From Thermoanaerobaculia bacterium (GTDB lineage: Bacteria; Acidobacteriota; Thermoanaerobaculia; Multivoradales; Multivoraceae), in contig OY761158.1 in the NCBI GenBank assembly GCA_963664405.1, positions 6,592,001 to 6,656,000 on the forward strand: a stretch of DNA of 64,000 nucleotides, in the 5' to 3' direction. This document shows positions 1-64,000 of the stretch, piece by piece (position 1 is the stretch's first letter; each line of letters starts with the position of its first letter). Below the pieces are notes generated by a model. That model did not search any database and was not told the DNA's origin. It saw nothing but the letters and a program-made list of their open reading frames with translations. The position numbers and the translations under genes were made by a program.

Positions 1-994
1 GAATCGTCGAGAGGCCGGCGGTGAGCAGAGCTTGAGTGGCCTGTTCCTGCAGGACACCCTCGATTTCGGAGAGAGGCTCCAACTGCAGTTCGGGGCGCGA
101 GTCGATCGATGGGAGAGCGAAGACGGGTTTCGTCTGCAGACCCGCCGAAGCACCGGCGCGGTGCTGCGAGACGAGAGACCTCCGGATCGAGATGAAACCG
201 AATTCAGCCCGCGTGTTTCGATGCTCTACAAGCCTCGTGCGGGGGTCGGCCTGCGCGCCTCCGCGTACGAGGCCTTCCGGGCGCCGACCATCAACGAGCT
301 CTTTCGTCCCTTCCGAGTTGGCAACGACATCACCGAGGCCAATGCCGAGCTCAACCCCGAGGAGTTGCTCGGGCTCGAGCTCGGAGCTGACCTTCGCGGT
401 CGCCGAGTGCGAGGAAAGTTGACTGCTTTCTGGAATCAGGTCGACGATCCCATCGCCAATGTGACCCTGGCCCTGGGCCCGGGCGTGATCGCTCCTTGCG
501 GCTTTACCCCCGGCGGCGGCTCTTGCCGTCAGCGGCAGAATCTCGATCGCACTGAGATTGTCGGCTGGGAGGCCGAGTTCGACGTGCGACCGAACCCTCA
601 TTGGCGTTTCAACGTGAGCTATCTCATGAGCGACGCCGAGATTCGGAGAGCGCCAGGCCATCCCGAGCTCGAGGGTAACCGCCTGGCACAGGTTCCGGAG
701 AGTCAGGCAGTGGCCGGTCTCGGCTATACGAGCAGCCGCGGATTCGATGTTTCGATTCTCGGGCGTTACCTGGACGAGCAGTTCGAGGACGATCTCAACT
801 CTCGAGAGCTTGCGGCCGTCACCACTGTCGGTCTGGCGATCTCGAGCCCGGTCGGCGATCGCTGGAATGTATTCCTTCGCTTCGAGAATCTCTTCGACGA
901 AGAGGTTGAAGTGGGGGAGAGCGCGAGTGGGCTGGTGGCCATCGGGACGCCGTTTCTGGTCCACGGTGGGTTCAGGTTCCGACTCGGTCGGTAG
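1..994 (+). CDS. TonB-dependent receptor, C-terminal beta-barrel part (5' truncated by window edge)
   Basis: Barrel-strand motifs FSPRVSMLY, AFRAPTINELFRPF, NAELNPE, FENLFDEE and an aromatic C-terminus (GGFRFRLGR); the stop TAG 992-994 is also the end of a MITE. Confidence 0.9.
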   Translation, partial: NRREAGGEQSLSGLFLQDTLDFGERLQLQFGARVDRWESEDGFRLQTRRSTGAVLRDERPPDRDETEFSPRVSMLYKPRAGVGLRASAYEAFRAPTINELFRPFRVGNDITEANAELNPEELLGLELGADLRGRRVRGKLTAFWNQVDDPIANVTLALGPGVIAPCGFTPGGGSCRQRQNLDRTEIVGWEAEFDVRPNPHWRFNVSYLMSDAEIRRAPGHPELEGNRLAQVPESQAVAGLGYTSSRGFDVSILGRYLDEQFEDDLNSRELAAVTTVGLAISSPVGDRWNVFLRFENLFDEEVEVGESASGLVAIGTPFLVHGGFRFRLGR

Positions 995-1156
995 TGTCCT
1001 GTACCAGTAGTTCGTCACATAACTCGCTGGCCCTTTTGCGTCCTGCCGTCGTTGCACCTCCTCGAAATATTCCCAATATGACTTCGTCGGCCCGCCTTGG
1101 CAGCCCACAAAATGACTGCGCGATTCATGCAACGAACCACTGATACAGGACACTAG
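992..1156. mobile_element. MITE copy 1 (TIR type A: TAGTGTCCTGT...ACAGGACACTAG)
   Basis: ~24-bp imperfect terminal inverted repeats (tagtgtcctgtaccagtagttcgt / acgaaccactgatacaggacacta); central core cctcctcgaaatattcccaatatgacttcgtcggcccgcctt is shared with the four other copies. Confidence 0.8.
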
Positions 1157-1157
1157 C

Positions 1158-2549
1158 GTGAAGAGGGCGACCCTAGGGGCACTCGGCGCTGCCGGGCTGC
1201 TGCTTGCCCTCCCAGTTCCCTCGTCGGCCCAAGACTCGGATGGGTCGACGCTGGGTGACGAGGCGGTCGAGATTCTGCAGAATTATCTCCGGGTGGATAC
1301 CATCAACCCGCCGGGTAACGAGATGCGTGCGGTCGAGTTCTTCGCCGCTCTTCTCGAGCGTGAAGGAATCGCCTACGAAAGCGCGGAGTCGGAGCCTGGC
1401 CGAGGCAATATCTGGGCCCGTATCGCGGGCGGCGATGAGCCAGGGCTGGTGCTTCTCCACCACTCCGACGTGGTGCCTGCGGATGAGGAGCACTGGTCGC
1501 TGGACCCGCTCTCAGGAGAGATCGTCGACGGGTTCCTTCACGGCCGAGGCGCCCTGGACACCAAGAGTCTGGGGGTCCAACACTTTCTCGCCTTTGTCGC
1601 ACTCCATCGAGCCGGAGTGAAGCCGCGTCGAGATGTCATCTTCATGGCCACGGCCGACGAGGAGGCTGGAGGCTTCGCAGGGGCTGGATGGATGGTCGAG
1701 AACAGACCTGAGGTCTTTCGCGATGTCGGCTTCCTGCTCAATGAAGGGGGCCGAGGCTTGGTTCAGGACGGAGGTGTCTCGTTCAGTGTGGAGATCACGC
1801 AGAAGGTTCCTCTTTGGCTCGAGTTGACCGCGGAGGGTCAGGCGGGGCACGGCTCGATACCCCCCGTCGAGTCGGCCGTAAATCGACTGGTGCGAGCGCT
1901 GGGTCGGCTGCAGACGGCCAAGTTCGAGCCTCGCGTCGTTCCGGCAGTAGATACCTTTTTCAGGGCGATGGCTCCCCAGGCCGGGGAGGAGTGGCGCCCT
2001 CATTACGAGAATATTGCCGAGGCCGTCGCGGATCCAGATATTCTTCTCCGCCTCCAGCTCGAGAACCGATACCTCGCTGCCATTGTGAGAAACACCTGCT
2101 CCCTGACCATGCTGACGGGTAGCACCAAGATCAACGTAGTGCCGCCAACGGCCTCAGCTCAGCTGGATTGCCGACTCTTGCCTGACCAGGACCTCGATTC
2201 CTTCGTCGAAGAGCTCACGGCTATTCTCAACGAGCCGGCGATCTCGATCCGGCGGATCATGGGTTTTACGCCGGCAGTGTCGAGTACTGATACCGAGCTC
2301 TACCGAGAGATCGAGACTTTAGTCGGGCGGCATTTCCCTGGCGCTCCGGTGATCCCCACGGTCGCCGCGGGCTTTACCGACAGCCACTTCTTTCGCGATC
2401 TCGGAATCACGAGCTACGGCTTCGGTACCCTGGTTCTAAGCTCTGAGGAGTCCAGCGGGGTGCACGGTAACGACGAGCGGGTGCCCGTCGAGCAGCTGAG
2501 GAGGGGCACCCTGCTGATGGCTGAGCTCGTTCTTCGCTTCGTCGAGTAG
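1158..2549 (+). CDS. M20/M25/M40 family metallopeptidase (secreted)
   Basis: Signal peptide; HSDVVP, GRGALDTK, ADEEAGG, LNEGG, GHGS, GFTDSHFFR and HGNDER motifs. Confidence 0.92.
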   Translation: MKRATLGALGAAGLLLALPVPSSAQDSDGSTLGDEAVEILQNYLRVDTINPPGNEMRAVEFFAALLEREGIAYESAESEPGRGNIWARIAGGDEPGLVLLHHSDVVPADEEHWSLDPLSGEIVDGFLHGRGALDTKSLGVQHFLAFVALHRAGVKPRRDVIFMATADEEAGGFAGAGWMVENRPEVFRDVGFLLNEGGRGLVQDGGVSFSVEITQKVPLWLELTAEGQAGHGSIPPVESAVNRLVRALGRLQTAKFEPRVVPAVDTFFRAMAPQAGEEWRPHYENIAEAVADPDILLRLQLENRYLAAIVRNTCSLTMLTGSTKINVVPPTASAQLDCRLLPDQDLDSFVEELTAILNEPAISIRRIMGFTPAVSSTDTELYREIETLVGRHFPGAPVIPTVAAGFTDSHFFRDLGITSYGFGTLVLSSEESSGVHGNDERVPVEQLRRGTLLMAELVLRFVE

Positions 2550-2572
2550 CTCTCTCGTTGGAGCTGGTTGGC

Positions 2573-3334
2573 CTAATCGTGTCGCCGGAGAAGATAGTAG
2601 AGGTTGAGGCGATTCTCGCGGCCATCCCCGGAGAAGACCTCGAGCACTGAATAGGGAAGGCCGACGATGAGCCGCTCAGCCTCCGCGGGGTCGACGTGAT
2701 GACAGTAGCGAGCTGGAAGGGAGGTAGAGCTCTCTTCGCCCCAAGGCAGTAGGAAGTCCCCCTTCTCGAGATCTTTGGGGTCTATCGGCCCGCTGAGGAG
2801 GGTGTCCGCCTTAGACCAGGGCAGAGCGCGTCGCTGGAAGCGGGCTTCGGCTCCAAATTGCCAGTGGGACAGGGCCAGCAATCCGCCTGGAACGAGGCAA
2901 CGAGTGACCTCGTCGATGAGCTCTCGGCGGCGTGAGAAGGAGGGTATGTGATGCAGGAAACCGAGAGCGACCGCTAGATCTACGCTCGCAGATGAGAGAG
3001 GGATCGACGAATCCGGCAGACTGAGATCGACTGCCAGAAAATCTCCGGGAGCCCGGCGGGCCGCCTCGCTGAGGAGGGGGAGGCTTTGGTCGAGCCCGAT
3101 ATAGGAGTGCGGAGGGCTCAGGGTGGTGCCTGCGAGGCGGCCGAATCGGCCGTTGCCGCAGCCGAGGTCTAGAATACGCACCGGAAGCAGCCTGTGCCGA
3201 TGAGAACTGACAAGCTCGAGGAGCCGAGCCCACCCCCTCCAGGCCCCTTTGCGGGTGGAGGAGAAGGCTGCGGCATGAGATCTATAGAAGTGTTGGTTGA
3301 TACGGTTCAGTGCCGCGATCGTTCGCCGGTGCAT
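2573..3334 (-). CDS. Class I SAM-dependent methyltransferase, Trm9/ALKBH8-like
   Basis: ATG at 3334 with GGAG RBS; motifs FY..HAAAFSSTR..W, ILDLGCGNGR, FLHHIPS..RR, LVPGG, DFLLPW and RYCH. Confidence 0.8.
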   Translation of the reverse strand: MHRRTIAALNRINQHFYRSHAAAFSSTRKGAWRGWARLLELVSSHRHRLLPVRILDLGCGNGRFGRLAGTTLSPPHSYIGLDQSLPLLSEAARRAPGDFLAVDLSLPDSSIPLSSASVDLAVALGFLHHIPSFSRRRELIDEVTRCLVPGGLLALSHWQFGAEARFQRRALPWSKADTLLSGPIDPKDLEKGDFLLPWGEESSTSLPARYCHHVDPAEAERLIVGLPYSVLEVFSGDGRENRLNLYYLLRRHD

Positions 3335-3376
3335 CGCCGTTGCTCCAAACCAGGCCTTTGCCGGCCCCGAGGCTAA

Positions 3377-5149
3377 GTGCGCGAGCGCAGCTACTCTTTT
3401 TCTCCCGCTCGCTACCAGGCGGAGCTTAGCGCGATCATCCAGGAGTGCATGGCGGTTGGCGCGCTCGACGACGCGGCGCTGCAGCGCATCCTCCGGAAGT
3501 ACCCCAAGGACGGCCGGGGTTTCTTCTCCAAGAGCGAGATCATTCGCGGCTATCGTCATTTACAGAGCTCTGGCGGCGCGATCGATTTGGGCGAGGAGAG
3601 CGAGTTTGTCCGGCGGATGCGGATGAAGCCGGTGCGCACCGCCAGCGGCGTGGCGCCGGTCACGGTTCTCACTCAGCCTTTTCCGTGCCCCGGAGAGTGT
3701 GTCTTCTGTCCCAGCGACGTGCGGATGCCGAAGAGCTATCTGTCTAGCGAGCCCGGGGCTCAGCGCGCCGCACAACATCGCTTCGACCCCTATGCGCAAA
3801 CGGCTTCGCGGCTCACCACTCTTTACAATATCGGGCATTCGGTCGACAAAGTAGAGCTCATCGTTTTGGGCGGGACTTGGTCTTCTTACCCCCAGGGGTA
3901 TCGGGTTTGGTTCATCAAGCGCTGTTTTGATGCGCTCAACGACTTCGACTCCGTCCCGACCTCGCCAACCCCGCGGCTCAAGAGTGCTTTTGCCTTCGAA
4001 GGAGTAGAGGATCGAGTCGACGGCGCTGATCTCGTAGAGCGATACAACGAAGTCGTTCAGCGGGTATTTCGTGAGGATCCGGCCGCTCGCCCGGTGGGGC
4101 GGGCGGCATGGCTCGAGCTGAGCGCCGCGCAGCTACGCAACGAGACGAGCCCTGTGCGCTGTGTCGGGCTCTCTCTCGAGACCCGCCCGGATCACCTCAC
4201 TCGGGAGGAGGTCCTGGAAATGCGGCGCTTGGGAGCGACCAAGGTTCAGCTCGGTTACCAGAGTCTCGACGACGAGGTTCTGCGTCGGAATAGGCGGGGT
4301 CACGATGTCGCTGCGACTCGGAAGGCGATGACGGTGCTGAGGTCTGCCGGGTTCAAGATCCACGCCCACTGGATGCCCAACCTCCTCGGGTCCTCGCCCG
4401 ATCGGGATGTTGAAGACTTCGAGCGAATCTTCAGCGACGAGGCGCTGCGGCCGGATGAGCTCAAGATCTATCCCTGTAGCTTGGTGGAGAGCGCCGAGCT
4501 CATGAGCCACTATAGGGACGGGTCGTGGCGGCCCTACACAAAAGAAGAATTGGGCTGGGTCTTGGAAGAGTGCATGCTCCGCACACCACCCTGGTGTCGA
4601 TTGACGCGGGTGATTCGAGACATTCCGTCGACGGAGATCGTAACCGGGAACAAGCTGACCAATTTTCGTGAGATCGCGCAGGCTGGGCTACGCCGGCGCG
4701 GAGAGCGGGTTCGCGATATCCGGAGCAGGGAAGTGGGTGGGGACGAAGTGCGTCGCGAGGATCTACACCTCGAGGCGTTGGAGTATCGAAGCTCCGAGGG
4801 TCGAGAGATTTTTCTCCAGTATGTTGATCAGAGCGATCGTCTCGCGGCCTTTTTGCGGCTCTCGCTTCCGGAGCAGCGGCCGAGCATCGACGAGCTGCGA
4901 CAGAGCGCGATGATTCGCGAGGTGCACGTATACGGCACGCTGGTCGCTCTCGGCGAGCGATCGTCGGGGGCGGCGCAGCATCTTGGCCTGGGTCGGAGCT
5001 TGATCGAAGAGGGCTGTAGGCGCGGGGTCGAAGCGGGATTCGCCGACCTTGCGGTCATCTCTTCAGTCGGCACCCGGAACTACTATCGAGGACTGGGGTT
5101 CTTGGACGGCGAGCTCTATCAACATCGCGAACTGAGCTCGTCGGGATGA
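3377..5149 (+). CDS. elp3: Elp3 tRNA uridine(34) carboxymethyltransferase (radical SAM + KAT/GNAT)
   Basis: KPVRTASGVAPV, CPGECVFCP, PKSY, DKVELIVLGGTW, ETRPD, HWMPNL, LKIYP, RVIRDIP, IREVHVYG, QHLGLG and VISSVGTRNYY, all characteristic of Elp3. Confidence 0.93.
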   Translation: MRERSYSFSPARYQAELSAIIQECMAVGALDDAALQRILRKYPKDGRGFFSKSEIIRGYRHLQSSGGAIDLGEESEFVRRMRMKPVRTASGVAPVTVLTQPFPCPGECVFCPSDVRMPKSYLSSEPGAQRAAQHRFDPYAQTASRLTTLYNIGHSVDKVELIVLGGTWSSYPQGYRVWFIKRCFDALNDFDSVPTSPTPRLKSAFAFEGVEDRVDGADLVERYNEVVQRVFREDPAARPVGRAAWLELSAAQLRNETSPVRCVGLSLETRPDHLTREEVLEMRRLGATKVQLGYQSLDDEVLRRNRRGHDVAATRKAMTVLRSAGFKIHAHWMPNLLGSSPDRDVEDFERIFSDEALRPDELKIYPCSLVESAELMSHYRDGSWRPYTKEELGWVLEECMLRTPPWCRLTRVIRDIPSTEIVTGNKLTNFREIAQAGLRRRGERVRDIRSREVGGDEVRREDLHLEALEYRSSEGREIFLQYVDQSDRLAAFLRLSLPEQRPSIDELRQSAMIREVHVYGTLVALGERSSGAAQHLGLGRSLIEEGCRRGVEAGFADLAVISSVGTRNYYRGLGFLDGELYQHRELSSSG

Positions 5150-6591
5150 GCTCGCTCGGCGCGTTGTACCGCCCCTCAGCGGCGTTGGTTACTGACCTCT
5201 ACCAGTTGACCATGGCCTACGGTTATTGGCGTCATGGCATGGCGGAAAAGGAGGGCGTGTTTCACCTCTCCTTTCGTAGCAATCCCTTTGGAGGCGGCTA
5301 TACGGTGGCGGCGGGCCAGGGCCTCGTTGCAGGGCTGCTCGAGGACTTTCGTTTCGACCCGGAGGATCTGGCCTACCTGGCAACGCTCTCGGGTTCCGAT
5401 GGCGAGCTGCTCTTCCCTGGGCCGTTCTTGGCGCTGCTCAGGGACCTGGAGCTCGAGTGTGAGGTGCTCGCCGTGGAGGAGGGGCGGACTGTCTTCCCGG
5501 GCGAGCCCCTGCTCAGGGTTCAGGGTCCTCTCCTTCAGGGGCAGCTTCTGGAGACTCTTCTCCTCAATGTCGTTTCCTTCCAGTCGCTGATCGCGACCAA
5601 GGCGTCGCGAATCTGCTCTGCGGCCGGAGAGGACCCGGTCCTGGAGTTCGGCCTGCGACGAGCCCAGGGCACCGGCGGGGCCGTCGAAGGGGCACGAGCC
5701 GCGTACATCGGTGGTTGTGCCGCGACTTCGAATCTGGCGGCCGGTAGGCTGTGGGGCATCCCTGTTAGCGGGACCCACGCTCACAGCTGGGTCCTTGCAT
5801 TCGAAGACGAGGAAGCGGCGCTACAGGCGTATTCAGAGGCTCTTCCCGGGAATGCGACCCTCTTGGTCGATACCTACGACACCAAGCAGGGGGTGGAGAT
5901 TGCGGTGAGAGTCGCCTCCTCGCTTCGTCGGGCCGGGCACGAGCTCAACGGCGTACGTCTCGACTCCGGGGACCTGGTCGCGCTGAGCCGCTACGCGCGG
6001 GATGTTCTCGACCGCGAGGGGTTCGCGGAGGCGCGAGTGGTCGCGAGCGGCGACCTCGACGAGCACGAGATCGTCCGGTTGAAGGAGGCTGGAGCCTCTA
6101 TCGACATCTGGGGGGTCGGTACCCGTCTAGCGACCGCCTGGGGTCAGCCTGCGATGGAGGCTGTCTATAAGCTGTTGGCAGTTCGGGGCGGCGACGGAGA
6201 ATGGAGTTACCGGGCGAAGCGCTCGGAGGAAGCGGCGAAGTCTTCGACTCCGGGGATCTTGCAAACTGCACGTTTTCGTAAGGACGGACGAATGGTGGCG
6301 GATGTCGTCCTCAACGAGGAAGACGGCGTCGAGGTCACGACGACGAGTGTTGTCTGGCCACAGCGGTCTCGGCTCGAGTTGTCGGAGGAGCGACCAGAGC
6401 TGATGCTGAAGCCGCTTTTCGGCGAGGGGCGTCCGAGCATAGAGAGCCCGGACCTCGAGGAGCTTCGAGGGCGAGTGCGCGAGGAGATAGGCGCCCTACC
6501 TGAAGAGGTTCGCGGGCTGCGCCCGGAGGCCCGGTATCCTGTCGGGGTCACTGAGAGCCTGCACCGGCTGCGACAGCGGCTATTGGACTAG
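5146..6591 (+). CDS. pncB: Nicotinate phosphoribosyltransferase
   Basis: TDLYQLTM, EFGLRRAQG, SGTHAHSW, LVDTYD, RLDSGDL and WGVGT; ATGA overlap with elp3. Confidence 0.95.
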   Translation: MSSLGALYRPSAALVTDLYQLTMAYGYWRHGMAEKEGVFHLSFRSNPFGGGYTVAAGQGLVAGLLEDFRFDPEDLAYLATLSGSDGELLFPGPFLALLRDLELECEVLAVEEGRTVFPGEPLLRVQGPLLQGQLLETLLLNVVSFQSLIATKASRICSAAGEDPVLEFGLRRAQGTGGAVEGARAAYIGGCAATSNLAAGRLWGIPVSGTHAHSWVLAFEDEEAALQAYSEALPGNATLLVDTYDTKQGVEIAVRVASSLRRAGHELNGVRLDSGDLVALSRYARDVLDREGFAEARVVASGDLDEHEIVRLKEAGASIDIWGVGTRLATAWGQPAMEAVYKLLAVRGGDGEWSYRAKRSEEAAKSSTPGILQTARFRKDGRMVADVVLNEEDGVEVTTTSVVWPQRSRLELSEERPELMLKPLFGEGRPSIESPDLEELRGRVREEIGALPEEVRGLRPEARYPVGVTESLHRLRQRLLD

Positions 6592-6831
6592 ACCAGCGTT
6601 TCCAAAGTTCGCGCACATATCTCGGGCCCTTCTGCCCGCTGGCGTCGTTTCGCCTCCTCGACATATTGCCCAATATGCCTGCGTCAGCGCGCCTCGCCCC
6701 GGAAAACGGACCTACGGCCCGTTCTCCGGCCCATCCCCGCCTGAGAACTACTCGCCTGCTTCGCAGGCTCCTAGCCAGCGAACAGAATGACCTCAAGCTA
6801 TGCAGCACGAACTCTGGAAACGCTGGTCTAG
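6588..6831. mobile_element. MITE copy 2 (TIR type B: CTAGACCAGCGTTTCCA...TGGAAACGCTGGTCTAG) with a 78-bp extra insert
   Basis: 17-bp perfect TIR including CTAG; near-identical to 21743-21908 and 38786-38952 except for the insert at 6693-6770. Confidence 0.9.
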
Positions 6832-7706
6832 GAGGCCACAAGGTCTCTCATTGCCTCCGCTACGTCGGTGAAGGCGAAGCGGTAGCCGAGCTCTTGCGCC
6901 CGGCGCGGGAGCACGCTCTGGCCGGTGAGGAGCACCTCTGCGACCTCGCCGAGGGCGAGCCTGAGGGCGATCGCTGGAACCTTGAAGAGAGTGGGTCGGT
7001 GGAGGGCCGAGCCGAGACTATTGGCGAGCTCGGTCATAGTTACCGGATTGGGTGCAGTTAGATTGAAAGTACCTTCGGCAGCCTCCGACTCGAGAAGGAA
7101 GCTCAGGAGATGAGCCGCGTCGTCGATGTGGATCCACGAGACCCACTGACGGCCGGAGCCGAGAGCGCCGCCAAGGCCGAGTCTGAATGGTGGCAGCATG
7201 CGCTGAAGCGCGCCGCCTCCTCGGCCGAGGATGACTCCGATTCGGGCCGAGAGCGTGCGTACCCCTGCTTCTCGAGCGGGCCCGGCGGCGGACTCCCAGT
7301 CGGCGCATAGCCGGGCCAGAAAGTCGTCTCCCGGCGGGGAGCTCTCGTCCAGGCCGAGTCGTGTGCTAGGGCCGTAGAAGCCGACCGCTGACGCGCAAAC
7401 AAAGACGGAGGGTCGATGTTCAGCGACCAGGGCGGCCAGTCTCCTCGTGGTCTCGAGTCGGCTCGAGATCAGGATCTCCTTCTGCTTGGCTGTCCAGCGG
7501 CGGGAAAAGAGGTTCTCTCCAGCTAGGTGAACTACCGCGTCAGCCGCCTCTACGCCGGCCTCCAGGCTCTCGTCGGACCAGTCGTATCCTTCGCTGGATC
7601 GCTGGCGGCTCACGCACAGTGGCTCATGGCCTCTCTCGGCGAGGTGTTGCTGAAGTCGGGTCCCGAGAAAGCCTGAAGCTCCTGTTACCAAGACCTTCAT
7701 TTTCAT
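6828..7706 (-). CDS. TIGR01777 family NAD-dependent epimerase/oxidoreductase (YfcH-like)
   Basis: VTGASGFLG, HLAGE, SAVGFYG, GSGRQWVSWIHIDD and C-terminal DUF1731-like VLPRRAQELGYRF. Confidence 0.92.
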   Translation of the reverse strand: MKMKVLVTGASGFLGTRLQQHLAERGHEPLCVSRQRSSEGYDWSDESLEAGVEAADAVVHLAGENLFSRRWTAKQKEILISSRLETTRRLAALVAEHRPSVFVCASAVGFYGPSTRLGLDESSPPGDDFLARLCADWESAAGPAREAGVRTLSARIGVILGRGGGALQRMLPPFRLGLGGALGSGRQWVSWIHIDDAAHLLSFLLESEAAEGTFNLTAPNPVTMTELANSLGSALHRPTLFKVPAIALRLALGEVAEVLLTGQSVLPRRAQELGYRFAFTDVAEAMRDLVAS

Positions 7707-7790
7707 CGGCAGTCGCTCTGGTGCATCCAGGGGTCGGGTGCTCGGGTATCATCGCCGGGCTCGCCAATGGACTTGCGCTAATCGTACAGT

Positions 7791-10643
7791 ATGAGCTCGG
7801 TCGAACGTTTCTTCTTGGGCTGGGAGAGCGCCTTTCTGGAGCGCGTGGCGACGTCGCTGCTCGAGGGCTGGGGCCGCGATCAATCGGAGGTGCTCGTTGT
7901 CGTTCCCGGCAGGCGAGCGCGTCGTCGCTTGCTGGCGCTGTGGGTAGAGGAGGCCGGTGCGTCGCGCAGCAGGGAGAGCGAGGCGCTGGTACCGCCGATG
8001 ATCGTGACACCGGGAGCGGTAGCGCCGGCGCTCTGTCGCTCAACGTTGCCGGTGGCGTCCGGGGTTCAGCGACTGTTGGCCTGGGAGAAGGCCTTGGCCG
8101 CCTCGGCTGGCGTCATGGGTGCGCTCTCCTTCGAGAAAACGGCAGCTTTCGCGGCAAGACTGTCCTTTGCCGCCGAGCTCAGCCGTGTGCAGGACGATCT
8201 GGCCGCCGCAGGTCTCTCGCTCGAGGTCGTGGCAGCGCGGCAGCGGTCGCTCTTCGACGGGCCGGAGGAGAAGCGGTGGCGGGCCATTCTCGAGGCAGAG
8301 AAGGTCTACACGCGGCTGCTTTCCGATCAAGGATTGATCGATCCGGGCGTGGCGTCACTAGATGAGGTCGATCGAGGAGGCGTCACAACCGAGGTGATCG
8401 TGCTCTGCGGCGTCGTCGAGCTGGGGGCTCGGTTGCGTTCGATGATCGCCACCAAGTGTACGGAGATCGTGGCCCTGATTCAGGCTCCGTCGGCGTCCGC
8501 GCGACTCTTCGACGAGTGGGGGGGGCTCGAGGTTCAGGCCTGGCGTCGTCGACGGCTACCCGCCTCAGGCCGCCGCGTTCTGATCGAGGAGCAGCCTCGG
8601 GACCAGGCCCGCGCGGTCGCGCAGGTAGCGCTCGAGGCCGAAGGGCGGGGTCGAGTGGCCATCGGAATCGCCGATCGGGGACTGCTGGGCGGCGTGGAGA
8701 GTGCGCTCCGGGCGACAGGACTTCGCTACCACTCCGGGCTCGGGCGCCCTCTCGGCGAGACCTCACCGTGGCGCTTGGTCGAGGCTCTCGGCGCCTACCT
8801 GAAGAGCCGGGACTACAGAGATCTCGCGTTGTTGTTGCGCCACCCCCCGTTCGAGCTGTACATCAGTGCCAAGCTCTCTGAGATCGATGTCGGCCGGGAG
8901 GGGGGCAGCGGCGAGCTCCGTGCGAAGGCTGTAGGCGAGGACTGGCTCAGCGTGCTCGACCTCTATCGAAACGAGACGCTTCAGTCCAGGGTCGGCGTCG
9001 AGTGGCCAGGGGATCCGAGCAAGGCGGCAGTGGTGGCTAGTATCGACAGGGCGATCAGGGAAGGGCTCGGCCTCGATGATCGAGGTCACCGCTCGGCAGA
9101 GCGCCGAGTCCCACAGCGAGACTCACTGGCGAGCTGGATCTCCCGAGTGCGCGGCTTCTTGGCTGAGGTCTACGAGGTCTCGGCATTAGAGGCGCGTACC
9201 GAGGTCTCCCGATCGTCGGTTTTCAGCCTCGGCGAGTTTCTTGGCGAGCTCGAAGAGGCCTGGCGGGGCGGCGATGTGGGCTCGATGAGCTTGGAGGAGT
9301 CGATTGATGTGCTCGTTCACTGCGGGCAAGGGGAGCTCGTGGCCGAGGATGGAAGTGAGGGCGTCGATGTTTTGGGCTGGCTCGAACTGCCCTTTGACAC
9401 CGCTCCCGCTGCGGTGGTTCTGGGGTTGAACGAAGGCTCGATCCCGCAGGCGACGAGCCCGGGGTCGCTTCTCTCGCCGCAGCTGCGACGGGAGCTTGGC
9501 ATGAGTGGGGACGACGAGCGCTTTGCCAGAGATCTCTACATATTGAACGTGCTGGAAGAGAGCCGAGAGCTGACTCTGGTTGCGGGTCGTCGCGGCCTCG
9601 AGTCGGAGCCCTTGGTACCGAGTCGCCTGCTGCTGGCGTGCCCGGATGAGCGGATGGCCGAGGTGGTCTTGTCCTTCTATCAAGGGTCCGGTGAGCGGAG
9701 GGTGGGCGACTCGCCCGGCACTGACGTCGGGAGCCTCCTGTTGGCAGCGCCACGATCCGAGGGGCGGCTCCTGGCGCAGCTCCAGGTCACCGGGTTCAAG
9801 GACTATCTGCAGTGCCCCTATCGCTTCTATTTGAAGCATGTCCTCGGCCTGCGCCAGATAGCCGATACGGCTCGCGAGCTCGACCCCGGGGCTTTCGGGG
9901 CTCTTCTACATCAGATACTTGTCGACTTCGCTGGCTCCTCCGGCGCCGACTCAGAGGACCCGGAGAGGGTGATCGCGACCCTGTCGCAGTTTCTCGACCG
10001 CGCTGTCGAGGCGCAGCTCGGTCGCTCTTCGCTGGTGGCGGTTCGGATCCAAGTCGAGCAGCTTCGACGCCGGCTCGAGACTTTTGCGCGTTGGCACGTG
10101 TCAGAGGTCTCGAAGGGCTGGCGGGTGGTAGCCGAGTACAGCGAGAGGCGCATGGAGGCCGAGCTCGATGTCGATGGGCAGGGAGTCGGCTTGGTGGGGC
10201 GCATCGATCGACTCGACGAACATCCTGAGCACGGCTTCCGTCTGCTCGACTTCAAGAGCGCCGAAAGACCCCGGCGACCCGAAGAGACGCACCGGGAGGG
10301 GCCGCCAGCGGCGCGCCGCTGGCGCGACCTCCAACTTCCTCTCTACGAGCTGATACTGAAGCAGAACGGCATCACCGAGCCGCTCCAGCTCGGCTACGTC
10401 AACCTGAGCCGACAGCTCGGTGGTGACCCTTTGGCGATGGCCGGTTGGAGTGCAGTTCAGCGAGCGGAAGCGGTCGAGGTAGCTCGTGGAGTCGTTCGCT
10501 CGATTCGGCAGGGTCGGTTCTGGCCTCCCTCGGAGCCGCCTCCGTATGACGATGGGCTCGGGGGGCTGGCTGGTGATGGCTTCGAGGAGCGCGAGGCATT
10601 GATCGCCGTTTCGGGCAAGAGGGGCCTCGAGGAGCCGCGGTGA
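7791..10643 (+). CDS. addB: AddB/RexB-like subunit with C-terminal PD-(D/E)XK nuclease
   Basis: CPYRFYLKHVL, FGALLHQIL, GRIDRLD, LLDFKS and DLQLPLY; translationally coupled to a UvrD-family helicase. Confidence 0.82.
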   Translation: MSSVERFFLGWESAFLERVATSLLEGWGRDQSEVLVVVPGRRARRRLLALWVEEAGASRSRESEALVPPMIVTPGAVAPALCRSTLPVASGVQRLLAWEKALAASAGVMGALSFEKTAAFAARLSFAAELSRVQDDLAAAGLSLEVVAARQRSLFDGPEEKRWRAILEAEKVYTRLLSDQGLIDPGVASLDEVDRGGVTTEVIVLCGVVELGARLRSMIATKCTEIVALIQAPSASARLFDEWGGLEVQAWRRRRLPASGRRVLIEEQPRDQARAVAQVALEAEGRGRVAIGIADRGLLGGVESALRATGLRYHSGLGRPLGETSPWRLVEALGAYLKSRDYRDLALLLRHPPFELYISAKLSEIDVGREGGSGELRAKAVGEDWLSVLDLYRNETLQSRVGVEWPGDPSKAAVVASIDRAIREGLGLDDRGHRSAERRVPQRDSLASWISRVRGFLAEVYEVSALEARTEVSRSSVFSLGEFLGELEEAWRGGDVGSMSLEESIDVLVHCGQGELVAEDGSEGVDVLGWLELPFDTAPAAVVLGLNEGSIPQATSPGSLLSPQLRRELGMSGDDERFARDLYILNVLEESRELTLVAGRRGLESEPLVPSRLLLACPDERMAEVVLSFYQGSGERRVGDSPGTDVGSLLLAAPRSEGRLLAQLQVTGFKDYLQCPYRFYLKHVLGLRQIADTARELDPGAFGALLHQILVDFAGSSGADSEDPERVIATLSQFLDRAVEAQLGRSSLVAVRIQVEQLRRRLETFARWHVSEVSKGWRVVAEYSERRMEAELDVDGQGVGLVGRIDRLDEHPEHGFRLLDFKSAERPRRPEETHREGPPAARRWRDLQLPLYELILKQNGITEPLQLGYVNLSRQLGGDPLAMAGWSAVQRAEAVEVARGVVRSIRQGRFWPPSEPPPYDDGLGGLAGDGFEEREALIAVSGKRGLEEPR

Positions 10644-13600
10644 GGAGCCCTCATCAACTGGTGCGGGCCTCCGCAGGCTCCGGTAAGACCCATCGTCTAG
10701 CCCTTCGCTATCTCGAAGTCTTGTTCGCGGGCGCAGACCCCGCCACGATCGTTGCGTCGACCTTTACTCGGGAGGCTTCGGGAGAGATCTTAGGGCGAGT
10801 CTTCACCCGCCTGGCTTTGGCGAGCCGAAGTGAGAGCGAGGCCTCTTCGCTGCGGAAAGACCTGGGCCTGAGTGGTTTGGACCGAGGCAGGGCTCGAGTG
10901 GCGCTTCGTCTTCTGGCGGACTCTCTGCCTCGCCTTTCGGTATCGACGCTGGACAGCCTTCTCTATCGGATTGCGCTCAGCCTGCGCTCAGAGCTGGGTT
11001 TCCTGGTCGCACCGACGATGTCCGCGCTCGATGATCCTCTGGCCAGCGGATTGCGCGAACAGGCGTTGGAGGCGACCCTGGCCGAGCTGGCCGACGCTGG
11101 CTGGGTCGAGCTACTCGATCTCTTTGAGCGATTTCAGGGCGCCGCTGCGGGGCGCTCCGTCGCTCGCGCTCTCGACTCGGCGATTTTGGATCTCTACGAG
11201 ACCTACCGCGAGGCTCCCTACGAGGAGCTTTGGGGGCGCATGGAGCTTCCGGCGGAGCTGCCGCCCTCGGAGCTCGGCGCGGCGAGGCAGAGGCTCGGCG
11301 AAATGCTCCTGGCCAGCGCGCCGGGGGCGCTCAGCCGCACTCTAGAGCGCGATTTGCAGCACGTCGGGGCGGGGAACTGGTCTGCCTTCTTGAGTCGCGG
11401 GCTGGGCGCCAAGGTCGCCGAGGGAGAGACCCGCTATCGGAGACGTGAGATTCCTCCAGCCTGGCGGCAGGAGCTCGAGACTCTGGTGGCGGTCGGCAGC
11501 CGCGAGCTCCTGCAAGGGTCGGTGGCCCGCAGCCGGGCTACCTTTCGTTTTCTGGCTTCCTTCGATCGAAGCTATGCGGCCTTGCGCCGGCATCGCGGCC
11601 TGCTTCTCTTCTCAGATCTCGCTTCGACGCTCCTCGGCTGGTTCGAGATGGCGGGGGAGGAAGGTGTGGAGGAGATCTACTATCGTCTGGACGCCAAGGT
11701 AGGCCACCTTCTCCTCGATGAGTTCCAGGACACGAGTCTCGCGCAGTGGTCTCTGTTGCGGCCGATCGCGGACGAGATTCGGGCCTATGGCGATGGCTCT
11801 CGCACCTTCTTTTGTGTCGGCGATCCTAAGCAGGCGATCTACGGATGGAGAGGGGGCTGCGCGGACCTCTTCGGGCAGGTAGAGGAAGACCTGAGGCTCG
11901 ATCCCGCCGGCACCGAGAGAATGGACACGAGCTTCCGTTCGTCGCAGGTCATTCTCGACACGGTCAATCGAGTCTTCTCTAGATTGGAGTATGTTCGGTC
12001 CCTGGACGAACAGCGTGAGGTTGTCGACTCTTGGGCTGCTGCCTTCTTCGAGCATCGGGCCGAGCGACAGTCGATGCCTGGCTGGGTGGAGATGAAGTGC
12101 TCGGGTGGTGCCGATCCGAGGGTTCATGGAAGCTGGGTCGCTGGCCGTCTGGGTGAGCTCCAGGAGATGCTTGCCGGTGCGTCGATCGCGGCTCTGGTGC
12201 AGACCAACGAGCAGGTGAGCAACCTTCTCGACTGTCTGCGCCGAGCGGGGGTGGCAGCGAGTGGGCTCGGAGGTAGCCCTATTGCGGAGGACCCCGCGGT
12301 GGCGGCGATCCTGGCCGCTCTCCTTTTCTGCGACCACCCGGGGGATACCGTGTCGGCCTATCACTTGCTGGAGTCTCCTCTTGGAAGGAGTGTGGGCCTA
12401 GGCTCGCTGGACTCCGCCTCGAGAGTCGAGGCTTCGAGGGGCATGCGGCGGGAGTGGTGGGAATCGGGAGTGGTAGAGGCAGTGGCAGGGTGGGTGAGAG
12501 CGATCGAAGAGTGTTGCTCTGCGAGGAGCCGGCTGCGACTGTCACAGCTGATGGAGCAGGTCGAGCGCTTCGCTAGAGGCTCTGCCCGCCGCCCCGCCGA
12601 GCTCGCTGCCTTCTTGCGAACAGTCAAGGTCGAGAGCCCCCGCTCGGGAGGCGTGCGAGTGATGACGGTACATCGCGCCAAGGGGCTGGAATTCGATGTC
12701 GTGGCGCTGCCGGAGCTCGATCGCCCGCTGGTTGGCGCCTTGGATAGCGGGGTCTATCTTCAGCGCCTTTCGCCCCTCGCGCCGGTGGAAGCGGTCCATC
12801 GCAGTGTTGGTAGGGTTGTTCGTCGCCTGAGTCCGGAGTTGGAGTCAGCGTACGATGCCGAGCGAGATCGCCGCTTACGCGACGGTCTGAGCGCGCTTTA
12901 CGTTGCTCTTACCAGGGCAAGGCATGGGCTCCTTCTGTGGCCGAGAGCCGATCTGCCTGGGAGGAAGAAAGAAGCCTCGTTCGTGAGCTTCGCTACGATC
13001 CTCGGACAGACTCTCGCTCCCGGCGGCCTCGACAGCGGCTATCAGCCCGAGACAGTCCTTTGGCAGGTAGGGGATCTCGAAGCGGTTCGGCGATCCATCG
13101 CTCCCTCGCCGGAGGCGCCGCAGACCAAAGCCCTCGTGCTCCCGCTACGAGCCGAGACGCAGGTCGAAGGTCGCTCTCTCGAGGGTGTGAGGGTTGTCTC
13201 GGTCGATGAAGAGGTAGAGCCGGAGCGGCGAGGGGCGTTGGATCTCCTTCGGGCTGGACTTGCCGCTCGGCGTAAGTCGAGTCCGGTGCTGCTTTCAGGG
13301 GGGCACGAAGACGCCGAAGAGAGAGCTCTTGCGAAGTCTTGGCTGGGAGCGGATGTCGAGCTCGAGTCGCCCTTCAGGGCGAGACGATTTGCCGTGCTCT
13401 TTGGCGGCAGCGTGGTCGAAGGCAGCTTTCGGAGGCTGTGGGTCCGCCGTGATGGCGGAGAGATAACGAGGGCTCTGGTCGTGGACGATGGAGGGGGCGA
13501 CAGCGTCGAGAGCTCCTCTGTTAGGAAGCGGGTTCGGATCCTCCGTCAGGCAGCGGGCCTCAGCGTCGGTGTGGAACCGTTGGCGGTGGCGGTCCTCCTT

Positions 13601-13648
13601 CTAGTAGGCAACGGAAACGTTGGACGGATTTACCCGCCGGAGCCCTGA
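10640..13648 (+). CDS. addA: AddA/RexA-like UvrD-family SF1A helicase (nuclease domain degenerate)
   Basis: ASAGSGKT, STFT, LLDEFQDTS, VGDPKQAIYGWRG, SFRS, MTVHRAKGLEFD and YVALTRAR. Confidence 0.85.
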   Translation: MRSPHQLVRASAGSGKTHRLALRYLEVLFAGADPATIVASTFTREASGEILGRVFTRLALASRSESEASSLRKDLGLSGLDRGRARVALRLLADSLPRLSVSTLDSLLYRIALSLRSELGFLVAPTMSALDDPLASGLREQALEATLAELADAGWVELLDLFERFQGAAAGRSVARALDSAILDLYETYREAPYEELWGRMELPAELPPSELGAARQRLGEMLLASAPGALSRTLERDLQHVGAGNWSAFLSRGLGAKVAEGETRYRRREIPPAWRQELETLVAVGSRELLQGSVARSRATFRFLASFDRSYAALRRHRGLLLFSDLASTLLGWFEMAGEEGVEEIYYRLDAKVGHLLLDEFQDTSLAQWSLLRPIADEIRAYGDGSRTFFCVGDPKQAIYGWRGGCADLFGQVEEDLRLDPAGTERMDTSFRSSQVILDTVNRVFSRLEYVRSLDEQREVVDSWAAAFFEHRAERQSMPGWVEMKCSGGADPRVHGSWVAGRLGELQEMLAGASIAALVQTNEQVSNLLDCLRRAGVAASGLGGSPIAEDPAVAAILAALLFCDHPGDTVSAYHLLESPLGRSVGLGSLDSASRVEASRGMRREWWESGVVEAVAGWVRAIEECCSARSRLRLSQLMEQVERFARGSARRPAELAAFLRTVKVESPRSGGVRVMTVHRAKGLEFDVVALPELDRPLVGALDSGVYLQRLSPLAPVEAVHRSVGRVVRRLSPELESAYDAERDRRLRDGLSALYVALTRARHGLLLWPRADLPGRKKEASFVSFATILGQTLAPGGLDSGYQPETVLWQVGDLEAVRRSIAPSPEAPQTKALVLPLRAETQVEGRSLEGVRVVSVDEEVEPERRGALDLLRAGLAARRKSSPVLLSGGHEDAEERALAKSWLGADVELESPFRARRFAVLFGGSVVEGSFRRLWVRRDGGEITRALVVDDGGGDSVESSSVRKRVRILRQAAGLSVGVEPLAVAVLLLVGNGNVGRIYPPEP

Positions 13649-13682
13649 TCCGCGAGTGGGGAACAGGGGCTCAGGGCTGGGG

Positions 13683-14861
13683 TCACGACCAAGGGGCGGC
13701 TCCGGTGGGGTCGCGTAGGAGGCGCCTGGCCACCACCATCCGATGGACCTCGTCAGGCCCGTCGTAGATGCGTGCGTAACGGGCCTCACGGTACATAGCT
13801 TCGAGCGGAGTATCGCCTGTCACTCCGAGCGCGCCGTGGACCTGAATCGCGCGGTCGATCACATTGTGCAACATGCGCGCACCCCAGAACTTGATCAGGG
13901 AGATCTGGACTCGAGCTTCGGTCCCGGCGTCGATCGCGCGGGCCGCATCTAGGGTCATCAGTCTCGCTGCCTGGATCTCGGCGGCCGACTCGGCTACATA
14001 GCGTTGGATCTCCCCCTTCTCGGCAAGAAGGGAACCGTGGGCCCAGCGGCTATTGGCGCGGGCACACATGAGCTCGAAGGCTCTTTGGGCCTGTCCCAAC
14101 CACCGCATGCAGTGGAATATCCGCCCTGGACCCAGCCGCTTCTGCGCAATCGTGAATCCCTCCCCCTGGGGCCCGAGAAGATTGGTTCTGGGCACGCGAA
14201 CGTCTCTCAGCCGAATCTCGCAGTGACCTCCTCCGGTGTGTCCCATGGTCGGGATGACCCGAACCAGCTCGTAGCCGGGCGAGTCTGTAGGAACGATAAT
14301 CGAAGAGAACTGGCGGTACTTGTTGTCGTGCTCTGGGTCGGTCTTACAGAAGATGGTGGTGAAGGCTGCTCGGTTGGCGCCGCTGGTGAACCACTTATGG
14401 GCGTTGATCACCCACTCGTCACCGTCGAGGACCGCAGCGGCCTGCATCAGGGTCGGGTCTGAGCCGGCGACCTCAGGCTCAGTCAGTCCGACCGAGGGGT
14501 AGATCTCTCCCGCTACGAGAGGCTTGAGCCAACGCTCTCGCTGTTCGTCACTGGCGTAGAGGTTGAGCATGATCGAGTCCTGCATCGACATCGACCCGAC
14601 CGCGACGGATCCGAAGCGAGATCGCCCGATGATCTCGTTCATGAAGACAAAGGGTATGAAGGGGATCCCCTGTCCGCCGATGTCGGCCGGATGTCCGAGA
14701 GCCCAGAGACCCTGCGACTTGGCCTGGGCTTTGAGCTGGCCCATCAGCTCACCTCTCGGGTCGTCCGTCAACTCTGCCTCGGCAGGAATGACGGCGTCGT
14801 TGATGAAGGTGCGCAGGCGGTCGCGAACTTCGTTCAATTCTGGGGTTAGATCCTGGGGCAC
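13683..14861 (-). CDS. Acyl-CoA dehydrogenase
   Basis: GTG start after GAGGAGG RBS; LTEPEVAGSD, INAHKWFTSG, RLGPGRIFHCMR, IQVHGALG and RIYDGPDEVH. Confidence 0.93.
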   Translation of the reverse strand: MPQDLTPELNEVRDRLRTFINDAVIPAEAELTDDPRGELMGQLKAQAKSQGLWALGHPADIGGQGIPFIPFVFMNEIIGRSRFGSVAVGSMSMQDSIMLNLYASDEQRERWLKPLVAGEIYPSVGLTEPEVAGSDPTLMQAAAVLDGDEWVINAHKWFTSGANRAAFTTIFCKTDPEHDNKYRQFSSIIVPTDSPGYELVRVIPTMGHTGGGHCEIRLRDVRVPRTNLLGPQGEGFTIAQKRLGPGRIFHCMRWLGQAQRAFELMCARANSRWAHGSLLAEKGEIQRYVAESAAEIQAARLMTLDAARAIDAGTEARVQISLIKFWGARMLHNVIDRAIQVHGALGVTGDTPLEAMYREARYARIYDGPDEVHRMVVARRLLRDPTGAAPWS

Positions 14862-14896
14862 GGCTTCCTCCTCGAATCGCGGCCCGGCGGGCCGGC

Positions 14897-15733
14897 TCAG
14901 TGAGTCATCGCGTAGAGAACGATATTGATACCCATCGGGTAGGATTTGGTTGCCGAGAATCTGGCGAAGAATTCTTCGTCTTCTCCTTCTCGCTCCCAGC
15001 CGTCGGCGATATCGGTGTTGTGAGTCATTACCACCATCAGTCGCCCGCGCTCGTCGAAGATACCTCGCACATGGGGCTCTTCCGATTCCCAACCCCGTTC
15101 CGACGTTTCACCCGTCCAGCGCCAATGCTGAATCGAAGGTACCTGAGGGATCTCTCGAATGAGATAGAGGCCGCGGAAGAGCTCGTGCTCGAGCGGGACG
15201 TCCACGATCGGGAACTCGGCAGGCAGCAAAACCTTGCCGATTTGACGACTCCAATGGTTCCATGCCCGCTCTCCCCAGAAGTCGTCGACGTAGAGAAAAC
15301 CACCCGATAGCAGGTAGGTGCGGAGGCTTTCGACCTCGGGCCCACTGAAGCCGACGGTTCCGACGTCAGACATGAAGATGAAGGGACAACCGTAGATCTC
15401 GTCGTCGGTCGGTCGTACGACCACATGATTGGGCTCGCCATCGTCATACTCGTTCACTTCCACCTGGGTCAGCTGCGACAAGCGCACCATGAAATGGATG
15501 TCGGAATCGGGATAGTCGGTGTTCCAACCGTGCCCGAGAGCCTCGGTGCGCACACTGTTGTAGTAGAGGCGGCAGAAAGTAAAGGCGCCAGCGGCGAGAT
15601 CTTCGGCTGCGGCGAATTTGGGTGCTCTGCGGTGCCAGCTCCTACCGCCCCATTGGGCTTCGGCCGAGGGGGCGCACAGCCAGGCGGCGGGCACCAGCAG
15701 CAAGAGTGGGGCGATGCGAGCCTTGAGCTTCAA
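14897..15733 (-). CDS. DUF4159 domain exported protein (start approximate)
   Basis: Signal peptide; FTFCRL.Y, W.TDYP, LRTYLLSGGFLYVDDFWG, NTDIADGWE and MGINIVLYAMTH. Confidence 0.8.
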   Translation of the reverse strand: MKLKARIAPLLLLVPAAWLCAPSAEAQWGGRSWHRRAPKFAAAEDLAAGAFTFCRLYYNSVRTEALGHGWNTDYPDSDIHFMVRLSQLTQVEVNEYDDGEPNHVVVRPTDDEIYGCPFIFMSDVGTVGFSGPEVESLRTYLLSGGFLYVDDFWGERAWNHWSRQIGKVLLPAEFPIVDVPLEHELFRGLYLIREIPQVPSIQHWRWTGETSERGWESEEPHVRGIFDERGRLMVVMTHNTDIADGWEREGEDEEFFARFSATKSYPMGINIVLYAMTH

Positions 15734-15771
15734 TGGGGCGATGCTAACCGGGAGCCGTTGGTAGCGCAAGA

Positions 15772-16893
15772 CTAGCGAGACAGGAGGAAGACGATAAGGG
15801 TGAGAGTCGCCAGAGCGGCGAGGACGAGTGCGAGGATCTTCCAAGGGCTCTTTGGGTATCTGCCGGCGATTCGACCGGTGTAGCCGTTGACGAGCAATTT
15901 GAAGCTGCGGGCGCCGTAGTCGTAGCTCAGGAGCCAGACCGGCACCAGAATGAGCTTGAAGGTCTCGTCGGCGTAGGTCGGGTCGATTACCAGGCGACGA
16001 TGGGTGTCTCCGGGAACTTGGTCGGCGCACAGCCGGCGGAGGTCGTTGTGCATGGCGGCGCGAGATTCTCGCACTGCGTCGATCAGGACGACTTGATAGT
16101 GCTCGACGACGAAGCCAGAGAGGTAGGCGGTATCGTAGGGAACTAGATTCGCGGTTGGAAATGGCTCCACCCCTCCGAGCAGATCTCGATCGACTCCGAC
16201 GGTTGCTGGGACCGGGTGGTCGTCAAAGAAGTGCTCGACCTGTCCCGATGCGTTCCTCCATCGAGTATGACGGACCTGCCGCCGTCGCTGCCGGCCCTGA
16301 GAATCTCGATAGCTCTCGGTGGTGTAATAGTAGGTCCCTGATTCGGCGGTCCATCGGCAATGTGCCTTGGCGTCGAAGGTCCAGTAGGGAAAGTAGGCAC
16401 CGCGGATTCGATCCAGCGCTGCCTTGACGCGCAGGCGCTTAGGCGCCAGCCACTTGGTTCGATACCAGCGACGGAGCCGCTCTCGCACCTGGCTCTCGGA
16501 GATCTTGAAGGGAAGCAGGCTCAGCGGCCGCAACGGAGCGAGAATCTCGTCGTAATCGACCAACGCCGGAGAGCCGCAGAAGTCGCAGCGCTGGCCTACC
16601 CTCTCGGCATCGAAGACGGACACCGCCCGACAGCTGCCGCACCGCACGCTCCTTTTCTCGGCCGCCCAACCTCGGAGCTCCTCGGGAAGCTCGCGTAGAG
16701 TCGTGACCAGATCGATCTCGCAGATCTCGCCAGTGTCGCTGTCGATCTCGTAGGGGGACTCGGTGCCGCAGAAAGGGCATGACAGTCGCTGTCTGGTCGG
16801 GTTCCACTCCGCCTGTGCGCCACATGCGGCACACGGATGCTTGTCGATCGCGTTGGTGGCTGGCGGGGGTGGGGGAGGGGTGGCTCCGGCCAT
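15772..16893 (-). CDS. Multi-zinc-ribbon membrane-anchored protein (YdjG-like)
   Basis: Four CxxC pairs (CAAC, CPFC, CGSC, CDFC), Y.PYWTFD, LVPVW, VNGYTG and a C-terminal TM helix. Confidence 0.78.
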   Translation of the reverse strand: MAGATPPPPPPATNAIDKHPCAACGAQAEWNPTRQRLSCPFCGTESPYEIDSDTGEICEIDLVTTLRELPEELRGWAAEKRSVRCGSCRAVSVFDAERVGQRCDFCGSPALVDYDEILAPLRPLSLLPFKISESQVRERLRRWYRTKWLAPKRLRVKAALDRIRGAYFPYWTFDAKAHCRWTAESGTYYYTTESYRDSQGRQRRRQVRHTRWRNASGQVEHFFDDHPVPATVGVDRDLLGGVEPFPTANLVPYDTAYLSGFVVEHYQVVLIDAVRESRAAMHNDLRRLCADQVPGDTHRRLVIDPTYADETFKLILVPVWLLSYDYGARSFKLLVNGYTGRIAGRYPKSPWKILALVLAALATLTLIVFLLSR

Positions 16894-16897
16894 CCGC

Positions 16898-17950
16898 TTA
16901 GTCGCGGAGAAGCTCGTCGACGGCGGCGCGCTTGATACGATAACTGGAGCCAATCTTCTTCGCCGCCAGTTCCCCGCTGGAGATGACGCTCATTACGTCG
17001 TCCTCGGAGACGCCGAGGATCTCGGCGACCTCTGCCGGAGAGAGAAGCTGAGGAGTTGGCGCTGTAACTGTGCCGGCCGCCGCCGCGCCGCTGAAGAGGT
17101 TGCTGCCCTGCTGCTGCATCATCTGTTGGGCGATGGCGAGGCCGACCGCCATTTCGGTCGCCATGCCGCCGGCGCCGCCGCCGCCGCTGCTCATGCCCTC
17201 CGCCATCTGCAGCTTGACGTAGTCGTTGAGATCGCCAAGGGCTGCCATGCTCGATCGCTTGTCGATAGCCTTCTCGACCTCTGGAGGAACGGAGATGTTC
17301 TCGACCACGAAAGTCGTGATCTCGAGTCCGTACTTCGCCGTGACGGTGGGGTTGATGAGCGGCAAGAGAGCGTCACCGAGCTCCGAGTAGCGGGTGGAAG
17401 CGTCGAGTACGGGGATATTGGACGAAGCCAGGGCGTCGCTAAAGCAGCTGACGATCCTCGAGCGCATGGTGTCGGCGAACTCTTCGAGGCGAAAGTTATG
17501 GTCGGACCCAGCCACTTCTCTGAGAAAGAGCTTGGCGTCGACGATGCGAAAGTCATAGGTTCCGAAAGCCCGCGCCCGAACGATTCCAAAGTCCTCGTCG
17601 CGCATCATGATGGGGTTCGCGGTTCCCCACTTATTGCCGGTGAAAAGGCGTGTATTGAGAAAATAGAGATCTGCCTTGAAGGGGGATTCGAGGCCGTACT
17701 TCCAGGACTTGAGTCGAGTCAGAATAGGGATGTTGTCGGTTTCGAGGGTCCATTTCCCAGGACCGAAGGTGTCACCGAACTCGCCAAGGTAGATGAACTG
17801 CGCTAGCTGAGATTCGCGCACGATCAGTTGGGCGCCTCTCTTGATCGCCTTGTCGTCGTCTGGAAAGCGGTAGGAGAGAACGTCTCTCGAGTCGTCGGTC
17901 CATTCGATGATCTCGAGCAGCTCGCCCTTCAGAAAGTCCAGTATGCCCAT
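16898..17950 (-). CDS. SPFH/band-7 domain protein (YdjI-like) fused to a C-terminal excisionase-type HTH
   Basis: IIEW, IKRGAQLIVRESQ, WKYGLESPFK, KWGT.NPI, RAFGTY and ENISVPPEV; tail LLSPAEVAEILGVSEDDVMSVISSGELAAKKIGSSYRI is HTH_17-like. Confidence 0.85.
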   Translation of the reverse strand: MGILDFLKGELLEIIEWTDDSRDVLSYRFPDDDKAIKRGAQLIVRESQLAQFIYLGEFGDTFGPGKWTLETDNIPILTRLKSWKYGLESPFKADLYFLNTRLFTGNKWGTANPIMMRDEDFGIVRARAFGTYDFRIVDAKLFLREVAGSDHNFRLEEFADTMRSRIVSCFSDALASSNIPVLDASTRYSELGDALLPLINPTVTAKYGLEITTFVVENISVPPEVEKAIDKRSSMAALGDLNDYVKLQMAEGMSSGGGGAGGMATEMAVGLAIAQQMMQQQGSNLFSGAAAAGTVTAPTPQLLSPAEVAEILGVSEDDVMSVISSGELAAKKIGSSYRIKRAAVDELLRD

Positions 17951-18182
17951 TGGCTTGTATCCTCGTTGGGGGTCGTTTGTCTTGGAGTTGAGCTTGTTCG
18001 CGGCTAGGTAGCGGTCGGGTTCCTGGCTGACGCCAGCGGCTTCAACCTTCGAGGACTTGGGTCTTGATCTTCCAGCCTCGGGCCTCGAACTCGCTCCGAG
18101 CGCGCTCGGAGATGCGACCGGTGAGCCAACCCCTTCTTCAGCCCCGGAAAGGATATCGCTACGCAGGGTCGGCGGCCAGGAC

Positions 18183-18239
18183 TGAGAGTGATCAGGGTAG
18201 TTGATGGGATTCGCCTCTGTTCTAGTCACGGTAGTCGAG
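18183..18239 (+). repeat. Left end: terminal IR and two putative transposase-binding repeats
   Basis: tgatcagggtagttgat (18189-18205) and tagtcacggtagtcgag (18223-18239) resemble the right-end motif TGATCACGGTAATCGAT. Confidence 0.7.
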
Positions 18240-18427
18240 GGAAGAGCGTACTGGTCCCTCGGATAGCGTGATCAAAGCGGGCAAAAGAGCCGGCATCATC
18301 CGCGGCCACCGGGCGCGCCGTTGTTGTGGGGGGGGAGTGAGGTGCCCTCCGGGGGTTGACGTCCCCTCGGAGGGCGTGTCTTCTTTCGTTGAATTTAAAA
18401 ACGAAAGGCCGAAAGGAGACAGCCCTC

Positions 18428-18994
18428 TTGTACCAGACCCTGCTTCAGGATGCCAGTTTCTACGATCTACTGTTGCGACTCGACGAGGATCTAGCGGAGA
18501 AGACTCGCGCCCTAGGCTGCGAATGCGGTGGGCGTTTGCACCAGGCTCACTATCCACGTAAGCCTCGCGGAGGGCCCGAGGAGCTGCGCAGAAGGACCTC
18601 GTTGCGGCTGAGCTATTGCTGCTCGGTGGAGGGGTGCCGGCGTCGTCAGACGCCTGCGTCCTTTCGTTTTCTGGGCCGGAAGGTGTACTTCAGCGTGTTG
18701 GTACTTCTGGTCCCAGTGCTGCGGGAAGGGGCCAAGGGAGAGCGGCTGCATCGTCTACAGGAATTGTTTCAGGTGAGCGCACGTACGGTGCGCCGTTGGC
18801 AGAGATGGTGGCGAGAGGACTTCGGTCTCAGCCCGGTCATGACTCGCTTTCAAGGCTTTCATGCCGAGCCGATCCAGCGGCAAGACTTGCCGGGCTCTCT
18901 GCTCCTAGTCTTTCGTCAATTGTCGCCGGCAGGCGAGAGGGTGCTGGCGGTGATTCGCGCCCTATTGGTCGGGCCCTCTGTGCTAGCTGTGTGA
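18428..18994 (+). CDS. Transposon accessory protein with Cys/His zinc-finger and HTH
   Basis: TTG start after AAGGAG; CECGGRLH..YPRKPRG, YCCSVEGCRRR, and HTH-like LQELFQVSARTVRRWQRWW. Confidence 0.75.
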   Translation: MYQTLLQDASFYDLLLRLDEDLAEKTRALGCECGGRLHQAHYPRKPRGGPEELRRRTSLRLSYCCSVEGCRRRQTPASFRFLGRKVYFSVLVLLVPVLREGAKGERLHRLQELFQVSARTVRRWQRWWREDFGLSPVMTRFQGFHAEPIQRQDLPGSLLLVFRQLSPAGERVLAVIRALLVGPSVLAV

Positions 18995-19100
18995 GGGTCG
19001 CCGGAAACCCGCAGAAGATGCGTCTCGACTCGCCGAGAAGCGGGCCTTAAGGTCTCTGTTCTCGCCGCCGATTGAAGGAATCGGCGCCCAGGAGAGGGAG

Positions 19101-20525
19101 ATGAGCCATCGAGCCTCGACGCAACAACGCTGGGCGCAGTTTCGCTTCAGTGTGGTGGGTGAGCTGTTGGCTGCGCCTCCCGCACCGGGACATCTGCAGG
19201 TGGAATTGTCTCGACTCTCCCAGAAGGCCTGGCGCCATCCGATCACGGAGAAGGCGGTGTACTTTGCCCGCTCGACGATTGAGCGTTGGTACTACACGGC
19301 CCTGGCCGGTCGCGATCCGATCGGGGCGCTACAACGCCGATCGAGAAGCGACAGCGGCCAAGCGCGCGCCATCCCAACCCGGATCGCCGAGCTGATCCAC
19401 ACGCAATACAAGGCCCACCCGACGTGGAGCTACCAGCTCCATTGGGACAATCTGGACGTGGTGCTAAAAGAGCGACCGGAGCCAGGGAAGGTGCCTTCCT
19501 ACTCCACCCTGCGCCGCTTCATGATCGCGCACGGTTGGCCCAAACAACGACGCACGAAGGGAAAGGATCGCAGCACTGCCTCCGGTGCCCCTGCGCGCGA
19601 GAAGCGCAGCTACGAAGCCGAGTACGTCAACGGGCTCTGGCACCTCGACTTCCACCACGGCTCGCGCAAGATCCCGAGCTCCGCAGGGACCTGGGAAGTA
19701 CCGATGCTGCTGGCGATTCTCGACGATCACTCCCGGCTCACCTGCCATCTGCAGTGGTATCTGCACGAGACCGCCGAGTGTCTGATCCACGCTCTGATCC
19801 AAGCCTTCATCAAACGCGGACTGTGCCGCTCACTGCTCACCGATAACGGCAGCGCCATGATCGCCGACGAGACCACCGAGGGGCTCCTACGCCTCTCCGT
19901 CGTCCATCGCACCACATTGCCCCGGAGCCCCTATCAAAACGGGAAACAAGAAAACTTCTTTTCTCAAGTCGAATCCCGCCTCCTCGCCATGCTCGAAGGA
20001 CACGCGGATCTCAATCTGGCATTGCTCAATGAGGCGACGCTGGCTTGGGTGGAGATGGAGTATCACCGCACCGTCCATTCCGAGACCGGCCAGACGCCGC
20101 TCGACCGCTTTCTCGAGGGTCCCTCCGTCTCTCGGATCTGCCCCAGCCTGGACGAGCTGCGCTTCGCCTTCACCGCCGCTCGAAAGCGCACCCAGCGCCA
20201 AAGCGACGGCACCATCAGCCTCGACGGCACCCGTTTCGAGATCCCCTCTCGTTTCCATCATCTCAACCGGATCTCGGTGCGATACCAGAGCTGGGAGAAA
20301 AGCTCCGTCTTCATGGTCGACGAAAGCTCCGACGTCCCACTCGAGCGCCTCTACCCCCTCGACAAGGCAAGAAACGCTTCCGGCATCCGCCGCCCGATCC
20401 AACCCCAGAGCACCGACGAGCCGACAGGCCCGGAGCCTGGCATCGCACCCCTACTCCGCAAACACATGGCGGAGTACGCCGCCACCGGGCTCCCGCCCGC
20501 CTACCTCAAAAAGGAGACACCGTGA
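19101..20525 (+). CDS. DDE-type integrase/transposase (rve core + Mu-transposase C-terminal domain)
   Basis: N-terminal HTHs (STIERWYY, PSYSTLRRF); WHLDFHH, ILDDHSR, LTDNGSAM, NGKQENFF; C-terminal DGTISLDGTRFEIP. Confidence 0.92.
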   Translation: MSHRASTQQRWAQFRFSVVGELLAAPPAPGHLQVELSRLSQKAWRHPITEKAVYFARSTIERWYYTALAGRDPIGALQRRSRSDSGQARAIPTRIAELIHTQYKAHPTWSYQLHWDNLDVVLKERPEPGKVPSYSTLRRFMIAHGWPKQRRTKGKDRSTASGAPAREKRSYEAEYVNGLWHLDFHHGSRKIPSSAGTWEVPMLLAILDDHSRLTCHLQWYLHETAECLIHALIQAFIKRGLCRSLLTDNGSAMIADETTEGLLRLSVVHRTTLPRSPYQNGKQENFFSQVESRLLAMLEGHADLNLALLNEATLAWVEMEYHRTVHSETGQTPLDRFLEGPSVSRICPSLDELRFAFTAARKRTQRQSDGTISLDGTRFEIPSRFHHLNRISVRYQSWEKSSVFMVDESSDVPLERLYPLDKARNASGIRRPIQPQSTDEPTGPEPGIAPLLRKHMAEYAATGLPPAYLKKETP

Positions 20526-21364
20526 ACAACCAGAAACTACTGGCACTCTTCGGACTTAAGTGGAACCCCTTTACCCCCAACATCCCCGTCGAAGCGCTGT
20601 GGCGACACCCGCATCTCGACCACTTCTGCTGGCGCCTGGAGACCCTCGTCCACGACGGTGGCTTCGCATTGATCTCCGGTGATCCCGGCACCGGCAAGTC
20701 GGTCGCTCTACGCACCCTCGCTCACCACCTTCAACACCTGCCCGACCTGCGCACCGGAGTCCTCACGCGGCCACAGAGCAGTCTCGCCGACTTTTACCGT
20801 GAGCTCGGACAGCTCTTCGGGGTCCCGCTCAATCCACACAACCGATGGGCCGGATTCAAAGCCCTCCGACAGACCTGGCTCTCCCATGTCGATGCCACCC
20901 ATCAAAGACCCGTACTCTTGATCGACGAAGCCCAGGAGCTCGCCGCCAACGTGCTGGCCGAACTGCGCATCCTCGCCTCTGCGGACTTCGACTCACGCTC
21001 CATCCTCACCGTCGTCCTGTGCGGCGACTCCCGACTCACACAGCTCTTCCGACGAGACGATTTCCTACCCGTCGCCAGCCGCATCCGCGTACGCCTCCTC
21101 CTCGACTACCTGCCCCCAGAGACGTTGGCCGAATGGCTCCAGCACTCCCTGACACAAGCCGGAAACCCCAGTCTCCTCGACCACGAGGTCATCACCACTC
21201 TCGCCGAGCACGCCGCCGGAAACCTCAGAGTACTCGCACACATGGCCAACGAGCTCCTCGCCATGGCCGCCAAAGAAGAGCTACCCAACATCGATCAGAA
21301 GCTCTACCTCGAGGTCTTCTCGCCACCTACCTCCCAGCGCTCTCCCAGGAAAGCCCGTGCCTGA
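20522..21364 (+). CDS. ExeA-like AAA+ ATPase, transposition helper (TnsC/TniB/MuB analogue)
   Basis: GTG start overlapping the transposase stop; FGLKWNPF, Walker A GDPGTGKS, Walker B LLIDEAQ, SRI and GNLR. Confidence 0.9.
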   Translation: MNNQKLLALFGLKWNPFTPNIPVEALWRHPHLDHFCWRLETLVHDGGFALISGDPGTGKSVALRTLAHHLQHLPDLRTGVLTRPQSSLADFYRELGQLFGVPLNPHNRWAGFKALRQTWLSHVDATHQRPVLLIDEAQELAANVLAELRILASADFDSRSILTVVLCGDSRLTQLFRRDDFLPVASRIRVRLLLDYLPPETLAEWLQHSLTQAGNPSLLDHEVITTLAEHAAGNLRVLAHMANELLAMAAKEELPNIDQKLYLEVFSPPTSQRSPRKARA

Positions 21365-21704
21365 CTCCCCATCCGCCCAGCAACAACGACGGCACCTCCA
21401 GAGCGTCCTCGAGCTCTATCGACGACATCCCCAAACCACCGGACGAGTCAGAAACGCCGATCGCCGCCTCGCCGTACATCTCTATCGAAACGGCGTTACC
21501 CTCGACACCATCAACGCTGCCTTACTACTCGTCGCCGCCAGGAGATGCAACGAGGCACACACCACAACCCCCATCCAGAGTCTCCACTACTTCCTCCCCG
21601 TCATCCGAGAGATTCGCGATAGACCCCTCGATAACGGCTACCTCCGGTACCTTGAAACTCTCATCCGCGACAGCAGCCAAGACCCAGACCATCATTTACT
21701 GTGA
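21357..21704 (+). CDS. Small transposon accessory protein of unknown function
   Basis: Overlaps the ATPase stop; helical basic protein (VLELYRRHPQTTGRVRNADRRLA...IQSLHYFLPVIREI); its stop lies inside the right-end repeat. Confidence 0.7.
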   Translation: MPDSPSAQQQRRHLQSVLELYRRHPQTTGRVRNADRRLAVHLYRNGVTLDTINAALLLVAARRCNEAHTTTPIQSLHYFLPVIREIRDRPLDNGYLRYLETLIRDSSQDPDHHLL

Positions 21705-21737
21705 TCAGCCCGCCATCGATTACCGTGATCACTCTCA
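21691..21737 (-). repeat. Right end: terminal IR and two putative transposase-binding repeats
   Basis: atcatttactgtgatca (21691-21707) and atcgattaccgtgatca (21715-21731), followed by ctctca. Confidence 0.75.
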
Positions 21738-21742
21738 AGGAC

Positions 21743-21908
21743 CTAGACCAGCGTTTCCAGAGTTCGCGCACATATCTCGGCCCCTTCTGTCCGCTGACGG
21801 CGTTTCGCCTCCTCGACATATTGCCCAATATGCCTGCGTCGGCGCGCCTGGCCAGCGAACAGAATGACCTCGAGCTATTGCACACGAGCTTTGGAAGCGC
21901 TGGTCTAG
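21743..21908. mobile_element. MITE copy 3 (TIR type B)
   Basis: CTAGACCAGCGTTTCCA...TGGAAGCGCTGGTCTAG with the conserved core; begins immediately after the transposon TSD. Confidence 0.9.
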
Positions 21909-22101
21909 TTCTTCGCGTTCTCGATCGTGGTCGCGGCGGGTCTTGCGGCTGTAGCGGCTGAAGCCGACAGCAGGCCAGCTCCTCGAAAGCTGGGCTCTTG
22001 TTGATCATGACCCTGCCCTATAGTCTATCGAGCCGGGGGGAATGCTGTGGACCGCTCGGTTGTGAGTGAGGTCCCTTATTCGAAAGAGAAGGAGTCAGAA
22101 A

Positions 22102-22482
22102 ATGGGTATTGCACCGGGCCCGGCACAGACCGCGGCCGTCTTGATTGCTCTTGTGGCGTTGGTGGGGTGTGCGCAAGAAGTAGCCTCAGAGTCTGCGGCC
22201 TCGGCGATCGAGACCGGTGCGCAGGAGGCTGCTCCAGCTGCCGAGATCGGCCCGCATGAGATGAGCTGCGCGGAGATCAAGGAGTTGCTGGATGACGAGG
22301 CCTCCGAGGAGGAGGCTTCGTATCTGACGGTCTGGGCCTATGGAGTGCGCACCGGGGCCAAAGGGCTCGATTTCGAGAAGCATCCTGTGACCGTGGCTGG
22401 GCTCGAGCAGTTCGTGACCGGAGTGATTCTTGTCTGCAAGGCCGATACGGAGAAACTGTTCGTCGACGCGATCCTGGAGTAG
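22102..22482 (+). CDS. Lipoprotein, HdeA/HdeB-like
   Basis: Lipobox LVGC; MSCAE...W..G...VCKAD two-Cys pattern. Confidence 0.55.
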   Translation: MGIAPGPAQTAAVLIALVALVGCAQEVASESAASAIETGAQEAAPAAEIGPHEMSCAEIKELLDDEASEEEASYLTVWAYGVRTGAKGLDFEKHPVTVAGLEQFVTGVILVCKADTEKLFVDAILE

Positions 22483-22487
22483 CGCTC

Positions 22488-23120
22488 ATGGCACCATTAC
22501 ACAAGACAGTTTCTCTCGGACTCGCTCTGGCGATATTGGCTCCAGCCCTGACTCCTGTATTCGCCGCCGCGGCGCGGCGGACCACCGTTTCCTCGAGCTC
22601 GCGAGCTGCGGTGTCGAGGAGTCGGGGAACGGCTTCAGTGCAGCGAGGTGGGTCGTCGACGTACGCGCGGCGCACAACCAGCGTCTCGACTGCGTCTCGT
22701 ACTGCGGTGAGTCACACCACCGTTGTGAGCTCGCGCTCCTATGTTCACCGCGGCGTAGCCGTCTACAGGCCCCACGGGACCTATTACCATGGCTACGGTG
22801 GCTACTATAACGATGACGATGCCTGGAAGTGGCTCGCGTTCACCGCCATCACCCTCAAGCTCCTGGACAACCTGAACGAGCAGCAACAGCGCGAGCACGA
22901 GGCGGCCCAGGTCGAGGCGACGACCGCACCGGTGGGACAGCCGATCACATGGGATGACGGAAGCGCGACTGGGAGCGTAACGGCGACGAGACAAGGTCAG
23001 GACGCCGCGGGGAACCAATGCCGTGAGTTCCAGCAGGAGGTAACGATCGGCGGCGAGACCGAGCAGGCCTACGGAACCGCCTGCCTCCAGCCCGACGGCT
23101 CCTGGAAGATCCAGGAGTAG
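22488..23120 (+). CDS. Exported protein with RT0821/17-kDa surface-antigen-like C-terminal domain
   Basis: Signal peptide and an S/T/R-rich low-complexity region; C-terminus CREFQQEVTIGGETEQAYGTACLQPDGSWKI. Confidence 0.75.
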   Translation: MAPLHKTVSLGLALAILAPALTPVFAAAARRTTVSSSSRAAVSRSRGTASVQRGGSSTYARRTTSVSTASRTAVSHTTVVSSRSYVHRGVAVYRPHGTYYHGYGGYYNDDDAWKWLAFTAITLKLLDNLNEQQQREHEAAQVEATTAPVGQPITWDDGSATGSVTATRQGQDAAGNQCREFQQEVTIGGETEQAYGTACLQPDGSWKIQE

Positions 23121-23150
23121 AGTTCGTCGGGCGCCCCGCCGAGAGTCGGA

Positions 23151-24188
23151 TTACGCGTCTTCGGTGAGGTCGCTCTTGCTGAGCTTGAGCTTGTCGGCGG
23201 TATAGCTCGAGACTTCGTAGATCCACGAGTCGTGGAAACTGTTGAAAGTCCGGATCTCCTCTGACCTAATGAGCTGATCGGCCTTCTCTCGGAGCTCCGC
23301 CTCAGGCGTGTCTGCAGCGATCTCGACCCGACTGACCTCGTGGCTGCCGCGGACGCGCAGAAAGCTGCGCTCCCCGTCCTCGGCCAGCACCAACGTGTAG
23401 CTGCTGCCGTCTTTCAGTCTCACGACGAGCCGTCGGTCGAAGAGCAGCCCACGAATCTCGCTGTTGTCGGCAAGATAGACCTTGTCGAAGGTCAGGCGCT
23501 CTAGAATCGACGTGATCTTGTTGGTTTCGACCGTCTTTTCTTTCTTGGATGCGGGAATGTCGCTGAGTCGAAGCGGGCTCTCGAGATCCTCGGCCGAGAT
23601 AGTGAAGTCGCCGCCCTCAATCCGTAGCACCTCGGACCTAGATAGGTCGAGGATCTCCTTCTGCAGGAAAGAGTCGGCGCTGGTGGTGAGGTGGACGCCT
23701 TCGGAGCTGAGGTAGATGGCTGATTCGTCCACGTCGAGCCTTTTCAGGTAGCGACCTCTGCCCTCGGGAAAGTTCTTGCCGAGACGGATTCTGACCATCT
23801 CCTGGTCGCTTGCGTTGGAGAGCGCAATCTCCACGGTCTCTTCTCCCGGGGGCTCGATCTCGAGCTCGGCTTCGAGACTCTCTCCGCGGCCGATCTCTTT
23901 CTCCAGGCCAATCTTCAGAAGATCGTTCAGGAAACGGTTCACCGACTCGTTCTTGGCCACGTAGTCGTTGAGCTCGGCGACCGTGAAGTCACTATCGTGA
24001 CGCTCGAGAGTCGTCGTTTCGTCGCCCTTTGTGATCTCGATCAGGGAGACCTCGTCGGGTGTGAGATTTGGCAGGAATGTCTGTCCGCGCTGGAAGCGGT
24101 CGCCGCGCGAGACGCTGTCGGCATAGGCCCATAGAGAGCCGGCGAGGAGCAGGACCAAAGCAATCGTGAGCTTGACGTTGGTATTCAT
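23151..24188 (-). CDS. DUF4340 domain protein
   Basis: N-terminal TM anchor; fourth gene of a GldA/F/G-like operon. Confidence 0.65.
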   Translation of the reverse strand: MNTNVKLTIALVLLLAGSLWAYADSVSRGDRFQRGQTFLPNLTPDEVSLIEITKGDETTTLERHDSDFTVAELNDYVAKNESVNRFLNDLLKIGLEKEIGRGESLEAELEIEPPGEETVEIALSNASDQEMVRIRLGKNFPEGRGRYLKRLDVDESAIYLSSEGVHLTTSADSFLQKEILDLSRSEVLRIEGGDFTISAEDLESPLRLSDIPASKKEKTVETNKITSILERLTFDKVYLADNSEIRGLLFDRRLVVRLKDGSSYTLVLAEDGERSFLRVRGSHEVSRVEIAADTPEAELREKADQLIRSEEIRTFNSFHDSWIYEVSSYTADKLKLSKSDLTEDA

Positions 24189-24192
24189 CTTC

Positions 24193-26229
24193 TTAGCCTC
24201 CTCTGGCTTCCCGCTCTTGCTTCTTACGCCGCAGGAAGAGCACCAGGCCCATCACGAGCACCAGGGTGGGCATCCAGCCGAGTACGGCGAGACGGACCTT
24301 GCTCTCTTCGTTCTCGAGTGCTGCCCGCTGCTGCAGGCGAATCGCTCGCAGCTCCGCATTGCCTTCCTGGATGCGCTCGTTGAGCTGGCCGACTTCGTCT
24401 TGAAGCTTGCGCTGGAAGAGGGCGGCGTTGCGCTGTGTGATCTCGTTCTGTTTGCTCTGCAGTTCTGCCTGGAAACCCTCGACCTCCGCCCGGATCTGGC
24501 GCTCGCGCTCTAGAGTCTCTTTCTCGGCTTCGGCCTCGATCTCGTCAAAGCGTGAGAAGGGCCTGTCCAGGCGACGTGCGGTCCTGACGCTCATCAACTC
24601 ACGAGCTCCGAGTAGGTGGTCGACGCTGTTGAGCAGAACTTTGTGGTTATCGTTGTTGGCGTTGACGATGCCTAGAATATTGCGTTGAAAGGCCAGCGGG
24701 TCGGAGATGAAATCAACGTCCGCAAAGACGATCACTCCGGCGTCAGAGCGCCTGTCTTCCGGCACCGGTTCCTTCTTGATCATCTCGGTACCCTCCGGTG
24801 GCGGCAGCTCGATCCCCGGCGGTAAGCCAGGAGGCTGCTCGGGCGCCGTTGACGGAAACTCCACTCCCTCGGGGTAAGCGGAGGGAAGTCTGCCGTCGAG
24901 ATGGTAGGCGAGGACGACCGGCTCGGTTCCGGAGACGTAGTGATCTCGCAGCTTCGCGGCATTGTTGAGGTCGGTGTAGTAGAGACCCTCGGCACCGCCC
25001 AGGCCAGGCAGGATCTCCAGGGTGTTGCCGGAGGCAGTGGTCGTGATGAGAGCAGTTGTGGTCCATGGCCGCTCTTCGTCTTCGGCTCCGTCCACAGGCC
25101 GCAGGCTCCCAGCCATAAAGAAGCGAACGTCGGCGAGACCCTGCAGGACAGGGTGCTCGGCCAGAGTCTCCTTGCTAGTGGCCTCGGTGAGCTGGAGGTC
25201 GACGACGACGGATTCGCTGGCGCCTCCTCGCACTACCGGCCTCTTTACGGCGAGATCGAAGTCGGCGGCGAAGCGCTGCGCCGGCATCTCGAGGCCCCAT
25301 GCAGCGAGCAGCGTACCGAGGCTGGATGCGGGCTCGTACTGGAGTGCGGCCCAGGGCTGTTGGGGGTTCTGGGGCGCCGGGTCCGCGATGCTGTAGGGGT
25401 CGAGAAAGACCACGGTCTTGCCGCCGGTCACTACCCACTCGTCGAGAGCCCAGAGCATCTTGCCGCTGAGCCCCTTGGGGTGGATGACGATGACCAGGTC
25501 GTAGTCGTGATGTGAGATCTGATCGGTATCGAGCTCGATCTTGGAGACCTGGTAGTAGTCCTCGAGCAGTTGCACCGAGATCCACTTCTCGGTCGGGCTC
25601 TTGCCTTGAGCAGCGAGCATCTGCGCGAGGTAAGGGTTATCTGCTGTGCCGAATACTTCGAGGCTGGAAACCACCCCGATGCGCTTGGATGGCGGCCAGA
25701 GTAGGGAGGAGAGACGCTTGGTGATCTCGTATTCGACACTCTCCTGCTCGTTCGGCCACAGGAAGGGAATGGAGTCCTTGCTGCCGGTTTGGGTCTCGAC
25801 CGTGAGGCCGAAGAAGAACTGATCGCCATGCTGGTTGATGGGGCGACCTTCGACGCCGTCCTTGACCGCGTCCAGTGCCTCGTCACTGTCGGTGACAGGG
25901 TCGATGAAGCTGGTACGGATCTTTCCTTTGCCGGCCCGCTCGTACTCTTTGAGAAGGTGCCGCAGATAGCGCTCGTAGGTTACGAAGTCTTTGATGAAGC
26001 GAGGGAGCGTCTTGCCGGATTTCTCTGAGAAATAAAGCTTCATCTCGAGAGGCTGAGCTCCCTCGGTTTGCATCTTTTCGACGAGCTCGAGAGTACCGTC
26101 GGACAGGGAGTAGATGTTCTGCTCCGTCAGGTCGGACCTGAGGCCTTCGAAGAGCCGAAAGGCGAGGTGCGTCGAGAGCGCAGCCACCAGGGCCACGAGA
26201 AGAATTGTCAGCGATCGGTTTCTGGGCAT
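24193..26229 (-). CDS. GldG-like ABC transporter auxiliary component
   Basis: DLTEQNIYSLS.GT, EYEITK, VFLDP, VFADVDFI, N...LLNSVD.L.G, a coiled coil and a C-terminal TM. Confidence 0.85.
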   Translation of the reverse strand: MPRNRSLTILLVALVAALSTHLAFRLFEGLRSDLTEQNIYSLSDGTLELVEKMQTEGAQPLEMKLYFSEKSGKTLPRFIKDFVTYERYLRHLLKEYERAGKGKIRTSFIDPVTDSDEALDAVKDGVEGRPINQHGDQFFFGLTVETQTGSKDSIPFLWPNEQESVEYEITKRLSSLLWPPSKRIGVVSSLEVFGTADNPYLAQMLAAQGKSPTEKWISVQLLEDYYQVSKIELDTDQISHHDYDLVIVIHPKGLSGKMLWALDEWVVTGGKTVVFLDPYSIADPAPQNPQQPWAALQYEPASSLGTLLAAWGLEMPAQRFAADFDLAVKRPVVRGGASESVVVDLQLTEATSKETLAEHPVLQGLADVRFFMAGSLRPVDGAEDEERPWTTTALITTTASGNTLEILPGLGGAEGLYYTDLNNAAKLRDHYVSGTEPVVLAYHLDGRLPSAYPEGVEFPSTAPEQPPGLPPGIELPPPEGTEMIKKEPVPEDRRSDAGVIVFADVDFISDPLAFQRNILGIVNANNDNHKVLLNSVDHLLGARELMSVRTARRLDRPFSRFDEIEAEAEKETLERERQIRAEVEGFQAELQSKQNEITQRNAALFQRKLQDEVGQLNERIQEGNAELRAIRLQQRAALENEESKVRLAVLGWMPTLVLVMGLVLFLRRKKQEREARGG

Positions 26230-26231
26230 CG

Positions 26232-26981
26232 TTAGTTGCCTTTGGTCTCTCGCAGTACGAGCATGCCGCTCGCCAGCCAGGCTAAGGTGAAGATGGCGAA
26301 GAAGAGCAGGGTGCGCAGCTCGACAAGGCCGCGGGTCAGGCTTTCGAAGTGGTCGATGAGGCTGACGCTCTGCAGCACCTGGGCGACGTAGCCCCCCAAA
26401 GCTCGGCCGACGAAGTCCTGAGTCTCCGGCAAACCGAGGAGAAGGAAAGCCACCGAAGCGGTGACTCCGAGGATGAAGGCGACGACCTGGTTCTTGCTCA
26501 CGGCCGAGAACAGCATGCCGATGGCCAGAAAGGCGCCGGCGCTCAACAGGCAGCCGAAGTAACCGCCGATCAACACGCCCCAGTCAGGGTCGCCTAGCCG
26601 GGCGAGCTGAAACACCAAGGGCCAGGTCAGAAAGAGCGAGAAGCCGAGGAAGCTCCACCCGGCCAGAAACTTGCCGAGATAGGCCCCCTCGAGGCTGATC
26701 GGAAGAGTCAGGAGGAGCTCGAGAGTTCCGCTCTTCCGCTCTTCCGCCCACAGCCGCATCGCGACGGCTGGCACCAGAACGACGAAGATCCAGGGAACGT
26801 AGGTAAAGAAGGCGTCTAAATTCGCTTGTCGAATTTCGAGGAAGCGGCCAAAGTCGCGCGAGACCGTGAGGTAGCCGCTGGCGACCAGAAAGATGACGAT
26901 AAAGACGTACCCCAGGGGCGAAGAGAAATAGCTCTTGAACTCGCGGCGAAACACCGCTTCGAGACCGGTGAATCGGTTCAT
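26232..26981 (-). CDS. ABC-2 type permease (GldF-like)
   Basis: RE..SYF.SPLGYVF, MRLWAEERKSGTLELLLTLP and KNQVVAF. Confidence 0.9.
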   Translation of the reverse strand: MNRFTGLEAVFRREFKSYFSSPLGYVFIVIFLVASGYLTVSRDFGRFLEIRQANLDAFFTYVPWIFVVLVPAVAMRLWAEERKSGTLELLLTLPISLEGAYLGKFLAGWSFLGFSLFLTWPLVFQLARLGDPDWGVLIGGYFGCLLSAGAFLAIGMLFSAVSKNQVVAFILGVTASVAFLLLGLPETQDFVGRALGGYVAQVLQSVSLIDHFESLTRGLVELRTLLFFAIFTLAWLASGMLVLRETKGN

Positions 26982-27925
26982 GCGGCGACTCCCTTCGTCA
27001 CCTCACGGAAGACCTCGTCGAGGCTACCTTCGCGCTGATGGATGCCGTTGATCTCGAACCCCTCGAGCAGTTTGGGAAGCTCCGCGAGATGCGTCTCTCC
27101 GGATTCCGGGTAGACGTCTAGCAGTCTCTCTCCTGCCACTTCCACGCGCTCACACCATGGCTGATCTTCGAGGAGATTCTTCACTTTCTCGGACATGGCT
27201 CCTTCCGCGAGGCTGAGTCGGATGGTGTTGTGGTGAGGCGCCTGCTCGATCAGCTCCCTGGGTGTCGAGTCGACGAGGATTCGTCCCTCGGAGATGATGA
27301 CAGCGCGATTGCAGATCTTCTCGGCCTCGTCGAGGATGTGGGTCGAGAGGATCACACAGCAGCGATGAGAGAGGCTCGCGATCAGATCCTGGACCAGAAC
27401 CTTCTGATTCGGGTCGAGCCCGTCGGTCGGCTCGTCGAGGATCAGGATCTCGGGGTCATGAAGGAGGGCCTGGGCGAGGCCGACACGGCGCTTGAAGCCC
27501 TTCGAGAGAGTGTCGATGGTTTGATGTCGCACGCGGCGCAGTTCGGTGAGGTCGACGGCCCGATCGATTTGGCGGTCCGGCTTGTCGACGCGGCGGGCGT
27601 CTGCGATGAATCGAAGGAAGCCGTCCACTGTCATCTCGCCGTAGGCGGGCGCGTTCTCAGGAAGGTAGCCGACCTTGCGCCGCGCTTCCAGAGGATGGGT
27701 GGCTACATCGAAGCCCGCGACCTCGACCCGGCCGCTGTCAGGCTCGAGAAAGCCGGTGATCAGCTTCATTGCGGTTGTCTTGCCGGCTCCGTTGGGCCCG
27801 AGAAACCCCAGGATGTCGCCCCGGCTCACTGAAAAGGAGATCCCATCCACAGCGCGGATGGGTCCATAGTGCTTGCGCAGATCCTGCACACGCACGAGTG
27901 GGGTGTTTGCTGTCGACTCGTTCAT
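26978..27925 (-). CDS. ABC transporter ATP-binding protein (GldA-like)
   Basis: GPNGAGKT, LSKGFKRRVGLAQA, ILDEPTDGLDP and STHIL. Confidence 0.93.
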   Translation of the reverse strand: MNESTANTPLVRVQDLRKHYGPIRAVDGISFSVSRGDILGFLGPNGAGKTTAMKLITGFLEPDSGRVEVAGFDVATHPLEARRKVGYLPENAPAYGEMTVDGFLRFIADARRVDKPDRQIDRAVDLTELRRVRHQTIDTLSKGFKRRVGLAQALLHDPEILILDEPTDGLDPNQKVLVQDLIASLSHRCCVILSTHILDEAEKICNRAVIISEGRILVDSTPRELIEQAPHHNTIRLSLAEGAMSEKVKNLLEDQPWCERVEVAGERLLDVYPESGETHLAELPKLLEGFEINGIHQREGSLDEVFREVTKGVAA

Positions 27926-28186
27926 ATCCCTCCTGCCTCCAACTGCCAGTCCAGCGCTCAAACGTGTCATTTCGGCGCGTTCCGACCCAGGTCCCGCTCG
28001 GGGACCCTTACAAAGACGCCGCGACCAACGTGATCTACCGACCGGCGGCTCGTCGTCTACTGCAAATGTGTAGCAAGTCACATACCAGGCATAGAATGCC
28101 CTTCGGCGCAGTGCCGTCAGACGCCTAGGAAGCTGACGGCAAAACGAAACGAGATTCTATAGCCAAAGCGGCTGTTCGGGAGGCCC

Positions 28187-29170
28187 ATGCCGAGAATTCG
28201 AGTTCTTTCGGAAGACTTCGAGGTCGAAGAGGTGGCCCTCTATCCCCCGTGTGGGGAAGGGGAGCACACCTTTCTCCAGGTCGAAAAGCGGGATCTCGAT
28301 ACCGAAGGAGTGGTCGAGTGTTGGGCCAAGCTGTTGTCGATTCGCGCCGAGGAAATTGGCTATGCAGGGCGAAAGGATCGCCGGGCGGTGACGAGACAGT
28401 GGATCTCGGTGCCGCGTTTCGAGCCGTCCCGCGCTGAGATCCTGGAGATACCAGGAGTTCGAATTCTTCAAGCTCGCCGCCACCGGCAGAAGATTCGAGC
28501 CGGTGATCTCCGGGCGAACCGTTTCCGCATCGTAGTTCGCGACGTCGGCCCTGCCGACGCCACCTATGCACGAGCTCGCTTCGAGGAGGTGCTCGAAAGA
28601 GGTTTGACGAACCGCTTTGGTCGTCAGCGCTTCGGGTATGCGGGGAGCAATGTGGAGAAGGGTGCTGACGTGCTCAGGGGCAAGAAAGTTCCGGGTGGCC
28701 GGAGGCACCTTCGCTTTATGGTCTCCGCCTTTCAGGCCCACCTCTTCAACGAGGTTCTAGATCGTCGACCTGTTCCGCCCTGGGAGCTGCTCGAAGGTGA
28801 TCTCGCTCTGTTTCATCTGTCCGGCGGGCTGTCCCAGGTGAGGAGCCCAGCGGACGAGGCGGAGCGGCTCGGTGCTCTCGAGATCAGCCCGACAGGACCT
28901 CTCTTCGGCGCAAAGATGCGACGCCCCGCAGGAGCGGTGGCTGAGATTGAAGACGGAGTTTGGGAGGAGCAAGACCTGCTCCCATGGCACGAGATCGTCC
29001 CTTCTCGCGGCCTGCGGATCATGGGAGCTCGGCGGCCACTTCGGGTGCCGGTCGAGGAAGCGACCTGCGATCATAGGGAGGATCGACTGGAGCTGAGCTT
29101 TCAGCTACCGGCGGGCTCGTTCGCGACCATCTTGGTTGAGCATCTCTTTCCCGAGCTGGCCCAGGACTGA
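28187..29170 (+). CDS. truD: tRNA pseudouridine(13) synthase
   Basis: EDFEVEE, GEGEH, YAGRKDRRAVTRQW, N.F.I, FGRQRFG and F.LPAGSFAT. Confidence 0.93.
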   Translation: MPRIRVLSEDFEVEEVALYPPCGEGEHTFLQVEKRDLDTEGVVECWAKLLSIRAEEIGYAGRKDRRAVTRQWISVPRFEPSRAEILEIPGVRILQARRHRQKIRAGDLRANRFRIVVRDVGPADATYARARFEEVLERGLTNRFGRQRFGYAGSNVEKGADVLRGKKVPGGRRHLRFMVSAFQAHLFNEVLDRRPVPPWELLEGDLALFHLSGGLSQVRSPADEAERLGALEISPTGPLFGAKMRRPAGAVAEIEDGVWEEQDLLPWHEIVPSRGLRIMGARRPLRVPVEEATCDHREDRLELSFQLPAGSFATILVEHLFPELAQD

Positions 29171-29715
29171 TGTTGGTCCATCTCATTCTGTCTTTGTGCT
29201 TTATGGTCCAGGGCGAAGCTATCGGCTCTACCAGGGCTGAGGTTTCGGTGTCGGCGACCGGCGCTTTTCGCATCGACCTTCATGCAGACTTCGATGGTCT
29301 TCTTTTGGGCAGCGGACCAGGGGGCTCTCTCGGCCCTCGACTCGAGGCGATGGAGCGCTTCCGCGCACTCGACTCGGAACTGCAGGCGGCCGCAGTAGAG
29401 CGGCTCGAAGAGTTTTTGAAACGTCGGGTTCGGGCACGCTTCGATGGGCGTCCCGAAACTTTCTCGGTGAGCTTTCCCCAACGGCGGCAGATCGGTACTG
29501 GTGTCTTGACTCTGGGTAGTACAGCTCGCCTCTCGGGACAGGTGCCCACCGGCGCAGCTCGATTTCAGTTCTTTGCTTCTCGAAGTTTTCGCTCGGTCGA
29601 CCTTCGGCTGGTATCGGCGACCGGAGAGGAACGATTGCGCTTCCTTCTCCAACCTGGTGAGGAGAGCCCCGAGGTGGACCTGAGAGAGCTAGGTTACAGG
29701 CAGGACCGGCTGTAG
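29170..29715 (+). CDS. Hypothetical exported protein
   Basis: Coupled to truD (TGATG overlap); hydrophobic N-terminus. Confidence 0.5.
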   Translation: MLVHLILSLCFMVQGEAIGSTRAEVSVSATGAFRIDLHADFDGLLLGSGPGGSLGPRLEAMERFRALDSELQAAAVERLEEFLKRRVRARFDGRPETFSVSFPQRRQIGTGVLTLGSTARLSGQVPTGAARFQFFASRSFRSVDLRLVSATGEERLRFLLQPGEESPEVDLRELGYRQDRL

Positions 29716-32046
29716 TCGGTCACAGCGCTCACGAAGCTCGGCCAGTTCGGTCTCCATCGCAGATATCTCATCCCGCTTCGCCCGCGAAAGACGCGCGTTG
29801 ACTTCTTCCATGGCAAGCTGCCAATAGAGCAGGGCGGTTTCGATCGCTCCACAGTGTTCCGCCTTGGTCGCTGCCAGCGACAGGTAGGCCTGAGCCTCTT
29901 CGTGCAGCCGAGCTTCGCGGAAATGCCTTGCGAGTAGCTCGGCTACCGGAATGGGATCATCCCTATGGCTCCTCTCGATGAGCTCGGCGATCTCGCGATG
30001 CATGATCCGGCGCCGAGCGGGGTTGATGTGGCGGTAGATGGTTTCCCAGATTGCTTGGCTCGAGAACTCGAAGTAGGCCTCCTGGGTCTGGCCCTCTTCG
30101 AGGACATCCTCCCGTCCGCGCCATTGGTCCGCGGATCTTCTGATCAGCCAGCGCTGGAGCATGATGTCGAAACCGATCTCGCAGACAACGATGTGCTCGT
30201 CGGCGGCCTCGGCGAGTAGGTTGGCTTCGAAGCGCGAACCGGCGACCGCAGCGAGCGCCGCGAGTCGTCTGGTCGAATAGGGGAGGTGCTTGAAGCGCTT
30301 GACGATGAGACCGCGGATATCGCGCATGCTCAGAGCGAGGTCGGCAAGCGATGTTTCGCCTAGAGACCAGCGCCCGGACTCTGGATGAATGAGACCGCCG
30401 TCGCGAAGAAAGTTGAGGCCCTGGGTGAGGGCCTGAGGAAGGCCGGCACTGCTTCTTTCAAGAAAGCTTGCCAATTCCTCGGCTTGGTCGAGAGGGACTA
30501 CACCAGAGGCGATCTGATAGATCGCCTGGCTGTCGAGCCTGGACAGCGATATCTGGTTCTCTTGGTCGAGAGCGCTGGTCACCAAGCGATGAAGAGGGTG
30601 GTCTTTGGCGAGCTCCTCGCGCTTAGCGGTGAGCGCGATCCAGACCGGAAAGGCACGCAGCCGAGAGGAGAGAAAGTCGAGAAGCTCGAGGGCGGCGGGA
30701 TCTGCGCTCTCCATCTCGCCGAGCAGTACGAGAACCCGTCGAGAAGCGGCGCCCGGTACGCCGCAGAGGGCGACGAAGGCGCGTGCTATCGCCTCGAAGA
30801 CGCGTTCTCTCTGACGCGCGGGAGAAGATCTCCTTCGCGTCTTTCCGGAGGGGACCAGCGGAGCCAGGCCAGGGGCGATCAAGCTGAGGTCGGCGAGGGT
30901 GTCGGCGTCGAGGTAGCGGGCCAGATCATCGGCCAGCTCCGAGCCTTCGGCGAGGTGAGCGCGAAGGGCTCGCGCGATGGGCTGATACACGCCAGGGAGC
31001 ACATCCAGGCAGCCGCCGCTGAGAACGAGGGTGTTCTCGCTGGAGCTCGCCGCGTCGAGAAACGAGCGAATGAGGCGGGTCTTACCAATGCCAGCCTCTC
31101 CCTCGATCAGGGTCAGGAGCCCCTCGCCGCGAAGGGCCTGCTGCATGCAGCTCTCGAGCTGATCGTATTGCGCACCCCGACCCGCCATCGGGATGAGAGG
31201 GGTCGAGTCTTCGCCACTGACCTGATCGGAGGGCGCGGACCCTTGTAGCAGAATCCGGCGCTGTAGAGCCGCCGTCTCCTCGAGGGGTTCGACATCGAGC
31301 TCGCGGCGCAGCGTGCTGACGAGCTGTTCGTACTGGGCGAGGGCACGGTTACGCCTGCCTGAGAGAGAGTACAGGCGCATCAGCTGCTGGTGCGCATCTT
31401 CAGAAAGAGGCTCGACCCCAACCAGACGCTGGGCGTATTGAATGCCGAGCCGGTACTCTCCGCGCTCGACGTAACAGTCGATCAGCAGGCGTAGAGCCGT
31501 AACTACCTTTTCGCGGAGCTGATCTTGCCGAGCCTGCAGCCAGTACTCGAACTCTTCGCTGTCTTTGACCTGGAAACCGGTCAGAAAGTGACCTCGGTAG
31601 AGTCCTACCGCTTCGGTCAGACGGTGCGGGTCGAGTCGGTCCTGCGATCCGCTGCTGGCGATCGCGTCTTCGAAGGCGACGACGTCGACCCAGCAATCCA
31701 TTGCCGGATTGACCTGGATGTGCTGCCGGGAAGCTATAAGGGGGCTTTCTTCTTTAGGGAAGAGACTTCGTATGTTGTAGAGCGCCTGTCGGAGGTTTCG
31801 TCGCGCTGAATTCTCGTCCTTTTCGGGCCAGAACAGGGCGGCGAGGTGGTCACGGCTGAGGGCGTTGCCCAAATGGCAGGCAAGGTAGGCGAAGAGCGCC
31901 CGGACCTTCTGAGATTCGAAGCGATCGACCGGTTCTCCCGCGTGAGCTACTTGAAGAGTGCCTAGACAGTGAATACGAAGAGGACTGGCGGAGGGGCTCA
32001 CTCCAGTCGCTGCTGCGGTAGGAGTCGGGGATCGTAGCTTCGCCAT
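29689..32046 (-). CDS. SARP/BTAD transcriptional regulator with AAA (STAND-like) ATPase domain
   Basis: wHTH (KVRALFAYL, ARRNLRQAL), BTAD (LYRGHFL, EPLSEDAHQQLM) and Walker A GEAGIGKT. Confidence 0.88.
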   Translation of the reverse strand: MAKLRSPTPTAAATGVSPSASPLRIHCLGTLQVAHAGEPVDRFESQKVRALFAYLACHLGNALSRDHLAALFWPEKDENSARRNLRQALYNIRSLFPKEESPLIASRQHIQVNPAMDCWVDVVAFEDAIASSGSQDRLDPHRLTEAVGLYRGHFLTGFQVKDSEEFEYWLQARQDQLREKVVTALRLLIDCYVERGEYRLGIQYAQRLVGVEPLSEDAHQQLMRLYSLSGRRNRALAQYEQLVSTLRRELDVEPLEETAALQRRILLQGSAPSDQVSGEDSTPLIPMAGRGAQYDQLESCMQQALRGEGLLTLIEGEAGIGKTRLIRSFLDAASSSENTLVLSGGCLDVLPGVYQPIARALRAHLAEGSELADDLARYLDADTLADLSLIAPGLAPLVPSGKTRRRSSPARQRERVFEAIARAFVALCGVPGAASRRVLVLLGEMESADPAALELLDFLSSRLRAFPVWIALTAKREELAKDHPLHRLVTSALDQENQISLSRLDSQAIYQIASGVVPLDQAEELASFLERSSAGLPQALTQGLNFLRDGGLIHPESGRWSLGETSLADLALSMRDIRGLIVKRFKHLPYSTRRLAALAAVAGSRFEANLLAEAADEHIVVCEIGFDIMLQRWLIRRSADQWRGREDVLEEGQTQEAYFEFSSQAIWETIYRHINPARRRIMHREIAELIERSHRDDPIPVAELLARHFREARLHEEAQAYLSLAATKAEHCGAIETALLYWQLAMEEVNARLSRAKRDEISAMETELAELRERCDRLQPVLPVT

Positions 32047-32221
32047 GGTGTGACCTTCGGAAATGCGATAGTAGAGACCCCTCCCCCGAGATATCCCGTC
32101 GTCGGCGTCTCTATATAGAAGGCCATCTATATTATCGCAGTGGAGGCCGTGAGATCAACCGAGTCGCCCTTCACCGAGTCGACATAGACTGGTGACGAGC
32201 GCTCAGGAAGGAGGGAGAGCA

Positions 32222-32584
32222 ATGACCTACGATGCGAAAAACGTGTTCGCGAAGATCCTTCGCGGGGAGATTCCCTGCCGCAAAGTCGTCGAGTCTGAGT
32301 ACTCGCTCGCCTTCCACGACGTGCGTCCCCAAGCGAGGGTTCACGTTCTAGTGATTCCGAAGGGAAGCTACATGACTCTTGACGAGTTCTGCCGCGAGGC
32401 TAGTGCCGAAGAGATTGCAGACTGGCTGCGGACCGTAGCCGAAGTCGCCGAGATTCTCGGTGTCACCGAGTCCGGTTACCGGGTGCTTGCCAACAACGGA
32501 GCAGACGCGCACCAGGAGGTTGCACACCTCCACATGCACCTCTTCGGCGGCAGCGACCTAGGCCGCATGATCGAGGCTCCTTGA
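32222..32584 (+). CDS. HIT family (histidine triad nucleotide-binding) protein
   Basis: NVFAKILRGEIP, HVLVIPK and QEVAHLHMH. Confidence 0.93.
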   Translation: MTYDAKNVFAKILRGEIPCRKVVESEYSLAFHDVRPQARVHVLVIPKGSYMTLDEFCREASAEEIADWLRTVAEVAEILGVTESGYRVLANNGADAHQEVAHLHMHLFGGSDLGRMIEAP

Positions 32585-32591
32585 CCGCAGC

Positions 32592-32999
32592 TCAGTGGCT
32601 GATGAGCGGTTTCAGCGCCTTAGCCTGCTCGATCCAACCGGAGATCCGCTTCTCGCTGGGCGCGACTCTGGCGAGCTTCTTCTTGGCGTTCACTTCCTGA
32701 GCCTTAGCGGCGAGTGAGGAGGCATTTCGCCTTCGCAGCTCTTTGACCGTATCGACGCCCGCATTTTCGAGAATCTCGGCATACTGCTTTCCGATTCCGC
32801 TAATGCGCATCAGATCGGCCATATTGGCCCATTTGAGTAGCTGCTTCTCAGAGAGGCCCGAGCTCTTGCTCGCTCTGCGGCGGCCCTTTCGGTCGCAAGA
32901 GCTCTTCAGCAAGCCTGCAGTCGTGACGATTCCGATCTTCGCGAGCTTTGCCCGGTAAGTCTTGCCAATGCCCTCTATCTCGGCGATCTTGTAGCTCAT
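32592..32999 (-). CDS. DUF4332 domain protein (HhH repeats)
   Basis: IEGIG, W.NMADLMRISGIG.QY and AGVDTVKEL..RN. Confidence 0.88.
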   Translation of the reverse strand: MSYKIAEIEGIGKTYRAKLAKIGIVTTAGLLKSSCDRKGRRRASKSSGLSEKQLLKWANMADLMRISGIGKQYAEILENAGVDTVKELRRRNASSLAAKAQEVNAKKKLARVAPSEKRISGWIEQAKALKPLISH

Positions 33000-33063
33000 T
33001 CGAATCTCCTTCAGATTCCAATAACCAGAGGAGGAGTTTAGCACTCTGCTCAGAAGTGCGATC

Positions 33064-34482
33064 TCAATTCGGGGCTCGTAGGGGCGGCGCGAAGATGCGT
33101 GCCGGCGGTAGTCTGTCTCGATACGGCAGCGGTACTTCGGCGCTCTCGATGCTGTACGTCTCGCCGCGGACACAAAGCGCGGCGAGGCCGCGCTCGTCCG
33201 CTCTTCGGGCGTAGATGTGGCCGTGGCTGAAGTAGTAAGTGAGGATATTGCTGCCTTGTGAAGTCGCGCTCCACGCACAGCAATTGGTGAGCCCAAGCAG
33301 CTCCCTCGAGTCATCACCGGTGCCCTCGATGACATTCGCGAGGGCGCCGAGCTCGTCGATTGTTGGCAGGCGCCAGTCGTCGAGCTCCCCGATCCGAGAG
33401 CCGTTGCAGAGGTCCGTGGCAGCGGCATGATCCCGAATCGAATCGGCGGCGAGATTCCATTCCTGCCCGTTGCGGAGGTTCTCGACGATTCCCGGAGCCG
33501 AGACGAGGACTGGCGACTCTCCATCCACAACCAGGATTAGGGGCTCCGAGGTTGGGATGCTGATCCGTTGGTCGAAGTAGAGAGTGCCCTTTCGACTCAT
33601 CGCCCGAACCCGGATCTCGTCGCCCGCCTTGCCGGCCGCGTAGCGTTCGCCAAGCTGGATCGCTACGAGGGAGCTGTCGTCGAGCTGGATAAAGCCCGGG
33701 AGGGCCGCTTCAATAACCAGGCCCAGCGCCCCTACGCCGGGTGCCGCCGCCGGCGTGTCACATTCGAGATCCAGGCTGACCCGAGCGCTTCCTTCGACAG
33801 TGGAGAATACCTGCGCTGCCGGCTGGCAGTTGGGCGCCTCGGCCTCAACTCGAAGCACCGGTGTCCACCTCTTCATCGACAGGTCGACGAAACTCGCTTC
33901 GCCGATCCCGTCGGAGAGCGCTGTCGCGATGGCCGTACCTGCTCCGAGCGGATTGATCACCCGTAGCGTGGCGTTGGGCAGGGGCTCGCCCGCCGTTGCC
34001 GAGCTCACTTTCTTGCGTACCTGGACGGAGAGCGAGACGGTAGCGGAAGCCAGGGTATCGAGGCTTGCCCCGCAGCGCTGCTGCGGGTCACGGGGAAGAG
34101 TGCGCTGGTTGTTCTGCTCATTCGACTCCGAAAGACGCCCTTCCGGATCTACCGTGGCCTTCAGCAGGCTCAGCCCCGCCGGCAAGGGCACCTGGGCGAA
34201 ACGAAGCTCGGCGTCGCTTCCGGGAAGGAGCGGGGCGTCGGTGGTCGACTGCTGTGACCAGGGCGGATTCGAAAGTACCTCTAGGCGGAGCTCGACAGGT
34301 CCTGCCGTAGCCCCACTTCCGATATTGGCGAAGCGCACTCGAACTCCGTTACAGAGACCGATTTGGCCCGGTCCCTGGGTTTGAATGGAGATGATCTCGA
34401 GATCTGGTTGACTGGTCGCCGGCGCGGCCAATCGAAGAAGAAGGCCTAGGAGCGCCGAGTGGTGAAGGGCGCGTCGGCTCAC
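33064..34482 (-). CDS. Secreted CARDB + DUF1566 (Lcl-like) domain protein
   Basis: Signal peptide; PDL..NIG...VDPEGRLSESNEQNN (CARDB); DWRLPTIDEL...WSAT...LCVR (DUF1566). Confidence 0.75.
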   Translation of the reverse strand: MSRRALHHSALLGLLLRLAAPATSQPDLEIISIQTQGPGQIGLCNGVRVRFANIGSGATAGPVELRLEVLSNPPWSQQSTTDAPLLPGSDAELRFAQVPLPAGLSLLKATVDPEGRLSESNEQNNQRTLPRDPQQRCGASLDTLASATVSLSVQVRKKVSSATAGEPLPNATLRVINPLGAGTAIATALSDGIGEASFVDLSMKRWTPVLRVEAEAPNCQPAAQVFSTVEGSARVSLDLECDTPAAAPGVGALGLVIEAALPGFIQLDDSSLVAIQLGERYAAGKAGDEIRVRAMSRKGTLYFDQRISIPTSEPLILVVDGESPVLVSAPGIVENLRNGQEWNLAADSIRDHAAATDLCNGSRIGELDDWRLPTIDELGALANVIEGTGDDSRELLGLTNCCAWSATSQGSNILTYYFSHGHIYARRADERGLAALCVRGETYSIESAEVPLPYRDRLPPARIFAPPLRAPN

Positions 34483-35834
34483 GGCTCGGCTCGGGTACGC
34501 ATCGTCACGAACTCTTCGGCGGTGGTCGGGTGGATCCCGACCGTCGCGTCGAAGTGCGCTTTGGTGGCGCCGCTCTTGAGAGCAATCGCCAGGCCTTGAA
34601 TGATCTCCGCGGCGTCGGGACCGAGCATATGGGCGCCAACTACCCGATCGCTGCTGGGGTCGACCAAGAGCTTGATCAGGGTTCGCTCGCTCCGGCCCGA
34701 AAGAGTGTGCCGCAGGGGCAGAAATCGTGAGCGGTAGACGTCGACTTCCGCGAGAGAGTCCCGGGCTTCTTCCTCGGTGAGTCCGACGGAGCTGAGGCAG
34801 GGTTGCCCGAAGACCGCGGTCGCGATGTCGCGATAGTTCATCGCTGTCGGCGTGTCGCGGAAGAGGGTGTCGACGAGAGCCATCGCCTCGGCGATGGCAA
34901 CGGGGGTCAGGTTCATCCTGTTGGTGACGTCTCCGATCGCCCAGATGTGGGCCGCGCTGGTTCGTGAATAGTCGTCGACCCGAACTGCTCCTTCTCGATC
35001 GAGCTCGACGCCGGCGCGGCGGAGGCCGATTCCCGACGTGCTTGGCGTGCGTCCGGTTGCAAGCAGCACCTGGTCAGCAACGATAGTGGAGCCATCGTCG
35101 AGGTCGAGCACAAGCTCGCCGCCACGACGCTGCAGGCCGATTGCCCGGACCTCGTTCCGTATGTCGATCCCTCGTGCCCTCATCGCTCCTTCCAGCTCCA
35201 GGCGTAGCTCGCGGTCGAAGCCGCGGAGGATGAGCTCTCTGCGGTACAGCAAGCTGACTTTCGAGCCCAGTCCCTCGAAGATGTTCGCGAATTCGACCGC
35301 GATGTAGCCGCCGCCGAGAATGGCGATACGTTTCGGCTGCTCGGCGAGCTCGAAGACATCATCAGAGATCAAGGCAAGGTCATTTCCCGGGAACTCCGGG
35401 CGAGTTGGCCTCCCGCCGGTGGCGATGAGGATGTTTCTGGCGCTGCGCTCTTGAGAGCCGCAGCCGACGATGTTTGGGTCCAAGAGCACTGCACGACTTT
35501 CGAGAATCTCGACGCCGGCATCCTGAAGAAGGCTCCGGTAGATGCCGTTGAGACGGAGGATCTCTCGATCTTTGTTCTCGATCAGGGTGTTCCAGTTGAA
35601 GGTGGGCTCCGGGCCGCTCCAACCGAATCCGACCGAGTCCTCGATCTCGTCGCGGTGGTGCGAGGCGTAGACCATGAGCTTTTTGGGAATGCAGCCGACA
35701 TTGACACAGGTGCCTCCCAGGTCTCGCTCCTCCGCGATCGCTACGCGCGCCCCCGCGCTCGCCGCCATTCTCGCCGCGCGCACACCTCCGCTGCCCGCAC
35801 CGATGACGAAAAGGTCCAGCTCGTTCGATGTCAA
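34479..35834 (-). CDS. gor: Glutathione-disulfide reductase
   Basis: GAGSGG, GGTCVNVGCIPKK, GGGYIAVEFA, LTPVAI and GIHPTTAEEFVTMR. Confidence 0.93.
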   Translation of the reverse strand: MTSNELDLFVIGAGSGGVRAARMAASAGARVAIAEERDLGGTCVNVGCIPKKLMVYASHHRDEIEDSVGFGWSGPEPTFNWNTLIENKDREILRLNGIYRSLLQDAGVEILESRAVLLDPNIVGCGSQERSARNILIATGGRPTRPEFPGNDLALISDDVFELAEQPKRIAILGGGYIAVEFANIFEGLGSKVSLLYRRELILRGFDRELRLELEGAMRARGIDIRNEVRAIGLQRRGGELVLDLDDGSTIVADQVLLATGRTPSTSGIGLRRAGVELDREGAVRVDDYSRTSAAHIWAIGDVTNRMNLTPVAIAEAMALVDTLFRDTPTAMNYRDIATAVFGQPCLSSVGLTEEEARDSLAEVDVYRSRFLPLRHTLSGRSERTLIKLLVDPSSDRVVGAHMLGPDAAEIIQGLAIALKSGATKAHFDATVGIHPTTAEEFVTMRTRAEP

Positions 35835-36598
35835 ATTTCTTCACCTGAAAGAGAGGTTGAAGAGGCGCGACGCGGGCTACTAGGTACTTGGAGGCCCAGA
35901 GCGCGCAGCTGCTCGGTGGCGACCGCTGCCCAACCGCGATTCGCAGCCGGACTCGCGGGACTGGGGTGGAGGATACGTCCGATCTCGATCGGGAGCGAGG
36001 CGCAGGCTTTTCGAATGCGGCCCTCGGCGAAGGCGCCGACTCCGACAACCTTGGTTGCGCCGAGGGTCACGACGATGTCCCTCAAGGCCCGATCGCAGGA
36101 GCCGGTGATGGCGTCGCGGTCGCTACGAAGAAGACGGTCTGGGGTGAGGTTCCTGCCACCGTCGTCGAGGAAGAGGAGGGGGCAGTAGTTGGTGACCCAG
36201 CGATCGCTAAAGAAGGCCTCGGGCGATCCCCAGTGCTCTCGAGCCCAGCCCCAGAGACGCGCACCACTGACCTCCTCCCGCGGACAGGCGAAACCGAGCA
36301 CGGGGCGTTTGGGGTGCTCGGGCACGGGGCGCCCAACCGATTGGTGCTTCAATTTGAGCCAGTCGCTGACCACAGAGACAGCGCCGAACGGTACCCCGGT
36401 CTGGGCCATGCCCCACGGCCCGGGGTTCATCCCGACCAGCACCGTACTCTTGTTGCCGGAGCCATAACGCTCGAGGAGCTCCGAGTGCGGTCGCCAGGCG
36501 TAGTCCAACGGCCTGTACACATAAGCTACAGGGTGAGCGAAAGCCACCTCTCGCAACTCGTCGCGGAGTCGGAGCGTGATTTCGTGAAGAGAGCTCAT
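35831..36598 (-). CDS. smug1: SMUG1 (family 3) uracil-DNA glycosylase
   Basis: GMNPGPWGMAQTGVPFG, EVSGARLW, NYCPL, RNLTP and ILHPSPASP. Confidence 0.93.
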   Translation of the reverse strand: MSSLHEITLRLRDELREVAFAHPVAYVYRPLDYAWRPHSELLERYGSGNKSTVLVGMNPGPWGMAQTGVPFGAVSVVSDWLKLKHQSVGRPVPEHPKRPVLGFACPREEVSGARLWGWAREHWGSPEAFFSDRWVTNYCPLLFLDDGGRNLTPDRLLRSDRDAITGSCDRALRDIVVTLGATKVVGVGAFAEGRIRKACASLPIEIGRILHPSPASPAANRGWAAVATEQLRALGLQVPSSPRRASSTSLSGEEI

Positions 36599-36660
36599 CG
36601 GCCTAAGAAGAGAGGGGGTTTGCGATGTGGAGCCGCCCACCTCTTTGTTTAGGGTGCGGC

Positions 36661-37353
36661 TCAGGGAAGTCGGTCTCGAAAGGCGCTGGCGGCAGTAGGG
36701 ATATCGACCTTTGCCTCGCCGAAGAGAAGATCCTCGGGTAGCGGTTTCTCGCGATAAAACCGCGAGACATCCTTACGGCTTATTTTGAGCTTGGCGCCGC
36801 TCAGACTGACGCCGGCGAAAAATCCGGTGGAGTCTGCGTAGGAGTAGATTTGGGCGTCGAGCCGGATGTCAGTGGTACCCTCGACGTCGGCACTGCGTGG
36901 CCCGGCCGCGACAGTGGCGTCGGCTCCTAGTGTGAATTTGCTCTTCATCAAGGAACGGGCACTCCTTTCACTGACGATGAACAGAACGATGTCAGAAGAG
37001 TGTGCCCCGACTTGGAGTCCGATGCTGCCTCCCGACATGCGGAGGAAGGCCGGCGGGCTCCAGTCGCCCGAATTTTGGCGGCAGGATATGACCCCCTTGC
37101 CATGCCTGCCTCCAATACCCAAAGCGCCTTTGATGACTCTGGGAAGAACGGCGATACACGTACACTCGTCGATCAATCTCCCTGGGGGCAGGTTGTCCCC
37201 TTCGAGCAGTTTCGCTAGGACGTCGCCAGCACGGGCCAGCCGCTCGTCCAGTGACGCAGCCCGGGAAGGAAGTGCCGAGATTGCAGCCAAGATGGTGAGG
37301 GAGAGCAGGACGGGAAGAGTGCTGAGATGCGAGCGCTGCTTGCTGTTGCTCAT
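36661..37353 (-). CDS. Lipid-binding SYLF (Ysc84) domain protein
   Basis: Signal peptide; G.GVISCR...WSPPAF, GGSIGLQVG, AAGP and YSY...G.FAGVSL.G. Confidence 0.88.
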   Translation of the reverse strand: MSNSKQRSHLSTLPVLLSLTILAAISALPSRAASLDERLARAGDVLAKLLEGDNLPPGRLIDECTCIAVLPRVIKGALGIGGRHGKGVISCRQNSGDWSPPAFLRMSGGSIGLQVGAHSSDIVLFIVSERSARSLMKSKFTLGADATVAAGPRSADVEGTTDIRLDAQIYSYADSTGFFAGVSLSGAKLKISRKDVSRFYREKPLPEDLLFGEAKVDIPTAASAFRDRLP

Positions 37354-37377
37354 TTCCGTAGGATACCGCAGTACGCG

Positions 37378-38688
37378 ATGAGCGATCCGAGACAGGAGAG
37401 TGCCGACCAGGCCGGCCGCGGTGCAGGGCGAGAGGTGTGGAGTTGGGCGCTCTACGACTTCGCCAACTCTCCGTTCACTACCCTGGTCGTCACCTTTGTC
37501 TACGCGACCTACTTCACCCAGGTTATTGCGGCCAACGAGGAGCGCGGCACGGTGTTGTGGTCGCGGGCGGTGGCCTTGACCGCGATCGCGGTTGCGCTGC
37601 TCTCGCCGTTCCTTGGCGCTTTGGCTGACCGTGGCGGATACCGCAAACTGTTCTTGCTGATCTCGACAGCAGTGTGCGTCGTTGGCAGCGCGGCTCTCTA
37701 CTGGGTCGAGCCGGGGCGGGCCGTAACGGCCCTCCTTTTCTTCGTCCTCGCCAACGTTGCGTTCGAGATGGGAATGGTGTTCTACAACGCTTTCTTGCCG
37801 GACATCGCAACTCCCGGCCGAATCGGTCGAGTTTCGGGTTACGGGTGGGCATTGGGCTACGGTGGCGGCTTGGTCGCTCTCGTTGTGGCTCTTGTAGCCT
37901 TGGTTCAGCCCGAAGTTCCCTGGTTCGGTTTTGCTCGTGACAATGGTGAGAACATACGTGCGACCAACCTTCTGGTAGCCGGCTGGTTCGTGGTTTTCAG
38001 TCTCCCCTTGTTCTTCTGGGTTCACGAAGACAAGTCTAGGGTCTCGCTAGGTGGCAACGTCGTTGCTGAGGCCTACGATCAGCTGCGCGGCACGTTTGGA
38101 GAGATTCGTCGCTATCGCCAGGTTGTTCGGCTACTTCTCGCACGGGTCCTCTACAACGACGGCTTGGTCACGGTGTTTGCTTTCGGGGGTATCTACGCCG
38201 CTGGAACTTTCGACTTCAGCTTCGAGGAAATTCTGGTGTTTGGCATCGTGCTCAATGCGACCGCAGGAGCTGGAGCCTTCATTCTCGGGTTTCTCGACGA
38301 TCGACTAGGCGGTAAGAGGACGCTGACCATCAGTCTCTGGGGCTTGATCGCGGCCTCATCTCTGGCGGTTGTCGCTCCTGACAAGACCACCTTTTGGGTG
38401 GCCGGAATCGTAGTCGGGATCTTCTCCGGTCCCAATCAGTCAGCCAGCCGCTCTCTTCTGGGACGCTTTGTGCCCCCCGAGAAGGAGAACGAGTTCTTCG
38501 GCTTCTTTGCCTTTTCCGGCAAGGCCACCGCCTTCCTCGGTCCGTTCCTGCTCGGCGTTCTTACCGCCGCATTCGGTTCCCAGCGTGCTGGGATCTCGAT
38601 CGTCGTACTCCTTCTCGTCGCCGGTTTGGTGGTGCTGCGAGGAGTCGACGAGGAAGAGGGGATCCGCGTCGCTGCGCGGAGCGGGTAG
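37378..38688 (+). CDS. MFS transporter, UMF1/Atg22 family
   Basis: WALYDFANS, SPFLGALAD, FYNAFLP, GRVSGYGW..GY.GG and SASRS. Confidence 0.92.
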   Translation: MSDPRQESADQAGRGAGREVWSWALYDFANSPFTTLVVTFVYATYFTQVIAANEERGTVLWSRAVALTAIAVALLSPFLGALADRGGYRKLFLLISTAVCVVGSAALYWVEPGRAVTALLFFVLANVAFEMGMVFYNAFLPDIATPGRIGRVSGYGWALGYGGGLVALVVALVALVQPEVPWFGFARDNGENIRATNLLVAGWFVVFSLPLFFWVHEDKSRVSLGGNVVAEAYDQLRGTFGEIRRYRQVVRLLLARVLYNDGLVTVFAFGGIYAAGTFDFSFEEILVFGIVLNATAGAGAFILGFLDDRLGGKRTLTISLWGLIAASSLAVVAPDKTTFWVAGIVVGIFSGPNQSASRSLLGRFVPPEKENEFFGFFAFSGKATAFLGPFLLGVLTAAFGSQRAGISIVVLLLVAGLVVLRGVDEEEGIRVAARSG

Positions 38689-38740
38689 GAGAGGCTACCT
38701 GCTGGCGCCGGCGAGATTAGAGTTATAGCGATCGAAAGCC

Positions 38741-38766
38741 GGGGCCGCCCCTGACGGGACGGCCCC
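38741..38766. terminator. GC-rich hairpin between convergent genes, possible terminator
   Basis: ggggccgccc-ctgac-gggacggcccc stem-loop; only weak U-tracts. Confidence 0.4.
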
Positions 38767-38785
38767 AGTCCGGCTCTCTTCTGCA

Positions 38786-38952
38786 CTAGACCAGCGTTTC
38801 CAAAGTTCGCGCACATATCTCGGCCCCTTCTGCCCGCTGCCGGCGTTGCGCCTCCTCAACATATTCCCCAATATGCCTGCGTCGGCGCGCCTAGCCAGCG
38901 AACAGAATGAGCTCGAGCTATGCAGCACGAACTCTGGAAAACGCTGGTCTAG
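38786..38952. mobile_element. MITE copy 4 (TIR type B)
   Basis: CTAGACCAGCGTTT...AAACGCTGGTCTAG with the conserved core. Confidence 0.9.
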
Positions 38953-38957
38953 CTCCC

Positions 38958-39704
38958 TCAGAACGAAGCAGCGATCGAGATACCGCCGTAAAAGTCCACT
39001 TTCTGGGTCGGAAGGACCATGGTGTCCAGAGAGTCGGTGTAGTTTGCGAAGAAGGAGACGCCCCAGATCTCTCCCGCCGGGATGGTGAGCGATCCTCCGA
39101 TGGTGCCGGCGAAAAGGCCACTGTCGACCCCTCCTGCGTAGAAGGCCGCGAAGTCCGAATCGGCGAAGGAGGCAATGAGGTCGACGCCCCACTCGACTCC
39201 ACGGTCACCGATCTCCGAGCCGAAGGAAACGCCGAGCTCGGCGTAGAGAGCGTCTACCTCGTCCATGTCGTAGTAGAGGGTCAGACTCGGCGAGGCGACG
39301 ACGTCGAGGCCGAGGCCGAGGTAGACCTCGCGAGTACCTTCAAAGACTGTATTTGGAAAGGTGTAGTCGATGTAGCCAACCTCGGCACTGAGAATGCCCT
39401 CGGTTGGAAAGGCATAGGCCAGCGCGAGGTCGAGCTCACTGAACTCGCCCTCGAGGCTGTTGACATCGTCAATGTCGAGGTTCCCCCATGTGTTGAAAGA
39501 GAATCCACTTTCGTGGGAGATGGTGATCGAGGGCTGAAACACGGCTCCGTCGACGAGTGTGAGGCCGCGCCAGACGTAATGCGAGACGAAGTCGCCACTG
39601 TAGTCGACGGCGATTTCGGCGGCAGACGCGGCACCGGCGCCGGCAAGAAGCAGGGCGAGAGCAAGCAATAGAAGCGAGACGGTACTCAAAGTGCGGCGAA
39701 ACAT
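38958..39704 (-). CDS. TorF-like putative outer-membrane porin
   Basis: Signal peptide; S.YVWRG, FQPS, ELDL...Y, GYIDYTFP and terminal Phe. Confidence 0.75.
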   Translation of the reverse strand: MFRRTLSTVSLLLLALALLLAGAGAASAAEIAVDYSGDFVSHYVWRGLTLVDGAVFQPSITISHESGFSFNTWGNLDIDDVNSLEGEFSELDLALAYAFPTEGILSAEVGYIDYTFPNTVFEGTREVYLGLGLDVVASPSLTLYYDMDEVDALYAELGVSFGSEIGDRGVEWGVDLIASFADSDFAAFYAGGVDSGLFAGTIGGSLTIPAGEIWGVSFFANYTDSLDTMVLPTQKVDFYGGISIAASF

Positions 39705-39798
39705 TCTCTTTTCCTCCGGTAGGGTTCTGAGGGAGCGTTTAGGTTGCCGCTCGGAAGCTAGGAGGCCGAACGGCGGCGTGAGACAGGCTCTACAGATC

Positions 39799-39813
39799 GC
39801 AAGGTGCGTGCCA
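39799..39813 (-). promoter_or_regulatory. Sigma54 -24/-12 promoter of the porin gene
   Basis: Minus strand reads TGGCAC-GCACC-TTGC, matching the TGGCAC-N5-TTGC consensus, ~95 bp upstream of the ATG. Confidence 0.8.
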
Positions 39814-39983
39814 CCTCTCGACTTGCGAGAGGGAGGTAATGCAACGTGTTATAGGGAAAGGAGATAGCGCATGGCTAGTGGCCGCAGCGCCAATCTCCTC
39901 GCAGCTACGTCACGACGAAAATGTAGGAGCTCGGCGACGGGGTGACGAAATCGTAGCGAGTGAAGGGGCGAGTAGGCTGTCTT

Positions 39984-41297
39984 TCAGGCGACTCTTTCGC
40001 AGGCCTTCTGCAAACGGCGCAGCCCCTCGTCTACCTCTTCCGTCTCGATCAACATTGAGGGCCCGAGGCGAATCACATTGCCACGAAGGCCGCCGCTGCC
40101 AAGGAGGAGGCCTTCTTCTCGGGCTGCCTCGAGCAACGCTGCCGCCCGAGTCGGGTCGGGCGTACGGCTGGAGGGATCCTCGACCAACTCGGCTGCCTGC
40201 ATCAGTCCCATGCCCCGAACCTCACCGATCCACGGATGACGGCTCGCCATTTCCTCGAGCCCTCGACGTAGTTGGGCTCCCCGTAGCGCGCTGCGTCTAG
40301 GGGTTTCGAGCCTACGCATGACCTCGAGAGTGGTGCGCGCCGCAGCCATTGACAGCGGGTTGCCGCCAAAGGTGGAAATGGTCTTAGCGGTCCACGACTC
40401 GGCGATCTCGGGGCGGGTGATGGTGGCTCCGACCGGCAGACCATTCGCAATGCCTTTGGCCATCACCATGATGTCGGGCTCCACTCCCCAATGCTCGATG
40501 CCGAACCATCGGTCGCCGGTACGCCCGAAGGCGGTCTGGACCTCGTCGCTGATGAAGAGGCCGCCGTAACTCCGAATCACTTCCGCGGCGCGCTCGAAGT
40601 AGCCGGACGGTGGCACGATGAAGCCGCCCACTCCAAGTATGGTTTCAGCGATGAAAGCGGCCGGCCTGCCGCTGGTAGTGGTCTCGATCACCTGTACCAG
40701 ATCTTCGGCGTAGCGCTCGGCGCAGTCACCTGAGCAAGGGCCGTCGCAGAAGGTGCAGCGATAAGGGTACGGGGCGAGGGCGTGTTTGATTCCGGCGATC
40801 GAGGATGGCAGCGGCCGCCATCGTCCGTGGGCGGTGAGATTGGTGCTTAGAGCGCTTCGTCCTGAATAGCCCAGGCGCAGGGCGATCACTTCGCTGCGTC
40901 CGGTATGCTGGCACGCGAGCATCACCGCCGTCTCTACCGCTTCGGTGCCGCTATTGGTAAAAAAGCTCGAGGATAGCTCGCCAGGGCTGATTTCGCTCAG
41001 AGCTCGCGCAGTATCGACCTGGGGCTCATTTACGTAGCAGGTCGAGATGTGGCCGAGGGTGCGAGCTTGGGCGGACAGAGCCTCGACGACTTCCGGATGG
41101 CAATGGCCGAGCGAAGTGGTGAGGATCCCGGCGAAAAAATCGAGGTACTCGCGACCTTCGCTGTCACGGACCCAGACTCCCTCGCCTTCGCTCAAGACCA
41201 ACGGTTGCTGGTAGTAGGGCGGGGCGCAGGGGAAGAGATAGCGTCGATGATCGTCGAGAATGTCGGCGGCGGGGGACACCAGGGGACTTTGCGTCAT
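39984..41297 (-). CDS. Class III PLP aminotransferase (AGXT2/GabT-like)
   Basis: YLDFFAG, LGHCHP, FTNSGTEA, DEVQTAFGRTG, MAKGIANG and TFGGNP. Confidence 0.92.
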   Translation of the reverse strand: MTQSPLVSPAADILDDHRRYLFPCAPPYYQQPLVLSEGEGVWVRDSEGREYLDFFAGILTTSLGHCHPEVVEALSAQARTLGHISTCYVNEPQVDTARALSEISPGELSSSFFTNSGTEAVETAVMLACQHTGRSEVIALRLGYSGRSALSTNLTAHGRWRPLPSSIAGIKHALAPYPYRCTFCDGPCSGDCAERYAEDLVQVIETTTSGRPAAFIAETILGVGGFIVPPSGYFERAAEVIRSYGGLFISDEVQTAFGRTGDRWFGIEHWGVEPDIMVMAKGIANGLPVGATITRPEIAESWTAKTISTFGGNPLSMAAARTTLEVMRRLETPRRSALRGAQLRRGLEEMASRHPWIGEVRGMGLMQAAELVEDPSSRTPDPTRAAALLEAAREEGLLLGSGGLRGNVIRLGPSMLIETEEVDEGLRRLQKACERVA

Positions 41298-41414
41298 GAT
41301 CGAGAAGGGGATCGCGCGAACGAGGGCGTGCGATCGTACCACGCGGGAGCCTGGTGCCGTGGGCGCTTGACGGACGCAAAGGGGGCGCGGAGAGCAAGGT
41401 AGAATGCCGTTCGG

Positions 41415-43343
41415 TTGACCGCAGAGTCGAGCTTGTCAGCATCCCACTCATTTCCAGCCTGGGCTACGCTGAGCTCGCTGCTCGTCTGGTTGCTCGCGGC
41501 GTGCTCTCCCCAGCAGGCGACTCAGGAGCGCCTGTGGGTCGACGAGGAGGAGTGGCAGCGGATCGAGCTCGGCTGGGCGCGCGCGGTCTCCCTCGACCGC
41601 TCGCGAGTGATTCCGGACGTAAGCCGAGGTGAGCGGCTCGAGGCAGTGATTTTCGTCTCAGAGACCGGCGGCGAACTGGTGGTGGAATCGGGCGGGAGAG
41701 AGAGCAGGGTCCCTGTTCGAGGATCTCAGCGGATCGAAGTCAAGCTCTCTCCGGGGCATGCAAAGGTGCACTATGAGGGCTCTCCCGCGGTCATGCACGG
41801 CGCCCGCCGAGTACGAGGTGAGCCGGCCACCAGGAGAGAGATGCTGGTCCTTGTCGATACCCTTCGCGCCGACTACGCCACCGCGGAGCGGATGCCGGAA
41901 GTCGTTGGCTTCTTCGCTCCCGGCGCTCTCTTTCGCCGCGCCTACAGCCCGGCTACATGGACACCCCCTTCGGTGGCCTCGATCTTCACCGGTAAGGTGC
42001 CGGCGAAGCTTCGCCTCGCGGATGCCGACGGCAGTTTGATCGCGCTTCCTCCGCGGCAGGACACCCTGGCCAAGGCGATGGGCCGAAGGGGCTTCCACTC
42101 GGTGGCGATCATTGGTAACTACGTCATCAATCATGAGAATGGCTTCTCGGCCGGGTTCGACCTGTTTTTGGCCCCTGAGGTGCTCGATGCCGGAGAGTGG
42201 CCCGATGCTGAGCTGATCGCCGACCGCGCCCGCCAGGTGCTCAGCTGGCTTGGCGATCGCGACCTCTTTGTCTACCTTCACTTCTCCGATCCCCACGATC
42301 CCTACCGCAATCACGAGGCCGGGAGCGCTCTGGCTGCTCCTACGACCGGAGAAGAGCCCGGTCCGACACCCTCGGAGCTGGCGGCGTTGAAGGAGGCCTA
42401 CGGCAGTGAAGTCCGCCGACTCGACGGCGTCCTCGGCACCCTACTCCGCGACGCTGAGCCGCTGGATGTCGTGGCCTTTACCTCCGATCACGGTGAAGAG
42501 TTTCTCGAGCATGGCGGCTTCAAGCACGGGCCGACCGTCTATCCCGAGGTGAGTCGGGTGCCTCTCATGGTCCGGGGTGGCGCTGTGGAAGCGGGAAGCT
42601 TCGATGACCCGATTTCTCTAGTCGATCTCAAGGGGATGCTGACCGAGCCGCCTGGAGCGAGCTCGACGTCGGCTCATGGGGTGGGGATCGAGAGCTTTAC
42701 CCACGGTGTCCCGCCGCGCTGGTCTTGGGCTCATGAGGCTGGGCAGGTCTTCTTGTTCGCCCAGGAGCTCGGTGGGCGACGGGATCAGAACGGCGACGCT
42801 GTCGCCACCTGGCTGGAGCGCAATCACCCCGCCGTCGTGTACAGCGCGGCTGACGGCGAGGCTCGATTCGGCGGTCCCGGGGAGTTGCAACAGGCGATGC
42901 TCCGACTCGGCGGACACTTCTGGGGCTATCGAAGGGGTGTGTGGATCTTCCAGCCCGAGCCGGGGGAATTGCTCTTGGAAGTTGGCGGCGTCGAGCAAGA
43001 AGGCTGGGTCTGGGGGCCTGAAGCCGCGACGAGTGTCGTGGCGAATGGCGAAGGCGGGGTCCTCTTGAGCCGAGAGGAGGGGCCGAGCTTGATCTTTCTT
43101 GCCGGAAGCGAGGCTTCTTCGCAGGTCGTGGACTTAGCGATGGCTGAGCCGATCTTGCTTCGTAAGGGGCCTCCTCGAGAGCTTCCCAGCCCTGCGCGAC
43201 TCATCGCTTGGGCCGATCCCGGAAGAGACTCGGCCGAGATCGCGGGTGTGTCGGAGACCATGGAGAGGCTGCGAGTCCTGGGCTACCTCGATACCCAAGG
43301 CGCACAAGATCGCGAGACAGCGAAGAAGGAGAGACGACCATGA
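41415..43343 (+). CDS. Sulfatase-like (alkaline phosphatase superfamily) exported/lipoprotein
   Basis: VDTLRAD, WTPPSVASIFTG, DPHDPY, TSDHGEEF.EHG and C-terminal LRVLGYL; start approximate. Confidence 0.8.
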   Translation: MTAESSLSASHSFPAWATLSSLLVWLLAACSPQQATQERLWVDEEEWQRIELGWARAVSLDRSRVIPDVSRGERLEAVIFVSETGGELVVESGGRESRVPVRGSQRIEVKLSPGHAKVHYEGSPAVMHGARRVRGEPATRREMLVLVDTLRADYATAERMPEVVGFFAPGALFRRAYSPATWTPPSVASIFTGKVPAKLRLADADGSLIALPPRQDTLAKAMGRRGFHSVAIIGNYVINHENGFSAGFDLFLAPEVLDAGEWPDAELIADRARQVLSWLGDRDLFVYLHFSDPHDPYRNHEAGSALAAPTTGEEPGPTPSELAALKEAYGSEVRRLDGVLGTLLRDAEPLDVVAFTSDHGEEFLEHGGFKHGPTVYPEVSRVPLMVRGGAVEAGSFDDPISLVDLKGMLTEPPGASSTSAHGVGIESFTHGVPPRWSWAHEAGQVFLFAQELGGRRDQNGDAVATWLERNHPAVVYSAADGEARFGGPGELQQAMLRLGGHFWGYRRGVWIFQPEPGELLLEVGGVEQEGWVWGPEAATSVVANGEGGVLLSREEGPSLIFLAGSEASSQVVDLAMAEPILLRKGPPRELPSPARLIAWADPGRDSAEIAGVSETMERLRVLGYLDTQGAQDRETAKKERRP

Positions 43344-43800
43344 ATCGTCTCGAAGGCCGGCTTCTCGAGCTCGGACACACTCTGCCCGAGCCCAAACATG
43401 CGGTTGGAAACTACCTGGGGTCCAAGCCGAGCGGCGACCTGCTCTTCGTTTCGGGCCGGGTCAGCCAGCTTCGGGGTGAGGTCGGTTCTGCGATCGACGC
43501 CGACACGGCGAAGCTCGCCGCGCAGAGCGCGATGCTCGATATCCTGGCGATCGTCAAAGAGGACATCGGCGACCTGGATCGGATCGTGTCGTCGAGAAGA
43601 TGCAAGGCTTTGTCCGCTCGGCACCCTCCTTTACCGAGCAACCTCGGGTAATCGATGGCGCGTCCGAGCTACTGATCGAGCTGTTAGGTGAGGATGGTCG
43701 TCACGCACGAACCGCGACTGGGGCCGCCCAGCTCCCGTTCGGTGCCGCGGTACAGCTCGACTTGGTGCTTCGCCTCGCGGAGCCGACCCGAGACGGCTAG
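43340..43800 (+). pseudogene. RidA/YjgF family protein split by a 1-nt frameshift near 43592
   Basis: First frame gives LP.P...GNY..LFVSG..GDLDRIV; second frame continues EKMQGFV..F.EQP.V.DGAS.LL..GRHARTA.G..LP. Confidence 0.75.
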
Positions 43801-43875
43801 AGCTCCGGTGAACGCGGAAGGCGACTGCTGCTATTCTGGTTCTTCGGTGCAGCCAACGAAAATAGGAGAGGACGG

Positions 43876-44727
43876 ATGATTCAGGCAGGCGAATACTGCG
43901 GCTTCGAGCTCACGATCGAGGACCCCGGGATTGTTGTTGTCACTTTCAACGAGCCGGAGCGACTCAATGGCATGACCCAGCCTTTCAAGCGGGACCTGGT
44001 TGAAACGCTCACCCAGTGCCAGATGGATGACAAAGTCAGAGTCGTCGTCTTCACCGGCAGCGGCCGGGCCTTCTCGGCCGGCGACGACATCAGCGGCCAT
44101 GGCCGAGAGCACGAGTCCAAGCTGGTGCCTGGGATCTTCCGCGGCCATCACAATCACATCGGCACATATGAGGGTCTGCGCATGCTCTCGCAGCCGGTCA
44201 ACACCGCCATCCGCGATCTCGACAAGCTCTGCATCTCCGCCATCAACGGCGTCGCGATCCAGACTGGGTTCTCGCTCGCCCTAGCCAGTGATTTTCGCAT
44301 CGCAGCCCGCAGCGCCCGGGTCGGCAGCGCCACCCTACGTTTCGGCCTCCTACCGGACGAGGGCGGCCAGTACCTGTTGGTCCAGCTCTTGGGTGTGGCC
44401 GGGGCGATGGACTTCCTGATGCGCAAGCGCATCGTGGATGCCGAAGAAGCGCTGCGACTCGGGCTCGTCCACGAGGTCGTCGAAGATGAGGAGCTGATGG
44501 CTCGAGCTCTGGAGCTGGCCCGGGAGCTGGCCGGCGGTCCACAAGTGGCGATGCGTCTGCTCAAACGCTCGATCTACAACGCCGCGGAGATGACCTTTTC
44601 CCAGGCTCTCGACGAGATTGCCTCGAAAACCCCGATCGCGGATCATCACCCCGATGCTCGAGAAGGCGTCGCGGGATTTCGCGAGAAACGTCAGCCCCGC
44701 TTCAATCGCTGGCTCGAAGAAGAGTAG
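43876..44727 (+). CDS. Enoyl-CoA hydratase/isomerase family protein
   Basis: N.PERLNG, TGSGRAFSAGDD, AINGVA, GLLPD and EGVAGFREKR.P.F. Confidence 0.92.
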   Translation: MIQAGEYCGFELTIEDPGIVVVTFNEPERLNGMTQPFKRDLVETLTQCQMDDKVRVVVFTGSGRAFSAGDDISGHGREHESKLVPGIFRGHHNHIGTYEGLRMLSQPVNTAIRDLDKLCISAINGVAIQTGFSLALASDFRIAARSARVGSATLRFGLLPDEGGQYLLVQLLGVAGAMDFLMRKRIVDAEEALRLGLVHEVVEDEELMARALELARELAGGPQVAMRLLKRSIYNAAEMTFSQALDEIASKTPIADHHPDAREGVAGFREKRQPRFNRWLEEE

Positions 44728-44742
44728 CGTGAGTTGTGGGCG

Positions 44743-47571
44743 ATGAGCCCTGTTGATTCGGCCGTCGGCCGGCTAGGGGGCCGAGCGGCGCTTGCTATCT
44801 TGGCCCTGGTTCAGAGCGCCGCTGTTTTCGGCCAGGTGGAGAACGAGCGCATATATCTCTCCGGTCGGGGCCGGTCCGACCCGGTACCGTGGCAGTTTCG
44901 TATCTCCTCAGGACAGCGGGCAGGAGAGTGGTCGACGATCGGCGTGCCTTCGCAGTGGGAGCATCAGGGCTTCGGCGCCTACGCCTATGGCTTCGAGGAG
45001 TCGAGCTCGGAGGAGGTGGGGAGCTACGCCCTCCGCTTCTCGGTCCCGTCGGAGTGGACAGGAGATCGCGTCGCCCTCGTCTTCGAAGGAGTGATGACCG
45101 ACTGCAGCGTTTCCCTCAATGGGGAGCCATTGCTGCCGGCGCATCAGGGCGGCTTCACCCGTTTTTCCTACGCCGTCGAGGATGTCCTGCGCTTTGGCGA
45201 AGAGAACCTTCTCTTGGTGCGGGTGGCCGAGCGCTCGAGCGAGCCATCGGTGAATCGAGCGGAGCGCGATGCCGACTATTGGGTGTTCGGCGGTATCTAT
45301 CGCCCCGTCTATCTCGAGAGCAGCCCGTCCACCTCGATCTCCTCGCTGCGTATCGACGCTCGGCATGATGGAGACCTCGCTCTGAGTGTGGCCCTGAGTG
45401 GCGCGGTGAGAGGAGAGCTCGAAGGAAGAGTCGTGGAGTGGAGAAGTGGAAGGGAAGTGGCTCGTTTCACCGCAGCTGTCGAGGGCGAGGAGGTCGAGCT
45501 TCGGCAGGCGATTCCTGGCGTCAGTGCCTGGAGCGCCGAGGACCCCTTTCTCTATCAGCTCGAGCTTGTCCTGCATGATGACTCCGGGCCGGTTCACCGC
45601 CGGGTGGAGCGCTTTGGTTTTCGCTCATTCGAGATTGATCCAGCCAGGGGATTGCTGGTGAACGGCGAGCGGGTCCTTCTCAAAGGGGTCAATCGGCACT
45701 CGTTCTGGCCCTCTTCCGGGCGGGCTCTAGATGCGACGATCAACCGTCAAGACGCCGAGCTGATCAAGGCACTCAACGCCAATGCTGTGCGAACTTCCCA
45801 TTACCCGCCGGACAGAGAGTTTCTCGCCGTCTGCGACGAGATCGGGCTCTATGTCCTCGACGAGCTTCCAGGCTGGCACGACGCGTACGCGACCGAGATC
45901 GGTCGCACCTTGGTGGAGGAAATGGTGGCCAGGGATCACAATCATCCTTCCGTTATCGCCTGGACGAACGGCAATGAAGGAGGTTGGAATCGCGCGCTCG
46001 ATTCTGAGTTCTCCCGCTGGGACCTTCAAGCTCGGCCGGTTCTGCATCCGGATGAGATCTTCGGCGGCATTGATGCTACTCACTATCGTGACTGGGCTGA
46101 GATGACGGAGGCGCTCGACAGCCGATCTTGGCGAAATCGTTGGCGCGGACTGTTCTCACCTCTCCCGTTGGTGATGCCGACGGAAGCGTTGCACGGCCTT
46201 TATGATGGTGGGCATGGTGCGGGCTTAGAGGACTTTTGGGGCCTCCTTCGTGAAGCGCCGAGAGGCGGCGGGATCTTTCTCTGGGCCTTCCTCGACGAAG
46301 CGGCCCTGCGAGTCGACGAAGAGAACCGACTCGATACTCGAGGCAACTTCGCGCCGGACGGCCTGGTCGGACCGTGGCGTCAGCGAGAGGGGAGCTTCTG
46401 GGCGGTACGATCTCTTTGGGCGCCTGTTCGGGTGGCGATGGCCGGGGTTTCGAGCCGAGCTCTCGAACTGCAGTTGGAGAATCGTTTCGATCACATCGGC
46501 CTCGCCGGCTGCCGTTTTTCCTGGGAGTGGCTCCGCCTTCCGCGCCAGGCGGAGGGTGGGGAAGTGGTGCTGGCGCGAGATTCCGCTCCGGGACCGGACA
46601 TCGATGTCGGTGCAACCGGATCGCTGACGATTCCTTTTCCGCCGGCAGACGAAGAGGAAGGGTTTCTGGCTCTGCGGTTGCGCGCGCTCGACAGGGACGG
46701 CCGCGAGCTTGGCGTATGGGTGTTTCCGGTCGAGGGCATCGAGCCCGCTCCCTCTCGAAGGAGTGAGGCGAAGCTTCTTGCCCGGCAGGCGGGGGGTAGC
46801 CTTTTTCTCGAGAGTGGTGATCTCGTGGTGGAGCTCGACCCCGATTCAGGGGCTGTGGTCGAGCTCTCACGGGGAGGCCGCGTGCTGCCCCTGCGAGGAG
46901 GCCATTCAGCTGCAGAGGAGAGCCGGCCGGTATCGAGGGTCGAACGAATCGATGAACAGGATCGCAAGGGGGTGCGCTTTCACTATGGTGGCGGAGACCT
47001 GCTCACAACGACTTATTCGGTCGACGGCTCCGAATGGCTGAGTGTGGAGTGGGAGATCGAGGTCAAGCAGGAGTCGGCTGTCGTCGGACTCACTTTCTTC
47101 TATCCTGAAGAAGGTGTTCTGGGAGCTCGCTGGCTGGGTGTCGGGCCTTTCCGAGTGTGGGGGAACAGGCTTGGTGGTGGAGTGCTTGGCGTGTGGGAGA
47201 AGGAGTGGAACGACACCGCTACCGGAATACAGTGGCAGTATCCCGAGTTCAAGGGCTTTCATGCGGGCGTGCGGTGGATGAGTCTGCGCGGTCGCGAGGG
47301 GAGCCTGGGCCTGAGGTTGCAAGAGGGCCTGTATCTCGGCCTCTTCCGTCCGGCCTTTGCCCAGGGGATGGGGGGTGACGGTAAGCCTCTCGCTCGCCAC
47401 ACCGAGGCCGACCAGCCCCGCGGCGATCTCTCGTTTCTTCACTCGATCTCGTCGATGGGTACCAAGTTCCACTCCGCCGAGGAGCTCGGTCCGCAAGGCC
47501 GTGGTCGTCTCGCAGCCGGTGTCTATCGGGGGCGAATCTGGCTCCGTGTCGAGGACGAGGAGTCGCGGTAG
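44743..47571 (+). CDS. Glycoside hydrolase family 2 (beta-galactosidase-like)
   Basis: VPSQWE, FEGVMTD, GGIYRPV, LKGVNRH, NAVRTSHYPP, NHPSVIAW..GNE and PTE.LH. Confidence 0.92.
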   Translation: MSPVDSAVGRLGGRAALAILALVQSAAVFGQVENERIYLSGRGRSDPVPWQFRISSGQRAGEWSTIGVPSQWEHQGFGAYAYGFEESSSEEVGSYALRFSVPSEWTGDRVALVFEGVMTDCSVSLNGEPLLPAHQGGFTRFSYAVEDVLRFGEENLLLVRVAERSSEPSVNRAERDADYWVFGGIYRPVYLESSPSTSISSLRIDARHDGDLALSVALSGAVRGELEGRVVEWRSGREVARFTAAVEGEEVELRQAIPGVSAWSAEDPFLYQLELVLHDDSGPVHRRVERFGFRSFEIDPARGLLVNGERVLLKGVNRHSFWPSSGRALDATINRQDAELIKALNANAVRTSHYPPDREFLAVCDEIGLYVLDELPGWHDAYATEIGRTLVEEMVARDHNHPSVIAWTNGNEGGWNRALDSEFSRWDLQARPVLHPDEIFGGIDATHYRDWAEMTEALDSRSWRNRWRGLFSPLPLVMPTEALHGLYDGGHGAGLEDFWGLLREAPRGGGIFLWAFLDEAALRVDEENRLDTRGNFAPDGLVGPWRQREGSFWAVRSLWAPVRVAMAGVSSRALELQLENRFDHIGLAGCRFSWEWLRLPRQAEGGEVVLARDSAPGPDIDVGATGSLTIPFPPADEEEGFLALRLRALDRDGRELGVWVFPVEGIEPAPSRRSEAKLLARQAGGSLFLESGDLVVELDPDSGAVVELSRGGRVLPLRGGHSAAEESRPVSRVERIDEQDRKGVRFHYGGGDLLTTTYSVDGSEWLSVEWEIEVKQESAVVGLTFFYPEEGVLGARWLGVGPFRVWGNRLGGGVLGVWEKEWNDTATGIQWQYPEFKGFHAGVRWMSLRGREGSLGLRLQEGLYLGLFRPAFAQGMGGDGKPLARHTEADQPRGDLSFLHSISSMGTKFHSAEELGPQGRGRLAAGVYRGRIWLRVEDEESR

Positions 47572-48926
47572 TGATCTGGAAAGGAAGCTCAGCTCGGACC
47601 GTCCTGGTGACCGCGCTACTCGGTCTCTTGAGTGTTTCGCAGGCCAGGACTTTGTATGGGGAGGATTGGCCCTCGCTCCTCGGCCCAGGACGCGACGGCA
47701 GGTCGGCGGAAACAGGAGCGCTTGCGCCCTGGTCCGCGGGAGGCCCCGAGCTGCTGTGGCAGCGTCCCACCGGCGAGGGGTACAGCGCACCGGCAGTGGT
47801 CGGGGGCCGTCTCTATTTCTTCGATCGCGATGACGACGAGGTGCGAATTTCGTGCCTGGACGCGGCAAGCGGCAAGGAGATCTGGGTACAGCGCGCGAGT
47901 ACGGTCTATAGCGACTACTACGGTTACAGTAACGGGCCCAGGGCGAGTCCTGTCGTCGACGGAGACCGGGTCTATACCTTCGGCGTTGACGGTTGGCTGC
48001 GATGTCACGATGTTCAGAATGGTGATGTTCTTTGGCAGGTGGACACCGGCACTGAGTTCGGTGTGGTCCAGAATTTCTTCGGCGCGGGCTCGACTCCGGT
48101 GGTCGAAGGCGATCTGCTTCTGGTCCAAGTGGGCGGGAGTCCGATTGGGAGTCCAGGGGTCCATAGTGGCAAGGTAACGAGCAACAGCAGCGCGATCGTC
48201 GCCTTTGACAAGCGCAGCGGCCGTGTCCGCTATCAGGCCGGTGACGAGCTCGCGAGCTATGCGAGCCCCATCGTTGCGAGCATCGACGGTCGTCGTCTCG
48301 GTCTCCTCTTTGCGAGGGGGGGGCTGCTCGGCTTCGACCCGTCGGACGGTGCCGTTGGGTTCGAGTTTGCTTGGAAGGCCCGACGGCTGCAAAGTGTCAA
48401 CGCCGCTACTCCAGTGGTCGTTGGGGATGAGGTTTTTCTCACCGAGGCCTATGGCCTGGGGGGGGTGCTGTTACGAGTGAGTCACAGTGGCTACGAGGTC
48501 GTATGGCAAGACCCTCCGACCCGCGCCAAGAGTCTGGCCAGTCACTGGTCGACCCCGGTCTATCACCAAGGCCATCTTTACGGGTCGAGTGGCGAGCACA
48601 GCGCCGCCGCCGAGCTGCGCTGCGTCGAGTGGGCGAGTGGACGGGTACGATGGCGCGAGCCGGGCTTGAAACGTTGCACGCTTCTGTACTTCGACGGTCG
48701 GATTGCCGTGCTTTCAGAGTATGGCGAGTTGCTCGTGGTCGAGGCTCGATCCGACTCCTTCAAACCCATCGAGAGGGCTACCTTGAGTGACGCTTCCGGC
48801 CGCCCCCTATTGCGCTATCCGGCTTGGAGCCCGCCGGTGCTCTCAAACGGTGCTCTCTACTTGCTCGGCGGCGGGCGTCTTGTCGCTCTCCGTCTGCTTC
48901 TTCCCGCCACGGTAGGGAAGCCCTGA
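47571..48926 (+). CDS. PQQ-binding-like beta-propeller exported protein
   Basis: DWP..LGP.RDG, GYSAP, GPRASP and YASP repeats. Confidence 0.85.
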   Translation: MIWKGSSARTVLVTALLGLLSVSQARTLYGEDWPSLLGPGRDGRSAETGALAPWSAGGPELLWQRPTGEGYSAPAVVGGRLYFFDRDDDEVRISCLDAASGKEIWVQRASTVYSDYYGYSNGPRASPVVDGDRVYTFGVDGWLRCHDVQNGDVLWQVDTGTEFGVVQNFFGAGSTPVVEGDLLLVQVGGSPIGSPGVHSGKVTSNSSAIVAFDKRSGRVRYQAGDELASYASPIVASIDGRRLGLLFARGGLLGFDPSDGAVGFEFAWKARRLQSVNAATPVVVGDEVFLTEAYGLGGVLLRVSHSGYEVVWQDPPTRAKSLASHWSTPVYHQGHLYGSSGEHSAAAELRCVEWASGRVRWREPGLKRCTLLYFDGRIAVLSEYGELLVVEARSDSFKPIERATLSDASGRPLLRYPAWSPPVLSNGALYLLGGGRLVALRLLLPATVGKP

Positions 48927-48957
48927 TCGCGAAAGAGGTCCGCTGGCACCGCTCGCC

Positions 48958-49791
48958 TCAGTCGCCCTCCGTCGCGCGCTCCAGGGCTCTGGTTCGCTCC
49001 TCGACCTCGGTCTCGCGCACAGCCAACTTCCGCCGGGCCTTCTCTAGCGCTTCGTTTGCCCTCTTCAGCCTCGCCTCCGACTTCGTCAGGTCCCGCTGTG
49101 CCTGTTTGACCGATCCTTTTGCGTCAGCGATCTCGACCTCCGCCGCCTCGATCTTCGGGAGGACCTGGCTCAGTGCTGCCTCTGCGGAGCTCAGCTCTGA
49201 GCGAAGACCTTCCAGGAGGGCTTTGGCGGGCCCGGAGCTCCGCGGTGAGCGGGGCGACGCGACGGCAACGGGCTTCGCTGCAGGAGTGAGGGGAACGGTC
49301 GCGAGGACTTCAAAGCCCGGCGGATCGAGCTCGTCGAACATCCTGCCGGGCGCAGGTCCGGGCGGGGCGCGTCCGAAGGCGGCCATCGCTTCGAAAGTCT
49401 TGGCCAGCCTCCTCAGCGTTGCCGGAGTAGGCGGGAGGGCTTGTTCGCGAAGGAGGTCGGAGGCGACGATGACCGCAGCCTCGATCGCCGCTCTTCGCCG
49501 CGCGCCGGCTCCGAGCTGAGCGTCGGCGCTGGCTCCATCCTGGATGAGCTTTTTGAGGTGGTCTCCGCTGGCGAGGATCTCTTCGAGATGAGGATCTTCG
49601 CGCAGGGCGAGGCAGTTGACCGCCCACGCCGTCGGTGAGGGCTTGCGGCGCGCCTTGATCTGGGCGGCTGCCTCGCGTTGGCCGGCCAGGCGGGCTTGCT
49701 TGGCGAGGTCGCCTCGAAGCCCGACGAAATCGCCGGGCGGAGCGGCGTAGAGGCGATCAAGCTCTGCTTCGAGGTCCAGCTCAGGGCTCAC
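48958..49791 (-). CDS. Conserved hypothetical protein with C-terminal coiled coil
   Basis: LY..PP..FV..R..LA...RKPS..AWAVN motif; coupled to the upstream phosphatase. Confidence 0.7.
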   Translation of the reverse strand: MSPELDLEAELDRLYAAPPGDFVGLRGDLAKQARLAGQREAAAQIKARRKPSPTAWAVNCLALREDPHLEEILASGDHLKKLIQDGASADAQLGAGARRRAAIEAAVIVASDLLREQALPPTPATLRRLAKTFEAMAAFGRAPPGPAPGRMFDELDPPGFEVLATVPLTPAAKPVAVASPRSPRSSGPAKALLEGLRSELSSAEAALSQVLPKIEAAEVEIADAKGSVKQAQRDLTKSEARLKRANEALEKARRKLAVRETEVEERTRALERATEGD

Positions 49792-51443
49792 TGGAGCTCG
49801 CGCTTCAGCAGCAGCATAGTGCGGTCATCAGGGTACGGAACGGACTGAACGAAGTCGGCTACGTCCTTCTCTATGGCGTCAGCGATTTCTTCGATAGTCT
49901 GCTTGTAGCTACCCGCAAAGCATCGTGTCAGGCGTTCGAGACCATACTCTTCTTCCGCTTCGTTCTCCGGCTCGGTGATTCCATCGGTGTAGAGCAAGAG
50001 GCTGGCGCCGGGCTCGATATGCGCTTCGCGACTCTCGTACTCCGCCTCCGGTAGCAGTGCGATCGGGAGGCCACAAGTTGGCAACTCCTCGATGCTACCG
50101 TCGGCGTGGGCGAGAAGAGCCGTGTTATGCCCGGCGTTGGTATAGCTGATTCGCCCGGTCTCATGCTCAAGGACGTAAAGAAATGCGGTCGCGTACTTGG
50201 ATGGAGGCGTCCGCTTGTAGAGTCGACGGCAGAGCTTCGAGCAGATGTCGTCGGTCGAGTCTCCGCTCTCGATCGGGGCTGCCGCAAGTGCCTCCAACGA
50301 CGCGGTGACGATTGACGCCGCGATGCCTTTTCCCGAGACATCGGCGAGGAAGAACGCGCACTCTCTGCCTTCTGCCCGCTCCACCACGACGTAGTAGTCG
50401 CCCGACACTCCGCGAGACGGAATGTTTCGCCCGTGAATCGAGTATCCCTCGATCTTCGGCAACTCGTCCGGAAGGAGACTCACTTGGATGTGACGAGCGA
50501 GCTCGAGCTCGGCTTGGAGCTGGCGGCGCTGTACGGCTTCCTCGGTGAGGGCAATATTGCGGATCTTGAGAGCCGCGACGGAGGCTAGCGAGACAAGGAG
50601 CTCCATGTCCTCCTCCGAGAACTGGCGCACCGCGACTTTCGAATTGAGAACGATCATGCCGAGGGTACCGTCGGCATCGAGCATCGGAGCGGCAACCATG
50701 GAGCGGATACCGGAGAGCATGATGCTCTCGGAAGCGGAGAAGCGCTTGTCGGTGGAGGCGTCGAAAACCAGCGCTGCCATTCCCTGCTCGAGCACCTGCT
50801 TGTTGAGGGCGCGTGAGAGAGGGATATCCGTGCTCTGTCCGGGTAGCGCTCGAGTGGCGGCCTGATAGTAGTCGCCCTCCCCGTCTTCCAGGTAGATGAC
50901 GCCCTGTTGGGGCTTCAAGTGGTCGAAGACACGATCGAGAATGAGATCAAGCAATTCTTGATTGGTGAGATGCCCCGACAGGGCCTCGTGAACGTTGCGA
51001 AGGATCTCGAGACGCTGGGCGTAGCGCCGCAGAGCGTCGGCGCTGTCCATGAGGTCGGTGCTCGAGCCGATGTCTTCTTCGAGGAGCTCCGAGGCAGGTC
51101 GGAAGATCGTGGCGCCGATATCGGTGTCTCGCGTGGTCGCTTTGCTGATGCTGGTGCGATCACTGCCGAAAGAGATCGAGCTCGCCGACAGGCGAATCAC
51201 ATCGCCGGGACTGAGCGACCTCGGCCCCTCGATCTGTTCATCGTTGACGAAGGTGCCGTTTCGCGAGCCCAGATCCTCTACCTTGACGACGCCATCCTCA
51301 GCTCTGAGGCGAGCGTGATGGCGGGAGAGGAAGGGGTCGGAGAGAGCGAGGTCAGCGGTTGAGGAGCGTCCGATGATGACGTCTTCCTCTCCGAGCTGGA
51401 AGTCGAAGGGCTCCCCTTCGGCCGGCGTAATTCGGAGCTTCAT
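49788..51443 (-). CDS. FHA-GAF-SpoIIE (PP2C) protein phosphatase
   Basis: FHA: IGRS..SRHHA..DLGSRNGT; central GAF; PP2C: SGDYY, ADVSGKG, YTDGITE and DDRT. Confidence 0.92.
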   Translation of the reverse strand: MKLRITPAEGEPFDFQLGEEDVIIGRSSTADLALSDPFLSRHHARLRAEDGVVKVEDLGSRNGTFVNDEQIEGPRSLSPGDVIRLSASSISFGSDRTSISKATTRDTDIGATIFRPASELLEEDIGSSTDLMDSADALRRYAQRLEILRNVHEALSGHLTNQELLDLILDRVFDHLKPQQGVIYLEDGEGDYYQAATRALPGQSTDIPLSRALNKQVLEQGMAALVFDASTDKRFSASESIMLSGIRSMVAAPMLDADGTLGMIVLNSKVAVRQFSEEDMELLVSLASVAALKIRNIALTEEAVQRRQLQAELELARHIQVSLLPDELPKIEGYSIHGRNIPSRGVSGDYYVVVERAEGRECAFFLADVSGKGIAASIVTASLEALAAAPIESGDSTDDICSKLCRRLYKRTPPSKYATAFLYVLEHETGRISYTNAGHNTALLAHADGSIEELPTCGLPIALLPEAEYESREAHIEPGASLLLYTDGITEPENEAEEEYGLERLTRCFAGSYKQTIEEIADAIEKDVADFVQSVPYPDDRTMLLLKRELQ

Positions 51444-51508
51444 CGAAGGCTCAGGATATCACGAGCTCTGGCCGCGGCCGGACGTCCTCGGTGACGACTT
51501 CGAAGGGC

Positions 51509-52228
51509 TCAGGCGCTCCCGTAAGCATCCAGAAGCTGAGTCGCGAGCTTTGGGCCAACCCCGGCCTCTTCGTGCTTGAAGAAAACATAGGCATCGCTCC
51601 AGGACTCGCTGTCGATGCGTTCGGCCCAGCTCGCGAGATCCGCCTCTTCGTAGTTCTCGCGACGAAGTCGAAGATAGCCCCAGCTTGCCGTTGCCACCCA
51701 CGGCGCGTCGCGGTCCTCGGCCCCCGCATCGGCAATGCAGAGCGAGGCATCTGCGTCGGCCAGGACGGTGAAAACTTCGTCGTCGAACCAGGATTGGTAG
51801 CGGAATTCGAAGGCGGCCTTGGGTTGGCGCGGGAGCAGTGAGCAGAACTCGCGCAGACGCACGACATCTTTCTTGAGATACGGCGGCAGTTGGAAGAGGA
51901 GCGCGCCGAGTGTGTCTCCAAGCTCCGCCGCTACGTCGAGAAGATAGAGCAGCGAGTCGCCGGCATCCTTGAGCCGGCTGTGGTGGGTGATGCGCCGAGA
52001 GGCCTTGAGAACGAAGCGGAACTCCGGCGGCACCTGCGTGCGCCACTTGGCCATGACCGTGCGCTGCGGCATGCGATAAAAGGTGTTGTTGATCTCCACC
52101 GCCGGCATCTTCTCGGCGTAGTAGGAGAGGAGTTTTCCGGGTGGCAGATCCTTGGGATAGAAGCTTCCCTTCCACGCCTTGTAGGAGAATCCGCTGGTGC
52201 CGACCAGAAGTCGCGGAGCGTTGCCCAC
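51509..52228 (-). CDS. DUF72 domain protein
   Basis: GTSGFSY..W, VEINNTFY, LFQLPP, FEFR..SW and YLRLR. Confidence 0.92.
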   Translation of the reverse strand: MGNAPRLLVGTSGFSYKAWKGSFYPKDLPPGKLLSYYAEKMPAVEINNTFYRMPQRTVMAKWRTQVPPEFRFVLKASRRITHHSRLKDAGDSLLYLLDVAAELGDTLGALLFQLPPYLKKDVVRLREFCSLLPRQPKAAFEFRYQSWFDDEVFTVLADADASLCIADAGAEDRDAPWVATASWGYLRLRRENYEEADLASWAERIDSESWSDAYVFFKHEEAGVGPKLATQLLDAYGSA

Positions 52229-52229
52229 T

Positions 52230-52829
52230 TCAGCTCTGCGTCTGCAGTCGGCCGTCCAGGTCGAGCTCGGCGGCGATGCCGCTCATTGCTTCGAGGACGG
52301 TGGAGACATGCTGCCAAAGCTCGAGCTCGTTTCCAAAACACACGCGGCTGAAGTCTTCGGTCACTTCTTGCACATGCGAGCGATCGACCCCTCGTGCAAA
52401 GGCCTTGTCCTTCCATTTCTTCTTCAACGACTTGATCCGTACTTCCCGCACATCTTTGTCGGGGCGCACGAGGGCGCAGGCGCTGATCAGGCCGGTAATC
52501 TCGTCGCAGGCGAGAAGGGCGAAGTCGAGAGGGTGCCGGCGTTCGACCCCTGTTCCGGCTGTGTTGTGGGCGAGGACGGCGTTGACGACACCCTCGTCGC
52601 AGCCGCGGTCGCGGAGTATGGGGGCGCCTTCCAGAGGATGCTGCTCGAGAGTAGGGTGGATCTCCCAGTCGAAGTCGTGGAGCAGCCCGGCCAATCCCCA
52701 CAGTGCCGGATCTCCGTCGAGCCGATGTGCATACCAGCGCATGGCAGCCTCCACTGCCAGCATATGGCGGCGCAAGCCGGGGGCAACCACATACTCGGTC
52801 ATCAGGGCAAAGGCTTCGTTTCGATCCAT
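52230..52829 (-). CDS. HD-domain (HDIG) hydrolase
   Basis: H.LAVEA.M, GLLHDFD, HP..G, ACDEITG and KKK.KDKAFA.GVDR. Confidence 0.88.
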   Translation of the reverse strand: MDRNEAFALMTEYVVAPGLRRHMLAVEAAMRWYAHRLDGDPALWGLAGLLHDFDWEIHPTLEQHPLEGAPILRDRGCDEGVVNAVLAHNTAGTGVERRHPLDFALLACDEITGLISACALVRPDKDVREVRIKSLKKKWKDKAFARGVDRSHVQEVTEDFSRVCFGNELELWQHVSTVLEAMSGIAAELDLDGRLQTQS

Positions 52830-52877
52830 TGATGCTCCTGCGGCAATTCTAGCCTCCAACCGGTTACACTTGCTTGG

Positions 52878-53681
52878 ATGTTTTCTCGGCGGCCTGTACG
52901 TGGCATTCCTACCTTCGGGGGACTTGGCTCCAAGGGTGGCGCGCCGAGGGACATTCTGGTCCTTCTGGCCGTTCTCTTTCTGACTTTTTCATTGCAGTTC
53001 TTCGCCTCGACCCGGTTCTTGCCGGATCTGTTGCGTTTGACGCCCTCGGTTTGGAGTGGCTTGCAGGTCTGGCGCCTTCTCACCTACCCTTTCGTCGGTG
53101 AGGGAGGCTTGGGCATCTGGTTCCTGCTCGAGCTTCTGATTCTCTTCTGGTTCGGTCGCGACATCTTCGCTCGTCTGGGCCGTCGCAGTTTCTGGATCCT
53201 GGTTGGTTGGGGAGTGATCACGGCCTCAGTGGTTGCGGTTGCGCTCGACTTGCTCGGTCAGCTGGCTCCAGGAATCTCTGGCCCGGCCCCCTTTGCCTTG
53301 CTCCAGGGACAGCGGACCCTGCTGGTGATCGTCATCGCAGCCTTCGCCACTCTCTTTGGTAATGCCACCGTCCTTCTCTTCTTCGTTCTCCCGGTTCAAG
53401 CCAAGTGGTTTCTCTGGATCGAGATCGTATTCGCCTTCATGGGCTTTCTCGGAACCAAGGATCTTGCTGGCTTCGTGGGCATCTGTGCGACCGTTGGCGT
53501 GGTCTATAACCTCTTGACTCGCGGTGGCCTCGCGCGAGGTCTGCGCGAGCTTTGGCTACGCTTCGAGCAGCGTCGCATCCAGGCCAAGATGGCGCGCATG
53601 CGCCGGCGCAGCGGGCTCCGCGTGGTCAAGGGTGACGACGATGGGGCGGACGAAGATCGGCGCGATCCCTGGGTCCACTGA
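52878..53681 (+). CDS. Rhomboid-like integral membrane protein
   Basis: QVWRLLTYPF, multiple TM helices and LFFVLPV.AKW; no obvious catalytic GxS. Confidence 0.65.
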   Translation: MFSRRPVRGIPTFGGLGSKGGAPRDILVLLAVLFLTFSLQFFASTRFLPDLLRLTPSVWSGLQVWRLLTYPFVGEGGLGIWFLLELLILFWFGRDIFARLGRRSFWILVGWGVITASVVAVALDLLGQLAPGISGPAPFALLQGQRTLLVIVIAAFATLFGNATVLLFFVLPVQAKWFLWIEIVFAFMGFLGTKDLAGFVGICATVGVVYNLLTRGGLARGLRELWLRFEQRRIQAKMARMRRRSGLRVVKGDDDGADEDRRDPWVH

Positions 53682-53688
53682 CGATCGG

Positions 53689-54684
53689 CTAGAGTCGATT
53701 CTCTCCGTCGGTCGAATAGAGGATCTCGGGGTTTGCCTGCTCGCGCTGGATGAGGCCCTTGTCTTCGAGATAGCGAAGGTGGGCGACGGTCTCACCGGTC
53801 GCAAACCAACGCTGCATAAGTGGGAAGTCATCCCACGAAGCGGCTCGAATCGACCAGGTCATCAGGCCCGCGGTCTGGTAGGCGTTTTTGCGTCCCTCTT
53901 CGAGAAGATCGATCGCTTCGTTGGCACGGTCCCGATGATGCTCGATCAACTCTTCGACTCGTCCCCGGAAGTCGTGAACGAGACTGCGGTGACCTGGCAG
54001 ACAGATATCCACTTCGAGAGGCGCGACCTTCTCGAGACTCGACAGGAATAGCTGAAGTGGGTCGTCGTCGTCCGACCAGGCCTGAATATTCGGAGTGATG
54101 TCTCCTAGAACATGATCGCCGGCGAGAAAGATCTTCTTCTCCGGCTCGTACAAGGAGATGTGGCCGAAAGTATGGCCCGGGGTGTCGATGGTCTCGAATC
54201 GATAGTTACCGATCTCGACGGTGTCTCCTTCTCGGAGAGGGACATAGCTGACCGGGTTCTGGGCCCGGTACTTGAAGGCCGGGTGGTTTCGGAAGGTGGC
54301 CTCGAGATCGTCCAGGGGGAAGCCGCTGCGGGCGAGGTAGTTGCTCATCGCACTGCCCTTGGCAAAGCCCCGCATGCTCGATTGCATTGTCGCGGCGTCG
54401 ATCTCACCCATATAGGCTCTGCGTCCGTCGCGGAGAAGGCTGGGGATGAGGCCGTGGTGATCAGCGTGAAGATGAGTGGCGATGAAGTCGGTTCTCTCGA
54501 GGTCGATGCCGATCTCGTCGAGCCCGGCGTCGAGGGCCTCTCGGCACTCGGGCCGGTTCATCCCGGTGTCGACGACAAGATTTCTGTCTCTGGCGGTCAG
54601 TACGTAGGAATTGATCTCTTTGAGCGGGCTTCCCGGGAGCGGAACTACGACGCGATAGAGAGCAGGAAGGACTTCCTCGATCAT
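53689..54684 (-). CDS. MBL-fold metallo-hydrolase
   Basis: VDTG, THLHADHHG, TPGHT.GH, AGDHVL and LPGH. Confidence 0.92.
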   Translation of the reverse strand: MIEEVLPALYRVVVPLPGSPLKEINSYVLTARDRNLVVDTGMNRPECREALDAGLDEIGIDLERTDFIATHLHADHHGLIPSLLRDGRRAYMGEIDAATMQSSMRGFAKGSAMSNYLARSGFPLDDLEATFRNHPAFKYRAQNPVSYVPLREGDTVEIGNYRFETIDTPGHTFGHISLYEPEKKIFLAGDHVLGDITPNIQAWSDDDDPLQLFLSSLEKVAPLEVDICLPGHRSLVHDFRGRVEELIEHHRDRANEAIDLLEEGRKNAYQTAGLMTWSIRAASWDDFPLMQRWFATGETVAHLRYLEDKGLIQREQANPEILYSTDGENRL

Positions 54685-55694
54685 CGATACCCTTCCACTA
54701 CAGGACGTCGTGGCAGTCGCCACCAGACATCGTTACAGAGCGCGGTGAGATCTTCGTCGAGCTCGAGCTCGGCACCGGCGATGCTGGCGTCCAATTGTTC
54801 AGGGCGGCTGGCGCCGATGATGGCGGAGGTGATCCCAGGTTGGGCCAACACCCACGAGATCGCCACCGAGACCAGCGACAGACCACGCTCCTCGGCCGCC
54901 GCGCGCAGCTCGTCAGTGGCCTCGAGCTGTTTCGAGTCCCAGTAACGCTTCTGGTACATCTCGGCAGCCCCGCCGAGGGTGAATCTCGTTCCCTGCCTCG
55001 GCTCCTCGCCGGGGCGGTACTTTCCTGACAGCAATCCACCGGCGATCGGGTTGTAAACGATCACCCCGACCCGAGATGCCCGGGCCAGAGGGAGCAGCTC
55101 GGTCTCGATGTCGCGGTACAGGAGGTTGTAGCGTGGCTGCAGAGTCTCATAGCGTGCCAGCTGAAGGCGGCGACTCGCCGCCAGCGCCTCGCTCAAGCGC
55201 CAGGCAGGGTAGTTAGAGCAGCCGATGTAGCGAACCTTGCCCTGAGCGACCAGGTCGTCGAGGGCGGCGAGAGTCTCCTCAATGGGCGTATGAGGGTCGA
55301 AAGAGTGGGTTTGATAGAGATCGATCACATCGGTCTGCAGCCGGCGCAAGCTGGCCTCCACCGCCTTCTGAATGTGTATTCGGGAGAGACCTGAGTCGTT
55401 GGCTCCCGGGCCCATCAAGCCGCGGCACTTGGTGGCAAGAAAGATGTCGTCGCGAACGCCACGATCGCGCATCCAGCGCCCGATGATCTCTTCGGTCCCG
55501 CCAGCGGTGTCGAGCCCTCCGCCCACCGGGTAGACGTCTGCGGTGTCGAAAAAGTCGACTCCTGCCTCGAAGGCGCGGTCCAGGATTCGGAACGAAGTCT
55601 CCTCGTCGCACTGCAGGCCGAAGGTCATTGTGCCGAGGCAGATGACCGGCACACGTGCCCCGGTTGCTCCTAGGGGTCGATTGTCGATCGGCAT
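54681..55694 (-). CDS. Aldo/keto reductase
   Basis: LGTMTFG, FDTADVY, ATK, IDLYQTH, GKVRYIGCSN and QPRYNL. Confidence 0.95.
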   Translation of the reverse strand: MPIDNRPLGATGARVPVICLGTMTFGLQCDEETSFRILDRAFEAGVDFFDTADVYPVGGGLDTAGGTEEIIGRWMRDRGVRDDIFLATKCRGLMGPGANDSGLSRIHIQKAVEASLRRLQTDVIDLYQTHSFDPHTPIEETLAALDDLVAQGKVRYIGCSNYPAWRLSEALAASRRLQLARYETLQPRYNLLYRDIETELLPLARASRVGVIVYNPIAGGLLSGKYRPGEEPRQGTRFTLGGAAEMYQKRYWDSKQLEATDELRAAAEERGLSLVSVAISWVLAQPGITSAIIGASRPEQLDASIAGAELELDEDLTALCNDVWWRLPRRPVVEGYR

Positions 55695-55727
55695 AGGCTA
55701 GGCCTGGAAAAGCGCGGAAAGGATACC

Positions 55728-56411
55728 TCAACCGTGTTGCGGAAGGCGCTCGCGAAGCCAGCGTGCGATGAGCTCGATCTCCTCGAGGCAGACTTCGTGA
55801 CCCATCGCGAACTCGTGCCATTCGGTCGGGCGATCCTCGGCGACGCGAGCTTCGCAGGCAGCCTGGCCGCGCTCGACAGGGACCATGGGATCGTCGCTGC
55901 CATGGCAGAAGAGCAGAGGCGTAGCCTCGTTCTCGGCACACCGCTCTTCCTCTAGGCTCTCAGGCAGAATCTCGTAGGAGCTGAGCACGAGGACACCGCC
56001 AAGCGGGTGTGAGTGACGCAAACCGGTATAGAGGGCGATTGCGCCTCCTTGACTGAAACCGGCAAGGACGATGCGTCGCGAAGGAACTCCTCGATCTCTC
56101 TCGCGGGCCATCAGGGCTTCGGTCTGCTGTTTCGACTCGGCTACGTGCTGCGGATTGGCCCCTCGCTTGCCGAGGCCTTCGATGTCGTACCAGGCGGGCA
56201 TGAGGACGCCGTTGTTGATCGTGACGGGGCGTGCGGGCGCGTGCGGAAGGACGAAGCGCGCCCAGCCCAGGTGGAGCAGAGGCACGATGGGCTCGAAGTC
56301 GTGCCCGCTGGCGCCCAATCCATGCAGCCAGACGACACTTGCGGCCTCGCCGGCCTCGGTTGGCTCGATCTCTATGGAGGGGAGCAGATCGCCTCGCTCA
56401 GGAGATCTCAA
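55728..56411 (-). CDS. Carboxylesterase/phospholipase (alpha/beta hydrolase)
   Basis: WLHGLGASG, MPAWYDI, GFSQGG, HG..DPMVP and MGH. Confidence 0.92.
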   Translation of the reverse strand: MRSPERGDLLPSIEIEPTEAGEAASVVWLHGLGASGHDFEPIVPLLHLGWARFVLPHAPARPVTINNGVLMPAWYDIEGLGKRGANPQHVAESKQQTEALMARERDRGVPSRRIVLAGFSQGGAIALYTGLRHSHPLGGVLVLSSYEILPESLEEERCAENEATPLLFCHGSDDPMVPVERGQAACEARVAEDRPTEWHEFAMGHEVCLEEIELIARWLRERLPQHG

Positions 56412-57658
56412 AGGACGCCCTTCTCGAAGGAGACCAGAAGGATCGAAAGAGCCAGCACCTCGGTGGCTTGGCGAAGCTCGGGCAGGGTTGGAAAGGTTGG
56501 CGCGATGCGGATATTCCGATCGAGCGGATCCTTGCCGTAGGGGAAGGTAGCGCCCGCCGGGGTGAGTTTGACCCCCGCTGCAGCAGCCTTGGCGACTGCC
56601 TCCTTGGCACAGCCCTGGGCGGTGTCGAGGCTGATGAAATAGCCCCCTCGGGGCTGCGACCAGCTGGCGACACCGCGGTTCCCGAGCTCTTCGCAGAGCA
56701 CCTGGTCCACCAGTTCGAACTTGGGACGGATGATCTCCGCGTGTCGTGCCATGTGAGCTTCGAGACCGACGCCGTCACGCAGGAAGCGGACATGGCGTAG
56801 CTGGTTGAGCTTGTCGGGGCCGATCGTCTTCTTGGATCGAAACTCGGAAAGCCACTCGAAGCCACTCACGCTACTCGCGACCATCGAAATACCTGCGCCG
56901 GGGAAAGTCACTTTCGAGGTGGATGCGAAAACGAAAGCTCGATCGGGGTGTCCGGCGCGGGCGCATTCGTCGAGGATGCTGCGCAGCGGCTGAGGGTCGG
57001 GGTAGAGGTGGTGAAAGGCGTAGGCGTCGTCCCACAGGATCCGAAAATCGGGGGCGGTGGTCTCCATCGCGGCGAGCTGTGTCACGACCTCGTCGCTGTA
57101 GGTTGCACCGGTGGGATTACTGTAGCGGGGCACACAGAAGATGCCTTTGACGGTAGGGTCGGACGCGACCAGCCTTGCTATGGCCGCAGTATCGGGCCCA
57201 TTCTCGTCGATCTCGATAGGGATCATCTCGAGACCGAGAAACTCGCAAACGGTGAAGTGGCGGTCGTAGCCTGGAGCGGGACAGAGGATCTTGGGACGGC
57301 TCTCTTCGCCCCAAGGTCTTGGGCTTCCAGGCACGCCCTGGCGGACCGCCTCTGAGAGAACGTCGTACATCAGGCTCAAGCTGGCGTTGTCGCCTAAGAG
57401 AATCTGCGTCGGGGGAATGCCCAAGAGCCCGCCGAAGAGCTCACGGGCCTCGGGTAGGCCCTCCAGGATGCCGTAATTCCGGCAGTCCGCGCCTGCTTGC
57501 GAAAGGTAGCCCGCGCCTTCCGAAGCTGCGAGTAGGTCGTGGCTGAGGTCGAGTTGCTCGGCACAGGGTTTCCCTCGGGTCATGTCGAGGTCGAGGCCGA
57601 GATCGCAGGCAGCCTGGTAGCGCTCCTTTACCGCGGCGGCGGTGGGTTCCTGGGGCAT
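56408..57658 (-). CDS. Aspartate aminotransferase-like class I/II PLP enzyme
   Basis: LDMTRGKP, PGYDRHF, YSNPTG, WDDAY, STSKVTF, GGYFISL and NIRIAP. Confidence 0.92.
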   Translation of the reverse strand: MPQEPTAAAVKERYQAACDLGLDLDMTRGKPCAEQLDLSHDLLAASEGAGYLSQAGADCRNYGILEGLPEARELFGGLLGIPPTQILLGDNASLSLMYDVLSEAVRQGVPGSPRPWGEESRPKILCPAPGYDRHFTVCEFLGLEMIPIEIDENGPDTAAIARLVASDPTVKGIFCVPRYSNPTGATYSDEVVTQLAAMETTAPDFRILWDDAYAFHHLYPDPQPLRSILDECARAGHPDRAFVFASTSKVTFPGAGISMVASSVSGFEWLSEFRSKKTIGPDKLNQLRHVRFLRDGVGLEAHMARHAEIIRPKFELVDQVLCEELGNRGVASWSQPRGGYFISLDTAQGCAKEAVAKAAAAGVKLTPAGATFPYGKDPLDRNIRIAPTFPTLPELRQATEVLALSILLVSFEKGVL

Positions 57659-57887
57659 GTTCGATGGTCCTCTCGGAGTTTGTGGCCGGCGCGACCCGGC
57701 GGACCGGGATCTTCTCAGCCCCCTTGGGCTTTGACAACCTGGGCTCGGGCTATGCGGCGTGCCACCGGGCTGAGCACAGCGAGGAGCAAGAGAGTTATGG
57801 CCGGCGCGGCAAGGAGCCGGGCGCCGGCAGCGTAGACCACGGCATTCCCGAGATTGCCGACGAAGGCCCCGATCCCTCCGTCGACCG

Positions 57888-59141
57888 CTAATCGGACCTG
57901 TTCGGGATCGAGCGACCCTTCATCGTTTTCTCCTTCGAGAAAGGTCCACCGTCGGGCTCGAGGTCGAGGGCTCGACTGTAGCGCTCGAGCGCGACCCGGG
58001 CGGCATGGTGGCCGACTGTGCCGATGCCATCTTCGTGGTGGAGAGCGATCACCTCGAGACGGCCCTTAGGGCGGTGCGCTTTGAGGTCGAAGCGGGCCAC
58101 CAGGTTCTCGCCGGCGAGGACCGGGAGACAGAAGTAGCCATATTTGCGGTTTCTTGCGGGCTTGAAGATCTCGAGGATCTGATAGAAGTCGAAGAGCGCC
58201 TGTACTCGATCGCGGTCCCAGAGTACTGGGTCGAAAGGGGACAGAAGGGTTCCCCGGTCTCGACGCGGACGCGCCGCCAGCAGGCGCCCGGTGAGCTCGA
58301 GGTCCACAGGACGGATCCAGCCGGAGTGCCTACGATCCTTGCGCACCAGCTCGCAGGGCAGGATCGCTCCGTCTTCCGCCAGCTCGGAGAGTGCTTGACG
58401 AACTTCCCGCCGTAGATTGCGCAGGCGCCAGGTCTGGGCGAGAGTGCTGCTTTTTGCCCAGCCGTGACCGGAGAGAGCCCGCAGCAGGAGGATCTTGATG
58501 GCCTCGGGTGTGGGCGTCGCGGCTTGGAGAAGCTCGGCAGGGATGACTCTCTCTGCGAGGTCGTAAGATCGTTGGAAGCGCTTTCGCTCGCGGATGGCGA
58601 GAACGCCGGTGCCCCACAGCGCGTTCGCGACTTTCTTGGTGAGCTTGAGGTTCCACCATCCTCGCGACCCTTCGCCCTCGAGGTCGATCGAGCGTAGAGG
58701 GCCCTCAGCGCGGATGCGGGCGACGACCTCGTTCGCGACCCTCCGGTGCCGGCTGAGAAGGTCGCCCCACCATGGGTGGCGACGGTAGGCTCGACGGCGG
58801 AACGCGAAGACAGGGTAAAGATCGATCGGCAGCCAGCTCGCCTCGTGGCCCCAGTACTCGAAGAGCGGTTCTCCTGGGCGCAGAAGCTCTTCTCCGAGTG
58901 CCGGATCGAAGCCCTCGATGCGGGAGAGCAAGACCAGGGCGTGGGAGCGGGCGCCGGCTATGGAGACGGTGTCGAGTTGGAGGTAGCCAAAGCGATCGAC
59001 GACACGCAATGCGGCACTTCGCGCTCGTTTGCCGGCACCCGCGGCGCGCTTGGGCATCGCGGTCCACTCCGGCTTGAGCAGGCCGGCCCTGGCGAGTGCC
59101 AGACGCCGAGCAGCGCGCTGGTCGATGGAGAGGGTCGACAC
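57888..59141 (-). CDS. ycaQ: YcaQ/AlkZ-family (HTH_42) crosslink-repair DNA glycosylase
   Basis: Catalytic QxD motif (YLQLD), FEYWGHEAS, LSPFDP..W.R and R.YGY..LP.L; likely GTG start at 59141. Confidence 0.85.
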   Translation of the reverse strand: MSTLSIDQRAARRLALARAGLLKPEWTAMPKRAAGAGKRARSAALRVVDRFGYLQLDTVSIAGARSHALVLLSRIEGFDPALGEELLRPGEPLFEYWGHEASWLPIDLYPVFAFRRRAYRRHPWWGDLLSRHRRVANEVVARIRAEGPLRSIDLEGEGSRGWWNLKLTKKVANALWGTGVLAIRERKRFQRSYDLAERVIPAELLQAATPTPEAIKILLLRALSGHGWAKSSTLAQTWRLRNLRREVRQALSELAEDGAILPCELVRKDRRHSGWIRPVDLELTGRLLAARPRRDRGTLLSPFDPVLWDRDRVQALFDFYQILEIFKPARNRKYGYFCLPVLAGENLVARFDLKAHRPKGRLEVIALHHEDGIGTVGHHAARVALERYSRALDLEPDGGPFSKEKTMKGRSIPNRSD

Positions 59142-59163
59142 TAGCGGACCGTAGCACTCGATG

Positions 59164-59343
59164 CTAGTGGACCGTAACACTTGAACGTTTAGTGGCTGAG
59201 CGAGTCATCGTGGTCGAGATCAAGGCGCGCCGACGCAGGCATATCGGGGACTATGTCGAGGAGCGCGGGGGCGCCCAGCCTACGTAGAGATCGGCCGCGA
59301 GGGCCGCTCAGGCGCTAAGCGTTTGGGTGTTACGGTCCACTAG
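59164..59343. mobile_element. MITE copy 5 (TIR type C: CTAGTGGACCGTAACAC...GTGTTACGGTCCACTAG), core in reverse orientation
   Basis: 17-bp perfect TIR; core reverse-complements to ctcctcgacatagtccccgatatgcctgcgtcggcgcgccttg. Confidence 0.85.
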
Positions 59344-59358
59344 GGACCGTGGATAGGG

Positions 59359-59841
59359 CTAGGCCGGCGGCCGCGCGCTCAGGCTGATGACTCGCCCCAC
59401 CCGAGTGGGCCAGGGTACGTCTCGGATGGAGTCGTGCAATTCTTGGAAACGCTCGAGGATTGCGGGAGCGAAAGCGCAGGTGCGGCGCTCTGTACTCGAC
59501 ACGTGCAGAGAGAGGAGCTCGTTGGTCGCCGCCAGATAGCCTTCCTCGGCGTGAAAGAGGCGATGAAAGTAGTGCACCTTCTTTTCGCTCCAGCCGAGGA
59601 GCTGCGTGGTGATGTAGAGGGGAGCGCCTTCGAGGAGCTCACGCTCGTAGGTGGCGTGGCTTTCGGCGCTGAAGGTCGCAATTCCGTGCCGCTGTCGATG
59701 TTTGTCGTCGAGTCCGCAGAGATCGAAGAAACGGGTCGTGGCCTCGTCGAACACGACCATGTAGTAACCGACATTGAGGTGGCGGTTGCGGTCGATCCAC
59801 TGCGGCAGCACGGTCCCTTCCCAGGTGCGAAGTAAATTCAT
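59359..59841 (-). CDS. Thioesterase family protein (4HBT/hotdog fold)
   Basis: V...WID.N.HLNVGYY..VFD, E.H..Y..EL and E.LSLHV. Confidence 0.85.
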   Translation of the reverse strand: MNLLRTWEGTVLPQWIDRNRHLNVGYYMVVFDEATTRFFDLCGLDDKHRQRHGIATFSAESHATYERELLEGAPLYITTQLLGWSEKKVHYFHRLFHAEEGYLAATNELLSLHVSSTERRTCAFAPAILERFQELHDSIRDVPWPTRVGRVISLSARPPA

Positions 59842-59896
59842 CGTGGCATTATCTCCCGCCCGCCGAGGGGTGGTTGGGTCCCGTAGAATGGGAAAG

Positions 59897-60520
59897 ATGA
59901 CACTTCACAGCGCGGAGGTTCCTATTCGATGTGTGGTTTTCGACCTCGATGGCACCTTGGTCGACACCCTCGGTGAGATCACGAGTGGCCTCAATGCCGG
60001 GTTGGCCGCTGTCGGCGTCGCCCCTCACGATCGCGAGAACGTTCGGGGCTGGATCGGAGACGGCGTCGAGAAATTGATCGAGCGAGCCCTCCCGAGAAGG
60101 CACTCAGATCGATCGGAGGATGTCCTTCGTGCCGCGCTAAGTGCCTATCGGAGCCGAGTGGGCTCGCTCAGCCAGGTGTATCCAGGCATTGCCGATTGCC
60201 TCCGGTCTCTTCGACAGGATGGGCTGGGGCTCGCCGTTCTCACCAACAAGTCCCACGAAGTGGCTACGGCGATGGTGCAGCGTTTTTTTCCTGACGTCTT
60301 CGAGGTCGTGGAGGGTGCGGCCGAGGGCCGACCTCTCAAGCCGGAGGCTGCGGCTCTTCGAGGGATCAGCGGCAGAATCGGTATCGACGTTGCAGAGGTT
60401 CTCATGGTGGGAGATTCGTCGGTCGACATCGAAGCAGCCGCAAACGCCGGTGCTCGGGTCGCTGCCGTGACCTGGGGCTTCCGATCCCGCAGCGAGCTCG
60501 CGGCGGGCTCTCCAGATTGA
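59897..60520 (+). CDS. HAD-family hydrolase (phosphoglycolate phosphatase-like); in-frame TGA truncates the last strand
   Basis: FDLDGTLVDT, LTNK, KP, VGDS..D and TWGF; frame reopens after the TGA as LIDHAKEI, to 60607. Confidence 0.85.
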   Translation: MTLHSAEVPIRCVVFDLDGTLVDTLGEITSGLNAGLAAVGVAPHDRENVRGWIGDGVEKLIERALPRRHSDRSEDVLRAALSAYRSRVGSLSQVYPGIADCLRSLRQDGLGLAVLTNKSHEVATAMVQRFFPDVFEVVEGAAEGRPLKPEAAALRGISGRIGIDVAEVLMVGDSSVDIEAAANAGARVAAVTWGFRSRSELAAGSPD

Positions 60521-60700
60521 TTGATCGACCACGCGAAGGAGATTGTGGCGTTGGTGGCAAGCCGGCGAGCAGCTCCGATGATCGCACGCCGCGCGGGTCT
60601 CGAATAGATCCGGTCCGAGTGCATATGTGTCGTTGATGGGTATTGCCGCCGCAAGAATGAAGATCCCGAACCAGCGCCTCCTCGAGCCGAGATCGAAGGC

Positions 60701-61273
60701 GTGGAGCGGAGGCTCGTAGAGCTGGCCCGCGAGGGCGACCCGAAGGCCCGAGAGGAGCTCGCTCAAAGGTGCGGAACGGCGGCATTCCGTTTCGCGATGG
60801 TGCTCGTATCCGAGCGAGAGGTGGCAAGTGAGCTGAGCCAGGATGCTTTGCTTCGCTTCTTTGTAACCCTGCCAAGCTTCGACGTGTCGCGTCCAGTACT
60901 GCCCTGGCTCTTTCGAATCGTTCGCAACCGCCTCGCCGACATGCGGAGAAGAGAGCGGACGCCTGCCGGCGCCGCCTTGCGCTTCGCGGTTCCGATCGAG
61001 GATTGGCTGCCGGTCACCGATCGTTTCGCGGACCCTCACGGCGACATCGAGCGGCTCGAGCTGCAGCAGCTCGTGTGGCGGTGTCTCGGTCAATTGAAGC
61101 TGCCCCATCGGGAGATCATCGCTCTTCGTGATTTTCAGGACCTTTCCTACCGTGAGATCGCGACTGTGCTCGAGATCCCGATGGGAACTGTGATGTCGCG
61201 CCTGCACGCCGCTCGCATGGCGCTGCGCGGGCACCTGCTAGAGACCGGTTATCACTTCGGAGAACGGCGATGA
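60701..61273 (+). CDS. ECF RNA polymerase sigma-70 factor
   Basis: Region 2: ELSQDAL, WLFRIVRN; region 4: LSY.EIA.VL.IP.GTVMSRLH.AR. Confidence 0.92.
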   Translation: MERRLVELAREGDPKAREELAQRCGTAAFRFAMVLVSEREVASELSQDALLRFFVTLPSFDVSRPVLPWLFRIVRNRLADMRRRERTPAGAALRFAVPIEDWLPVTDRFADPHGDIERLELQQLVWRCLGQLKLPHREIIALRDFQDLSYREIATVLEIPMGTVMSRLHAARMALRGHLLETGYHFGERR

Positions 61274-61722
61274 GCGAGGATCGGCTCGGTATGAGGATGC
61301 CCTTCGACGAGGAGCTTCTTTCCGGCTATCTGGATGGAGCTCTCACCCAACAGGACACGCAGAGAGTGCGGGTGCATCTGGAGGAGTCCACATCCGCTCG
61401 CGCCCTGCTCGAAGAACTGCGGATGATGAGGGAGGCGAGTATGAGTAGTCGGATCGAGACACCGGGCGATGCGCAGTGGAGCGAGGTGCCCAAGACACCT
61501 GCGAGTCGGTGGTCGAAGAGAGCCGGATTTTCGCTGTTGCTGGTTTGGCTAACGGTGGTCTCAGGGGTCGTGCTGTGGGGGGTGGCGACCGGCACCGAGG
61601 CGTGGTGGGAGAAAGCGCTTGTCTTCGGGGGTATTGCTGGCTTGGGGCTGTTGTTCTTTTCGGTGCTACAGGATCGGATCCGTACGAGTCGTACGGATCG
61701 CTATCGGGGGGTGAAGAAATGA
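61270..61722 (+). CDS. Membrane anti-sigma factor (zf-HC2-like, Cys-less)
   Basis: ELLSGYLDG.L...RV..HL followed by two TM helices; coupled to the sigma gene. Confidence 0.8.
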   Translation: MSEDRLGMRMPFDEELLSGYLDGALTQQDTQRVRVHLEESTSARALLEELRMMREASMSSRIETPGDAQWSEVPKTPASRWSKRAGFSLLLVWLTVVSGVVLWGVATGTEAWWEKALVFGGIAGLGLLFFSVLQDRIRTSRTDRYRGVKK

Positions 61723-62039
61723 TGGTGGTGACGACGGCTGAGATCAAGGGGAAGAGAATTGTCCGTGTGCTCGGGCTGGTGCGAGGAAACACGATTCGAT
61801 CTCGTCATTTGGGCAAAGACATCATGGCGAGCCTACGCGGCATCATTGGCGGGGAGGTCTCGGAGTACACCAAGCTCTTCGGTGAGGCACGCGAACAGGC
61901 GTTGGATCGGATGGTGGAAGAGGCGAGAGAACTGGGCGCGAACGCGATCGTCGAGATCCGCTTCAGCACCTCGATGGTGATGGCCGGAGCCGCCGAGCTG
62001 CTGGTCTTCGGTACTGGAGTAGTGGTCGAGGACGAGTGA
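61719..62039 (+). CDS. ybjQ: YbjQ/UPF0145 putative heavy-metal-binding protein
   Basis: LGLVRG, GGEV..YT, AR..AL.RM...A..LGANAI and GT.V. Confidence 0.9.
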   Translation: MMVVTTAEIKGKRIVRVLGLVRGNTIRSRHLGKDIMASLRGIIGGEVSEYTKLFGEAREQALDRMVEEARELGANAIVEIRFSTSMVMAGAAELLVFGTGVVVEDE

Positions 62040-62043
62040 GCGA

Positions 62044-63941
62044 CTAGGGGCAAGTCTCGAACGCGTTGGTGTCCTGGATCGGAGCAAAGGGGTTGCCCTT
62101 GGGATTCTCGTAACGACGAAGAACACCGCTCTCCGTGTCGACTACGGTGAGAACCACTTCCACATTAGTCAGGCCTGATGCGAAGACCCAGAAGCTCTCG
62201 AAAGCTGTTGAGCAGGCGTCGAGGACCTTGACGATCAGCTCCACGTTTGCGGCGTCGAAGAACCAGAAGTAGCCTGCGTCGTCAGTCAGCTCGATGGCTT
62301 GTCCCGAGCCCGTGTTGTCGTTGAAGTCCTCCCAGGTCACCTCGACTCGAAAACGCCCCTGACTCAGACAGAGCATGGTCTCACTCGGCTCGCACTCCTC
62401 CGGCGGCGAGTCGTTGTCGATGATCAGGACTTCGGCCTCGCTTCGGCTCCCGAGAGAGGCACCGATCGGCTCGCTGAGAGTGAGAGTCACGGTCTCGTCA
62501 GGCTCGATCAAAAGGTCGTCGATCAGCGGAACTTCGAAGCTCTTCTTCGCCGTATCTCCACCGCCCCAGACCAAGGTGCCGCTGACCGCCGTGTAGTCGG
62601 CGCCGGCGGTCGCCGAGCCTCCATCGGTTGCGTAGTTGACGCTGACTGAGCCATCAGCGCCTCCCACCCTCTGTGCCCGCACGGTTACGGTATCCTCGCT
62701 CTCGTTTACTTGATAACGATCTCTGGTGAGCTCGAGCGCGCCGGCGACCGCGGTGCCGACCAGGCGAGCAAGGACTCCGTCGGCGGAGGTCAGGTAGATC
62801 TCCCCGTTGACGTCCTCACCAAAGCTGGTGAGCTCAGCTAGCACGAGATCGAGCTCCTCGGTCTCCCAGATCTGGCCGATTCTCCTTGCGGCCCAGAGTG
62901 CCCCGGTGCAGAAATCTCCGTACAGGTAGTCGCCTTGGAGCTGCGGGACCTGGTCACCGCGGTACACGTAGCCGCCGATTACGGAACATCCGCCACCGCC
63001 GTGGCCGTACTCGATCGCGGGACTCGTGAAGGCGATGTCGCGGTGCAGGCGGGTACTGGATCTGGACACGCCCCGACTGCGTTGATACAGAGGGTGCCTT
63101 CGAGGCGCGCCCAGCCGTAGTTCTCGCCACCGCGGCTGGATGCGGGCTGGAAGTTCACTTCCTCCCGCGAGCTCTGGCCGACGTCACCGATGAAGAGATC
63201 GCCTGTCTGTCGATCGAAGGAGAACCTCCACGGGTTGCGCAAGCCCAGGGCCCAGACCTCGTCGCCCGGCCCGCCATCGCCGACGAAGGGGTTGTCGGCG
63301 GGAATGCCGAAGAAGGGCGGCGTGTCGATGCTCGTGTCGACATCGAGCCGCAACATCTTGCCGAGCAAGGTTCCGTCACGCTGAGCATTACATAGGGGGT
63401 CGTTGCCGCCACCGCCGTCGCCGAGGCCCAGGTAGAGATAGCCTTGGGGACCGAACTGGAGCTGCCCTCCGTTGTGATTCGCTTGGGGCTGGTCGACGTT
63501 CAGAAGAATGACTGCGGAGTCCTCGTCCGCGATGGCGGGGTTGCCGGAGACCTCGTACCTGGCCAGTACCGAGTTTCCGGCGAGGTCGGTATAGCTGACG
63601 AAGATCAGGCCGTTCTGGGCGTAGTTGGGGTGGAAGGCGACACTGAAGAGACCGCGTTCCGGCCCCTGGGAGGCCAGGGCCCCGATGTCGAGGAAGGGGG
63701 CGGCCAGGATCTCGACGCCGTCCCAGACCAGGATCCGGCCGTCTAGGAGGGCGATGAAGAGCCTCTCGTCGCCGGCATGGGTCACCGCGACCGGAGTGCC
63801 AAGCCCCTGGGTGACAACCTCCAGCGCGAGCGAGGGCGGTTGAGCCTCCGACGGGAGTGGCATCAGGCCGGCGATCGAGAGTACGGCCGCGCTAAGCACC
63901 ACAACGAGCCGAGCGCGACAAGGACTCCGAGTCAAGCTCAC
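62044..63941 (-). pseudogene. PQQ-dependent sugar dehydrogenase (GSDH) + Calx-beta + conserved C-terminal domain, frameshifted near 63042
   Basis: ERGL, NHNGGQLQFGP.GYLY...GDGG, GLRNPWRFSFD and NYGW in the first frame; CSVIGGYVYRG, SFGED..GE and Calx-beta (V.Y.T..GSATAG.DY) in the next frame. Confidence 0.8.
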
Positions 63942-64000
63942 TGAGCACCTCGTTCAGCGGGCCACAGTGTCGCGAGCGCGGGCAGAGTGGTAATCGACGC
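63938..64000 (-). CDS. 3' end of an upstream gene (partial; hydrophobic tail ASITTLPALATLW)
   Basis: Open frame ending in a TGA that overlaps the GSDH GTG start (GTGA). Confidence 0.4.
   Translation of the reverse strand, partial: ASITTLPALATLWPAERGAQ

Follow-up and report, generated by a model that had tools for sequence, protein, structure and literature searches.

Within the window, the 64,000-nucleotide stretch of DNA analysed here, a methyltransferase gene and a gene for Elp3 lie head to head, with the following features.

2573 to 3334, minus strand (the 2573 end includes the stop codon): Trm9-like class I SAM methyltransferase, 253 amino acids, assigned from the open reading frame, the length of its relatives and the family profile
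2696 to 2758, minus strand: DFLLPW through RYCHH, with Trp198 (yeast W168), Arg209 (yeast R241) and Cys211 at the position of yeast Y243; W198 and R209 invariant in family alignment A1
2939 to 2956, minus strand: LHHIPS, in which His128/His129 correspond to Yarrowia Trm9 H126/H127 and yeast H115/H116, both invariant in alignments A1 and A3
3149 to 3169, minus strand: SAM-binding motif I, DLGCGNG, with D56, G58, C59, G60 and G62 invariant in A1 and A3
3251 to 3265, minus strand: FSSTR motif, in which Arg28 aligns with Yarrowia Trm9 R40 and yeast R29 and is invariant in A1
3335 to 3376, no strand: divergent intergenic gap of 42 bp, between the ATG at 3334 (minus) and the GTG at 3377 (plus)
3377 to 5149, plus strand: stand-alone, long-form Elp3 (radical SAM plus KAT/GNAT), 590 amino acids, assigned from TIGR01211 and PDB Elp3 matches
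3686 to 3709, plus strand: radical SAM cluster motif CPGECVFC (amino acids 104-111; Cys104, Cys108, Cys111), conserved in aligned homologues
4709 to 4738, plus strand: VRDIRSREVG (amino acids 445-454), the Cys-free counterpart of the archaeal CxCxxC segment, from alignment to 6iad
4976 to 5086, plus strand: KAT motifs QHLGLG (amino acids 534-539) and SSVGTRNYY (amino acids 562-570), both conserved in aligned homologues

The stop-to-stop open reading frame of the methyltransferase (2573-3559) spans 328 amino acids. Its relatives are all about 250 amino acids long and match just the last 76-77% of this frame, and the protein on record (P0001) has 253 amino acids and an ATG start at 3334; we therefore placed the start at 3334. 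With this start, the 42-bp head-to-head spacing given in the initial annotation holds. The ribosome-binding sites that it proposed for both genes are also found in the gap, as pattern matches only: GGAG on the minus strand (3343-3346), 8 nucleotides ahead of the methyltransferase ATG, and GAGG on the plus strand (3369-3372), 4 nucleotides ahead of the Elp3 GTG. No sigma-70-like promoter was found across positions 2400-5400. The GTG at 3377 is the earliest start available past the upstream stop, and tblastn matches at other loci start at Elp3 query residues 1-8, so the N-terminus of Elp3 is real.

Elp3 scores 484.9 bits against NCBIfam model TIGR01211 (cut-off 350), covering model positions 47-518 of 522, and matches the Elp3 structures 6iad and 5l7j at E ~1e-98. 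It is the sole match above cut-off to this model in the host genome, which is assembled in one contig and is 97% complete. The gene is full length, with the CPGECVFC, QHLGLG and SSVGTRNYY motifs in place, and alignment to archaeal Elp3 (6iad), which has three Cys in the stretch aligned to VRDIRSREVG, verifies that this segment is Cys-free; both points had been made in the initial annotation. The zinc-segment Cys triplet (CxCxxC) of archaeal and eukaryotic Elp3 is accordingly absent from the window's Elp3. Given that the full triplet is also absent from most aligned neighbouring bacterial Elp3 sequences, we regard its loss as a trait of the lineage that does not count against membership, and the Cys-free segment is not peculiar to the host genome.

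The methyltransferase contains every motif originally read from it (FSSTR, DLGCGNG, LHHIPS, DFLLPW and RYCH). Pfam assigns it to the generic Methyltransf_11/12/25 families only, and NCBIfam matches carry generic or sub-threshold small-molecule names (BioC, UbiE, DVU_1556 family). An AF2 model of the protein has a pLDDT of 91.2, and its top fold matches are all class I methyltransferases. In one relative, P0005, the protein is joined to an RNA 2'-O-methyltransferase domain of the SpoU type, and the JGI annotation 'tRNA (uracil-5-)-methyltransferase TRM9' is attached to five among the 120 relatives listed. At a threshold of E 1e-30 or better, the family numbers 2,278 among 1.84 billion representatives, a figure that may include some true archaeal or eukaryotic Trm9.

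By profile comparison, the solved protein closest to this family appears to be Trm9. Searched against the PDB, family profile A1 ranks Yarrowia Trm9 (5cm2_Z) first at 52.6 bits (E 3.2e-13), with the next match at 46.4. Profile A3 gives 5cm2_Z as the best single domain (53.8 bits) and, by whole-sequence score, as third behind two two-domain plant methyltransferases. The lead over generic methyltransferases is modest, at 5-7 bits. The Trm9 alignment covers profile positions 26-233, and the other matches cover mostly the Rossmann core, approximately 48-161. A single-sequence phmmer search places Trm9 merely 12th (E 1.3e-3). With the predicted model as query, fold searches do not single out Trm9: Foldseek ranks 5cm2_Z 11th (E 9.6e-12, TM-score by target 0.75), with many natural-product methyltransferases among the top matches. 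VIA-align puts METTL6 on top (Z 21.1, rmsd 3.2, 220 aligned), and 5cm2 is not among the best 50 matches listed (Z 18.5-21.1); in both searches the solved Trm9 chain is truncated.

Mutagenesis has identified eight residues as essential in yeast Trm9: R29, D72, H116, W145, W168, R241, Y243 and N271 (PMC4678810, Table 2). Six of these, R29, D72, H116, W145, W168 and R241, are kept as R28, D82, H129, W158, W198 and R209, each of them invariant, or conserved to 90% or more, in A1 and A3; in Trm9, an Arg/His pair has been proposed to position the cm5U carboxylate (PMC4678810). The essential Tyr243 is not kept, and the Cys211 found at its position, nearly invariant in A1, could reflect a changed substrate or mechanism. 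Yeast N271 falls beyond the aligned part of 5cm2_Z; its counterpart is likely the invariant N244, which, in our reading of the alignment, is separated from the invariant D237 by about six extra residues.

To place the gene pair in a wider context, we examined 80 methyltransferase loci drawn from Acidobacteriota, Myxococcota, Chloroflexota, Patescibacteria and other metagenome-assembled genomes (MAGs). Elp3 is present in 77 of the 80 genomes. It lies within 6 kb of the methyltransferase at 51 loci, and is divergent and upstream at 50 of those; at 32 of the 80, the head-to-head gap is estimated not to exceed 300 bp. Among the 29 loci without a nearby Elp3, 25 belong to genomes with an above-cut-off Elp3 elsewhere and one more to a genome whose Elp3 copy is truncated at the end of a contig, and no Elp3 was found in three methyltransferase-bearing MAGs (G309, G310 and G329). 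Adjacency and co-occurrence extend over five or more phyla that otherwise have little gene order in common, and no third gene cluster near the pair exceeds 12 of the 81 loci. Of 28 Acidobacteriota genomes, the 10 that encode Elp3, and no others, give strong matches to the methyltransferase (249-319 bits); in the other 18, the best match reaches 54 bits. The genomes examined are mostly MAGs, and related genomes do not count as independent samples. The pairing is far beyond chance and marks a conserved module.

The methyltransferase occurs in 34 of 59 Elp3-positive Chloroflexota genomes, versus none of 20 Elp3-negative ones. The remaining 25 Elp3-positive genomes, which are small (0.9-2.4 Mb), lack it, so Elp3 does not require the methyltransferase. 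Of these 25, 24 encode a short Elp3 (open frames of approximately 450-520 amino acids) with high scores of 546-588 bits, and the one other copy reaches 489.8 bits in an open frame of 389 amino acids. Where the methyltransferase is present, Elp3 is longer in all 34 genomes (open frames of 530-787 amino acids). Judging from size and score, the short proteins would be of the Dehalococcoides kind.

The enzymes that usually modify the same uridine in bacteria show the opposite distribution. Neither MnmE (best 99.8 bits versus a cut-off of 252.6) nor MnmG (best 37 bits versus 524.85) was found in the host genome, and MnmA is present at 320.7 bits. MnmG was found in none of 10 Acidobacteriota genomes with Elp3 versus 13 of 18 without, in none of 59 Chloroflexota genomes with Elp3 versus 13 of 20 without, and in none of 50 methyltransferase-bearing genomes from several phyla. 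MnmE parallels MnmG across the 28 Acidobacteriota genomes. Elp3 and the methyltransferase thus appear to stand in for MnmEG, here and in many other bacteria.

Trm9 works with a partner, Trm112, and the window holds no Trm112-like gene, as the initial annotation stated. Its further suggestion that the methyltransferase is independent of Trm112 is unsupported for the host organism, given a single Trm112-like gene elsewhere in the genome (C1:4082614-4082796, far outside the window) and the model of a complex between the two proteins. This model has an ipSAE of 0.84 (best control 0.00), runs that agree in at least 94% of contacts and a partner pLDDT of at least 87. It passes a mark that 58 of 80 solved complexes, and 2 of 110 mismatched pairs, also attained; since similar complexes have already been solved, this pass may reflect likeness only. 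The predicted contacts run along methyltransferase residues 97-103, the same mode as the strand-to-strand pairing of Trm9 strand beta-3 with Trm112 (PMC4678810). The model supports binding of the host Trm112-like protein to the methyltransferase. Trm112-like genes are present in all 28 Acidobacteriota genomes, with or without Elp3, and above the family cut-off in one of 12 small Patescibacteria-type genomes with the methyltransferase, where Trm112 independence is possible.

The family assignments, synteny, co-occurrence, absence of MnmEG and conservation of most catalytic residues lead us to regard the pair as probably a two-gene, Elongator-free module for mcm5(s2)U34 that replaces MnmEG. Such a module had been proposed in the initial annotation, together with a profile search of the methyltransferase, a survey of elp3-methyltransferase co-occurrence and synteny, and a genome search for mnmE and mnmG. 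The proposal gains support from all three: Trm9 is the best single-domain PDB match to both profiles, the pairing recurs across genomes (exactly so in the Acidobacteriota) and both mnm genes are absent from the host genome; mcm5U or mcm5s2U is the product we infer. Stand-alone Elp3 would use SAM and acetyl-CoA to carboxymethylate U34 at C5 (giving cm5U) in split-codon-box tRNAs, and the Trm9-family methyltransferase, probably in complex with the one Trm112-like protein of the host, would methyl-esterify cm5U to mcm5U. MnmA would add the 2-thio group on the Lys, Glu and Gln tRNAs, giving mcm5s2U, and the module would take the place of MnmE and MnmG in the host genome.

An unlikely, though not negligible, alternative is that the methyltransferase is linked to Elp3 and acts on tRNA but does not carry out the Trm9 reaction, modifying instead another Elp3-derived side chain, the 2-thiolated form only or another anticodon-loop atom, with an end product other than mcm5U. 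The nearly invariant Cys in place of yeast Y243, the extra residues between D237 and N244, the modest profile similarity to Trm9 and the 25 Elp3-positive Chloroflexota genomes without the methyltransferase are all consistent with this. Against it stand the six of eight essential Trm9 residues, including the Arg/His pair proposed for the cm5U carboxylate (PMC4678810), and the position of Trm9 as the best characterised single-domain match. We think it very improbable that the enzyme acts on a small molecule or protein and lies next to Elp3 only through a fortuitous but conserved gene order. The generic or sub-threshold family names and the natural-product methyltransferases among the top fold matches would fit such a substrate. 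Against it speak the adjacency over at least five phyla in the absence of a commonly shared third gene cluster, the exact tracking of Elp3 in 28 Acidobacteriota genomes and the fusion of P0005 to an RNA methyltransferase domain.

CmoM performs the same type of carboxyl methylation on a wobble uridine, its structure (8joz) is among the PDB matches (32.9 bits with profile A1; Z 19.1 in VIA-align) and a CmoA-like gene is found in the host (231 bits). It is nonetheless extremely improbable that the methyltransferase is of the CmoM kind, converting cmo5U to its methyl ester mcmo5U with no relation to what Elp3 makes, as 8joz_A lies about 20 bits below Trm9, CmoB was not found in the host genome (best 33.7 bits versus a cut-off of 275) and both the Elp3 adjacency and the tight co-occurrence would be left unexplained. 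For the first two of these reasons, we also rejected CmoM as the closest characterised relative accompanied by a full CmoA and CmoB pathway. Elp3 was originally reported to be a histone acetyltransferase, and the Elp3 studied here has lost the zinc-segment Cys triplet and carries extra N-terminal and internal stretches. Yet there is scarcely any likelihood that it acts on something other than tRNA, as a protein acetyltransferase for instance, making the pair unrelated to the wobble uridine: bacterial and archaeal Elp3 hydrolyse acetyl-CoA only when stimulated by tRNA (PMC6367351). Moreover, MnmE and MnmG are missing where Elp3 is present, as expected if Elp3 supplies xm5U34.

In the usual account of xm5U34 given by textbooks and reviews, cmnm5 and mnm5 are made via MnmEG in bacteria, and mcm5 and ncm5 via Elongator and Trm9 in eukaryotes. 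The nucleosides mcm5U and mcm5s2U are regarded as absent from bacteria. A 2017 review states that the Trm112-dependent methyltransferases of eukaryotes resemble no bacterial gene and describes bacterial Trm112 as having no known function (PMC5372719), and another paper describes two yeast two-subunit tRNA modifications as not found in bacteria (PMC4615748). No description of a bacterial Trm9 was found in the literature searched. Our counts argue against the reviews' view, suggesting a discrete bacterial family that is tied to Elp3 and excludes MnmEG. Returning to the mcm5(s2)U34 module, we lean, by a narrow balance, towards a broader proposal: that long-form Elp3 and a Trm9-family methyl esterase feeding MnmA form a widespread, self-contained bacterial alternative to MnmEG that makes mcm5U and mcm5s2U, with the methyltransferase as the first identified client of bacterial Trm112 and the short, Dehalococcoides-like kind of Elp3 working without it and ending at cm5U or using another route. 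If so, these bacteria would carry both nucleosides. The phyla named for a widespread module are Acidobacteriota, Myxococcota, Chloroflexota, Patescibacteria and others. Should the chemistry be confirmed, thousands of 'class I SAM-dependent methyltransferase' annotations would change, bacterial Trm112 would gain a client and small, soluble, Elongator-free enzyme pairs would become available for mechanistic work; it would also bear on the exchange of wobble decoding systems between domains.

The module resembles eukaryotic Trm9-Trm112 and ALKBH8-TRMT112 in having a class I SAM methyltransferase of similar size beside Elp3, with counterparts of yeast R29, D72, H115/H116, W145, W168 and R241. Unlike these systems, it has Cys in place of yeast Tyr243, it lacks the AlkB and RRM domains of ALKBH8, and 2-thiolation would depend on bacterial MnmA instead of Ncs6/Ctu1. 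Elp1, Elp2 and Elp4-6 are presumably absent, as judged from stand-alone prokaryotic Elp3 (PMC6367351). MnmE and MnmG, which make cmnm5U/nm5U34, share the U34 target, the split-box tRNAs and 2-thiolation by MnmA (PMC7663514), but are an unrelated GTPase and FAD/folate enzyme, compared with radical SAM and acetyl-CoA chemistry here, and are absent wherever the module was found. Dehalococcoides mccartyi DmcElp3 (5l7j; E 3.4e-98 to the window's Elp3), the bacterial Elp3 that has been studied, likewise stands alone, and MnmG is absent from the Chloroflexota genomes with short Elp3 of this type too. DmcElp3 is described as having 459 amino acids and no extended N-terminus (PMC6367351), in contrast to the 590 amino acids of the window's Elp3, in which about 72 residues precede the aligned region and an insertion lies near residues 192-248. 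The archaeal system of Haloferax volcanii and Sulfolobus solfataricus likewise combines stand-alone Elp3 with a Trm9-type methyltransferase in clustered genes, as described for S. solfataricus (PMC2584109, PMC6144793). The 2017 review places archaeal Trm9 orthologues only in Sulfolobales and Halobacteriales, and none in bacteria (PMC5372719). In contrast, the host here is bacterial, and the module extends across several bacterial phyla and is mutually exclusive with MnmEG in every genome set searched.

The initial annotation had described a full-length Elp3 gene starting 42 bp from a divergently oriented, Trm9-like methyltransferase gene. This observation was confirmed: the two genes lie head to head across window positions 2573-5149, all of the cited motifs are present in the two open reading frames, and the intergenic gap is 42 bp given starts at 3334 and 3377. 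The features of the locus are as follows.

1158-2549, plus strand: M20 peptidase gene (flank)
2573-3334, minus strand: Trm9-like methyltransferase gene, ATG at 3334, 253 residues (protein record P0001)
Intergenic gap: GGAG, 8 nt ahead of the methyltransferase start
Intergenic gap: GAGG, 4 nt ahead of the Elp3 start
3377-5149, plus strand: Elp3 gene, GTG at 3377, stop at 5147-5149, 590-codon open reading frame
6828-7706, minus strand: NAD-dependent epimerase gene with DUF1731 (flank)

A promoter scan of 2400-5400 found no sigma-70-like site. The methyltransferase lies within a stop-to-stop frame (2573-3559, minus strand) of up to 328 codons. We rejected the 328-aa reading because its close relatives (n=29, from a collection of 5.8 billion proteins) are about 250 residues long and cover only the final 76-77% of this frame, and because the longer frame would run into the Elp3 N-terminus, which is conserved. 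For Elp3, position 3377 is the earliest start codon after the upstream stop, and tblastn matches in other genomes start at residues 1-8, so the long N-terminus is real. Downstream, the ATG of a NAPRTase-like gene (nicotinate phosphoribosyltransferase; 5146-6591, plus strand; Pfam NAPRTase_N, NAPRTase_C and NAPRTase) shares four bases with the Elp3 stop (ATGA), which suggests that the two are co-transcribed; ORFs of the corresponding cluster lie close to the module at 8 of 81 loci, the window included. Further along the window, the 2-kb bin at 20001-22000 has a GC skew of -0.248, nearly all other bins lying between +0.02 and +0.15.

Against NCBIfam TIGR01211, the Elp3 protein scores 484.9 bits (cut-off 350), the match covering model positions 47-518 of 522. 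Its hits to solved Elp3 structures, from archaea, bacteria and eukaryotes, have E-values of 1e-84 to 1e-98. It preserves the radical SAM Cys triad (residues 104, 108 and 111) as well as the KAT motif. Relative to Elp3 of Methanocaldococcus infernus, it is longer by about 72 residues at the N-terminus, has an insert around residues 192-248, and reads VRDIRSREVG where that archaeal protein has three cysteines. The full Cys triplet is retained by only a minority of the Elp3-like ORFs of related loci (47 aligned, one or two rows being spurious), so the Cys-free segment is not unique to the window's Elp3.

For the methyltransferase, Pfam reports only the generic domains Methyltransf_11/12/25 and NCBIfam only sub-threshold matches. 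As a single sequence compared with PDB sequences, it found Yarrowia lipolytica Trm9 (5cm2_Z) in 12th place (E 1.3e-3). With A1, a profile built from 27 relatives, 5cm2_Z came first (52.6 bits, E 3.2e-13; runner-up 46.4), in an alignment covering profile positions 26-233, most other matches being to the Rossmann core only. The broader profile A3 (46 sequences, several phyla) gives Trm9 53.8 bits in one stretch; only two plant enzymes rank above it, each with two methyltransferase domains of which the best reaches 36.1 bits. Among 120 relatives listed, five carry the JGI name 'tRNA (uracil-5-)-methyltransferase TRM9', and NCBI names these class I SAM-dependent methyltransferases. An AlphaFold2 model of the protein is confident (pLDDT 91.2). 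Foldseek on PDB placed 5cm2_Z at rank 11 (TM-score by target 0.75); VIA-align on the Foldseek top 1000 placed METTL6 first (Z 21.1, rmsd 3.2, 220 aligned), with Z of 18.5-21.1 over the 50 matches listed, 5cm2 not being among these. The ESM Atlas returned only generically named bacterial clusters. Judged from the predicted model, the fold searches do not discriminate within a flat field of class I methyltransferases. One relative on a metagenome contig, P0005 (527 aa), is a fusion in which the Trm9-like domain is followed, at the C-terminus, by an RNA 2'-O-methyltransferase domain of SpoU/TrmH type and of no clear subfamily. P0005 was the only fusion that a search for longer forms uncovered, which is weak evidence that others are absent.

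Residues studied by mutagenesis of yeast Trm9, as given in Table 2 of Létoquart et al. 2015 (PMC4678810), were mapped through the A1-5cm2_Z alignment (chain index + 35 equals Yarrowia numbering, checked on H126/H127).

Trm9 residues (yeast numbering) and their counterparts in the window's methyltransferase, grouped by conservation in its family
Invariant: H115/H116 (H128/H129 here), R241 (R209)
Invariant or conserved to 90% or more: R29 (R28), D72 (D82), W145 (W158), W168 (W198)
Replaced: Y243 (C211), the Cys being nearly invariant in A1
Outside the aligned part: N271 (possibly N244, on our own reading)

The tentative N244 comes after an invariant D237 and about six extra residues.

The absence of Trm112 from the window, noted in the initial annotation, stands; the genome does hold a single Trm112-like gene far from it (84 aa, C1:4082605-4082856, C1 being the genome's contig; 29.9 bits, cut-off 22). 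A complex predicted from A1 and the Trm112-like alignment A2 (13 rows) reached an ipSAE of 0.84 in all three runs. Of solved complexes, 58 of 80 reach the pass mark of the method, as do 2 of 110 mismatched pairs, although these rates are only rough when our own alignments are used. The best of three controls was 0.00. Contacts agreed by at least 94% between runs, and the pLDDT of the partner was at least 87. The modelled contacts (methyltransferase residues 97-103 and 108-114; Trm112 residues 10-15 and 64-73) follow the strand-pairing mode that PMC4678810 reports for strand beta-3 of Trm9. Since similar complexes have already been solved, the pass may reflect mere likeness to known complexes. 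Trm112-like genes are present in 28 of 28 Acidobacteriota genomes, with or without Elp3, and co-occurrence is therefore uninformative in this phylum. Among small methyltransferase-bearing genomes (0.6-1.5 Mb), one of 12 had a match over cut-off and one a weak match, figures to be read with a model of just 40 positions and MAGs that may be incomplete; in the same search, 7 of 7 larger genomes had a match. The Trm112-like proteins of the window's order (L084:1492-1743 and A2) have lost most zinc-knuckle cysteines, reading CPKTK...CAES versus CPLCK...CVKC in relatives of the same class, and carry a 27-residue insert that the copy in genome G011 lacks; five of the six rows from this order in A2 come from Elp3-bearing genomes.

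A one-genome-per-species scan confirmed 378 methyltransferase relatives, and 80 of their loci were retained. At 51 of these, Elp3 falls inside the retrieved flank (at most 6 kb), and at 50 it is upstream and divergent; the gap is estimated at no more than 300 bp in 32 loci, at 300-1500 bp in 14 and at a larger value in four. We used this tblastn figure of 51 rather than the count of 64 from ORF clustering, which is inflated by shadow ORFs. By record title, the loci belong to Acidobacteriota/Thermoanaerobaculia, Myxococcota, Chloroflexota and Patescibacteria groups, together with a Spirochaetaceae MAG, a Pleurocapsa MAG and small MAGs labelled Pseudomonadales. In the 29 loci lacking a neighboring Elp3, five of which have less than 300 bp of upstream flank, whole-genome searches found Elp3 over the cut-off in 25 and one further copy cut by a contig end; none was seen in G309 (1.2 Mb), G310 (5.5 Mb) or G329 (6.9 Mb). 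Counting Elp3 near the locus and elsewhere together, 77 of the 80 methyltransferase-bearing genomes have it. ORF clustering over 81 loci revealed no third conserved gene, the next clusters (antisense shadow ORFs inside Elp3, a short-chain dehydrogenase, an ABC ATPase and a DUF427 protein) occurring in at most 12 loci; the window's M20 peptidase and epimerase/DUF1731 genes did not recur beside the module in this set. The dehydrogenase cluster is lineage-specific: in L005, L010, L013, L014, L017, L018 and L020 the gene lies between Elp3 and the methyltransferase, on the strand of the latter, giving gaps of about 1 kb, and Pfam adh_short was confirmed for three of these genes.

The association also appears in genomes sampled independently of the methyltransferase. 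Of 301 Acidobacteriota genomes sampled, 10 have an Elp3 above the cut-off (a tally that includes three flagged as unpublished, G049, G150 and G024, all lacking Elp3): all six of the window's family, three more of its order and one elsewhere. When these ten were searched together with 18 Elp3-negative members of the same order or class, the methyltransferase profile scored 249-319 bits in exactly the ten Elp3-positive genomes, at most about 4 kb from Elp3, versus at most 54 bits in the rest. The Chloroflexota sample, also of 301 genomes, includes 59 with Elp3; the methyltransferase was found in 34 of these 59 versus 0 of 20 Elp3-negative genomes. The 25 carriers of Elp3 alone (among G369-G657) are small genomes of 0.9-2.4 Mb; in 24, Elp3 is short and high-scoring (open frames of roughly 450-520 aa, 546-588 bits), a kind that we read as Dehalococcoides-like, and in the 25th it has an open frame of 389 aa and 489.8 bits. 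Elp3 is longer in each of the 34 methyltransferase carriers, its open frames spanning 530-787 aa.

The window's own genome, a single contig that is 97% complete, lacks both of the usual bacterial enzymes: MnmE is absent (best match 99.8 bits, GTPase domain only; cut-off 252.6), as is MnmG (37 bits versus a cut-off of 524.85). MnmA is present (320.7 bits versus 236.95) and is likely the thiolase of the module. MnmG was found in 0 of 10 Elp3-positive versus 13 of 18 Elp3-negative Acidobacteriota genomes (one copy split over contig ends), MnmE occurring in the same 13 of 28, and in 0 of 59 versus 13 of 20 Chloroflexota genomes, the short- and long-Elp3 groups both lacking it; a search of 50 of the 80 methyltransferase-bearing genomes found it in none. 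These counts include many MAGs and relatives that are not independent, and some rows rest on scores for only part of the first-look candidates. As a control, MnmG was found in 9 of 10 bacterial model genomes. Five near-complete genomes of the window genome's order or class (G005, G258, G267, G222 and G249) have neither MnmE, MnmG nor Elp3.

ARAGORN predicts 48 tRNA genes in the window's genome, 12 of them with U34, including Lys-UUU, Glu-UUC, Gln-UUG, Arg-UCU, Gly-UCC and Sec-UCA. Elsewhere, xm5(s2)U occurs on tRNAs of the Lys-UUU, Glu-UUC, Gln-UUG, Arg-UCU and Gly-UCC kind. The output for this genome contains no tRNA-Leu with anticodon UAA or CAA, and its 'tRNA-Pyl(cta)' call at C1:3207503-3207584, with a mismatched acceptor stem, weak arms and 78% G+C, is probably false. 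CmoB is absent (best match 33.7 bits versus a cut-off of 275), and a CmoA-like carboxy-SAM synthase gene is present at C1:2977052-2977774 (231 bits; cut-off 193.3).

Of the checks suggested in the initial annotation, every computational one run here favoured its interpretation of the pair as a module that would make mcm5U. In Sulfolobus solfataricus, Elp3 and Trm9 genes are clustered, according to PMC2584109 and PMC6144793. For bacteria, the picture found here runs opposite to that in the literature consulted, PMC6367351 calling DmcElp3 "a rare example"; a 2026 paper does describe Elp3 as conserved in "numerous bacteria" (PMC13315578). No description of a bacterial Elp3-Trm9 pair or of bacterial mcm5U turned up in the literature searched, in which neither "bacterial Trm9" nor "prokaryotic Trm9" occurs as a phrase. 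We read the module as a bacterial representative of the known pathway in which Trm9 acts after Elp3, with mcm5U as its presumed product. Its own traits are Cys in place of Tyr243, an Elp3 that is of the long form and lacks the Cys triplet of the zinc site, bacterial MnmA as the likely thiolase, and the mutual exclusion of module and MnmEG.
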